Shown here: piece after piece, positions 1 to 64,000 of the stretch
How positions within the stretch are numbered: the first letter of the stretch is position 1
Layout: every line of letters begins with the position of its first letter
Assembly: GCF_044704955.1 (NCBI RefSeq)
Contig: NC_091991.1
Location: 69,936,001 to 70,000,000, forward strand
Direction: 5' to 3'
Source of the DNA: Pristiophorus japonicus
Lineage: Eukaryota
Length of the DNA stretch: 64,000 bases
Notes under the pieces: model-generated
What the model saw: only the letters and a program-made list of their open reading frames with translations
The model's database searches: none
What the model was told of the DNA's origin: nothing
Position numbers and translations under genes: made by a program

Positions 1-596
1 TGCATGAAATGACTTTGTCTACTATTTTAACGGATGCATTTAAAAGTCGCCATTAAAATACTGAACAAAGTAATTTGTGTGACTGCATTGAACAGCTATA
101 AGTGTCTAGGCTTAAGAGTTGATCTCCTGCCGAGTTGCACAGAGTGCACGAAATGTTCAAACTTTGGAGGGAGTGTAGAAACAGGTGGTATCGGATCGGA
201 TCTGTTATACACACGGCACGATTTTCGGGTTGGGCATAGAAAAGGCTGCTGATCCAGTATCGCTCCCTGACTGACATCGGCTCTGCAACCACCAATCCCC
301 CGGCCCCAAAGCACTTGCCTTGTGCCAGGGACCCTTGGATCCCAGGTCGTGTCTGGCTCCCCGCCGAATTCCAGCTCCCGCCCGGATGTCATTCCCGTTG
401 GCTTTGGGCAGCAGATAATGCAGGCAGATTTAAATTGCGCTGGGCTTCATGCCAAGAAGTTTATGTGGTACTCCCGCCCTGCACCCTGCCCACCTCAAAC
501 ACGTCTAGAGTCAAAATCGGAACTTATGGATCCAGACATGAGAATGGCACAACACTGACTGATGTTTAACACCAAGCAAATAGTTAACCAGATTAC

Positions 597-698
597 CTGA
601 AGTGGGTGATCTGATTTTCAAGGAGGCGCTGAAGTCTTTCTTTAATCTCATTAAATCTTTCCTTCTCTTCAACTGTTACGGTTCCAATTCCATCAGGT
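597..698 (-). CDS. CADPS2: CADPS2 coding exon: (R)[33 protein letters not shown](R)
   Basis: 102 nt; polypyrimidine tract with tttcag acceptor, donor gtaatc; phase 2 to 2; absent from the ORF track. Confidence 0.93.
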
Positions 699-772
699 CT
701 GAAAGAGAGAAGAGAAGCTGCCCTTTTAAATCTTGGAGGTCAAAACAGAAGCTCACAGTAAGTTATACTTAC

Positions 773-856
773 TCTTTGACGACAATAGGGGTGATTCTTC
801 GATTTTGTGAAGGAGCCTTGCTCCTTTGCAGAGTTAGCAACATTTCAGAAATTTGG
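773..856 (-). CDS. Candidate 84-nt alternative cassette exon of CADPS2: (S)QISEMLLTLQRSKAPSQNRRITPIVVK(E)
   Basis: gtaagt donor at 772-767; ccag acceptor with a weak pyrimidine tract; phase 2 to 2, stop-free; 74-nt intron to the next exon. Confidence 0.4.
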
Positions 857-1224
857 CTGGACGCTCACTACAATTTTCCAACAGTTTTGATCAGAAAATC
901 GTGGGCTTGCAAGTCCATATTCATGATTTCCACTCTCAGTGGGCAAGGTTCCAGATTAAGAAAGCAAAGTCGGAATATTCCCCCAATATTCTTTTGCCTA
1001 TTTAAATTGAAGGGGAGAGGGAGAAGACTTCTCCATGAACTGAGGAGGAGAGGGAGATGAGCACTACTATGAACAGGAGGATAAAAAGAGAGAATAGGAG
1101 TGGCTCTGTGAACTGGGACGGTGGGGAGGGGGGGGGGGGGGGGGCAGGGGCAGCATTGAAGAGCGACAAGAGCAAGTTCCTCTGTGTCACTGTGACAACC
1201 GTATAAAAATATATTTATTTTATA

Positions 1225-1652
1225 TTCATTCTCAGGATATGGGTGTTTCTGGCCAGTCCAGCATTTATTGCCCATTCCTAGTTGCCCTGATGGCAGTTTG
1301 ATATGACTGAGGGGCTTGCAAGGTCATTTCAGAAGGCCAACCACATTGGGTGTGGAATTGAAGCCGGCACAGGCTCGATGGGCCGAATGGCCTCCTTCTG
1401 TGCTGTAACCATTCTATGATTCTATAGACCAAATCGATGAGGACTGCAGGTTTCCTTCCCAAAAGGACATTAGTGGACCAGTTTGGTTGTTACATCAATC
1501 CGACAGCTTCATGGTTATTTTTACCAATACCAGCTTTTCATTTCCAGGTTTTTTTTTCAAAACTGAATTCAAATTTTTAAACTGCGACGGTGGGATCTAA
1601 ATGTTCTCTGGATTATTAGTCAAGTACTGTAACCACTACACTACCATACCCG
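1225..1652 (-). mobile_element. tRNA-head SINE interrupted by a short CR1 3' tail (about 1365-1425, + strand)
   Basis: tRNA-like head on minus near 1650 (ggtagtgtagtggtta...); 3' end catttattgccca is shared with the LINE at about 42.2 kb; inserted piece ends ttctatgattctat. Confidence 0.55.
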
Positions 1653-1774
1653 TTTCAATGCAACAATCAGATAGAGCAACAGAGAGTAACAGTACATATC
1701 CAAAATAACCAAATATTGTTTGACAAGAAATAAGGGAAAATCCTGCTGCTTTTGCCTCAATCCTCTGCTATACA

Positions 1775-2112
1775 AAACATAGAAACGTAGAAACAGAGAA
1801 ATTTACAGAGCAGAAGGAGGCCATTTCGGCCCAACGTGTCTGTGCCGGCCGACAAAGAGCCGCACAGCCCTTTGTCAGCAGCCCTACAGGTTACATATAA
1901 ACCCTGAACAATAACGGAAAGGCAAAGAGCACCAAGCCCAACCACTCCGCCCCACACCACTGCGACACCCCTTATACTAAAAAAATCTACACTCACCCCA
2001 ACTGGAGCCATGTGATCTCCTGGGAGAGGCAAAAACCAGATAAAACCCAAGGCCAATTTAGGGAGAAAAAATCTGGGAAAATTCCTCTCCGACCCATCCA
2101 GGCGATCGAAAC
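1775..2112 (-). mobile_element. CR1-type 3' UTR fragment
   Basis: (catagaaa)n-like tail followed by gaaggaggccatttcggccc, the reverse complement of the CR1 3' stem-loop. Confidence 0.65.
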
Positions 2113-2575
2113 TAATGAAAAAATGTTGGCTATATCTACAGTTTAAGTTCTAACCAGCCAATCTGGCTCCTTCCAGGCTACCAGAGGGGATTTCTGTAAC
2201 ATTAGTCAATTAGCAATGTACAGATGCAGCAAGTAGGTCACTGATATTTTCTTCAGAAAATAAATAGTTTGCTGATTTGACCTGTTTTGTGATGGACAAG
2301 CTGACTCGTTTTGGGCCACTGGTGGGCTACTACTCCAGGGCTAGAATGAAAAAGCAATATCTTCAAATGGAACTTGTACTGCCAACTCATTATCCTGATT
2401 GCTGCGTGTAGCCAGCGCTAACCATGCTGTTCATTGGCTGCACACATCATTAGGTGGCCCAATATCGTTACTTGCTGGTACTACTTAAAGCTTCCTGCAC
2501 CTCTTAAAGGGAAGGTGCACTGTGGCTGCTGGAGGTGCTGGCAACATTTGGAATAGTGCCGTGCAACAATGAACA

Positions 2576-4340
2576 ATGGCTGACCATGGGGGAAAGCATG
2601 CACCACGGTTTTCCGATGCTGCACTGGAGGTCATGGTGGGGGAGGTTGAAAGGAGGAGAGATGACCTGTATCTGCAGGGGGCCCTCCAGACACATGGTGA
2701 GAAGGCAGTGGGAACAGATAGCCGCAGAGGTCAATGCCAGGAGTTTAGCCCCGAGGATCTGGATGCAGTGGCACAAGAAGTTTAATGATCTCACACATGT
2801 GGTCAAGGTCTGTGAATGCACCTTCAAATGCCATATCCTACCAACTGCACCACTGGCCTCAGCCACTGCTCAATTCACCATATCCCCATTACTCACCTAC
2901 CAACAATCTCTATCAATCATGACTCATAGCTAACATTCATATCATTCACCTCACCCTTACATACTTAGCATTGTTGCAAGCCTCACATCCACATCTCACA
3001 GCTTGCAAGCACAAATAACTATTCAACCATGACAGCCACATCACCCAAACACTGCACGACACTCAGTGACACACTTTCCTCTCTGTTGCAGAAGCAGGTT
3101 GCGCACAACTGGAGTCAGCAGGAGCTAACCGGAGGGAGAGAGGTGCGTCTGCATGTTCCAACCCCCATAGAGGAGATGGTGCTAGCTATTATCCGAAGGG
3201 CCGTAGCTGAGGTCGTGGCCAGCAGTGGGGCTGAATCCACTGAAGATGATGGTATCCTCATACCGAATCCTCCTTTTCACATCCCACTTCCTCCTCATCC
3301 CACAATCTCTTCTGACTTACAAGCTACAGATGGTGTAAGCAGCACTTCTTAACTTCCCCTCTCGCCTCACCACAACCTTATCCTGCCCCATTTTCCTTTC
3401 AGATACCCAAGAAGTGCAACGTGGCCAGGCAGTTGAGGAAGACCAAGAAGACAGTGATGATGAAGACAAACCGTCACTTGATTTCACATTCGGATCCACC
3501 AGCTCAGATATTGACTGTGCATATCTAGAGGATAACATGGAGGCGGGCAGCATCTGCATGTGGTGAGACACCGGGCACAAGTATGCTGCAGCCACAGTAG
3601 AGGGCAATGATAGCACAGGAGCAAGATTGCCAAGAGGACTCCGATGAGGATTTCAATGAGCCAGGCTGCAGAAGAACGCTGATGGGTGTACACAACAAAA
3701 TGCTTGGTGCATTGGGAAGCCTGCCGGAAAACCTACGTTCAATGTCAAGGAGCATGGAGGAGTCCAGCACCAACTTGGCACAGGGCTTTGCACAGAGCTT
3801 GAAGCCCATCCTTTCCAGCATAGAACTGGTGGCCAACTCCATCAGCACACTTGTGGACCCAATCATGCTCCAGCATCTGATGGCCAATGTCTCAGCTTCC
3901 ATTGCAGCACAGGCAGCTTCCACCAAAAGTCTGAGTGCTGCAGTGGAAGCTCAGACAGCTGCCATCATGGCCGTGGATACCAGTGTTCAAAGGGGCTTGC
4001 AGGTTGTCACAGCAGTTCAGCAATCTTTCCTCCAAGAGAGGTGCTGCCCCGAATGAGTGATAGCATTTGTGATCCTAGCCTTGCCACTCCGCCAGAGCCC
4101 TTGCTGCTGCCTGTTAGCCTGCCAGCCCAGACTGCTGCCACCAATGCCGAGGTGGTGCAGTCCGAAGACGGTCCTTCTTGGCCCAGAGCTGCTTGAGGTC
4201 GTCCTCCAAGGCCATCTGCAGTCTCCTCCACTAAAAGTCAGCAGCCTTACACCAGCCATGCTGCAGCCACTGGGATAGCACTGCATAGGAGCACTAAGGC
4301 AGGCAAAGGCACACGGAAGACAGGCACCAAGTGACGCATG
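2576..4340 (+). pseudogene. Harbinger Myb/SANT-like DNA-binding protein gene; exons about 2576-2807, 3092-3251, 3403-4340; frameshifted
   Basis: APRFSDAALEVMV..., WEQIAAEVNARSLAPRIWMQWHKKFNDL trihelix motif, TGG motif in exon 2, ttgcag and tttcag acceptors. Confidence 0.8.
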
Positions 4341-4479
4341 ATTTTATTGATAAATTTGGAATGTGTATTTTGTGCTGGCTTGTATTTTTGCATTGTGACC
4401 AAGAGCACAATGTGACGGTCAGTGACAGAGGGAAGGAGTGTGGGACTGTTGGTAAATGGGGAATTGGGGTTGAGCTTAC

Positions 4480-5600
4480 TGGTATCGCACCTGAATTAGT
4501 TCTTCACGTACAGCCCAGACAGAAAGGGGCTATATGTTTCAGCCTCCCTTCCTCTTCCTCTTCCTCCTCGTGCTCCTGCTCATTAGCTTCTTGCCTGATA
4601 GCTGATGACAAAGGCTGTTCCCTCATGATGGCCAGTTTTGCAGAATGCAGCAGGCCACCACGAATCTTGAGACCCGCTCAGCCGGGTACTGCAGGGCTCC
4701 TCCACAGAGCAATCTAGGCAGCTGAGTCATTGCTTCTGCGTGTCAATGGTCTGCTGTATCCTATTTCTTGTGGCAGCATGGCTCTCATCGTATGTATGCT
4801 GTGCACATGTGCATGGGTTGTGAACTGGAATCATGAGCCAGGTCATCAGTGGATGCCCTCGTCATCCAGGAGCCACCCTTTGGTTTGCCGTGGTGGCTGA
4901 AATACAGCTGGCACAGCGGACTGCCACACAATGAAGAGATAACGACTGCTGCCAGGATACCAGGCATTGACCTGCATGATGTGCTGCCTATGGTCGCACA
5001 CCAGCTGCTCATTGAGGGAGTGGAATTTCTTTCGGTTCCATCATATGGCAGAGTTGACATGCGGCTCCCACAAAATAGGGTACATGTAGTCAATGACACC
5101 CTGCACCATGCAGAAGTCTGGAAAGCTTGCAAACCCTAATGCTTGCTCCGCCTGTTTCTCTCTGGCAAGAGGGAGTTAAATGACATTATCTCACTTTGAA
5201 TACAATGCCTCAGTGACCTCCTTTGTACAATAGTGGACTGCAAGCTGTGTGATGTTGCTAATATCTCTAGCACCAGCCTAGAAGGTGCCAGATGCATAAA
5301 AGTTCACAGCCACGGTCACCTTCACAGTCACTGGCAATTCAGTCCTTGCCCGGCTCGGAGGTTGGAGTTGTGGCTGCAGCAGTTGACAGATTTCAATGAC
5401 GACTTCCTTAGTGAAGTGCAGATGTCTCAAACATTGGTCGTCGCCGAGGTTCAGGAATTGTTCCCTGAACACTCTGAACGGATATGGCCGCCTGCCGAGA
5501 GCCCATCGCCCCCTCCTCCTCCTCCTTCTTCTCTGCGGGGTCTCTGCTCACTCTCCCAGTCATGCTTGATTCCAAGAGGAAGGTGTACAAGTGCACCCAT
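4480..5600 (-). pseudogene. Harbinger (HARBI1-like) DDE transposase pseudogene
   Basis: CLRHLHFTKEVVIEICQLL, LPVTVKVTVAVNFYASGTF, VQGVID and NRKKFHSLNEQLVCD motifs with stops and frameshifts. Confidence 0.85.
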
Positions 5601-5740
5601 GCCTGGGAGCAATTGGTTTGTGCAGCAGCCTAGAATTCAGCAAAAAGCCCTTCAGCACCTGCCACACCACTCCCTGTAGACTTTTGAAACTTGAAACAAC
5701 CATGGAACATGTAGAATTGTAGCAACAACCAGAAGGAATC

Positions 5741-6206
5741 AAAAAGAAAGAAAGACTTGCATTTATATAGTGCCTTTCACGACCACCGGACGTCTCAAAA
5801 TGCTTTGCAGCTAATTAAGTACTTTTGGAGTGCAGTCACTGTTGTAATATGGGAAACACGGCAGCCAATTTGCGCACAGCAAACTCCCACAAACAGCAAT
5901 GTGATAATGACCAGAAAATCTGTTTTTGTTATGTTGATGGAGGAATAAATATTGACCAGGACACCGGGGATAACTCCCCTGCTCTTCTTCGAAATAGTGC
6001 CATGGGATCTTTTACATCCACCTGAGAGAGCAGACAGGGCCTCGGTTTAACGTCTCATCCGAAAGACAGTACCTCCGACAATGCAGGACTCCCTCAGCAC
6101 TGCACTGGAGTGCCAGCCTAGATTTATGTGCTCAAGTTCCTGGAGTGGGCTTTGAACCCACAACCTTCTGACTCAGAGGCAAGTGTGCTACCCACTGAGC
6201 CACAGC
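5741..6206 (-). mobile_element. Near full-length tRNA-derived Deu-domain SINE (SacSINE1-like) inserted in the Harbinger element
   Basis: A box tggctcagtgg, B box ggttcaaagcc, Deu core ggatgagacgttaaaccgaggccc...gtaaaagatcccatggcactatttcgaagaagagcagggg, tail tataaatgcaagtctttctttc. Confidence 0.8.
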
Positions 6207-6540
6207 AACTAACTTGTAAGTAACTGATGATCCTTTAAATAACGCTGGTCCTTCCTGCTGCTTAATGCATGTGCAGCTGTGCGAGGTTAAGTGAGGACGT
6301 CGGCTGGAGCATGGAGCTCCAAAATGATAGCACTGGCGTTAAATGAGCATTGCACGCTGACTGTCGTCACGATCTGCCTACTCTGCAAATTTCCAGTGGA
6401 CGGTAAGTGCGCAGACTTCATTTTTGAACCCTAAGGGCACTCGCAGTACCAGCCCAAATTCACCCCCTACATCTGTTTAAAAAAAAAATCAGCCTAACTG
6501 GCTGCTTCCCTCACACCATCACAATGGTATGAATGTTATG

Positions 6541-6775
6541 TATAGGCAGTCTCTCGTGACAAGGATGATGCTCTTCACAGCAAAAAAAGATGGGCTCACA
6601 GGTGTTACAATGAGTTACATCTTAAAGGGTGGAAGATGCCTGTGCGTGGATCTTTTTAATGTATGGTGACCGTTGCACACCAGCCACCACACGGGCTTGA
6701 CAGAGCTAGGTCTTGGTCCAGTGGCGAGGGTTGACCAAGACGACTGGAGACCAAGTTCTGCTGTGCATCCCCTGG
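6541..6775 (-). mobile_element. Short RTE-derived non-autonomous element (3' end plus probable 5' UTR part)
   Basis: begins ataggcagtctctcg, like the RTE 3' ends at 28.58 kb and 36.45 kb; no ORF in the remainder. Confidence 0.45.
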
Positions 6776-8218
6776 GCCACGGCCCTGCCGCTGTTAAATG
6801 CCGCGCCGCTCCTGGGCCACGATCCCGCCGAATGTTCTCTTATGCAGTGATGTCAGTGTAAGGCACATTGAGTAAGTAGCCTCACTAACATGGGTCACAA
6901 GGACATCAGAATGAAACTTAGTTGGGTCCTGTCGGGCTGCAGGGCAGATCAAGGATAATTTGGGCACACCCCACAAATGGTCTTCAGTGGTCATGAAGAC
7001 TGATCACTTTTTTTTTGAGCTGGGCTTAATCTTGTGCTGTGACAGAAATGTAAAATGAGCAAGTGCTGGGCATCTTAATTGCAGCATCTTTAAAAGGTCA
7101 ATATAACTTGAAATCTATGGATTGTGTTCACTTAGAAATTATGCCCCACATTTCAGACTGGAAAATAGGAACAGAAACAAGAGCGAGCCGTCTTACTTTG
7201 TGAATTAGCCAGGGTTTTATCCAGCTGAATCTCACATGATGCTGCATTTAATTTTCTGCTGTGTTAAGTGTTCACATGCAGTTTTACAATCAATGACTGC
7301 AGATTGCTAATAAACTGAGGAGCTTTTCTATCAATTTAGAAGGGGACTGTAATCCACGCCGAAGAAAAAGGAAGCTGAATTCTTATCCTTTCCTAAGAAG
7401 GGGCGGCTCCACACTGGCATTGTTAGTTAAGAGGTGCAATGTTGCCTGGAGATTTTCTGGCCAGTCGTACACAGTGAAAAGTAAATCCCTTTTCAGGCGC
7501 CCCTTAAAGTGGAAGCTGTACATGTTCCGCTCAGTCATCCTCCCATCCAGCAACCCGCTGTGAAACAAACCCATCCAAATCCTTAGTTACTCTATTGCTC
7601 TCCAAAGCTTGGAAACAACAGAATGGCAGCACAATGCACACGGGTCAACAAGGCTCCATTTGCTTTCAGTTTTCTTTCTTTCACAAATAAATTCAGACAT
7701 GGACTATGGATTAGGAATGGCTCGCAATACAAAATTGGGCATAATAGCTCATTTCTTAAAGACATGGGATCTGTATGAAAGTGTGTAGCAAAGGTTAAAG
7801 GTCACAAGAGAACTTCTGTCAAGTCTATTTTTCCAACACACTGCAAGCTTTCTACAACACATCATCAAATTGTTCCCAATTCCTGCTTTTAATGCTGCAG
7901 TGTAACTTTATGCATGGAATAGTGATTGACAGTGATGCTGCACTTAAATCTGGAGGTGTGTTAAACTTTAGGGAAGTAAGACAGAAAAACGAACAATTAA
8001 TCGAAAGTCATTGAGAAAACCTCCACTAAGTGAAAAGAAAAACCTCAGTACAGTAGGCACATTTGAGTTTTTGCTAATGAACTTTTGCTATTTTAAACTA
8101 AAATGTTTGATCATTTGACCTTTAAAATTCCAGAAGTAACCCTGACCATAAGACGACAGATTGTTGGTAAAATACAATAGTGAAATTCTGAACATAACTA
8201 CTGAATATACAAAACATC

Positions 8219-8490
8219 AACTTGCATTTATAAAGCACCTTTAACATAATAAAATGGCCCAAGGTGCTGCATACGAGTGTTATCATACAAAATTTGACAC
8301 CAAGCCACACAAGGAGATATTAGGACAGATGATGAGGTAGGTTTTAAGGAGCATTTTAAAGGAAGAAAGAAAGGTAGAGAGGTGGAGAGGTTTAGGGAGG
8401 GAATTCCAGAGCTTAGGACCTTTGCAGCTGAATGCACAGCCACCGATAGTGGAGCGATTAAAATCGGGGATACGTGAGAGGCCAGGATTG
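8219..8490 (-). mobile_element. L2 LINE 3' fragment
   Basis: ORF2 C-terminus GGCAFSCKGPKLWNSLPKPLHLSTFLSSFKMLLKTYL and tail tataaatgcaagttg. Confidence 0.75.
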
Positions 8491-8785
8491 TAGCACCCAG
8501 TATTAATTATATGAACCACATTCATAACTTTTACAATTTTCAACAGGATGGTTTTCTTGCCAATTTTATGCCCTCCTGAAGCTATCGACTCCTTGGTGGA
8601 ATACATTGGTGCTGAGTGATTTCCAGTACTTCAGCCAAGCTGTCATTGTCTGAAAGTGAGCATCAGTGGAGTGTTCAAAGAGATATGATAGTCAAGCTTT
8701 ATCTATCCTCACAGAGTGCTCCATTTGGAGTTAGCAGCAGGAACCCTGGTAGATTTTTCCCACCCTGGGGCTCTAAGGCCATTTG

Positions 8786-9105
8786 TAAAGAAAGAAAGAT
8801 CGATTTGTATTTATAAAGCACCTATCTTGAACTCAGGACATCCCAATGCACTTCACAGCCAATGAAGTACTTTTGAAATGTAGTCATTGTTGTAATGTAG
8901 GAAACACGGCAGCCAATTTGCTCACAGGAAGCTCCGACAAACAACAATGAGGTAATGGCCAGATGAGCTGTTTTGGCGATGTTGGTCGAGGGAAAAATAT
9001 TAGCCAGCACACTTGGGAGAATTAGATTTTGTACTCAAACCTGTGGAGTAGGACTTCAACCCATGACTTTCTCACTAAGAGGTGAGAGTGCTACCACTGA
9101 GTCAC
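8786..9105 (-). mobile_element. Deu-domain SINE, internally deleted, nested in an older SINE (about 8590-9200)
   Basis: same tail and head as 5741-6206; flanks resemble the SINE family at 12410-12720 in reverse. Confidence 0.65.
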
Positions 9106-9206
9106 ATCTAGCAGTTGTAGCACCACTGCCACCCTGCTGAACGGCAATTTGCTCTGATCGGGCGTCGGATCCACGCGGCACCCTCTACGGGAGATGTATA
9201 GCGTGT

Positions 9207-11509
9207 GAAGAGTGACCATAATATGGTGGAATTCTGCATTAGGATGGACAATGAAACAGTTAATTCAGAGACCATGGTCCAGAACTTAAAGAAGGGTAAC
9301 TTTGAAGGTATGAGGCGTGAATTGGCTAGGAAAGATTAGCGAATAATACTGAAGGGGTTGACTGTGGATGGGCAATGGCAGACATTTAGAGACCGCATGG
9401 ATGAACTACAACAATTGTACATTCCTGTCTGTCGTAAAAATAAAAAGGGAAGGTGGCTCAACCGTGGCTATCAAGGGAAATCAGGGATAGTATTAAAGCC
9501 AAGGAAGTGGCATACAAATTGGCCAGAAATAGCAGAGAACCCGGGGACTGGGAGAAATTTAGAACTCAGCAGAGGAGGACAAAGGGTTTGATTAGGGCAG
9601 GGAAAATGGAGTACGAGAAGAAGCTTGCAGGGAACATTAAGACGGATTGCAAAAGTTTCTATAGATATGTAAAGAGAAAAAGGTTAGTAAAGACAAACGT
9701 AGGTCCCCTGCAGTCAGAATCAGGGGAAGTCATAACGGGGAACAAAGAAATGGCGGACCAATTGAACAAGTACTTTGGTTCGGTATTCACTGAGGAGGAC
9801 ACAAACAACCTTCCGGATATAAAAGGGATCGGAGGGTCTAGTAAGGAGGAGGAACTGAGGGAAATCCTTATTAGTCGGGAAATTGTGTTGGGGAAATTGA
9901 TGGGATTGAAGGCCAATAAATCCCCAGGGCCTGATGGACTGCATCCCAGAGTACTTAAGGAGGTGGCCTTGGAAATAGTGGATGCATTGACAGTCATTTT
10001 CCAACATTCCATTGACTCTGGATCAGTTCCTATGGAGTGGAGGGTAGCCAATGTAACCCCACTTTTTAAAAAAGGAGGGAGAGAGAAAACAGGGAATTAC
10101 AGACCGGTCAGCCTGACATCGGTAGTGGGTAAAATGATGGAATCAATTATTAAGGATGTCATCGCAGTGCATTTGGAAAGAGATAATATGATAGGTCCAA
10201 GTCAGCATGGATTTGTGAAAGGGAAATCATGCTTGACAAATCTTCTGGAATTTTTTGAGGATGTTTCCAGTAGAGTGGACAAGGGAGAACCAGTTGATGT
10301 GGTATATTTGGACTTTCAGAAGGCTTTCGACAAGGTCCCACACAAGAGATTAATGTGCAAAGTTAAAGCACATGGGATTGGGGGTAGGGTGCTGACATGG
10401 ATTGAGAACTGGTTGTCAGACAGGAAGCAAAGAGTAGGAGTAAATGGGGACTTTTCAGAATGGCAGGCAGTGACTAGTGGGGTACCGCAAGGTTCTGTGC
10501 TGGGGCCCCAGCTGTTTACACTGTACATTAATGATTTAGACGAGGGGATTAAATGTAGTATCTCCAAATTTGCGGATGACACTAAGTTGGGTGGCAGTGT
10601 GAGCTGCGAGGAGGATTCTATGAGGCTGCAGAGCGACTTGGATAGGTTAGTTGAGTGGGCAAATGCATGGCAGATGAAGTATAATGTGGATAAATGTGAG
10701 GTTATCCACTTTGGTGGTAAAAACAGAGAGACAGACTATTATCTGAATGGTGACAGATTAGGAAAAGGGCAGGTGCAAAGAGACCTGGGTGTCATGGTAC
10801 ATCAGTCATTGAAGGTTGGCATGCAGGTACAGCAGGCGGTTAAGAAAGCAAATGGCATGTTGGCCTTCATAGCGAGGGGATTTGAGTACAAGGGCAGGGA
10901 GGTGTTGCTACAATTGTACAGGGCCTTGGTGAGGCCACACCTGGAGTATTGTGTACAGTTTTGGTCTCCTAACCTGAGGAAGGACATTCTTGCTATTGAG
11001 GGAGTGCAGCGAAGGTTCACCAGACTGATTCCCGGGATGGCGGGACTGACCTATCAAGAAAGACTGGATCAACTGGGCTTGTATTCACTGGAGTTCAGAA
11101 GAATGAGAGGGGACCTCATAGAAACGTTTAAAATTCTGACGGGGTTAGACAGGTTAGATGCAGGAAGAATGTTCCCAATGTTGGGGAAGTCCAGAACCAG
11201 GGGACACAGTCTAAGGATAAGGGGGAAGCCATTTAGGACCGAGATGAGGAGGAATTTCTTCACCCAGAGAGTGGTAAACCTGTGGAATTCTCTACCACAG
11301 AAAGTTGTTGAGGCCAATTCACTAAATATATTCAAAAAGGAGTTAGATGAAGTCCTTACTACTAGGGGAATCAAGGGGTATGGTGAGAAAGCAGGAATGG
11401 GGTACTGAAGTTGCATGTTCAGCCATGAACTCATTGAATGGCGGTGCAGGCTAGAAGGGCCGAATGGCCTACTCCTGCACCTATTTTCTATGTTGCTATG
11501 TTTCTATGT
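9207..11509 (+). mobile_element. Young 5'-truncated CR1 LINE with an intact 651-aa RT portion of ORF2 (9453-11408)
   Basis: KSPGPDG, NYRPVSL, QHGF, LDFQKAFDKV, GVPQGSVLGP, FADD, RGHSLR and WNSLP motifs; 3' stem-loop; (tttctatg)n tail; frameshift near 9450. Confidence 0.95.
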
Positions 11510-11899
11510 GAGAGCAGGTCAAGCAACAGCGTGGCTCTTCAACAAATCAGATTGATGAATCTTCACTGAGACAATCAGGGGTGAATTTTATCACCCAAAA
11601 ATGGATGGGTTTGGGTTAGGTCAGATGTAAAAATTTTTAAAGTCTCAAACCCGACCACTTCCGGGTTTAACAGTCCTGGTCCCAGGGGGGGCAGATTAGC
11701 AATTTCAATATTTTAATGAGGCTGGCAGCCTCTGATACCGTGTCCGGCCAGGTTTCCCAGGCCACGGTAAACATGGCAGCTGAGGGGAGGCGAGGACAGC
11801 TTCAGGGAAAGGTAAACTCCTTTACAGGACTGCTTGTGGGTTATGAGGAGCAGGAGTGTTTCCCCCCAACACTCTCTGCCATGTTTAGTTGGTAACTAG

Positions 11900-12116
11900 T
11901 GGGCAAGTACCACAACTTCACGTCATTACATGGATTTTAATGCTGAGTCTCTTGGTGAGATACTGGTATAGCAAAGCTTCTGGAGGAGCAGGGCACTTAA
12001 ACAGCAACTTCCTGATTTCTATGTTTAACTGCGCATGTGCAGTCGCCAGAAGTTGCTGCCCGATTTACTCCATAATAATGCTAAGTGCTGAAATTTCTGC
12101 TGCAAAATCCGAGCTA
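11900..12116. mobile_element. MITE fragment, same family as 45954-46712 in the opposite orientation
   Basis: acagcaacttcctg...gcgcatgtgcagtcgccagaagttgctgcc is the reverse complement of about 46020-46080; ends gcaaaatccgagc. Confidence 0.6.
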
Positions 12117-12409
12117 TTAAACGCAACCAAATAATAATTTACTGTTATTGCCCCAGATTTATACATCAAAAAAATATACATCAGTATAAGTCTCCAATCT
12201 GCGCTGGCCAGGGGAGATGGCGAGCAGAGGCCTGAATAAACAGGGGATAAGTGTTGCCAGTCAAGTCACGCACAACCCACTCTCACACAACATGAGCCAC
12301 TCCCAAACCCTGGTAGCACGTCACCTGTTGCAAAATGGTGCTGAAAGGAATCTAACAAGCTCCCACAAAGACCTGAGTAAAGGCACTGACTGATGTCGTA
12401 GAACGTAAT

Positions 12410-12720
12410 GCAGAAAAGGCAGGTTTGACTCCCAATCTGTGTCGAGTGAGCTGATCTCAACCAGACTAGAGCTAGAACACTACAATTGGCTTCAGCATTC
12501 TTGAGCTATGAGGGGAAAAATCAGTTAGGCTTCCTGCTCCCAATCTCTGTCCAAGGATTCCTGCTGGAAAGTTAATATATGAACATCAGATTGAGCTTGA
12601 GTGGAACACCTCCCATATGCAGATAAACCTCTGGCATTCACACATGTGAACCAGGCCTATTTGAGTGAGAGGGCAGAGGGCTACTGCTGTAATCAAACCA
12701 TAACCCAGCAAGGGGTTAAC
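12410..12720 (+). mobile_element. Old SINE-like repeat; related copies at about 8590-9200 (-) and 63885-64000 (+)
   Basis: shared agctgatctc...ctacaattggc...gaggggaaaaatcag...ttcctgctcc blocks. Confidence 0.45.
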
Positions 12721-14107
12721 TCCTTCAAGAGAGAATATTAAAACAACATTGGGGATCGAAAGGTGAATGAACAAAAAAGGGCAAAAGATATTTCAATATT
12801 AGAATATCACAGCACAAAGTTACCATCATTTGAAAACATTAAAGTGTAGATTTTCTGATTGGTGGTAACCCATTTACCCAACACCTATCGAAAAACATAG
12901 GTTGGAAAATTTGTGCAGCTATGAAGGTTTCAGTACTTTGAATGGATAATCTAGTCCTATTTCCTCACATTAAAAAAATCAGTTTCAATAGATCACAGTA
13001 TTACATATCTGTCAAAAACTATCTTAATATTTTATGAAAAAAAGTAATTATTAATCATAAATGGGGTTGAGTCTCTGAGTCAATCGGTGCTTGGATGTAC
13101 ACTGCTCAACAAATACAGAACAATTTATGCAGATTCAGAGAAACCAGAGTTAACAGTCAAATCTCACCATCCTTCACACAAGGCTTCACTGCATGTGTTA
13201 GAATCCCACAGCAAAGAACCAACCGTTTGGTACAATGAAATGACCCAATGAAGAAAAGCAAAGTCGCCTTGTCAGAGCCAGTATCAAAGGAGGTCACATC
13301 AGGTTAACTGGTTACAGTGATTCAAACATACCTTAAAGCCATGCGAACCATTGTTAGAGGCACAGGTTGTCATCTTTTAATGGCAAAATTTATCAGGAAT
13401 GACAAAGAAATGGTTTCTTTTATAAAAAAAATGTTATTCTGTCAGTCATTATTTGACCTGCTTGGCAAAAGTAGATTGACAGGTTGAAGCTAGGATGTGA
13501 AAGCAGCGCAGTGATGGGATCAGAGCAAGAGGATCTGGGTATTGTATCAAAACAATTTGAGATAAAGATGACATGAATTAGTGAATAGCAGCTCCTTGAT
13601 GTCCCTGTGCAGACAAGATGGCAGCGTGTCACCTCCCTTCAGCTCAATGACCGACACGAGATGGTTATCCCTGACTAACGCTCACTCTGCTCATGAGTTG
13701 TCAGAGCAGATTGGAGTCAGCGCAGAGATGCTGGAGGATTCTGTCATATTCAAGCTCGCTGTGGCGGGTGATGGTTCTAAGCCACGGCTGTCAAGAACCA
13801 GTTAAGGGGACGCGAGCCGACAGGTGAGAAAGGTGAGCTAGGAAGATGTCGCCTCCGATGACCTGCACTTGAAACGAGTATCAGTAAACGGCTGAGAACC
13901 TGTCACTTCAGCCGCAGAGATTGATAGCCGGTCAGACAAGTGCTGTCATATCACATAAGGAAGCCAAGCTTTCTGTAATGGAAACTATGGAACACTATTT
14001 ACAAAGCAACATTTATTTTGGTGCCCAGAGTGGTTCGTATGTGATACTTTTAACTGACAAATAAAACAAGGGGAATTTAAATTGAAATAAAACAAGTTAG
14101 GCAAACA

Positions 14108-14210
14108 AAAAGAAATGCTTGCATTTATACAGCGCCTTTCACAACCTCAGGACGTCCCAGAGCGCTTTCCAGCCAACAAAGTACTTTTGAAGTGTAATCA
14201 CTGTATGTAA
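14108..14210 (-). mobile_element. Deu-SINE 3' fragment
   Basis: cttgcatttatacagcgcctttcacaacctcaggacgtccc matches the 3' end of the 5741 copy. Confidence 0.65.
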
Positions 14211-14689
14211 CTGCAGCCTCAAACTGTAAAATTCTGCAATTTTCTTTATTTAAAAAAAAAATGTTTTGGAGGGAAGAGTTAGTTAGGGCTGTTTTTTTGA
14301 ATGTGTGCTGGTGGTGGAGAGCTGAGCCGAACTGAGCCGAGCCTGACAGGAGTGTATATCGGGTGATCGTGAGGGTGCTCACCATGATTTTCCATTCATT
14401 AAAATAAATGATGTAACATCGTGGTGAATGCCCTGATATGTGTTTCCAGTAGATGCCCCTCTTCTTCAGCAATGCACACTTGGAGGATCTACCTCAATGT
14501 CACCACTCTCTTCCTTCCCCTTTCTAAGAGTCTATTCAAGCACACACCCGTCTCTGTCAAATTTTTGTCTCATAATACTCCTGTGAAGCGCCTTGGGGCC
14601 GTTTCACTACATTAAAGGCACTATATAAATCCAAGTTGTTGTTGTTGTTCTTTACCGGGATGGGGCTGGAGACTGTTTCATTCTCTCAA

Positions 14690-15460
14690 GTATCAACTTC
14701 TTCAATGCTCTCCTCGCCAGTCTTCAGAACTCCACCGTTCACAAACTTCGACTGATTCAAAACTGTATCTTCCTCATCCTGATCCACACTAACTGCAACT
14801 TGCCCAACACCCTTGCCCTCCAATGGCTCCCTATTCCTCAATGCAGTAAATGTAACATCCCTGTCCTCCTTTACAAAACTCTCCATGGTCTTGCCATATA
14901 CTTCTTTCAATTTCCTACTGTTATCCCAGGCTGTGACCTTTTGTCCTTTGACTCTGCCTTGCTGTGCATCTCTTCCCCCCATCCCCCACTCACCATCCGT
15001 CGCTCAGCCCCCATCCCCCACTCAGCATCCGTCGTTGAGCCCCCATCCCCCACTCACTATCCGTCGCTCAGCCCCCATCCCCCATGCACCATCCGTCGGT
15101 CAGCCCCCATCCCCCATGCACCATGGGTCGGTCGCTCAGCCCCACTCCCCCACCTGCCACTCACCATGCATCACTCAGCCCCCCCATCACCCACTCATCA
15201 TCCGTCGTTGAGCCCCCATCCCCCACTCACCATGGGTCGCTCAGCCCCCATCCCCCACTCACTATCCATCACTCAGCCCCACTCTCTAAAACCCCCAGCC
15301 ATACTGCTAACTCTTCCCTCTTTTTAAAGTTTCCAACCACACTTTTAAAATAGTACTGCCCCTGTTTTTGGCCAACTATCGCAACTCTTCCACCACTGCT
15401 ACCGCTGTCCATTATACCTCTTTAAGGCTTTTCTATTGCAATGACAGTGCATAAGTTGTT
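14690..15460 (+). mobile_element. Degenerate L2 LINE remnant hosting a minisatellite
   Basis: LALQWLPIPQ...NIPVLLYKTLHGLA L2 ORF2 motif upstream of the repeat; L2-like sequence resumes after 15280. Confidence 0.6.
14976..15281. repeat. 32-bp minisatellite, unit about CCCCCATCCCCCACTCACCATCCGTCGCTCAG, roughly 9 copies
   Basis: cgNtNag anchors at 15001, 15033, 15065 and 15097 give a period of 32; later units are degenerate. Confidence 0.9.
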
Positions 15461-16266
15461 ATAACGTTATTTTAACCTCTGGATTTGTAACTACCTTGAT
15501 GTCCACCCTGACTTAAACTATACACGTTGTGGGGAGGGGGGAAAACCCACATTAATTCTTGCTCCATTTGAACCCCGAGTGTTTCAGTGCTCATCCCTAT
15601 AGAAAGGGGCCGAAATGATCCCTTTTTATAGCCCCATTGGCCCGGGTGAGGGAGGTGATTGTGCCTCTCGGGAAATTGACCTGGAGGTTTGGGGGTTGAT
15701 GCACCAGTGGTGCTGCGCTCCCGCTTCCTGGGAGGGGCACACGTGTCCAATTCCGTGTCGGGGGCGGGACTTCCGGCCCGGAAGGTAAACCAGTGTAAAA
15801 TATTCAGTCGATTATAGACACACATCCAACACAATAGACACTACTCGCACTATTATGCTGATTTGAATGGGGCAGATTAAAGCAGAAAAGGATTGGTCAT
15901 TTTAACATTGCCATGCTTTTGTTACAAGGTGCATATCCTAACAAAGCAAATCAATGTATAAGATCTTTACAGTCCTTTACTTCAATGCATTGTTTTAAAA
16001 GTATTACAACTCCTGCTGTCATTAGGTATGACATTTTTAATTACTGGTTTCTTTATTGGAAAAATAGGCATTTAACAGCATACCATAATAAATAGTGAAG
16101 TATGGTTACTACATCATTAGAAATCATAATCTGATGTTGAACTCCAAACATTTCCTATCTGTTTTTTTCTTGACTGCCTACACGTTTCATGCCGATAGAG
16201 AGCCTGCTTACAGTCAGTTAAAACACTTCAGCTGATCACAGCCGCACCTCACAAATAGAGCTGGAA

Positions 16267-17184
16267 TGAGCAGCGAGGAGGATGCTATGAGGCTGCAGAG
16301 TGACTTGGATAGGTTAGGTGAGTGGGCAAATGCATGGCAGATGAAGTATAATTTGGATAAATGTGAGGTTATCCACTTTGGTGGTAAAAACAGAGAGACA
16401 GACTATTATCTGAATGGTGACAGATTAGGAAACGGGGAGGTGCAATGAGACCTGGGTGTCATGGTACATCAGTCATTGAAGGTTGACATGCAGGTACAGC
16501 AGGCGGTTAAGAAAGCAAATGGCATATTGGCCTTCATAGCGAGGGGATTTGAGTACAGGGGCAAGGAGGTGTTGCTACAGTTGTACAGGGCATTGGTGAG
16601 GCCACACCTGGAGTATTGTGTACAGTTTTGGTCTCCTAACTTGAGGAAGGACATTCTTGCTATTGAGGGAGTGCAGCGAAGGTTCACTAGACTGATTCCC
16701 GGGATGGCGGGACTGACATATCAAGAAAGACTGGATCAACTGGGCTTGTATTCACTGGAGTTCAGAAGAATGAGAGGGGATCTCATAGAAACGTTTAAAA
16801 TTCTGACAGGTTTATTTAGACAGGTTAGATGCAGGAAGAATGTTCTCAATGTTGGGGAAGTCCAGAACCAGGGGGTCACAGTCTAAGGGTAAGGAGTAAG
16901 CCATTTAGGACCGAGATGAGGAGAAACTTCTTCACCCAGAGAGTGGTGAACCTGTGGAATTCTCTACCACAGAAAGTTGTTGAGGCCAATTCACTAAGTA
17001 TATTCAAAAAGGAGTTAGATGTAGTCCTTACTACGAGGGGGATCAAGGGGTATGGCGAGAAAGCAGGAATGGGGTACTGAAGTTGCATGTTCAGCCATGA
17101 ACTCATTGAATGGCAGTGCAGGCTCGAAGGGCCGAATGGCCTACTCCTGCACCTATTTTCTATGTTTCTATCTATGTTTCTATG
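16267..17184 (+). mobile_element. 5'-truncated CR1, same young subfamily as 9207-11509
   Basis: near-identical to about 10600-11509; TGA at about 16446 and a frameshift at about 16815; tail ttctatgtttctatctatgtttctatg. Confidence 0.93.
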
Positions 17185-17329
17185 AAGAGCATTACATTTA
17201 GAATGGAAGCCTTTCCAAATGCATTATCCTGGCATGGAGCCTCAACTAGTATAAGTGCACACCAGGAAATTGTGGCTCTGATCCCATTAATCAACAGGAA
17301 ACCTTGCTGATTGCATTCTCCTCCCCAGT

Positions 17330-17870
17330 AATTGTCTCAGGGCTAAACCAGATGCTCACAATCTCAGTATCCTATTTAACTCCAAGTTGAACTACCGACT
17401 CCATATATTCTCCAACATAAAGACCGCCTACTTCCACCTCGATGACATCACTTACCTCCTCCCTTCCTCAACCCATCTGCCATTGGAACCCTCATCCATG
17501 CTGTGGTCACCTTAGACTGGACTGTTACAATGCTCCCCTGGGTGGCCTTCGATCGTTCATCTGAAAACTACAGCTCATCTGAAAATCTGCTGCCCATATC
17601 CTATCCTTCATCAAGTTCCACCTACCTATCACAACCATCCTTGCTAATCTACATTGGTTTCCAGTCCCCCCCCACCCCCCAAAGGATTTAAATTCTCATC
17701 CTTGTCTCTATCTCTCTTCCTCCTTAACACCCACCTCTTCGACCAAGCTTTTGGTCACTACTCCTAATATTTGCTTCTTTCGCTTAGCATTCATTTTTGT
17801 CCAATCAAGCCTCTGTGAAGCCCCTTGGTGCATCTTTCTATCATAAAGGCACTATATAAATGCAAGTTGA
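17330..17870 (+). mobile_element. Degenerate L2 LINE fragment
   Basis: aagaccgcctacttccacctc, gaaaccctcatccatgc-like and ctcttcgaccaagcttttggtcac blocks; tail tatataaatgcaagttg. Confidence 0.7.
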
Positions 17871-18828
17871 AGCTGCCCTTTCTCCTCTTTACTGCTGGCA
17901 AACATTGTGCTGCTGGTTTCAATGAGCTATCCATTAGTACTCCATATCCCTCTCCTGTAGCACAATGTGTTTTCCGATTATTGATCTTTTACTCTCGATG
18001 CTTATTTCCCTTTCCGACTCGCATTACCGTGCATTTGTTTTGTGCAGACTTTAAATTCTTCACGAATAATTCCAATTAACCTAATGGTAGATAACCTGTA
18101 AGGTCACTTTGCACTGTGTTCTTTGTTCAATCAAATAAATATTAACATTTGAAGTATGACTAAAAGTAGGGAATAAAGCAAGAGAGAGTATGCTCAATTA
18201 TTTTTCTCCATATTGTTGGGTCGCTCAATTGAATTAATCATTCCTTAACTAAGAGCAGGGTTAGACAATCTGTTCCAGATTGTGAATTCTGGAGTTTGTT
18301 TCTTGGAAGTACATGTTTGACCCAGAGAACCTAATGTGCCAGTTTCCTTGCTGCTTTAAAAAAAAATTGCCTTTTGCTATCAATTTTTCCAGCTCCTCTT
18401 GGAACGCCTTGACTCCCTGCTGAGGTAAAGTTTCAAAGATGCTGGTTGGTCTCCAGTACCTCATCCAAGTGGCCAATCTTTATCTGTGAGCCTTGAAAGT
18501 GAGTGTCAGTGAGTGAGGGACACTGCAGTTATTACCAGTGGTTACTGTCACTGCTTTCTTGTTGTCAATGGCTGTCATGGGCAGTATTACAGCACCCACA
18601 ATCCACACTGGAATTTAAGTGAAGAATAAAAGGATACAGCTGTATAAAAATCACATCTAAATCACACAACTGTTCAGCAAGTTTTGGACAACAATCAGTT
18701 ATACGATCAGTCAGATATGAAGGGGTGGAGGAGCTGCATGTCCCTCCTGCTTTTGGAACTGCATCGCTATGTCTTTTTTTGTACACTACCTTTGGTCTTT
18801 GCTATCGAGCTTTGGTTTACAAGATTAC

Positions 18829-19016
18829 CTGTTGCCATGGACATGAGAGGCACAGAAAGCGAAGCTATAATGCAGCAGTGTTGGATCAATCATTGTGCCA
18901 CCTTCTGCACGTTCTATCAATTCCTTGAGATAGCAGAGATGGCGATGACAACCTCGTAGCCCATAGCGAGAACAGTATTCATCCAGCACAAACACCTGGC
19001 CAGGACTAAACCAACC
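18829..19016 (-). CDS. CADPS2: CADPS2 coding exon: [62 protein letters not shown](R)
   Basis: 188 nt; acceptor cctcag, donor gtaatc; phase 0 to 2; highly conserved CAPS block. Confidence 0.95.
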
Positions 19017-19894
19017 CTGAGGGGGAAACAGAATAGAATTCGAAATGATAAGAGTGCTACAATTCATAATTAATCTCGGCTGTTTCAATCTGACTGCATC
19101 GCAAATCTGGAGACTCAAATTCAAACACAAAAATGTAATTACAAAAAATACATTTCAATTACTCGGAGCATTCAATACTTCTGACTGGTTGAGGTCCATA
19201 CTAGAACCAATAATTGATTTTTTTCCCAATCATTTCATTTCCCTCTCTGTACAGGAAAACCTCTCACGATGGACCCCTTTCCAGCAGGGAAGGTAAGAAT
19301 GCTGGTCTTGCTGACAAGTGTAGGGAATTGTAAGCCTGCTTTATAAATAACAGATTGATGATTTCATTACATGCAGCACAGAGAGGAAATCTTGTCCAAA
19401 GGTAAGCAAAAACTCTATTTTAACACAGTAAGGGTTGATATAACGTTTCATTTAAACTTCTTCCTGATGAGCAACAACTTACATTTATAATGTGTCTTTA
19501 ACATAGTAACCAGTTAGGTGACAGGTGGCTCGTGTGGAGCATAAACACCAGCACAGACCTGTTGGGCCACATGGCCTGTTTCTGAGCTGCAAAATTCTAC
19601 ATACATTTTCAGCAATGTAATAAGATAAAAAGTGACAACAAGCCAAAAAGGCAGATATTAGGACAGGTGACTTGGTCAAAGACGCAGGATTAAAGGAACG
19701 TCAGACAACCAATAAAGAGGATATCAAAAACCCAAAGGTGCTGATATTAGACAAACAACTCGTTGTTATCTTAATATATTTCAATATGTGCTGGCACTTT
19801 GTAATGCTTTCTGCAGGTAGGCAGGCCATCGTGAGGATCCCAATATGGCAGTCTACTTCATGAAAACTGTGACTAAGGGAGGTTAATCTTCGAT

Positions 19895-20168
19895 GTTAAA
19901 TTGAGGCCTCATCTGCCCTCTAAGGTGGATGTAAAAGATCTCATGGCATTACTTCAAAGAAATGCAGGGGAATTCTCCCCGAAGTCCTGGTCAATATTTA
20001 TCCCTCAACCAATATCACTAAAACATACTATCTGGTCACTATCATATCGCTGCTTGTGGGATCTTGCAGTGCTCGACTGGCTACCACATTTCTGACATTA
20101 CAACAGTGACTACACTCCAAAAAGTACTTACTTGGCTGTAAAGCTGTATAAATGCAAGGCTTTCTTTC
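19895..20168 (+). mobile_element. Deu-domain SINE, 5'-truncated
   Basis: ggtggatgtaaaagatctcatggca... core and tataaatgcaaggctttctttc tail. Confidence 0.7.
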
Positions 20169-20307
20169 TACTGACTTGTGAAAGGTGACCTATGTGGCAG
20201 TTTTTGCTGGACAGATCCAATCCTCTGCCCAACATCAAAGATGATGCCTTTGGCAAAGGTAAGATCACACAACAGGAATCTTCTTGTATTAAGATGTAAA
20301 CCGTTAC

Positions 20308-20981
20308 GGGGCCGAAAAGACGCAAAAGGGTTTTTGTCCGGGAGCGGCAGTCAGAGTGCCCAACCCTCGGAATTGCCCCCGTGGCTCCGTCAGCGCTAAG
20401 TAGTTTGCGGCGCGCTCCGCCGTGCGCGCCGACCTCTTATCGTCCCGCGCCAACCAATTTGTGTCCCTTGGGGGAAATTGCCCCGTGGGACGCAAGGTCG
20501 GTGTGAGATGATGCCATCGACAGCTTCTCGGGGCGAGAAGCTGTGGTGGCTGGGGTGCCCTGGCCGCCCTTATAGGGGAGTTGGTAGCTCAGCGGCTGCC
20601 ATCTTTTTTTCAGTCAGTTCGACAAGTGTGGACAGGTCGCCAACATGCAGCTCCACTTGGGTGCCAGGCCGTTGGCCCGGCCGACACCCTCCCTGGTGGC
20701 CCAGTGGGTGCCACTAAAGAGGCTGCAGAGTTTGCAGTGGCCCTCCCCTTTAAGAGAAGGGGAGGGATGTTGTGTCGCGTCAGGTTGACGCAGCACATCA
20801 GCGTGCGCTGACATCATCAGTGCCCCGCGGCCACCCGCGAATGCCTGGTTACCACCCCACACACTGTTTTGCCTCAAATAAGCCAATTCTGCACCAGGGG
20901 CAGTACGTCCCACCCCAGCGCCAAAATATTATTTAATTCGAAGTGACCAACCCAACCCCAGAGCAGGGCTATTTTGGCCCC
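20308..20981. mobile_element. GC-rich Harbinger-type MITE
   Basis: termini ggggccgaaa / ttttggcccc; flanks tac / tag (imperfect 3-bp TSD). Confidence 0.6.
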
Positions 20982-22090
20982 TAGGTGCCTTTTAGGAAAC
21001 TTTCTTCAGGCATTAGTGTTGCAAACTGCTGGTCTTTGAGTTAACTGTAAAACTGACATGATTAATAAAGATGCAAAATATTCATTATGTTTCATGCTGA
21101 GACATTGAGCTTCCATTTATGTGCATCCTTTAATTGAGAATATTGTGAATGCTCAGTCTATAAGAACAGTCTTTCAACTAGAAAAGAATGTTCCATTCCT
21201 CTCGGAACAAAAAAAACATTACTTTTGAATATAGACTTTCAGAAGTAAATAGCAATGTTTGTAGTTTTCAATTAAAAATAGATGCAATCGCACATTGTGA
21301 TCTTCAAAATATTGATTTAAAAAAACCTTAAAATAGGCCAATTTTACTGGCCCTCCCCTCCTCCCCGCCCTGTTGCTGGACAGGAACAGCATACCAAAGT
21401 GTTCTGTGCCGGTCCAAAGCCATGTATTTTCTGTCCCAGACATTAACATGGGACCTCAGGGGATTCTGGCTATTGCTGAAGAACAGCAGCTGCTTTCTGG
21501 CCCAGGAATGAACCTGGGCCAACAGGAAAAAAATTGAGCATCTACCTTTCAGCTTTGCTGCCGAGCCACCTCAGATCCCCCAATCTCAAGGGTCACCGAC
21601 GCAAGGCCCAACATCATCTTTGGGTTCTTCTGAAAATGGGAGCCCAATTAACAAGAAATTGGAAATTGAGGCAGGAGGACTGTGAACACCCCTGTGTACT
21701 ACAATTGCAAGCGATCGATTGGCCTGCATCTGTAATATGTGCATCCCCAGGGAAGTCCTGGAAATCCCGTGGCCCAGGGACAAAGGTCAGTAAAATCTAC
21801 CTCTATCATCTTGTGTAATTGAAATCTAACATTCAGAAAAAGAAAGATTTGTATTTATATAACATCTTTCATGACCTCAGCACATCCCAAAACATGTTAC
21901 AGCTAATAAACCTGCTGCCCCGATTATAAATGGATAGAATCATGGAATTTGGATTCCAAAACAATGGCCCTGAATTCGCGGCCCCTGAATACAAGGTGTG
22001 TATGCACCTGTAGGAGCCCCACAAGTTCCGGGTTTTGGTATGAACTGCGCATGCACCTAAATCCAGAACTTACGATCTATTAATGATCTT

Positions 22091-23033
22091 CTTTGCTGAC
22101 GATACGAAGATGGGACGAAAAGCAATGTGTGAGGAGGACACAAAAAATCTGCAAAAGGACATAGACAGGCTAAGTGAGTGGGCAAAAATTTGGCAGATGG
22201 AGTATAATGTTGGAAAGTGTGAGGTCATGCACTTTGGCAGAAAAAAAATCAAAGAGCAAGTTGTTATTTAAATGAAGATTGCAAAGTGCCGCAGTACAGC
22301 GGGACCTGGGGGTACTTGTGCATGAAACACAAAAAAGTAGTATGAATGGTACAGCAAGTGATCATGAAGGCCAATGGTATCTTGGCTTTTATTGCAAAGG
22401 AGATGGAGTATAAAAGCAGGGAAGTCTTGCTACAGCTATGTAAGGTATTGGTGAGGCCACACCTGGAATACTGCGTGCAGTTTTCATTTCCATATTTAAG
22501 AAAGGATATACTTGCTTTGGAGGCAGTTCAGAGAAAGTTCACAAGGTTGATTCCGGGGATGAGGGGGTTGACTTATGAGGAAAGGTTAAGTAGGTTGGGC
22601 CTCTACTCATTGGAATTCAGAAGAATGAGAGGTGATCTTTTCGAAACATATGAGATTATGAGGGGGCTTGACAAGGTGGATGCAGAGAGAATGTTTCCAC
22701 TGATGGGGGAGACTAGAACTAGAGGGCATGATCTCAGGATAAGGGGCCGTCCATTTAAAACACAGATGAGGAGACATTTCTTCTCTCAGAGGGTTGTAAA
22801 TCTGTGGAATTCGCTGCCTCAGAGAGCTGTGGAAGCTGGGTCATTGAATAAATTTAAGACAGAAGTAGACAGTTTCTTAAATGATAAGGGGTTAAGGGGA
22901 GTGGGTGGGGGAGTGGAGCTGAGTCCATGATCAGATCAGCCATGATCGTACTAAATGGCGGTGCAGGCACGAGGGGCCATATGGCCTACTCCTGTTCCTA
23001 TTTCTTGTGTTCTTATTATGTTCTTATGTTCTT
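22091..23033 (+). mobile_element. 5'-truncated CR1 (second subfamily)
   Basis: FADDTK through WNSLPQ; (ttcttatg)n tail. Confidence 0.92.
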
Positions 23034-23386
23034 GACAGATCGCATGCATCCTGAAGAAAAGGGCCTCTGCGGAAGGAGAGGTGGGCAATTGCCCAACCTC
23101 CGCCCAGTGAATGCCTGTGAAATTCTGACAACTGATAAAGGCAGGCGTAAGACTTTTAAAGGACAGAAAAATACATTTTTTCAATAATTTAAACATTTAA
23201 AAACCTGTGAAATAAGGTAAGTTTATTTTTAGACCCTTTAAAATATGGACATTCATTTGTCAACAAATACATTTTTTGATTTAAATAATTAATTAAATTC
23301 CATTTTGATTAATTTTAAATATGTGATTTTTAAAAAAACATTTATTTTAAGTGTTTGTGTATTTTATGGGGTATTCCCATTCATAC

Positions 23387-25517
23387 AAATCAAATCAGCA
23401 AAGGTAGCTGGGATGGTTTCTTAAACCAATCAAGGAGCAGACTATTTTAGATCTGGTAATGTGTAATGAGACTGGATTAATTAATGGTCTCATAATAAAG
23501 GATCCTCTTGGGAAGAGTGATCATAACATAGTAGAATTTCTAATTTAATTTGAGGGTGAGAAAACTAGGTCTCAAATTAGTGTCCTAAACTTAAATAAAG
23601 GCAATTACAAAGGTATGATGGCAGAGTTGGCTAAAGTGGACTGGGAAAATAGATTAAAGGGTAAGATGGTAGATAAGCAGTGGCAAACATTTAAGGAGAT
23701 ATTTCATAACTCTCAGCGAAGATATATTCCAGTGGGAAAGGTAGATTCTAAGAGAAGAATGAGCCATCCATGGCTAACTAAGGAAGTAAAGGATGATAAC
23801 AAATTGAAAACAAAGGCATACAATGTTGCGAAGAATAGTGGCAGGCCAGAGGATTGGAAAATTTTTAGAAGCCAGCAAAGGACGACCAAAAAAATAATAA
23901 AGAGAGAGCAGTTTATGAGAGTAAACTAGCAAGAAATATAAAAACAGACATAAGAGCTTCTACAGGTATATAAAAAGGAAGAGAGTAGCTAAAATAAATG
24001 TTGGTCCCTTAGAGGATGAGACTGGGGAATTAATAATGGGAAACGGGGACATGGCAGAGACTTTGAACAAATATTTTGGATTGGTCTTCACAGTAGAAGA
24101 CACTAAAAGCATCCCAATAATTGATAATCAAGGGGCTATTGGGAGGGAGGAACTTAAAACAATCACTATCACTCGAGAAAAAGTACTAGGCAAACTAATG
24201 GGACTAAAGGTGGACAAGTCTCCTGGATCTGATGGCCTGCATTCTAGGGTCTTAAAAGAAGTGGCTGCAGAGATAGTGAATGCATTGGTTGCAATCTAAC
24301 AAAATTCCCTGGATTCTGGAAAGGACTCAGCAGATTGGAAAATCTCAAATGTAATGCCACTATTTAAGAAAGGAGGGAGACAGAAAGCAGGAAACTATAG
24401 ACCAGTTTGCCTAACATCTGTGGTTAGGAAAATGCTGGAGTCCATTATTAAGGAAGTAATAGAAAATCATAATACAGTCAAGCAGAGTTAGCAAGGTTAT
24501 ATGAAAGGGAAATTGTGTTTGACAAATTTGCTGGCGTTCTTTGAAGATGTAACGAGCAGGGTGGATAAAGGGGAACCAGTGGATGTGGTGAATTTGGATT
24601 TCCAGAAGGCATTCGATAAGGTGCCATATAAAAGGTTACTGCACAAGATAAGAGCTCACGGGGTTGGCATGGATAGAGGATTGGCTAACTAACAGAAAAC
24701 AGAGAGTCGGGATAAATGGGTCATTTTCAGGTCGACAAACTGTAACTAGTTGGGTGCCGCAGGGATCGGTGCTGGGATCAGTTGTGAGGTGGACACAAAG
24801 AACCTGCAAAGGGATATAGACAGGCTAAATGAGTGGGCAAAAATTTGGCAGATGGAGTATAATGTGGGAAAATATGTGGTTATCCACTTTGGTAGGAAAA
24901 ATAAAAAAGCAAGTTATTATTTAAATGGGATGAGATTACAAATTGCTGCAGTACAGAGGGATCTGGGGGTCCTTGTACATGAAACACAAAAAGTTAGCAT
25001 GCAGGTACAGCAAGTAATTAGGAAGGCAAATGGAATGTTGTCATTTATCGCAAGGGAAATGGAGTATAAAAGTAGGGAAGTCCTGCTCCACCTGGAGTAC
25101 TGCGTACAGTTTTGGTCTCCTTATTTAAGGAGGGATATATTTGCATTGGAGGAGGCAGTTCAGAGAAGGTTCACGAGGTTGATTCCTGAGATGAAGGGAC
25201 TGTCTTATGAAGAAAGTTTGAGCAGGTTGGCCCAATACTTATTGGAGTTTAGAAGAATGAGAGGTGATCTTATTGAACCGTATAAGATTCTAAGATTTGG
25301 AATTTTCTACCCCAGAGAGCAGTGGGGGCTGGGTCATTGAATATATTTAAGGTGGAGATAGGCAGATTTTTGCCCGATAAGGGAGTCAAGGGTTATGGGG
25401 ATTGGGCAGCGAAGTGGAGTTGAGGCCTAGATCAGATCAGCCATGATCTTATTGAATGGCAGAGCAGACTCGAGGGGCTAAATGGCCTACTCCTGCTCTT
25501 ATTTCTTATGTTCTTAT
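23387..25517 (+). mobile_element. Older CR1 with stops, frameshifts and internal deletions (FADD region missing)
   Basis: KSPGSDG, LDFQKAFDKV and HLEYCVQFW motifs in broken ORFs; ttcttatgttcttat tail. Confidence 0.9.
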
Positions 25518-26857
25518 ACTTACGTTGATTCCGAATATACGTAACTCACCACAAGTATGAATGGGAATACCCCTACTTTGGTTGGCCGGCCCACCTGATC
25601 CCAGGGAAGCATACAAAATGCCTACATCCCTGGGATACGTGGGTCTCTACGCAGGCCTTCACATAGAGGCCCAGGACCGCAAGTCATCGAATTTCCGGAC
25701 CACCAGGTAAGTTCGTAGAAATTTTTCAGGTCGGAGGCATCCGCCTGCAGGAAACCGCCCACCGTAATTTCTGCGCCAATGAGAAAACATTTTGGGACAT
25801 CATGTACTTGAAGCAAAACTGGGTAAAATACCTACTTAGAGGTATTCTCCAGGAATCAAAATTGTTGAGAGGAAATGCTAATAATAACCCTTTTCTAATA
25901 GACCAATATTCTACTTACAGGAAGGGCCATTGCTGAGTATATGCAAAGTCTTATGAGAAATCTAACAATAAATCTTAAGCTTCCTGATCATTACAATGTT
26001 AGCTTATATAAACTTAAACAAAAAAATGAAAAAGAATCCAAAATTGCATTTTTTCCATGAGTATGAGGTTTCCACAATAGATAATGTCTTCAATATTCAG
26101 TTTAGTCATTTATTTATTTCAAACATGGTGTACTTTGTGCAATAAATCTCAGCCTTGACAAACCTGAAAATGGGACACAATGACAAGAAAATCGCAAGCT
26201 TTATACCGGGTACAAAAGAAGCAAGGTCACAGTATGTAGGAGGAGTCATTATTCACAATGCTGAGGTCCACATGCCCTTAATACTATATTTCTACTTGGA
26301 CCCTTAATTCTGCCATGGGAGCAATTCATATTGAGGAATAACACAATCAACTCACACGCACAATCAATAAAGCAGCATCTATTATCTCTTTCCTTATATG
26401 CCAAGGGCAGCAGGAGAGAAAGACGGCATTATTTTCATCAACTTTTCTGCAGGAAAGTATTGAATTAGGAACTTTCAAAGTTGAAGTCTTTAAGAAAAGG
26501 TTGATTTGTGTGCTAAATCATTCAACTGCATGCTGCATTGAATTTGAAAGGACCTTATTAAAAAAGTACTGCACATGTGCACTATTTGCCACAAAATGGA
26601 GAAAGGTTAGTTACTGAATGGTCAGTTGACGCTTACTTGATCGTTCCTCTTTGTATTTATACTGTAACTTAACAGTGAAAACACATTGTATAAAATTGTC
26701 AATTCTGGAGAAATGGAAGTAGGAACAAAACATTGAAGACTCCAGCACAAGTGTAGTAAAAGAAACCACTTTGCCTGTAGCATCAAGCAAGATGTGCTGT
26801 ATGCCAAAAACTAAATGATAAAAGTGACGCACTTTAAACAATGTATAAAATAAATAA

Positions 26858-27260
26858 CTTCTATTTATGTCGCACTTTTCGTGACCTCAGAACATCCCAA
26901 AGCGCTTTACAGCCAATGAAGTACTTTTGGAGTGTAGTCACTGATGTAATGTAGGAACTGCGGCAGCCAATTTGTGCACAGCAAGCTCCCACAAACAGCA
27001 AAGTGATAATGACCAGATAATCTGTTTTAGTGATATTGGTTGACGGATAAATATTGGCCAGAACACCGGGGAGAACTCCCTTGCTCTTTGAAATAGTGCC
27101 AAGGGATCTTTTACGTTCAAAAGACAGCACCTCCAATAATGCAGTAATCCCTCAGCACTGCACTGAGAGTATCAACCTAGATTACATGCTCATGTCTTTG
27201 GGGTGGGTCTTGAACACTCAATCTTCTGACTCAGAGACGAGAGTGCTGCCACTGAACTAC
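26858..27260 (-). mobile_element. Deu-domain SINE
   Basis: collinear with 5741-6206, including the tRNA head near 27210-27260. Confidence 0.78.
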
Positions 27261-28568
27261 ATATGGGGTATGCTATTTAGATTGGTGTGTGTCTTATCTT
27301 TTACGTGATTGGTAACACCAAACAGTTGCTGCCAAACCAAAGAAAGGAATTTTCTAACAAATTGCAGTTGCTGTTTCACAGCTTTTGTCCATCACTGGGC
27401 GGTGTTTTTTCGGCGCCCAGTGAATTTTTTGGCGCCAAAGCTCACTCCAAAGATTACCCAGTGTTGGGGCGCTGGCATCTACTATGAGCGGCAGAATGTT
27501 TGGCGCCTTACATTCTGGCGCTGGTGTACCTGTAAAAGAAGGTTCCGCATCATTTTTTCACATAAGGCAAACTTTCCCCGCCAACAAATTTTTTAAATCG
27601 GCGCAGAGACCCTAGGAGCACCGTAGCAAAAACCCTTAACTACAGTTAGAGAATCCGCGCTGGCCCGCTGCTATCCCTGGCCGAAGGGACTTCCATTTAG
27701 CTTACAATTAAACTCTAAAGTAAGTTAAAGACCAAATTTAAACTATTCGCAGGTATAAATATAAAATAAATAAAAACTTACCCATACTGGTGCTCCTGCG
27801 ATGAAAAAAGAATGATGGCAAAAATAATTTTAAAAAAAATACTTACCTTTTTTCATCGATGTCCTCACGGCCCAAAATAATCCAAATAGTTCAAGGAAAA
27901 CATTATAAAGTTGCAAAAATGTAGAATCAGCATATCAAACCTCTTCTTCTTCTACAATGCAGTGCAACCTTTTCCCCATTCTCCTGGACGTTGAATGCAG
28001 CCGCTGCTAGCCCCCGGCCAAAGGTCCTCCACCCACACGGCCTGCCGCTAGCCCAGGCCGAAGGTCTGCACACAAAGGACAGTGCAAGACATTCCAGGCT
28101 CAAAGACAAGCAGCAGTGATCTCTAATAAAGGTGGAACGTTAAATTGAAAAAACATAATCCCACCACAAATCTTTTAGGTTTTTATGGTGTGTTGGAGTG
28201 CTTAGATGAACATAACCTTATGTTTATTAAATATTCCCACCACAAATCTTGAATGTTTAACTGGAGTTTGGGTGTGTTGGAGTGTTAAGTCTAAGTTGCT
28301 CATGGATCCAGACTGGGTGAGGGTCACTAATATATGCACCATGGTCCTTCGTTGCATGCATCAGTGATCCAGAACAAGGCAGGATCCATGAACACCTCAG
28401 TACTGGAACCTGCCCCTGTATTATTTCAACCAATAGGATGCAAAGGGTGATGCTATTTTACATTTTCAGTCCGGTTATCCTGCAGTATTTATTAGTGCAG
28501 CATTAAAAAAGTGAAGTGCAGGAGTCAGGTTAAAAGTGCAAAATTAAAATGTTTATGAAACATTTGTA

Positions 28569-29520
28569 CATCATCATCATAGACAGTCCCTCGGAATTGC
28601 TTCCACTCTAAAAATTAGTCCTTAGGTGGCTGAACAGTCCAATATGAGAGCCACAAGTTCCTGTCACAGGTGGGACAGATACTCGTTGTGGGAAAGAGTG
28701 GGAGGGACTGGTTTGCCGCACGCTCTTTCCGGTGCCTGCGCTTGATTTCTGCATGCTCTCGGCGACGAGACTCCCGGATGCACTTCCTCAACTTAGGGCG
28801 GTCTTTGGCCAGGGACTCCCAGGTGATAGTGGGGATGTTGCACTTTATCAGGGAGGCTTTGAGGGTGTCCTTGTAATGTTTCCTCTGTCCACATTTGGCT
28901 CGTTTGCCGTGAAGGAGTTCCGAGTAGAGCGCTTGTTTTGGGAGTCTTGTGTCTGGCATGCGAACAATGTGGCCTGCCCAACGGAGCTGATCAAGTGTGT
29001 TCAGTGCTTCAATGCTGGGGATGTTGGCCTGGTCAAGGACGCTAACGCTGGTGCGTCTATCCTCCCAGGGGATTTGCAGGATCTTGCGGAGACATCGTTG
29101 GTGGTATTTCTCCAGCGACTTGAGGTGTCTACTGTACATGGTCCATGTCTCTGAGCCATACAGGAGGGCAGCTATTACTACAGCCCTGTAGACCATGAGC
29201 TTGGTGGCAGATTTGAGGGCCTCGTCTTCAAACATTCTTTTCCTCTGGCAGCCGGAGGCTGCACTGGCGCACTGGAGGCGGTGTTGAATCTCATCGTCAA
29301 TGTCTGCTCTTGTTGATAAGAGGCTCCCGAGGTATGGGAAATGATCCACGTTGTGCCCTGGATCTTGATGACTGGGGGGGCAGTTTGGTTGAGAACCTTT
29401 GTCTTACGGATATTTAGCGAAAGGCCCATGTTTTCATATCCCTCAGTAAATACATTGACTATGACTTGGAATTCAGCCTCTGTATGTGCGCAGACGCAGG
29501 CATTGTCCGCGTATTGTAGT
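28569..29520 (-). mobile_element. 5'-truncated RTE (RTE-BovB-like) LINE
   Basis: QYADN, HFPYLGS, LLYGSETW, LRWAGHIVRMPDTRLPKQ and CPTCDR motifs; (gat)n tail. Confidence 0.92.
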
Positions 29521-29615
29521 TGTGATTAGCATGACTTTACTTATGTTTAAATCTTCAAAACTTAGAAAACTTTATTCAGAGCAGTGGCAAATTTTACAAA
29601 CGACAATGAATTAAA

Positions 29616-31125
29616 TCAACCAAAAAAACAAACAATTATTCTATCCTCTTCATTCGCACTGTGCGCCAATCCTGCCCCAGTAGATGCCGCCACCCTGCAC
29701 GTGCCCGTAGTTGCAGACTTCTGCTTCCTTGCCCACCCCTGTACCGCCAGGTGTAGTCTGTTCCTTTTCCGGCGCGGCATTCCTTGATGCTGGGCTACAA
29801 CAGGGACAGTGCCAAAATGTGTCATGGCGGAATGCCCGGGTACCTCTTTGTCGTCAGAGTCATCCTCAGGATCAACCCTTGAATTTGGTGTGGAGTGGAA
29901 AGTGCTCCTCGCATTAAGGGCAGCCTGGGTGAGCCCTAGTGCCGATACTACCTCATCCAACCATCCCGAAAGTCTTTCAACTTGTAATGACAATCCCCCC
30001 AACTCTGCCCTCACCCCACCAACGGCTTCTAGGAGCAATCGACATTGCTCGATGTTCTCCTTGCTCATCCCCACAAGATATCCTAAGTTCTCAGAGTCCA
30101 GAGTTTCTGGATCAGGTCTGGAGTTCGCAGGTGTGGCTTGCTGCGACATACTTAAACCCGCAGCCTCAGATGTCACACTAGAAAAGTCCTCTCACTTGAT
30201 TTGCTCATGAAAGGGCTTGGAATCCTCGATGATTTCAGCACCTCCAAATCCAGGGTAACCATCTCGTCGTCTATGACTTCTTGCTGCTCATCATTATGCT
30301 CAGTTGTAATATCTGACGTGTCATTTTCTTGAACATTCTCGCCTTCAACTTCAGGTGCACCTTCTGTCTCCTCCTGATGCTCAACCTCTGTGAAACAAAA
30401 GATAGATGCTTGGTTAGCAGCACTGTGGAAGGAGAAGCATAGGAAGCACATACAGTACATAACATTCAGCCAACCCATACTGTGCAATTTGCAGGGCTTA
30501 CCCTCTCATGAAAAACTGGGCCCAGCTTGCGCGTTGATTGTTGGTCTTCTCCTGTGGCATTTAATGATTGACGCTATCCTCTGCTCCAAGGCTGTTAGTT
30601 GCAGCCTACTGGGCAGACTTCCTCCAGTTTGTGACTGTTCTCGGTTGATCTGTGACACCATCTACAAAGATGCAAATGCAACTTTTTAAAGAGAGGGTCT
30701 TTCTAAACACACGCGCACGCCCGTGTGCACACACACACACACACACACACACCACATTTGCAGATGTTATTGCAGTGCATAAATATACATATATTTTAAA
30801 GCCCAAATAAATGTAAGTTTAATGTATTACTTACAGTCACTGCTTGTCTGAGGTCCTGCCACCATTTCTTCAGCTGCGCACCGGTTCTCGGGGTCATGGA
30901 CATTCCATTAAACTCGACTGCGACCTGGTCCCAAACTTTTACGAGTGCAGAAGGTTTAAGCTTATTTTTACCGAAGCTCCCCTTGTTCTCAAGAACTTCC
31001 CATCTACTCGCGATTAAGTCTACCAGGTGCTCAATTTCATCCGCACAAAATCTCTTTACCCTTATGGTTTCCCCTTCTCCGAACCTGGCCCTTTCACCTT
31101 CTCTGCACCCTTCCATTGCAGCCAT
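29616..31125 (-). pseudogene. Harbinger Myb/SANT gene; exons 31125-30835, 30661-30502 and about 30387-29616; one TGA and one frameshift
   Basis: RVKRFCADEIEHLVDLI...WDQVAVEFNGMSMTPRTGAQLKKWWQDL; gtaagt and gtaagc donors; tttgtag and ttcacag acceptors; QTGG motif. Confidence 0.8.
30727..30753. repeat. (CA)n microsatellite in intron 1 of the Myb gene
   Basis: directly visible CA run. Confidence 0.9.
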
Positions 31126-32099
31126 CTCGTGAACGAAGCTGTATTTCTTACCTGTGAATCCACCTCTGCCACCAATGGATTCTCACAGTCCCCACACGTG
31201 CTGTTTGTTTTATACTTTGTACTGCGCGTGTGCAGATGGGTTTTTTTCTGCGCATGCGCAGTGGGATTACAAATGTTTTGTTAATTTGTGCACATGCACA
31301 TTGCGCATGTGCAGTGGGTTAGGATTTTTTTTTCCTCGCATGTGCTGTGCCGTTTCAGTGCACATTGGAGGCTCCGCCCTACAGAGTTGGATCAGGAAGC
31401 GCCTGTGCCAGAGGGTGCGCATTGGTGAGTAAACTACGATTTTTTCTTTTCAGTGCTGAGGGGCCTAAAAAAAATGGGCGTCCAGGTAAGTTAAGGCAAG
31501 TTTTTTCTTTGGGGAAAATTGGGGCCTTTGAAAGTTAAGCTTCCAGTCGTAAGTTGATTGAAATGAGGTGAAATTACTGACTAAATAGCTGGAAGTAATT
31601 TATTTGACCTTTTCAAAATAAGTTGGATATGGCTCTTACAAATATACAATAAGGGCGAGAAAAGATCATCAGGTCCATCAATGCTAACTTTATTCACGTG
31701 ACGGTACAAACGTGCACACCACCCTCCCCAGCTATGGCCAATTTCTAGAAAAACTCATGAGAAATTCCTTCCAACTCCATAATGTAATGAGGCAAACACC
31801 AGGAATGCAGGATTCTTTAGGGCACATTATTGGGCAAACTTAATTAACCCACACATCCCAGATATGCCCAATGTCCTTCTCTCTCAGGAACCTGCCAAAT
31901 CTCTTCAGAAAGGAGAGTAACATACCCATACTTAGCACATCCACCTTTCAAGGCAAAGTAACAACTAAAGCTAAGGGAAAAGTGTAGAACCATTGATGTT
32001 AACAGCATTCAGCCCATCTTGTCTATGCTGGCTTTTTGCTAGAGCAATCCAAAACTAATCCCACTGTACTACTCTCTCCTTGCAGTGAAAGGGTGGACC

Positions 32100-35000
32100 A
32101 ATATTGGATGCAGTCTAATTGCAAGTCATGATTGCCACAGGCTTTTTTCACAACTTAAAGTGTATGTTCATTGATGCTGCAGCACCTCATTCTCAGCATC
32201 CGTGCAGCTGCCCCAACAACCATAAGAAGGAGGACAAGGAGAAGGAAGAGTTCTTTACAAATCTTGATGGCAGTTCGTCGCCCCAAGAAGAGGTTCTCGG
32301 ATGAAGCTTTGGAGGCATTGGTTTATGTGGTGGAAAGAAGTTGGGTGATCCTATACCCGACAACTGGCAGGAGGTCCTCGCCATAAGTCTGCTGCACTAT
32401 GTGGCGGCAGGTGGCACACCACATCACGGGCAGCGCTGTGGTCGCTAGGGACCATACCCAGTGCAGGAAGAAGTTTAACGACCTTGCACGGATGGTCAGG
32501 GTGAGTGAAGGCTTCAACAAATACTACATACCACAAGCTTCACACACTGCTCAATGCACCACACCCCCGGCACTCACCCACCAACAATCCCTACCTATCA
32601 ACTCTCACACCCATATCTCACACCTTGCACACAATGACAGCTATTTAACTATGGCAGGCACATCACTCAAACACATCGCATCACACTCATGCACTTTTCT
32701 TTCTCTTGCATGCCAAGGTGGCTCACAACCAGCGTGAGCAGGAGTGGACAGGAAGGGGCGAAGCCCACATTGAAGAGCTGAGCCAGCTGGAGACAAGAGT
32801 ACTGGAGATCATTGGGTGCCAGTGGTGAGCACCATGGCCACCGGCGACATTGACTCCCTTGGGGCCAAGAACAGTATGTTCATCCCTACTCCTTCTGCTC
32901 ACATCCCACTTCCCCCTCAGCCCACAATCTTTTCTCACTTTCAAGCTACTCATGCTGTATGTATGCATTTCTGCCTTCCTGTTCCCTCCCCTCACCATAA
33001 CCCAACTCTTGTGCCTTTCTGCTTTCAGATAATCAGTAAGCACTCGAGCAGCCTGTCCTCGAGGGCACCTCAGGGAGTGATGGGGGAGAAGAGGAGGAAG
33101 ACGACATTGCGTCACTGTATCTGTCACTCGCAGACACCAGCTCAGATACTGGCACTACGCATTCTTTAGAGACTAATGTGGTAGTGGGATCTGCACAGAA
33201 AGAGGCACCGGGCAGGAGTGGGCTGCAGCAGGGCCAGGGGGAAAAGGGTAGGTCAGGGGCCAGCTCCCCGGAGGGCTTGTTCTGCTGTACATAACTCAGA
33301 TGAGGACCTTGATGGGGTGGCCTTCAGAAGCAGGGTGATGGGCATGCACATGGAAATGATAGGTGCAATGGCAAGCCTGACAGAGAGCCTCTCGGCAATG
33401 GCAAGGAGCGTGGAGGAGTCCGCCTCCAACATTGCACGGGGCTCTGCACAGAGCATGGAGCCCATAATGTCACATCTGCAAATGATGGTACACTCCCATA
33501 AACACTGCAGCAACCCAGACGTGATGGTCCACAAGATGAGCAATGTTACAGTTTCCATAGCAGCACAGGCGTAAGCGACCCATCTTAAGGCTGCAGCAGA
33601 AACTCAGACTGCTCTCATGCAGTCTCTGCTTGGTGGAATCCAAGCTCTGCCTGCTCTCATGCAGTCTCAACATGATGCCATTCAAGCTGTGACTGCTGCC
33701 ATCGAATTGGGCTTTCATGGTGTAGCAGGGGGCCAGCAATCTGAGCTCCAACAGATTGCTAGGAATGCTGAGGCGCCCGGTCTGTGGCAGTGGGTCTGTG
33801 GAACAGGAACCTGCTGTTCTAGCTCAGGATGACAGCATCCCTACTCCAACCACTGCCACCCAGCCATTGCTCTTGCAGCTGCCTGTCAGCCAACCAGCCC
33901 AGACTGCTGCCACACATGCCGAGGTGGTGCAGTCTACAGCCGGGCCTTCTCGGTCACAGCTCTTCGAGGTCATCCTGCAATGCCATCTGAAGTGTCTCGC
34001 ATGGAAACTCAGCAGCCTTCCACCAGCCATGATGCAGCCACTGGGGACACACTGCGTAGGAGCATTAGAGCTGGAAAAGACACATGAATGACAGGCACTA
34101 AGGGATTGCCAAAGGGTGATTAGTTAATATTATTCATGTAACATGCGTGGTATGTTGATAGATGAATGCATTAATTGTGTTTGGAATCTTGTGTGGTGTC
34201 TCTCATTTCAACTGTGTGCCCAGAAGTCTGCTGTGATATAGTGTGAGACAAGGGTGGTATGATGGGGATGTGGTGAGCTACACGGAATCTGATGAGCCAG
34301 TCATGGATAGCCTGTCCAAAAGGCTGATTGTTTGGCTTCCTCCTCCCTCCCTCCTCTTCCTCCACATCATTGTCCTCCTGAGGTGGTCCCACAATCCCTG
34401 GTGGAAAGGGCTGCACCCTCAACATAGCCAATTTGTGGAACATGCCAATGTACTTCCTTGTCCTGTTGTAGAGAGCCTCTGTGACCTCCCGGATGCAGCC
34501 TGACTGCAAACTGCAAGATGTTAGCTATGTCTCCTGCTGCAGACTGGAAGGATCCACTGGTGAAGAAATTGAGGGCCACGGTGACCTTGACTGCCACTGG
34601 GAGAGCCGTGGTTGCCCTGGTCTGAGGCTGGAGATCTGGTTGCAGGAGGTGGCAGAGTTCTGTGACCACTTTCTTGGTGAAGCGGAGCCTCCTACTACAC
34701 TGCTCCTCACTTAATTGAAGGCAGGAGTGTAAGAAATTATGAATCTAAAGAAATTGCAAATTATAAAAGAAATAATGATTTTATAAAAGAAAAACTTGTG
34801 CTAGCTCGGCAGACACAGAGAGCTAAAGTCAAGACAGAAAAACAGGCCTTCAGGTCCAGCTGTGGCATTAGCAAGGAACCTTAAAGATAAACAAGCTGTC
34901 TCTTGAAAGGGCAACAAGACATGCAGACAGAGATAAGGAAGAAAATGATCTCATAGGTATCCTTTCCCCTGTGATTGGACAACTGAATTTGTAAAAAATG

Positions 35001-35956
35001 ATCGATGCAAGGTATCCACTGGCCCACCGAAATAAGGTATCAAAACGGGCAACTGAGAGAGAAACAGGCAGACTGAGAAGAGAGTTTCCTCAAGGTGGAT
35101 CTCATCTGGGCTTCAGCCTAACACCTTGGCCAAGCTCAAATCTGTGAGGTGGACTCCATGGTGGCTTCGACCTAACACCTCTACCAGCTCGGGATCTGTT
35201 CAGAGATCGCCGTTCTGCCTCAATGTCCGTCCGTCCGTTCCAGGGCCATAGATCGTTCTCATCTGTCACAGGTTGTATGTTTACTATATCTATCTTAATT
35301 ACGTGTTGTATCTGATTATGCTTATAACTGACGCTCTTTAATAAAACGCCTTACAATTCCCAAGACCCTTTGGGTAATCTTTGTGTGACCTGAGATCCAA
35401 ATCTTACAAGAGAAGTAATGTCGGAAGACTCTAGGAGGGTAAGGCCTCTTGTTGGCCCTCCTCCTCCCTCTATGCACATGTTCCTGTCTTTTTCGCTGCT
35501 TCTGCTTCCTCCGCCATAGATCCTGGAGAGTGAGGTCGACTGACAGTACAGCACCCATAACTTTGAATAAGTGTTGTAGTTTGAAACGTTTCTCAAACTT
35601 CAAAACCCCGTTAGGTGCGAGTGATTTCTGATTATCCCTTTAAATAGCGTCGCTCAAGTTGGCTTCCTGCTGCTGCACACCACCTCAACCTGTTGTTGCT
35701 TTCTCCAGCCATTAAGTTCAAAGGCTAAAACAAAGTTGGGAGATTGGGCATTAAGTGAGCGTTGCACATTCACTGACGTCATGATCTTCATGATTGTGAT
35801 GTCCCCAGCGATCGAGTTTAGTTGCAGCACTACCAGCAAGACGGATATGGTGTGCCTTGCTGGAACCACCATTAGCTATCAGTACAGCGCTGAATGACAT
35901 TTTAACGCCATATCATGATGCTAATGTGTGGTGCTAAACACACGAATTTCTCCGCC
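32100..35956. mobile_element. Third Harbinger element, related to 2330-6468: Myb/SANT on + (about 32250-34090), deleted transposase on - (about 34250-35560)
   Basis: RFSDEALEALV, WRQVA...QCRKKFNDL, VTELCHLLQPDLQP...LPVAVKVTVALNFFTSGSFQ; right TIR aatttctccgcc. Confidence 0.83.
34728..35408 (+). mobile_element. 681-bp solo LTR (ERV- or Gypsy-type) inserted in the Harbinger transposase
   Basis: termini TGTAAGA...TCTTACA; AATAAA at about 35340; flanks ggag / agag; removing it rejoins the transposase reading RVFRHYFS-CLQLSEEQC. Confidence 0.78.
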
Positions 35957-36437
35957 AGGACTGTTGTGAATGCCACATTTAAACCAACTATGAGCAGCAC
36001 AGCAACAGCCTGGTGTAAAGCACTCCAATGATTTCCCATCCATTGCAAGAAAAGAGCATCCAAACTGTCTTGCATCTCTCTCTCCAAATGCAAAATTGGG
36101 ATTGAGACCTTACTACATGAGAAGTCATGTCCATTTGTCCTATTCCAAGACTGCATTGCCCCCATTAAACTCACATCCAGAAATAACACTGATTTAACAC
36201 AGGAAAGATGCAGACATTTTTCTCTCATTTTTATAATGGAGGAAAATGTTCAAACCACAGGACATTTCCTAATTCACCCATTATCTGAGGAACTATGTTT
36301 GGAAAGTCACAACAGGTCCTCGTTGTGAGCTAGACCTGAGTCTGTGGTTAACTACCTTTCTCCTAATTTATTTCCCTAAAACTGTCACAAAATGCAAAGA
36401 ATCTGCATGGGACTCTCCATTAAATTAACCAAAACAT

Positions 36438-36815
36438 TATCATCATCATCATAGGCAGTCCCTCAGAATCGAGGAAGATTTGCTTCCACTCTTAACATGA
36501 GTTCTTAGGTGGCTGTACAGTCCAATACGAGATCCACAGTCTCTGTCACAGGTGAACTGAGGCCTTGGATGTCCTCTCAGGTGGATGTAGAGATTCCATG
36601 GCACTATTTCGAAGAAGAGCAGCGGAGTTTTCCCCAGTGTCCAGGTCAATAATTATCTCTCAACCAACATCACTAAAAACAGATTATCTGGTCATTATCT
36701 CATTGCTGTTTGTGGCAGCTTGCTGTGTGCAAATTAACTACTGTGTTTCCTACATTACAACAATGACTATACTTCAAAAATATTTCATTGGCGGTAAAGT
36801 GTTTTAGGATGTTCT
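36438..36815. mobile_element. RTE 3' end (-, 36438-36553) abutting a Deu-SINE fragment (+, about 36555-36815)
   Basis: catcatcatcataggcagtccc tail and CDRDCGSRIGLYSHLRTH, then Deu core. Confidence 0.75.
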
Positions 36816-37576
36816 GACATCCAGGCAAACACAGACATTGAGTACATCAGAACTCGATAGCCTCAGGCCTCCAAACCAATTTTCCAACATGAAATTGGGC
36901 AGGAAACGTGAGCAAGTCTGGACTCCCCACCTTATTATCTAGTATCACACATTTGCTACTGGTGCAGCCATTACCATCCACAGCAATTTCAAGGCTCATC
37001 TTCTAAAGATGGCCACTTATCAAATTGAATACAGAGGGCTCGTAATTCCAAAGTCTCTGCTCCACCACGATAAGAGCAAAGTCGGGCAATCCCTGGCCAC
37101 TGATGGCCAATGATGTTGACCCTATTCCAAATCATGGGGAAGAGATGATTGAAGTAGTCGAGGTGGGTGGCCTGCACCGTGAAAAGGTACAACAGAGGAC
37201 CTCCTCCCAACAGCCAGCGGGAAAATCAAAGTTGCACCGTGCCACTTCAATACAGGGGGCACGGGGCCTTGGAAGGGTTGAGGATTTCAGTGCCTCAAGT
37301 TGTGATTTGCCCTGCAGGAATGAAATGGACAGAATGGAGGAGGAGATTAGTTTTCTTTAACTCTTGCCCACTCAAACCTCTGATATGGAGGGGGGGGGGG
37401 GTGGAGGAATGAGAGGAAAGAGACAGGCAGGTGGCTTTCCTGCTATCTCCAACCCTCAACCAGAATTAGGGTACACATCCTGTAACATCATTGAGATTAA
37501 ATCCAATACCATTACAGATCAGTAGTAAACAAACACACTTTGGGTTGAATCGTGATTTGCTAGCTGGAGTCTGCTG

Positions 37577-38537
37577 ACATAAAAACATAGAAAATAGGTG
37601 CAGGAGTAGGCCATTCGGTCCTTCGAGCCTGCACCACCATTCAATAAGATCATGGCTGACCGATCATTCACTTCAGTACCCCTTTCCTGCTTTCTCTCCA
37701 TACCCCTTGATCTCTTTAGCTGTAAGGGCCATATCTAACTCCCTCTTGAATATATCCAATGAACTGGCATCAACAACTCTCTGCAGTAGGGAATTCCACA
37801 GGTTAACAACTCTCTGAGTGAAGAAGTTTCTCCTCATCTCAGTCCTAAATGGCTTACCCCTTATCCTTAGACTGTGTCTCCTGGTTCTGGACTTCCCCAA
37901 CATCGGGAACATTCTTCCTGCATCTAACCTGTCCAGTCCTGTCAGAATTTTATATGTTTCTATGAGATCCTCTTTCATCTTTCGAAACTCCAGTGAATAA
38001 AGACCCAGTCGATCCAATCTCTCCTCATATGTCAGTCCAGCCATCCCGGGAATCAGTCTGGTGAACCTTCGCTGCACTCCCTCAATAGCAAGAACGTCCT
38101 TCCTCAGATTAGGAGACCAAAACTGAACACAATATTCCAGGTGAGGTCTCACCAAGGCCCTGTACAACTACAATAAGACCTCCCTGTTCCTATACTCAAA
38201 TCCCCTAGCTATGAAGGCCAATATACCATTTGTCTTCTTCACCACCTGCTGTACATGCATGCCAACTTTCAATTAATGATGTACCATGACACCCAGGTCT
38301 CGTTGCACCTCACCTTTTCCTAATCTGCCGCCATTCAGATAATATTCTGCCTTTATGTTTTTGTCCCCAAAGTGGATAACTTCACATTTATCCACATTAT
38401 ACTGCATCTGCCATGCATTTGCCCATTTACCTAACCTGTCCAAGTCACTCTGCAGCCTCTTAGCATTCTCCTCACAGCTCACACTGCCACCCAGCTTAGT
38501 GTCATCTGCAAACGTGGAGATATTACACTCAATTCCT
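37577..38537 (-). mobile_element. 5'-truncated CR1
   Basis: FADD region through GIKGYGEKAGKGY; small internal deletion near 38275; catagaaaa tail. Confidence 0.92.
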
Positions 38538-38879
38538 GACTGTCACTGTTCATCAAGCTTCTGCCATGGTCTAAAAAAAACACTGCAATCACCAAACACA
38601 CGACTTGATAAAAACACAAGAAAGCTGCCTACCCTCCATCTGTTATTAGATAGAGTAACACAGGCTGGAACGTTCTGACTTAAGTCATATCAACATGACT
38701 AATGTTTGGTGCAATTGTGATGAAAATGACACACAGCTATTCTCCTTCAGCAAAATGTACGAAAAACCCCTTCAGGATAATCATTTTGCCAATGTGTAGC
38801 ACTTTTTTTTGTCAATTCTAATTTATCTGCGGCTCCAAAGATCTACACTGGTATCTGAAGAAATTAACTCCCTTTTGTT

Positions 38880-39400
38880 GGGCACACCCTCGGTATATTC
38901 ACTGATCTGCCAGGAAGCAGACCCTGGGGAAACGAGGTGGAACTCTGCATTATGGCTTTTTCCATCCAACCCTCCAGCTTGCTGATGATGGACGAGACAG
39001 CCCAAACCATAGCAGCAGTCTGAGCATTCGCAAGTGATATGCAGACGAGGCTTCGGGCCTGTCTCACTGTGGGCTCCTCTGCAGTGGCCCTCTGAAATGG
39101 GCATCTGCTCCACTGTAGACTGTGTTGCCAAGAACCCTTTCTGCACAGATGTAGCTAGTGGACTTTTCCATGTTCTTATCAAGACACTGAGTTTGCTGAA
39201 AGAAGGTGCAGATGATCCTGCACAAACAACAACTTATTTTAGGGTGCAGGCTCCTGAGAGACCCAAATCCCTCGGTACAACTAAGAAAGGAACTGAGCTA
39301 ATCCTCCAGGCAACAGGTCCCTGCTTCTCCTTACCTGTGCACTGTGATCCATCTGCTGCTCCCTGCCCCACCTCAATATCTGCATCCTTTGGGGCGTATA
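38880..39400 (-). mobile_element. Probable isolated remnant of the last exon of a Harbinger Myb gene
   Basis: LSVLIRNMEKS-like segment resembles LRSMSRSMEES and LSAMARSVEES of the other Harbinger Myb genes in this window. Confidence 0.35.
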
Positions 39401-39494
39401 ACTGCTGGTACATACCAAAGTTAGTGAGTTTTTGGCTATATATCTTTAAATGCTACGTACTGTGAGATCCTTATCCCATTGGTGGTGGTGATAT

Positions 39495-40853
39495 CGTTCC
39501 ATTTCAGTGGAGAGTTTGTTGAGTATAAGGTGGAGCACTGCAACGAGGGACATCGAGAAGAGAGCTGGCGCGATGACGCATCCCTGCTTGACCCCGGTTC
39601 GGACGTTGATTAGGTCCGTGGTGGATCTGTTGGTCAGGATCACGGCTTGGATGTCATTGTGGAGCAGGCAGAGGATGGCGTCAAGCTTTTGGGGACGCCA
39701 AAACGGAGGAAGACGCTCCATAGCCTTTCGCGGTTAGCAGCCTTTGTAAGGTCAAAGGCCATGTACAAGGGCTGGTGCTGTCCCTGCATTTCTCTTGCAG
39801 CTGTCGCGCCAAAAAGATCATGTCCGTTGTGCCCCATAGTGGACGGAATCCACACTGTGACTACACACTACAGTATGCGGACGACGCTTGCATCTGCGCA
39901 CATTCAGAGGCTAAACTCGAAGTCATCGTCAACATCTTCACCGAGGCGTACGAAAGCATGGGCCTTACACTAAACATCCATAAGACAAAAGTCCTCCACC
40001 AACCTGACCTCGCCACACAGCACTGCTCCCCAGTTATCAAGATCCACGGCAAGGCCCTGGACAACGTGGACCACTTTCCATACCTCGGGAGCCTATTATC
40101 AGCAAGGGCAGACATCGATGACGACATTCAACACTGCCTCCAGTACACCAGCGCAGCCTTCGGCCGCCCGAGGAACAGAGTGTTCAAAGATCAGGCCCTC
40201 AAATCTGGTACCAAGCTTATGGTCTACAGGGCTTCTGTATGGCTCAGAGACTTGGACCATATACAGCAGATACCTCAAATCACTGGAGAAATACCACCAA
40301 CGATGCCTCCGCAAGATCCTGCAAATCCCCTGGGAGGACAGACGCACCAATGTCAGTGTTCTCAATCAGGCCAACATCCCCAGCATCGAAGCACTGATCA
40401 CACTTGGCCAACTCCGTTGGGCGGGCCACATTGTTCGCATGCCGGACACAAGACTCCCAAAGCAAGCGCTCTACTTGTAACTCCTACACGCGAAGCGAGT
40501 CCCAAGTGGGCAGAGGAAATGTTTCAAGGGCACCCTCAAAGCCTCCTTGATAAAGTGCAACATCCCCACCAGTACCTGGGAATCCCTGGCCAAAGACTGC
40601 TCTACATGGAGGAAGAGCATCTGGGAGGGTGTTGAGCACTTCGAGCTTCGTCGCCGAGAAAACAAGCGCAGGCAGCGGAAGGAGTGTGCTGCAAACCAGA
40701 CTCCCCACCCACCCTTTCCTTCAACCACTGTCTGACCCACCTGCGACAGAGACTGTAATTCCCGAATTGGACTATTCAGTCACCTGAGAACTCACTTTTG
40801 GAGTGGAAACAAGTCTTCCTCGATTTCGAGGGACTGCCTATGATGATGATGAT
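39495..40853 (+). mobile_element. RTE LINE with 5' inversion: 39495-39862 inverted, 39868-40853 forward
   Basis: minus segment encodes ESQCGFRP...FDLTKA...GVKQGCVIAP; plus segment starts LQYADD and ends in (gat)n. Confidence 0.88.
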
Positions 40854-41908
40854 ACTGTCTCCTCCCCACACCACTCGTCCCTGCCATCCCCTCCAATTAA
40901 AAGCAAATTTGGGCCCAATGGCTATTGCAATAAGCTACACAAAATGTACAGGGGCCCAATTCCCCAGATTCCAACTGAGCTGTTACGATTTGAATGCATT
41001 GGGAATTGAGCTGAAACAAGTTAATTCTGACAGAGTGGCTCTCAACTCTTTGTTTCTGCCATGTAAACGGGGATTGTTACGTTACTACTTTAACAATGAC
41101 AAAGAATGTGAATCCCAACACAGTGGTGAAAGAAAGAAAAGATTTCCTCCCCTGTGGTTACATTGTTGAGAAGATAAGCACTTTCTGAAAAGTGACAATT
41201 GCTTTCTGCTAACTCACTACATCCGCCCAAGGGCTATCCGGACAATGCACAACACTCACTACTGTGCTTCCCAGAGTTAAGTCTGGTCCTGTTTTGCTTT
41301 AGTTCTGGAAAACTATACAGTCAACTTCACTTAAGTCAATACCTGATAAATGAAAGCTTCTCTTTAATGAATAGAGGCTGAAATTCCAGATCCTTTTTCT
41401 GTCTACATCTATTACCTGAATTATACTGGCTATAAATTCCTGGTATTTTGATACTTTTCTGACTGGATTAGCACTTAAAAGAACACCTTGTCACTTTCAT
41501 GTATGAAATGTGCAACTTTATTATTTTTACAGTATAGCAAATTGAAAGCAACAACAATTTAGAGAAATATTTCTTTACATTTAAAATATGTACAATATTA
41601 TATAGAAGGATCGTTGTATAAACATTTTGCTCTGAATCACTAACAAGTGAATACTCCTGATATAACTGAATAAAATCGTGTGAGTTACACTTCACCTCAA
41701 CACTAACCTTCTGAGGATCGCACTTGAGACCTTCTCTATGCTGTGTTCAAAAATACGTTCTAAACAAAGATTACACTGTCAATCAGTTTGTTAAAGAGCA
41801 TGTTAAGTGTGCTAATGAAATGTTGGAATGTGTATTCCTTTTATCCAGCCTCCTGTAACTATTTCAAGAACTTATATACTGTACACAAACACTCTAATTG
41901 GTTACCAT

Positions 41909-42109
41909 GGGGCCGAATTTCAGGCGATGCGCTACAGACAGGACCCATCCGCAGCTGCACAGACTGAGGGACCGCAGATATGTGGCCCACGACTTTCTGG
42001 CTGTTAAAATGAATGGAAAGAACATTGGCGGCGGTGTGCTTGCAATTTCCCAACATGTACCACCGCCAGCTGAGTCTCCCCTTTTGCAGCACACATCCAA
42101 AAATAGGCC
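41909..42109. mobile_element. Small Harbinger-type MITE
   Basis: ggggccgaattt start and aaaaataggcct end. Confidence 0.4.
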
Positions 42110-42184
42110 TGAATATTTACACCACTGAACCAAACTAAATATTACACACAAGGAACAACTACTTTTTCCAATATATTTTTTCAA

Positions 42185-43470
42185 GGTTTGTGAGCTTCGC
42201 TGACAGGGTTCTCATTTATTGCCCAACTCTCGCCCTGAGAAGGTTGCGGTTGGCATTTTTGAACAACTACGGTCTGTGCTCTGATTGGTGTTGCCATGAT
42301 AGTGTTCAGTATTCCAGGATTTTGGCTTAGAGAGGATGATGATGGTGATATACATAGAGTCAGGATAGTTTGTGACCTGGAGAGGAATTTGGAAGTGAAG
42401 GTATTCCCATGACATTGCTGCTCTTGCGCTTCTCTATGGTAAATGTTGCAGCATTGGGGGTGCTCTTGAACTAAGTGTGGTGAGTTGCCACAGGTGCATC
42501 CTGTAGGTAGTACACACTGCAGCCACAGTGCACTGACGGTGAAGAGAACTGCTTTGTCTTGGATGGTGTTGTGCTTCTTCAGCATTGTGGCTGCACCTAT
42601 CCAGGTCAGTGGTGAGTATTCAATCACATATATCCTGACTTGTAGGTGTTGGAGAGGCTTTGAGGGGTAAGGAGGTAGCCAGCCACTCATTGCAGAAAGC
42701 CTAGTGGCTGCTCTGGGGCTGTGATGATAGGCCTCTGACAACCACAACCATCTTCCTTTGCATCAAGTATGATTCTAGCTACTGGAAAGTTTGCCATTTG
42801 ATCACCATTGACCTCCGTTTCATCAGCACTTATTGATTCCATACTCGGTCGAATGCTGCCTTGGTATGGAGGGAAGTTACTCTCACCTCTCCTTTGGTAT
42901 TCAGGTCTTGTTCCATGTCTGGGTCAAGACCATGATGAAATCTGGAGCTGCGTGGACTGTGGTGGAACTCAAACTGTGTTTTGATGAGGTCGGTGACTAA
43001 ATGGCATTATTGATGACTCCTCCATCATTTTACTGAGGATTGGGAGGAGGCTAATTGGTAGGTAATTTGGTGGGTTAGATTTATCTTCTTTTATGTCAAC
43101 AGGAAAGATGCCAGTGTTATAGCTGCACTGGATAGCTTGGTTAGGGGAGTGGCTAGCTCTGGCGCACAGGCCTTCAGCACTACAGTTGGAATGTTGTCAG
43201 GCCCCATACCGTTTGCTGTGTCCAGTCCTCTCAGTCACTTCTCAGCAGTGAACAGAACTATCTGAATGCTATTATCTCTGATGGTGGGGATCTCGCAACG
43301 GGGACGCATGGGATTGTTCACTCAGCAATTTTTTTTACTGAAGCTGCTTGCAGGCACTTGAGCCTTGTGTCTCACACTCGTGCTGAGCTGCACCATAGTT
43401 AAGTATGGGGGATGTTGATGGACTCTCCCTGTTCCTATTAGTTCCCTGGTTGTCCATCATCATTCTTTTT
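42185..43470 (-). mobile_element. Old degenerate non-LTR retrotransposon (CR1/L2 group)
   Basis: EYSPLTWIGAA...KKHNTIQDKA and KAAFDRVW-like remnants; 3' end shared with the SINE at 1225. Confidence 0.65.
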
Positions 43471-45559
43471 CACAAATTGCACAACATATGCTATTCCAAA
43501 GAAAGAAACTATAGAGTAAATGTTTGTTGCCTGCTCCTGACGTTTTGTGTGTTTTAATTCAGCTGCAAAACTGATTCACGTCAACTTTCAATCCATTAAT
43601 TTACCCTTGGGTTCTTAATTTATGCCATTTAAATATAAATTACACACGTATTATAATGCCTTTATACCATCAGTTTTGCATACACACAAAGCAGTTTTGG
43701 ATGCACATCGTTGCACGAATGGATGTCAATGTTACTCGGGAGTCAGGAGGTGATTTAAGTCACAAGACCATGAAATTGGGAGGTGTGAGACCATCTCGAG
43801 TAGAATGTCTCACACCACGTGGGTTTCAAACAGGGGTGTTTGTAACTCCAGCCTGGTGCACAGTCATGTTTTAAACATGCTCAGGTAGCCCGCTGGCTTT
43901 CCTGGAATTTTGTAAACTTTTCTCTCATTACATTAAAACTAATCATCTGGGGAGTACAGCTCTGCGCATCTGTATAAGCAGGGATACACAAAGCAACACT
44001 GCTGCTGGCAAATTAAGAAGGGTCTGCTGGCTGTACATAACACTATACAGGCCGTGACTGGAGTCTGTAGTATAATGGCAATCCATGTTATGCTTTGGGT
44101 ACCATTCAGCCACTTCCCAATGACTTTTGCTGATGTCGCTGAGTATGAAATTATCGTGACACTTTTTAACAGTGTAAAAGCGACATTAATGATTATAGGT
44201 AAGAAAAACAAAATGAAATGTCTATCATTTGAAATACTGCAAGTGGAAACATTGCATTACTTAAAAAAAAATTCCAAGGTGACTGGATTTTTGGGCGACA
44301 AAGATGGTAACACTGGACTGCTGAAGTTGCAGATAAAAGAAATGCCAGACAAAAGCTGCAACATAAGGAATTTATCATTACTATTAACGTGCTTTCAGAA
44401 ATGTGTGAGCAGATTTGCTTGTTACGGGATAAAATAGAATCTCCGAGATTCAGAGAAAGACACACCAGAACCTCCGTTCACCTTCATAGTAACAAGTGCT
44501 AAATGTAATAACGTTAGAAGCTACAGATTACTGAACGATGCCTCAGACCCAGGGGGCACAAACAGAGAGGACAATTTGCTCACTTCTGAAGAATCATTAA
44601 ATATACTAAATGATAAAGCTTCATGAGCCCTCTGAAGCGAGCCTTTTCCTCATTTCAAGAAAGACTTGCATTTATATTGCACCTTTCACAATTTCAGGAT
44701 GTCCATGAAGCGCTTTAGTAAATCCTGCTTATTCTTATCCACCCGAGTGCTATGAATGTGTTCTTACAGAAAACTTGGATTTAACACATATTTCAAATGA
44801 ACTGCATTTGACGAATCAAAATGAGCTATTTTATAGACAAGCAGTTAAAAACTGATCGCTGACATTGTGTGTGATTTAAAAAAAATTTGAGATTATCTTC
44901 CATGTGGTTTAAACTACTGAAAATTGATAACATTTTATATTCACAGGTACACCAAGCACTTCGCTGTTATCCACAATGAGCAAACCAAATTAGAAGACAA
45001 TTGATCTTTTGGGGCCAGTTAAAAAGTCATTTTTTTGAACAAGGTTACAGTCAAAATATGTGTGTTTAATAAGCAGTCATAATGGAGGGGCGGGGGGAAA
45101 CGATGGTGTGGGTGGTGGAAATGTGAAAAATGTCTCCTGTCTCTTACAAAATGGCTATGGTCCCAGGAAGAAGAGGTGAGTGGCACCAAAAATCAACCAG
45201 ACGTCTAGCATCCATGATCAGAGAAGAATAATCCCTAACTTTCTCACATCAACAAATTCATCCACAGAAAATAAGTGTGTGTTACATCCTGCAGCAACCT
45301 ACAGTGCCGGAACGCTTGTCTCCGTGACTAAAGGGTTACAGCAGGTGTAAACACAGGGCATCTGCTGATCAACGATTGTGCCTTAAAACGCCTTTGCTCT
45401 CTTCTCTTTCCCATTCAGTGATGCAGCAGATGCCTTCAAGTGTATAATTTTCAAGTCTGAAACCAATTGGTGAAAATCCTTAATCCTACTCCCGGCAGGA
45501 GATTTTTAAAAGAAGAAGCTGGGCGGGATGAGTCATTTTGTCTCTCAGTAGTTACTCAC

Positions 45560-45696
45560 CAGACAGGAATATGAATCGTTCAGTCTGTGCTCTAATGTTT
45601 TCCTTTGAAGCACTTCGAACAGGGCCGAATGGTCAAACTTGCAGGGATCTGCAGCAATGAACTCATCCATTCCGTGCTTCTGAGCTCGATCTGCAT
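45560..45696 (-). CDS. CADPS2: CADPS2 coding exon: (Y/D)[45 protein letters not shown]
   Basis: 137 nt; acceptor ctacag, donor gtgagt; phase 1 to 0. Confidence 0.94.
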
Positions 45697-45953
45697 CTGT
45701 AGAAGCAAAGGCAAAATGAAATTCAGCATGTGACATGTTTGTTTTAAATTCTGATTCAAATGTTGGCAAGGCATTGATTTAAAAAAAAAATCTTTTCCAA
45801 AGAAGAATCTTCATCTGGAATGCTCAACGCATTTGTTTACTTTATAATGGAGGGATTTTTATTGGTATTTATATCTAAAGGTGAGCAGCACAGGTACACA
45901 TGCACAGCAGTGGTTTATACACTGCTTTATTGCGGCAAGCACACAAAATCTAT

Positions 45954-46712
45954 TGGCCCGGATTTTGCAATACTAACAATGGCGAGGCTGCAGGGCTCAA
46001 CATTATCACAGGGTAAACCTGGCAGCAACTTCTGGCGTCTGCACATGCAGAGTAAAATGTGGCAGTTCAGAAGCTGCTGTCAGTGATATCCTACTCCTCC
46101 ACAGGGTGCGCTGTTACAGACTTTGATGATGGAATCTGCACAGAAATCACTGTAATGGTGTGAACTTCGGATAATTACCCACTAGTCTTGCACTAAAGAC
46201 AATTGAAAAAAAATAGGGCTAGTGCAATCAGCAGTGGGTTTTTAAATGGTATAATGTGATAATGTATTACTGAACAACCTCTCTGGCCCTGAAACATTCA
46301 TTTTACAAGCATGGAGTCTCATTCCCACAAAGAAAATTAATGTTGCAGATTTTATTAAAAATACTAAAATAATTTAGCTTTTTAGTTTTTCTGTTTTTCT
46401 CCCTTAATCCCATTTGTATGTCTTTATTTTGCTTCCTGTAAAATGATTTAAAAGGTAATTTATATTGCCTGTTTTTTATTTCCTGCTTTGCAGTTTGCGT
46501 GTTTCAGTGAGGATTCTTTAATCTGATTGGTTGAAGAGCCTCCCTGCTTCTTTCACTGCTCATGGATGCCACAGATCCCCTGTAGAGGGCACCACACTGG
46601 ATTAGAGACGGGATTAGTAGAAATCTCCGCTAACATGCCCACGAAAAGTCTCTGGGCAACTCTACACGAGGTGAATGACGTAAGCCACACCTTAACCACA
46701 AAATCCAGGCCA
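45954..46712. mobile_element. Harbinger-type MITE about 260 nt upstream of a CADPS2 exon
   Basis: TIR tggcccggattttgc / acaaaatccaggcca; AT-rich centre. Confidence 0.7.
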
Positions 46713-48307
46713 ATATAAATTGGATGGTTGACTCGGATGGAAAAATGCGCCGCTCTGATGTGGAGCCTGTAGAAGCCACTCTCCTTCTGGCACATGGGCT
46801 ATTGAGAGAGTAATTGCTCATGAAGCTTGGACTCCATTAGGCATGAACTACCTATCACATGCAATAGTGATCCTTGTTTATTCTGCCAAATAGCCAGGAG
46901 ATGCTGCAACAATGTGATAATTAATATCATTCCCCACATGCATAGTTGTGGTATTCATGTAGGGTAGAGGGTTTGTGGTTTATTTTACTCTGGGAGTGGT
47001 TTAGGAACTTAATGGCAGCTTGGGATTGGCACTGAAGAATAAAATGGATGCAAATCTCTTGCAGGCACTGACCACCAAAAGTCTTTAACTAACCTGAGTC
47101 TGCTGGAGTAGATGGGGATTAGGTTTGTTATTGAGGTTCACGTAGCAATCTAACAGTTAGCAATTTCATTTGAAAGTAGGAGATATTTTTATTGAAAGTA
47201 CTTCTCCAGACGATATGATTTCTTTTTAATCGCTCTTAACTTCGTAACTTCTCTAAGGTACAAACCCCGTAAAGAATATTTTTCAGAACTGATGATCAGG
47301 CAATAATAAATTCAGGACATCTACTGCCCATTTATTATTAATTTAATTTCCAAAGTAACATATTCTTTTAGTTTGTCTTAGATACTTTGAATTGCCTTTG
47401 GTTTACATTCAGGATTTCCCATCAACGATGTCCCTTTAACCTGCAGCAGCCCATCGTGGCTGTCCCTTCAAAAACTTCCACTGATTTTTGTGCCTTTTGA
47501 AGATACATTTTCGGGCATCCTCAGCCCCTGTGGGTTTATCAAAAAAGCGAATCACAGTAATTGTTCTGATTGGCGTCACCTATTTGTCCACTCTTCAAAT
47601 GCATTTTAGCTGTCAACCAATTCAGAGAGAGGGAAAAAGCATTCCACTGCTGCTTAAAAGGGGGAAGCTATTTCCAAGAAGCTCATCTCTTATTGGGTCT
47701 ATCGTAGCACAAGGCAATTTGCGATCAGCTCTGAATTGATTTTTTTTCTTTCAATGCTGACTTGACTCCTTCTTCCTTTAATTCCAAAGTAGATCAATTT
47801 ATGTTCGTTACTTAAAATAATCCTTACTGTGTTTGTGCAGCATTGGCGAGTTTGGATTCCAAGATAATTGTTTGATGCAAGTGCACTGAACTGCTTGACA
47901 AAAATATTCTTCAGAAAGGGAGACAAAAGCTCCCGATAAACCCAGTAACAGCAAATTTCATGATAAAGCTCAGTATTGATCTGTAGATGTGATGTTAACA
48001 TATTCAGTCACTTTTAGAAATTTGGCCCCAGATCATATTGATCCATGTCAAGTCCAATATTCAGCAATGAGGGAGGATGTGTAATGCAATCTGAAGGATC
48101 CACAGTGTTACATGTTTGAAAGGACTGACAAAATAATCCAACCTACTCAGCTTTGCAGCATCAAAGCAAGAGTCAAATCTATGTGACAGATCTTTCAAAG
48201 GTGGATGTAGCATGTAAAAGCTCCTGATGGCATTAACAGCAGGGCTTAATAGGATTTCAGGTATGGTGATAATTCAGTGAAAACACAAGCAGTGCTAGTT
48301 ATACTCT

Positions 48308-48944
48308 GGGCCTGAAATTGGTGAACTTGGCATCCACTGCCGCTGACATTCCTCTGCAACATCCGCCCAGTGCCACTTTCGACGTGGCCTGGAGCGGACG
48401 GGAGGGGCGAGCCGCCAGGAAGCTCCCGCCGACGTCAGCAGACGGCCGAGTAGTGTAAGTGGACTCACACCCGCCGAGATGCGATATTCATGCGGGCAGG
48501 AGTCGGTGGCAGAACAGGGGTGGACCGCTGGCTGGAGGTTGGTTTGTCCCCGACGGTAAGTAGGAAGATCGTGGAAAAAAGATTAGTGAACATTTTTTCT
48601 TTGTTTTTTCAACAGCGACTTACCTTGATGGAGTCCCCTAAAGGTCTTCCGATAGTTTGTTTATTTTTTGCTAATGGTTTTTATTTTTAGGTCTTTGACC
48701 CTCCGTGGGCCCGACTCCATCCTCGGCGGCACTTGGGCGGTAAGCGTCTCTGCTGCCGAGAATGAGAGCTCCCGCTGGCTGCCGCCCAGATTGGCTGTGT
48801 AAGTCCCTCATTTGCCGCCCGCATACCTTAGAGGGACCTGGGTGATGAAAATCCCGCCCAAAGAACTGTCAGGTACCTCAGTGGCCATCGGTGGTCCTTT
48901 GGGCGGCACTTGGGCGGACGGAGGCCTTCATCAATTTTGGGCCC
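48308..48944. mobile_element. Complete Harbinger-type MITE, 637 bp
   Basis: TIR gggcctgaaattggtgaa / ttcatcaattttgggccc; 3-bp TSD tct at 48305-48307 and 48945-48947. Confidence 0.85.
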
Positions 48945-49711
48945 TCTGTGTCTATCTTAGGACCAGCAGCTTTGATGATTTAAACTAACAAACAAACAAG
49001 GACACACATGAAAGCAAGCGAGTGGCCTGACTCAGACTGTAGTGTGCACAAAATTCTCCTCAGAACATGACTGGTACGCCTGAATGCTAAGTGTCCATTT
49101 GTAATGGATCTTCAAAGAACTGGGAGCTGGGAAGTGGGTGGAAATTTTAATATAATTGTTCCTGGTTAGCCCTCTCCTTAATATAGGGCCACCTTCCTTA
49201 TCACATGTTAATTTTCCAGGCTTCAATGGCCAAATTCTGCAAGGGAATTTAAGTCGCAAAGTGTTGAAAAAGAAAAAGAAAAGAGGCAATGTACAGGCAA
49301 AAGCAGCCCTTCACGCGCTGCTGGTCTCCAACTGCCCAGCCCTGATCCCCACTGCATTCCCAGTGCATCCTGTCCAAGAAAGGCTACAGAATTAGCAGGT
49401 CTTCACAGAGAACCAAAGAACTGTGCAATAAACCCCCACCTTGGAGATTCCACTGGATTATGGATTCATTGTATTTTAGTCATACAACTAAATTCCATTG
49501 GTACGAACTGGGCTCATCTTTACCTTTTGCCCTGACAGAGACATTAGGAGGGATATTAAACTTTGATCAGATGAACCTGATAAGATAGTAACAAGTTCTG
49601 ATCTGATATCTGCATTCATTTGGTTTTAATTCTGAAAATAAACACACCAGTGGTATCAGGGGCACCTACTGCACAGACATTTTTTCTGCTTCTTTCGCTA
49701 CCCCCAATTCT

Positions 49712-50116
49712 TCTAGAGTTTCGAAGAGTGAGAGGTGATCTCATTGAAACATATAAGATTCTGAGGGGGATTGACAGGGTGGATGCTGAGAGGCTGTTTT
49801 CCCTGGCTGGAGAGTCTAGAACTAGGGGGCATGGTCTCGGGATAAGGGGTCGGCCATTTAAGACTGAGGTAAGGAGGAAATTCTTCACTCAGGGGGTTGT
49901 GAATCTTTGGAATTCTCTGCCCCAAAGTGCTGTGGATGCTGAGTCTTTGAGTATATTCAAAGCTGTGATAGATAGATTTTTGGGGAATCAAGGGATATGG
50001 GGATTGGGTGAGAAACTGGAGTTGAGGTCGAAGATCAGCCATGATCTTATTGAATGGTGGAGCAGGCTCGAGGGGCCAAATGGCCTATTCCTGCTCCTAA
50101 TTCTGATGTTTCTGTG
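49712..50116 (+). mobile_element. Short CR1 3' fragment
   Basis: LEFRRVRGDLIE...WNSLPQ and 3' stem-loop. Confidence 0.88.
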
Positions 50117-50879
50117 AGGCATTGCTGTACCAAATAACCAACAATTTAAACTCCAGACTCTGTAATTCTGCTAAAAAAAACAAGTGGGGCCCATGAAAAC
50201 AAACTGGGATGTTACTGTGACTTATCAAATATCCCAGCATTTTACAAAAGGGCTGGGTTTATTAATTTTTTTGTCTGCTTAATTACCAAGGCTCAAGAGA
50301 TTAAATTTGTATTGCGTTACATCTGGTTCACCAGAGCCTCTGCTCTGTTTCCTTTGAGTCTTATATTAATATGTGAATAGCGTAGGTGTAAAATATCAGC
50401 GATTGAACAAAGACGAGAGATAGCAGGCGAAGCAGAGCAACGTGCAAAATCTGTCCAGGAGGCACCTCTAAATATAGGGTTGTGCCAGTGAAAGGGTTAA
50501 GCACATAGTTTTGCAATTCCTACACACACTTAAAATAGCAAGTTAATACCCACCGTTGTCAGCTTTGCAAATGCTAGTCTATTCACTTGCACTATAAACA
50601 TGTCACTTTAACTGCTCAAAGTTAACTGAACAATTGATGAAACTCGATGGGGGAAAACAAAACATCGGATTTTAATCCTCAGCCATGAGGCCACGTCGAG
50701 GGACCATAGAAACGGTGGAAAGTAAAATATACGGAGCTTTAAACTTTCACCTATAATTTGCGGTAATAGACAAAAACCGGCATCAATTAGATGAGGTTGA
50801 TGTATGCTTCTTTAAATAGTGAAACTGCTGATCAAGTGACATCAGACAGTGTTGCCAACACTATTTGACTGGATCCAGA

Positions 50880-51335
50880 TCGTAGAATTTTACAGCACAG
50901 AAGGAGGCCATTTGGCCATCGTGCCTGTGCCGGCTCTTTGAAAGAGCTATCCAATTAGTCCTACTCACCTGCTCTTTCCCTGTCATTTTTGACTTTCCAT
51001 GTATTTATCCAATTCCCTTTTGGAAGTTACGATTGAATCTGCTTCCACCCTCCTTTCAGGCAGTGCATTTCCGATTATAACAACGCACTTCGTAAAAGAA
51101 ATTCTCCTCAGCTGCCCCACGGTTCTTTTGCCAATTATCTTACATCTGTTTCTTACTATATACTCTATTAAAACCCTTCATACTTTTTAACACTTCTATT
51201 AAATCTCCCCTTAACCTGCTCTGCTCGAAGGAGAAAGTGGTGCCATTCTCGTTAATCTCCTCTTCACCCTCTTCATTGCCGTGTCATCCTTCCTGAAGTC
51301 TGCTGCCCACTATTGACAGGATACTCCAGCTAGAG
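50880..51335 (-). mobile_element. Degenerate CR1 3' fragment
   Basis: cagcacagaaggaggccatttggcc tail region and decayed ORF2 end. Confidence 0.65.
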
Positions 51336-51805
51336 GCTCTAGAAAATCAGCCCAACCCAAGAGAGTCATGTATTTCCTCCAGTTAAATCAGTCATGCACG
51401 TCTTTCTTGCAATACTGGAAATGATGGATAAATTCAGAATGCCTTCACCCTGGTGAATCTCTGAATACCCTTCAAAGGCATTTCTGCACAAGAATGGATT
51501 CTAAGACGTGCATCACCCCTCATGGAAACATACTGGCAGTAATCTAGATCCATCAGGCTTCTAAGACACATATGAACTTGTTGGTAAAAAGCCCCCATCA
51601 TTTCAGCGATCCTTCCACTGCCATTTCCCCAGCCCCTTTAGTTCACACTCTTCTTTAAGAAGTTTTGAATTTAATGAGCAAACCTCAGTTGGGAATCTCT
51701 TCATTGACTTCTAACAAACAATTATTGCACACTAGAAGATATACCAGTGCTGGGTCCTTCTCCCCTCATCATGTCAGATCCCTTTATCTGGTGTAGTGAA
51801 TTTTT

Positions 51806-52618
51806 GGGCTCAATTTACCCCAAGTTTTTTGCCACACTTGAAGAGTTATACCCATTTTTTTGGGGCCCAACTACGGCAAAAAAAAATCATCCCAGTTTCC
51901 CCGTTTGAATTGTTGATTTTGGCGCCACCTAGCCGATCCTTTAGCTGTGGGCATGGAGCCTAAGATCTGCATCAAAAAGATCAGGTTGCCAAGGTAACCA
52001 GGGACACACTGCGGGCTGAGGCTGGAAAGTGAAACATACAACACATTCTGGCCAGCTCACAGCAACCTGCACAAACACCTTACACATTGCAGCAACTTAC
52101 CGGCATTAAATTATTAAAGTGTTTATGCCAAAAGTCTATCTCCCCCTCCCGATGCCTGTACCTTCTGCTATCCCTGGCCGAAGGGCCTCCTGGTGCCGGT
52201 ACCTGCTCCTAACTCTGGCCGAAAGGCTTCCCACCCATCCCGATGCCGGTGCCCTCTACTTTCCCTGGCCAAAAGGCCTCTGCCCCCATCTCGCGCACTC
52301 TCTCTCCCCTCTCTGCTGCTGCTGTCAGGCCGTGGAACTGCATCTGCTGCACTGATTTTCTTAACTGCCCAGAAGGTTTTTCCACAGCGGTCAAATACGT
52401 CGTGCTAAGAAAAATTGGAGTAAATCGGAGCTGGCCAAACTTGCTCAAATGGTCAGAATTGGCGCAGGTGACAGGTTACATCCCAAATGAGGTAAAAAAA
52501 AACCTAACCTAAAAAAATCGGAACTAACTGAGTTACACTGGCCCACAATCTTTGGGGAAACTTGGATATTTAAATTTAGGCCTAAAAAACGGCGCAAATA
52601 ACTGGGGAAAATTGAGCC
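51806..52618. mobile_element. Harbinger-type MITE
   Basis: TIR ggctcaatttacccca / tggggaaaattgagcc; internal ccctggccgaagg repeats also occur at 27.67-28.06 kb. Confidence 0.75.
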
Positions 52619-53088
52619 TAATATATCAAGATGCAGCCTGCCTGACGGTTTCATCTCAAATTCACTCATATGCACAATTGTATATTTCCTTTATATTTAA
52701 AGAAATCAAAATAATAAACTTGTGCCTGTCTTCCATTAATATTCCTGTAATGCTCACACCCTCTAGGCATTATTTAATCTGGAATTGGTTACATCTACAA
52801 GAATGAGAAAATATTTCTCCAAATTACACGGAAATGAAAACACTAAACTAAACAAGGCTCTCAAGACGATACGTAAATACTGCCGTCGTTCTTTACGTGA
52901 GTAAATTCACCATCAAGGGGAAACAAGCTTTCTGCATGAGCGAGCTAAAAGCACAAATGTGACAAGGCAGAGGGCCATAGCACGCAGACAGGTGAAGGGG
53001 CAGGTATCTGCCGCATGCAGTGTTTATCAGACAGTGGCAAAGCAAGACGTTAGCACAAGCCTGTAAATGACAGCTCACACAGCCGACT

Positions 53089-53123
53089 CGAGAGCGAGAG
53101 AGAGAGAGACAGACAGACAGACA
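53089..53123. repeat. (GA)n(GACA)n simple repeat, CU-rich in the pre-mRNA just downstream of the microexon
   Basis: gagagcgagagagagagagacagacagacagac. Confidence 0.85.
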
Positions 53124-53153
53124 AAGACTTGGCAGCATACACCTAGCACTTAC

Positions 53154-53165
53154 CCTTGGCTCCAG
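53154..53165 (-). CDS. CADPS2: 12-nt alternative microexon CTGGAGCCAAGG (SQF-SGAKD-ADRAQ when included, SQF-Y-ADRAQ when skipped)
   Basis: acceptor ...ttgctttgctaacatgtag, donor gtaagt; phase 1 to 1 and frame-preserving; lies at the junction where CAPS proteins carry SGKD/SGLKD inserts (recalled). Confidence 0.85.
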
Positions 53166-54216
53166 CTACATGTTAGCAAAGCAAGGAGAATAAAGCATAT
53201 TGAGGTGAAACAAATCGACAATAGAAAGATGTAGGGCTGTGCCGATCAAACAGAACTGATGCAACCGATTAAAGGGCTTTGGCGTCAGGTTGAAGTGTTT
53301 GGCAGAGCATTTTAACATGTCCTTGGACAGACATGGCTACAATGAAGAGCCAGCTGTTACGGCATGCCGCTGCTGATTGTGACTGGTGCCATAAAATAAT
53401 TTTATTTTTAATTGTTTTTAAAAAAATCTAAGATTAAAATGCACAAACTACACGGATACAATATCGCACAGTGCAACTTTGTCACGGTGGACGACAAAGC
53501 AGCAATGTAGCAGAATTGTTTGGTGTGGGCTCTTGCTGGGTTCCTCCAGAAAGTACACCTGGCCAACACTCCCCTATTGAATGGCACGGCCCCTTTAAAC
53601 ACCAACACACAGTGCAAGAAACACACAAACAATTATTGAGTTTGTCACTGAGCCAGTGATGACAGGTGGGATAAAACACTCCACACACACATACTGGGGG
53701 CCTGGATATTTCAAACTTATCACATAGGAAAATGCTGCGATGATGGTACCAACAATTCAAACAGCTTCAGATGCATTCTGGGTTTGGATCTGTCCTGGCT
53801 GAAAAAATGGAATTTGAAGGATTTGGGATGCATTTAGTGTGACATTAGTTGCACAGCAGTAGATAACTCATTAAGACTGGAAATTGCATCGGTTTTAGGA
53901 GAGTTTAATATATTGTAACACACAATTAACTAAGCTCATTAACTGAATGACCATTCAATTCTACAGCAACTTGTTGGACTAAAATTAAATTTCAAACTTG
54001 ACTGATGCACAAACATACCGACAGATGGTGTAGGATCCTAGAAATGAAGGGGGTGAAACATAGATACATTAAAAGAATAAGCACAGTATATTTAGTTACC
54101 AAAACAGTGCACTAGACAGAAAGAAGTAAACGTAAGGCCTTTACAGCAGTGCAACTTAGCACATTGTGGGGGAATGTTGTGGCCTCCAACACAGGGTGTG
54201 GGTGGCATGAAGATCA

Positions 54217-54700
54217 CGGGGAAGATCTCAGCGCCCAATCCTGCCGTTGCAGTGGCCAGGGCCATTTTGGCAGTGTCTTTGGATTAGGCAGCCCGGGGCA
54301 CAGCCTGAAGCAACCTAGCAGCTAATTTGGGTATTTCAATCAGTCTCCCAGGATGTCAACAGCATCCCAATGCCATTTTAGGGTTCAACTGAATGGCACG
54401 TGCGCATTACACGCTTCGTCCAGCATTAGCTGGCAGTCCAGCCGAAGAGGAGCCCAAAGGCAAGTCCGTGTTTATTCTTGTGGGACCAGGCAGAGGAGGA
54501 GGCTGCCTGATATTGTGGCAGCCAGGGGTCAGCGGGCAGTCCCGGGGCACTCGATTTCTGCCCGCAGCTCACCAGCCCTATGTCAATGAGGGGTGTCCAT
54601 CAAAATAGACTGGGCAGTGCGTCAGCACGACTGGCCAGCTTGCTGGCCCACTCCGCAAGCTGACCACCCAGAAACCGCATGAAAGAAAAGTCCAACCCCT
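54217..54700. mobile_element. Probable GC-rich MITE remnant
   Basis: GC-rich island with ggggaagat start and aaagtccaacccc end. Confidence 0.35.
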
Positions 54701-56978
54701 TGCTTCTTTGCATCATTGTCAACATTGTACAAGACATGAGGAACATGCAAACATTCAGAAGCAGAAAGTAACAAACTGTCTCAGATCGGTCAGCTACGTT
54801 TTTTTTTACTTAAAGTTTTGTCTTGTGATAATTTTGGTGATTATCAGATGTTGGCCAATGGAAGTTTATTTTTCATTTAGCCTGCAGTCAGCATCAAGAC
54901 ATGCCATAATATGCCATACAAGATCAGGCTGGGGTGCATGCTAAAGCTGCCGCTACACTTCCAAACAATGGTGGAGATTTTCACACCACCCATTCTTGTC
55001 TTCCCTCGAAGTGAGATTGCCATTTCATGAACAATTCTACAGCAACCTCTCCTGCCACTCCCTGTATATGTCCCTGCAATCCATTTTTCTTCATGCTCAG
55101 AGTATTGAGATCACATTGGTCGAAGGCACCAAAGACATCCACGACGGGTGCTGTGCTGCCTGATATCATGAGCAAGAGCTTTCCTCGGCTCAATATCAAC
55201 CGGTAGATGCTAATTCTGTTTGGCAGTCCCTGAACCTGGTGTGTAGGCCATAAGCCACGGACAGATGCCTATATGTTTTCTGCAGGGCGAGCAGTTAGAT
55301 TAGCTGTTGTGGATCTTTTTCTTTGTGTGTGGTATGATTGAGAACTTATCGAGGTTACAATACTGGGGGGGGAAGCTGGATTTGATATTTTTTCATCTGC
55401 GCAAAAGGGAAATGGTTTAGAGAATAAGGAGGATAGGCAGTGTATTGATGTAAGCTTCTCCATATTTTCTTTAATAATTCAAGAAATGTCCTCTTATGAA
55501 ACTTGAATGGTATAATTAATATGCTGAAAGGCCACATTTAACAATGCTAATATTTGCATATGTAAATTCTATTACCTAAAAAACAGATTTTTGAAACAAA
55601 GCATACTATAGACACACAGATCATGTCTCCATATAAACTTAATCCAGAGATTTACCATTACATGGTTGGAGGAATTTAAAGTGGAAAAATCGGAAGCAAA
55701 CCTATATCAGAAATGTGAAAAAAGTGAGCATTAGTGCTGTGATCAGGACCTGCCGCTATAAAATATTTTTTTCTGATAAAAACATAAAGTAATGGGAACT
55801 GTACCAATGGTATGTGTGACCTGGGATTGCTTCATGATGTTGCTGGGTACAAGACAAAAAAAAATCAAAGTTGGTTCAAAGAGCCCGAGTTGTCCAAACC
55901 CTTTCCTGGAAGCCCTGCCCCCTGCTCCAAACACTCAAACCATAGATGGAAAATAACTTCAGGAAACTTCCAAGGAAACGTCCAGCAGTACCATTTACTA
56001 GGTAGATGGCCAAGTATACATGCTATAAAATGTTACATGCCAGCTTGTTCCACATATACTGCTAGCCCATGCCAAGCCCGAGCACCAACTCTATTTTGCT
56101 GCTTGTCATGCATGCCCATACTCCAGCAGGGAACAAATTCAAGCTGCAATTTAAATGGATACCATTGGTACACTCACATCTTCAAAGAGCTTCATATATA
56201 AAAGCATTGTGCGACAACCTTAATGCATAATCGCTGACTAACACACAGGATGGCAATATGGCCACCTTCAATTTAGGTGGTACAGTTCTGGTTATATGGA
56301 TCGGAGCCAGATATGCTGGGCCTGCCTGTTTCACTCCTGCACTTTAGCAAATGGCAAATATATCTGATATCTTAATGTGCTTATGAATAACACACTTACA
56401 ACTTTGCTAAAAATAAAAACATAGGAAATCTTATGCTTTTAATATTGCTGCACAAAGTGGCAAGAAAATATTATCCCAGCATACTGTTTTGTCAGCAAAC
56501 ACAAAGAAACGGCTACAGAGTGACAATAGCCCTTTATGAATACAGGTTCATAAACCTTGTCCTCACAGCTTCAATATTTGATAACAGAATAAGGTGAGGC
56601 CTGAAGTGATCTTTCTTGCAGCTCAGAAGGGTTGTGTTATGATAACAGCTAAGGACAAAAGAGAAGACAGAGGAAAAAGTGCTTTTATCCATCTAGGTTG
56701 CCTTTTCTTTCGGTCTTCATTAGGGTATGTGCAGACCACTTCCATTGCCCCCCTAACCTAAAATCCATCATTCTTCCCACTGCTGAATAGGAACAGCTTA
56801 AATTGCTTAGAATAGCAATAATTATACGCAAGATAATTAAACATGGAAAGCTTAACATTTGAAACATAACACTGCTGAAGAGGTTACAGGAGTCTCATTG
56901 TGTGACTAGGAAAACCGTGACATACTGCTGCTTCTGAAGAAATTAGAGCTCAAATTAAATTGTTTCTGGCATACTCAC

Positions 56979-57191
56979 AGAACTGAGAAATAGGCACATC
57001 TGGCAGTTGTGCACTTCCTCCCTTGGCATTCAGCTTCTGGACCTGGGATGGAGGGACAGGCTTGTAGGACTGGCCTGTAGCTCTGTACATCGCTTGAACC
57101 CACAGCACCCGATCCTGTTCATCATCACTTGCATACACTACTGTGTCACCTTCTTTAACTGCATTGAAGAATGCCCGGCCACCATCTAGAC
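56979..57191 (-). CDS. CADPS2: CADPS2 coding exon, end of PH domain: (G)[70 protein letters not shown]
   Basis: 213 nt; acceptor ttgcag, donor gtgagt; phase 1 to 1; open and CAPS-homologous. Confidence 0.94.
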
Positions 57192-58135
57192 CTGCAAATG
57201 AATTACCAGGATCAAGTTATAGCTTCCTTTTACATGCTCAACTCTTGTTTAAATCGTTAACTCATCCCGACTAACCATCTTCCTTCTGGAAAGCTTAAAC
57301 GTTTCTAAACTTCCTCAATGCTCATCGCTTTAAGTATAATCTGACTCGTACATTGTAAACCCTTGGCGTAACCAATGCAATCTACTGCTCTGGCTATATA
57401 TCCTAATATTCGGGTTTTTAATTACTTCTCCACTTTGCCAAGACTTTGACAATGAGATGCCCCAAGTTTACCTATGTTAATTCAATTTGATTAGTTGAAT
57501 ATTTAAGTTTCCTCTTGGTAAGTATGTAAATGTTGACTCATTCTCCTCCCTGCCACCCCTTTAGTGGTATAGAACTGCTAAAACCCTTATCAATATAATC
57601 TGGGAAGGTCAGCACTTTTAATACTTTATCCCCCAGAAAGACTTTTATTAAGAGAGGGATTTGATGGATAAAGCCTGACCCCGGTCATCTCCACTTTTCA
57701 AAGAATCATACAGCGCAGAAGGAGGCCATTCGGAGCATCGCACTCTTTGAAAGAGGTGTCCAATTAATACTCCTATTATAAATGTTTTCCTCCCCTACTT
57801 TAGCTATTGGAACAATTGAAAACAAAAGGACACATTTGACTTCAAACATCAGAAGAGGGGCCATTTGCATTTCTTTATCGTAATGTGCGCGACCGAACAG
57901 ATCCAAAAACAGCCGCAGCAAATAAAACGTGTAAAGCTGCTGAAAGTAGCAAATTTGCGCTTTGCCACAGAAACTGCACAGCCCAACTGTGATCCATCCA
58001 CATGCCTTTTACACCAAGAAAAACACTTTAGACAGCAGAATCTCTAGTGTATTCCACCCTCCTTCTATTCTATTAAAACATTCTGATTCGCAACCACAAA
58101 ATAGTCGATTGTTTTTTTCCCTCTAACAGCGATAC

Positions 58136-58244
58136 CTGGCTGTGGTTCTGTGTAGTCCACTGTGTATCCTTCCAGTTGCATTAATTCCTGGGGCTCAGAT
58201 TTCTTTTCTCTGTAACTACACATAGCAAACGTGTACTGACTAAC
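58136..58244 (-). CDS. CADPS2: CADPS2 coding exon, PH domain: [36 protein letters not shown](G)
   Basis: 109 nt; acceptor tttcag, donor gtatcg; phase 0 to 1; [13 protein letters not shown] is CAPS2-type. Confidence 0.94.
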
Positions 58245-58585
58245 CTGAAACAACAAGCAAGGCAGATTTAGCCGCAAGGACATATTACACCAGATCCCAT
58301 ATATTAAAAAAAAATATATATATATATAAAATAGGAGACAACACATAAATAATTCAGAACTATTTTCTCATTTGCAAAATTATGTGGAATAATTGCTACA
58401 TGCAAGTACATCTCCTTGGGGTAGGTGGTCTGAATAGCGGAGTTGACATACGAAGGTGTAAAACACGCGTACTACACATTTAGAAAGGTACAATTAAGTT
58501 TAATGTCGGTAGGCATGTACCTCCACTTCAAGTTTGCATCCTCGTTCTTCTAAGTTTACAACTGCAGTGGTGAAAAAGTTGGAAG

Positions 58586-61500
58586 TGTTATGTTCAGAAT
58601 AACGCCACAAGACTGTATACTGTAAGCTCAAACTGTTGTGACCTTGGTCTCTTTAATGTAACTCCAGAGTGAGGAAGCAGCATGGTAGACTGCCTTTTAT
58701 ACCTGCTTGCACAGGGTGTGCAGGTGACCCTTGGGTCTCCAACAGGTGCGCCCCTTGATGGCAAGTCTTACACATTGGTAAAGTTTACATAAATAACATC
58801 ACTCCCCCCCAAAGTCTTAGATACAAGTTATTTACAAGTTGAGGTGATCCGGGGCTCTATGATCTCGGGTTGGTCACCTGAGTTGAAGTCCTGGGTGGGT
58901 GAGTTGGTTGGATCATTGCTGCACTGCGGCACGGTTGGTCTGATCGGACTGTTGGGCATGGTGGGTTCATCCTCGTGATTAACAGCGAGGTCGATTGCTG
59001 GTTGGGTGTGTGTTGGTGGATCAATGATGGTAATGTCCTCTTCAAACTGTTCTTGGTTGTCAGTGAATCGCAGTTTGGTCTGATCCAAATGCTTTCTGCA
59101 CGTTGGTCCATTCAAAAGTTTGACAACAAACACTCTATTCCCCTCCTTGGCTAAAACAGTGCCAGCAACCCATTTGGGATCATGACCGTAATTAAGAACA
59201 AACACAGGGTCATTAACCTCAATGTCACGCGATACAGCCGCGTGATCGTGGTACAAGTTATGCCGGTGACGCTGGGTTTCTACATGATCTTTGAGATCCG
59301 GGTGGACTAAGGAGAGCCTGGTTTTAAGTGCTTTCTTCATTAACAATTCTGCAGGAGTAACCCCGGTAAGTGAATGGGGTCGCATCCGGTAGCTGAGCAG
59401 AACCCGAGATAACCGGGTCTACAGGGAACCGCCATCACGCGTTTCAAGCTCTGCTTGATAGTTTGGACTGCCCGTTCCGCTTGACCATTGGATGCGGGCT
59501 TAAACGGGGCAGACCTGACATGCTTGATACTATTGCGGGTCATGAACTCATTGAATTCTGAGCTGGTGAAACATGGTCCATTGTCACTAACAAGGATGTC
59601 GGGCAAACCAAGGGTGGTGAACATGGCCCGGAGGCTTTCAATGGTGGCAGTGGATGTACATGAAAACATTATTATACATTCAATCCATTTAGAGTAAGCG
59701 TCCACTGCTACTAGGAACATCTTTCCTAGAAAGAGGCCAGCGAAATCTACGTGGACCCTGGACCATGGTTTGGAGGGCCATGACCACAGACTCAGTGGGG
59801 CCTCCCTTGGTGCATTGCTCAACTGTGAGCAAGTGTTACATTGGTGCATGCATGACTCCAATTCGGAGTCAATGCTGGGCCACCAAACATGCGACCTAGC
59901 AATAGCCTTCATCATGATTTTTCCTGCGTGGGTACTGTATAGGTCACGTATACACGTTTGTCTGCCTTTTTGTAGCAAAACCACACGATTCCCCATAGGA
60001 GACAATCCGAATAGATGGACATGTCATCTTTGCGTCGGTAAAGCGACTTAATTTCGTCTTGCATTTCCCCGGGAACAGCCGACCAGCTCCCATTAAGGAC
60101 GCAACGTTTTACTAGTGATATCACAGGGTCCTGGCTAGTCCAGGTCCTGATCTGGCGAGCCATGACGGGTGACCCCTTGCTCTCAAAATCATCCATTACA
60201 AGAAGCAAGTCTGCAGGTTGCGCCATTTCCACCCCGGTGGTGGGCAATGGTAGCCGGCTGAGGGCATCAGCACAGTTCTCAGTGCTGGTCTGTAGCGGAT
60301 TACATAGTCATGTGCAGATAATGTTAGTGCCCATCTTTGGATGCGGGATGAAGCATTGGTGTTAATACCTTTGCTTTCTGAGAACAGCAAAATGAGCGGT
60401 TTGTGGTCGGTTTCGAGCTCGAACCGGAATCCAAATAGGTATTGGTGCATTTTCTTAACCCCGTATACGCATGCTAATGCTTCTTTCTCAACCATACTGT
60501 GGGCTCTTTCAGCCTTAGATAAACTTCTGGACACATAAGCAACCGGTTGCAGTTTGCCTGACACATTGGCTTGCTGTAACACACAACCAACCCGGTACAA
60601 AGATGCATCGCAAGCTAGTACTAAACGTTTACACGGGTCATACAATACAAGTAAATTGTTAGAACATAGCAGGTTTCTGGCCTTGTTAAAGGCTGTCTCT
60701 TGAGGTTTAGCCCAGTCGTCACCCTTGCGTAGCAATAAATGCAAAGGCTCCAGCAAAGTGCTCAACCCCGGTAGAAAGTTACCAAAATAGTTGAGGAGTC
60801 CCAGGAACGAACGCAGCTCCGTCACATTCTGTGGTTTGGGTGCATTCTTGTTGGCCTCCGTCTTGGAATCCGTGAGTCTGATGCCGTCCGCCACAATCTT
60901 TCTCCCCAAAAATTCGACCTCTGACACCAGGAAAACACACTTGTAGCGTTTCAGCCTGAGTCCCAATCTGTCCAGTCGCTTTAGAACCTCTTCCAGGTGT
61001 GTGCAAGTGTTCGGTGGTGTTGCGACCAGTGATCAGGATGTTATCTTGAAACACCATGGTGTGCGGCACCGATTTCAGCAGACTCCATCTTCCTCTGGAA
61101 GATGGCCGCAGCCGAGCGAATCACAAAAGAGCATCTGTGGTATATGAACAGTCCTTTGTGTGTGTTGATGCACGTCAATTTTTTCGAAGGTTCAGCCAGC
61201 TCCTGTGTCACGTAAGCAGAGGTTAGATCTAGCTTGGTGAACGACTTGTGAACGACATCCCCCCTGCTAGCGTAGCGAACAGATCATCCGCTTTGGATAG
61301 TGAGTACTGGTCCTGTAACGAGATTCGGTTGATCGTTACCTTGTAGTCCCCGTAGATTCTGACTGTCCCATCACTTTTCAACACCGGAACAATTAGACTG
61401 GCCCACTCGTTGAACTCGACTGGCGATATGATCCCCCCTCGTTGAAGTCTGTCCAGCTCGATCTCGACTTTCTCTCGCATCTTGTATGGAACTGCTCAGG

Positions 61501-63121
61501 CCTTGTAATGAACGGGTCGTGCAGCAGGGACGAGATGGATCTGCACTTTGGCGCCTGTGAAGTTGCCGAAGCCTGGCTCGAATAACGACAGGAATTTGTT
61601 TAGCACTTGGGCGCACGAGGTGTCATCCACCGAAGACAGTGCTTTGATGTCATTCCAGTTCCATTGGATCTTTCCTAGCCAGCTTCTGTCGAACAGCAAT
61701 GGACCATCGCCTGGTACAATCCATAGTGATAAATCATACACAGTTCCATCGTACAATACTTTCACTGCCGCACTGCCATTGACTGGTATGAGCTCTTTGG
61801 TGTAAATGCACAGCTGTGTGTGAATCGGGCTTAGTTTTGGCCTTTGTGCCTTGTTGCCCCACAGTTTCTCAAAAGCCTTCTGGCCCATAATTAACTGACT
61901 CGTCCTCGTGTCCAATTCCATGGAAACTGGAATGCCGTTTAATTTGACTTTCAACATTATCGGAGGGCTTTTGATGGTGAAGGTGTGTACTCCATACACT
62001 TCCTCTTCAGCCTCGGGTTGAGTTGCCTCTCTTACTCGTTCAGTGTGATCTGCGCCAGATCGGTCATCTTCTGCCGACTCTGCCACGTGGTGAGTCGCAG
62101 GGCATTTGCACATTCGCTGGAGGTGCCCCATTGTTCCACAGCCCCTGAACACGTAGTGCTTGAATCAACATTGATGGGCTCTATGATTGCCCCTACAGTG
62201 CCAACATGGTGTTAATGGATTCGCATTCATGCCCCATGGCGGACTCTGAGTCATCCTCTGCAGGCATGTAGGTCCTGCCATGTACAGTTCTGCCTGCTAA
62301 AGGTGTTATTTTATGCACAGTACTTGCCGGTGAGCTTCGATGCTGCAAAGATATCTGTTTAGTGTTATTGTTCGTGGACATGAAAGCCTGGGCTATCATG
62401 ATGGTCTTGCTCTGATCTGAGGATTCGGCAGACAGCAGTTTGCGAAGAATGACCTTGTGGCTGATTCCAAGCATGAAAAAATCCCGCAACATTTTCCCCC
62501 AAAAATCCAGCAAATTCGCACAGTCCCGCAAAGCATCTTAGGTCGGCGACATAGCTCGGCACGTTCTGGCCCTTGGAGCGATATTGCATGTACCTGGCCA
62601 TTAGGATGCTCTCATTCGGCTTGAGGTGTTCCCGAACCAGCGTGCACAACTCTGCATATGTCTTGTCCATTGGTTTCGTCAGTGCTAGCAGATTTTTGAC
62701 GCCGCCATATATCGTGTACCCACAAACGGTGAGGAGAATCGCCCTGCGCTTGACCGCAGTATCTTCCATATCCAGCTCATTGGCCATGAACTACTGATCA
62801 AGACGCTCAATGGAGACTTCCCAATCATCACCCTCAACAAATCTCTCAAGAATACCAATGGTAGCCATAACCGCTTGAAAGTTCGTGATCTGTTACTCGT
62901 TGCCAATTGTTATGTTCAGAATAACTCCACAATACTGTACACTGTAAGCTCAAACTGTTGTGACATTGGTCGCTTTTAATGCAACTCCAGTGTGAGGAAG
63001 CAGCATGGTAGACTGCCTTTTCTACCTGCTTGCCCAGGGCATGCAGGTGGCCCTTCAGTCGGCTATGGGTGTGCCCCCTGGTGGCAAGTCTTACACACTA
63101 GTAAAGTTTACATATATAACA
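58586..63121 (-). mobile_element. Full-length decayed Ty3/Gypsy (Mag-like) LTR retrotransposon
   Basis: LTRs 58586-58798 and 62908-63121 (TGTTAT...ATAACA); 5-bp TSD GGAAG; PBS-like TGGCAACGAG; PPT ggggggagtga; domain order gag (CCHC), PR, RT, RH, IN. Confidence 0.95.
58828..62870 (-). pseudogene. Gypsy gag-pol pseudogene with many frameshifts and stops
   Basis: CGTMGHLQRMC, MELDTRTS (protease site altered), FQDN (RT site altered), LACDAS, ETDHKPL, HVDFAG, VSDNGPCF and SNGQAER motifs. Confidence 0.92.
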
Positions 63122-63377
63122 GGAAGAATTTTTTTAATGCAGACCCTCCTTTTTAATAAACACTTCCTACTCTCTCAGGACCGCATGTAGTGCTTATCAT
63201 GATCTTGGGAGACACTCCTCGAGATGATCACTCCTCGAGCTGTTAGAGCGAATTCAACAGATCCACACTTCTAACAGGAAGACGCACACTAAGGGAGTGA
63301 GGGTCAGAGTTAAACTCACAGCACTGTCGTGCCTCTTTTCCGACCTGTGCTTCCTTTGAGCCCAGGTCCCCAATGGC

Positions 63378-63455
63378 CAAAAACAGAAAATGCTGGGGGC
63401 AGTCAGCATGTCAGGCAGCATCCGTCGAGAAAACATGAGCCAGTTGAGGCTTCAG
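63378..63455. mobile_element. Degenerate Penelope-associated repeat fragment
   Basis: aaaacagaaaatgctgg...tcagcatgtcaggcagcatc motif, recalled as a common shark Penelope-like terminal repeat. Confidence 0.45.
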
Positions 63456-63629
63456 TTATAATAAACCCCATCTTACCAATGGCCATGCTGAAATTACTTT
63501 GTGGCTCATGAGTGCAATGGAAAAAGCACTCAATCCATTTCCCCGCCTTCACAAAAATCAAAGGTATCTGCAAACCCATGGCAACTTCAGAAGAAACGAT
63601 GAATTAACCTGAATGGTTCACTCACTAAC

Positions 63630-63696
63630 CTGCACCAGGACAAAGTATCGCTTCTTCCACCGCTTCCAAACCTTCTGCCCAAGCGCATAAAGGTAC
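63630..63696 (-). CDS. CADPS2: CADPS2 coding exon, start of PH domain: (G)[22 protein letters not shown]
   Basis: 67 nt; acceptor ctgcag, donor gttagt; peptide matches the CAPS2-type [22 protein letters not shown] as recalled (CAPS1 has [18 protein letters not shown]); ends in phase 0 and joins the next exon. Confidence 0.93.
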
Positions 63697-64000
63697 CTGC
63701 AGTTAAGAACCAAGATTTTACTCTATGTAGACGACAATCATTTTCAGCACAACATAAAATAAGAATTATTTTCGGGAAAAAAAAACGAAAGATAATTTGG
63801 AGTAATCCAACTGCACTTGTTTATGTCAAAGTGAGAACGAGGGGGTCTTCCAAAGGCTCAGGGAGTTTATACAAGGTATAATGGTCCAAGGTCCAACCCT
63901 CGATCCATGATGAAATAGCTGATCTGAATCAGATCATTGGTAGGGTCGCTGAAATTGTACAGAATATCCCAGGCATTAGGAGAGAGAAAATAAAGCGAAT

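Follow-up and report, generated by a model that had tools for sequence, protein, structure and literature searches.

The window analysed here, a 64,000-nucleotide stretch of Pristiophorus japonicus DNA (contig NC_091991.1, positions 69,936,001 to 70,000,000), carries part of CADPS2. Apart from a putative microexon, six coding exons lie in the window, all on the minus strand. The microexon falls in the 11.3-kb intron between the exons that end at 56979 and start at 45696, where it is accompanied by several candidate splicing signals:

63630..63696, minus strand: CADPS2 exon, start of the PH domain (protein alignment)
58136..58244, minus strand: CADPS2 exon, PH domain (protein alignment)
56979..57191, minus strand: upstream CADPS2 exon, end of the PH domain and linker; its last base is the T of a split codon
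53166..53236, minus strand: 3' splice-site region (sequence), a 69-nt AG-free pyrimidine-rich zone with UGC at -32, -18 and -13 and acceptor TGTAG
53154..53165, minus strand: likely 12-nt cassette microexon CTGGAGCCAAGG, phase 1-1, turning Tyr into Ser-Gly-Ala-Lys-Asp (sequence, and SGAKD/SGIKD models of other sharks)
53145..53153, minus strand: strong 5' splice site GTAAGTGCT, top donor score of the host intron, 9/9 identical to the CADPS1-type locus L002
53090..53144, minus strand: pyrimidine-rich tract 3' of the donor, in part simple repeat; 71% pyrimidine at +10..+60
53049..53053, minus strand: CTAAC at +101 (sequence)
53014..53019, minus strand: TGCATG at +135, candidate RBFOX enhancer (sequence)
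45560..45696, minus strand: downstream CADPS2 exon; its first bases are the AT of the split codon
18829..19016, minus strand: CADPS2 exon
597..698, minus strand: CADPS2 exon

The four downstream exons match proteins named Pristiophorus japonicus CADPS2 (P0006, P0008) with 100% identity. A quick maximum-likelihood tree of 24 rows, which included no shark CADPS1, lamprey or amphioxus row, placed six cartilaginous-fish rows inside the CADPS2 clade (SH-aLRT 97), with five CADPS1 rows forming a separate group (99). Together with the C2 (389-488), PH (493-592) and MUN (810-1248) domains found by Pfam in protein P0022, this clade supports the assignment of the gene to CADPS2 made in the first-pass annotation. 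Inside a CADPS2 intron, at 58800-62800 on the minus strand, lie ORF pieces resembling the pol of a Gypsy-type LTR retrotransposon (protease, reverse transcriptase, RNase H and integrase, labelled by reading) that are interrupted by stops and frame changes. A repeat at 49703-50116 has a further copy elsewhere in the window and includes an ORF that we take to resemble the end of a LINE reverse transcriptase. Between 50936 and 58582, self-BLAST returned no window-internal repeat; to the extent that self-comparison, as opposed to a repeat library, can speak to it, this agrees with the earlier statement that about 1.6 kb around the microexon is free of transposable elements.

Inspection of the sequence showed the microexon (53165-53154) to be bounded by AG and GT, with TGTAG directly 5' and GTAAGT directly 3'. 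Both junctions of the host intron are phase 1. Because the upstream exon contributes a single T and the downstream exon AT, skipping makes Tyr (SQF-Y-ADRAQ) and inclusion makes Ser-Gly-Ala-Lys-Asp in frame (SQF-SGAKD-ADRAQ), just as had been claimed for a 12-nt phase 1-1 exon at this position. The first-pass annotation was also accurate about the surrounding motifs: TGC starts at exactly -13, -18 and -32, the closest upstream AG stands at -73 and so leaves 69 nt free of AG, and TGCATG is found at +135, starting at 53019. The CU-rich tract that it described after the donor is present, although part of it is a short (TCTG)n/(TC)n repeat (53090-53121). The CTAAC at +101 resembles a QKI site. TGCTAAC at -13 resembles a branch point but seems too near the AG to be a true one. 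RNA folding of the acceptor region was no better than that of shuffles (z 0.28 in the window, 0.56 in L002), and thus no structural mechanism is put forward.

The frequency of comparable signals was assessed with donor weights taken from general knowledge and filters fixed after the candidate had been seen. Under these settings, the microexon alone among the 206 frame-preserving YAG..GT candidates of its intron had a donor score of at least 5, and no other of 975 candidates from four introns passed the donor, AG-free zone, UGC and pyrimidine filters as it did; none of 858 antisense controls passed all four. Individual motifs are weak evidence alone: 33% of randomly chosen positions have a TGC within -25..-6, and chance would place a TGCATG within 150 nt in about 8% of cases. 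The pattern AG-C-N-GGN-NNN-AAR-G-GT has its sole match in the 64 kb, both strands included, at the microexon, which is to say in the right intron, strand and phase.

Two other sharks have both spliced forms among their predicted protein models. Among 139 cartilaginous-fish CADPS2 rows, 9 read SGAKD, 5 SGIKD and 121 Tyr, and 4 are without the site. The 14 inclusion rows belong, among the matches listed, to 2 of 23 species counted by name: Scyliorhinus canicula (9 SGAKD, 5 Y) and Chiloscyllium plagiosum (5 SGIKD, 1 Y). The other 21 species have no inclusion model among the matches listed, and the insert occurs in none of the six listed P. japonicus rows identical to this gene, isoforms X2 and X7 falling outside the six. 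Models of C. milii and A. radiata include a different microexon (GRE, described below) and not the post-PH one. For so short an exon to enter a model, the NCBI pipeline needs transcript support. The exon had been called hidden, which is apt for those species whose models lack it and not for the two sharks whose models contain it; at the level of the peptide, the S. canicula and C. plagiosum models support its reality. We regard the 53165-53154 segment as a likely cassette microexon of shark CADPS2.

The peptide also extends beyond cartilaginous fish, being found in teleost CADPS1, turtles and a muntjac. Teleost CADPS1 rows are split between SGLKD (31 of 59) and Y (28). The shorter SGKD appears in 20 of 120 amniote CADPS2 rows, all of them from turtles (6 genera), and again in a muntjac CADPS2 row (P0290); turtles and muntjac together suggest that the 9-nt form likely goes back to the origin of amniotes. 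Two peptides named in the first-pass annotation were thus recovered in part: SGKD of mammalian CADPS2 was seen in the one muntjac row as well as in turtles, and the 12-nt SGLKD of CADPS was seen in teleost CADPS1 only, the mouse Cadps exon being given as 9 nt, GLK, in the available portion of PMC12287369. No insert at the post-PH site was present in the bichir, sturgeon/paddlefish, coelacanth and squamate CADPS2 rows examined, nor in bird, platypus and marsupial rows, which were retrieved with the skipped form as query and are biased accordingly. The accessible part of a zebrafish neural-exon table (PMC12626424) holds four cadps2 exons, none placed at the post-PH site, and no cadpsa or cadpsb rows. 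This junction varies in other ways too, in models P0214, P0451 and P0461 and in P0475, P0237 and P0270: the linker is shorter by 12 residues in sturgeon and paddlefish, and snakes carry short unrelated inserts (SKFL, SFF), probably through alternative splice sites.

A scan of metagenome contigs yielded 18 loci, 3 of them of vertebrate type. In one of these, L002, the exon gives its highest score with CADPS1 rows (356, compared with 311 for shark CADPS2), and at 2091 the locus contains a 12-nt exon identical to the window microexon at 9 of 12 positions. Its acceptor agrees with that of the window at 9 of 11 positions from -13 to -3, a match that, among 4241 AG sites on the window minus strand, only the microexon's own attains; UGC stands at -13 in both, and the donors are identical (9/9). 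Overall, shark CADPS2 and L002 share 29 of 34 bases from -13 to +9. L002 further has an AG-free zone of 104 nt, 86% pyrimidine at +10..+60 (71% in the window), CTAAC at +111 (window, +101) and TGCATG at +131 and +284 (window, +135); the downstream UGCAUG is a single comparison subject to the same 150-nt chance of about 8%, and in a MAFFT alignment the TGCATG motifs of L002 and the window were not placed opposite each other. The whole comparison of cis-motifs involves this one paralogous locus. The other two, CADPS1-type L001 and L003, contained no microexon in the approximately 2.3 and 1.8 kb of intron that they respectively cover. The shared exon, acceptor, UGC, donor and TGCATG suggest that exon and cis-elements were likely in place before the CADPS/CADPS2 duplication, in line with the origin previously proposed. 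The length of 12 nt, also proposed before, is likely ancestral by parsimony applied without a jawless outgroup, with the 9-nt form derived through loss of one codon toward amniote CADPS2 (SGKD).

In size (within 3-27 nt), frame preservation, canonical splice sites, UGC near the 3' splice site, extended AG-free pyrimidine zone and strong donor, the exon resembles the SRRM3/4-dependent neural microexons, as it does in its conservation from shark to mammal and its insertion into a flexible linker. It is likely an ordinary member of this known class. The UGC architecture of SRRM4 microexons has been described, and according to the available text UGC is not strictly required for the response (10.1101/2024.09.17.613571), which makes its presence weak evidence. 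The same source reports that shark orthologs of SRRM4 microexons respond like human ones in minigenes, CADPS not being named among them in the part available, and an extended region between branch point and acceptor is described in the accessible portion of PMC12871342. Closest to the shark exon is human CADPS2 exon HsaEX0012135 (9 nt, chr7:122480852-122480860), whose PSI in HEK293 cells was 0 with GFP and 99.26 with SRRM4 overexpression (PMC7935315, S4 Data). By coordinates in this file, the human CADPS2 exons follow one another as 9, 21, 120 and 15 nt; the order in the shark protein is SGAKD (626), a 7-residue exon (835), GRE (910), a 40-residue exon (after 1015) and a 5-residue exon. HsaEX0012135 precedes the 21-nt exon, so its place in the order speaks against the MUN site and agrees with the post-PH site. 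It is thus an SRRM4 target of the same gene, apparently at the same site, which differs in length from the 12-nt shark exon, and the amniote peptide SGKD fits the SG-x-KD pattern. We consider HsaEX0012135 the probable human ortholog, judging from exon order and peptide pattern.

The SGLKD exon of CADPS (CAPS1) shares junction, phase and the layout of acceptor, donor and downstream motifs with the shark exon, and is likewise 12 nt in teleost DNA (L002); it differs in belonging to a paralogous gene, in having Leu where sharks have Ala or Ile, and in the 9 nt stated for mouse. GLK, the peptide given for mouse Cadps, equals whole codons of SGLKD, and its exon is described as strongly included in motor neurons and little in olfactory neurons in the part of PMC12287369 available. 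In the shark, neural control and regulation by SRRM4 and RBFOX are inferred. An exon of 12 nt would be too short for normal exon definition and would be skipped by default; SRRM3/4 would then act through the UGC at -13 within the long AG-free pyrimidine zone, with help from the strong donor and perhaps from RBFOX at +135.

Our searches of the open literature, with subscription papers and closed supplements outside their scope, returned nothing on this exon in sharks or on its origin before the duplication. No mention of 'cadps' occurs in the 12 supplements searched for PMC12626420, nor in the main texts of PMC12871342, 10.1101/2024.09.17.613571, 10.1101/2022.04.02.486809 and PMC12056172. PMC7821500 names a presynaptic Cadps microexon without giving its site. 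Two further candidates were set aside, as PMC13232204 concerns a 69-nt exon and the accessible part of PMC1853102 describes other exons.

The insert occupies residues 626-630 of P0022. Its placement just after the PH domain in the first-pass annotation is right as to the C-terminal side, but a gap of 34 residues separates it from the Pfam PH end (592 versus 626). Three matching CAPS1 chains were found in the PDB, none of which spans the insert. In an AlphaFold2 model of catshark residues 362-869, the insert (model positions 265-269) lies inside the sole segment with pLDDT<50 (245-275), which connects the PH domain to the helical domain that follows; in the model of the skipped form, this linker is of low confidence as well (340-367). 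The pTM values of 0.48 and 0.63 are too low to fix domain orientation. According to the available text of PMC3849599, the PH domain binds PIP2 and MHD1 binds SNAREs. Inclusion would replace Tyr with SGAKD, a gain of four residues, at the C-terminal end of a predicted flexible linker joining the PIP2-binding PH domain to the helical region ahead of the SNARE-binding MUN domain. By lengthening and recharging this hinge, the insert would most likely tune the reach or coupling of the PH and MUN parts in vesicle priming, an effect modelled on the linker-extending microexon of DAAM1 (PMC12056172, part available), from which the shark exon differs in also altering the junction residue (Tyr versus Ser...Asp). 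Literature searches found no functional data on the CADPS post-PH insert.

The explanation that we favour, and hold as a whole to be highly probable, is a cassette microexon inherited from the CADPS/CADPS2 ancestor, included in neural and neuroendocrine cells via SRRM3/4 and skipped elsewhere. Chance splice-like intronic sequence deserves almost no weight: every single motif is common, but the sole pattern match in 64 kb falls in the correct intron, strand and phase, other sharks' models spell the same peptide, and the flank match with L002 also contradicts it. Decay of the exon to a relic that this lineage no longer splices, parallel to a possible loss in ray-finned and squamate CADPS2, would account for its absence from the six listed models identical to this gene and its apparent absence from several other CADPS2 lineages; intact splice sites, a peptide identical to that of the catshark and flanks that still match a paralog at non-consensus positions make this very unlikely.

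A real exon that in this shark is not neural or not driven by SRRM3/4, and instead is broadly included, depends mainly on RBFOX- or QKI-type factors or is confined to a neuron subset, appears improbable to us. TGCATG and CTAAC recur downstream at similar positions in L002, and the mouse Cadps exon is low or skipped in olfactory neurons (PMC12287369, part available), both as such a reading would expect; yet the probable human ortholog is fully off without SRRM4 and fully on with it (PMC7935315, S4 Data), UGC at -13, the AG-free zone and the strong donor are kept in both paralogs, and the predominance of skipping in shark models (121 of 139 rows) fits low inclusion outside neural tissue. As for the history of the exon, we think it unlikely that the CADPS1 and CADPS2 exons arose independently after the duplication, or that a 9-nt ancestor gained codons in CADPS1 and in shark CADPS2. 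Room for this is left by a comparison made without lamprey, hagfish or amphioxus and from rows that include neither shark CADPS1 nor a mammalian CADPS1 inclusion form, and 9 nt is the length given for mouse Cadps in the accessible part of PMC12287369. Against independent origins stand the 29 of 34 identical bases in shark CADPS2 and the CADPS1-type locus. A 9-nt ancestor costs two gains at one place versus one loss, and GLK would be three whole codons of a 12-nt phase-1 exon.

Where the microexon of the favoured explanation came from may be hinted at by protostome genes. Seven arthropod-type loci (L005, 479-1006; L007, L010-L014), most of them close relatives of one another, have a phase-1 intron at the same position, with both ends present and Asp at the junction; four others (L006, L015-L017) lack it. 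The arthropod-type loci have a G|AT junction and read ISKIQG-D-ADRARKHG, and Gly-Asp or Gly-Glu precedes an ADRA-like motif in 7 of 9 protostome-type proteins checked, two nematode-type rows differing. The vertebrate inclusion form keeps the Gly and Asp, and skipping creates a Tyr that protostomes lack. It is conceivable, though doubtful, that the microexon, instead of being newly exonised intron, is the cut-off 3' end of an ancestral exon, separated by intron gain before the CADPS duplication, and that the skipped form is a vertebrate invention. The match is short and requires two extra codons, and Asp would result here from any phase-1 exon ending in G. No SG-like microexon was found in the arthropod-type introns, and a 27-nt AG..GT candidate in five near-identical loci was unrelated in sequence. 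If this origin is true, intron gain turned an ancestral neuronal sequence into an SRRM-gated module.

Part of this picture is already known, since two sharks have the exon in their public models and the probable human counterpart has been catalogued as responsive to SRRM4. The present analysis, of modest overall importance, adds an exon missing from P. japonicus models and dates a known microexon, whose exon and splice signals appear older than the CADPS/CADPS2 duplication. In amniote CADPS2 it would later have become one codon shorter, and other lineages may have lost it. The naturally occurring forms of the PH-to-MUN linker, Y / SGKD / SG(L,A,I)KD, offer a direct test of linker length in vesicle priming, and the likeness of the inclusion form to the protostome junction makes a case for studying microexon origins.

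The analysis also tells apart two CADPS microexons that papers do not always separate. A 9-nt GRE/GKE microexon is present in the MUN region (P0014, P0043, P0048, P0264), outside the window and about 280 residues downstream of the post-PH site; GRE is found in models of 4 shark or chimaera species. As a second microexon of the same genes it resembles the post-PH exon in being neural and eMIC/SRRM-dependent (PMC12626424, part available). There, the other human 9-nt exon, HsaEX0012134, is paired with zebrafish DreEX0018370, which by exon order is the GRE site. Primers for C. elegans unc-31 (PMC12287369) translate to sequence around the MUN site, as do the Cadps primers of an RBFOX1 study (PMC13067610), and 'exon 19' in PanNET (10.1101/2024.06.13.598849) is probably the MUN-site exon too, all judged from the accessible parts of these sources. 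We therefore did not take these results as evidence on the post-PH exon, to which they do not transfer. The unc-31 primers flank the equivalent position in the nematode-type protein P0285, suggesting that the GRE/GKE exon may be as old as bilaterians.
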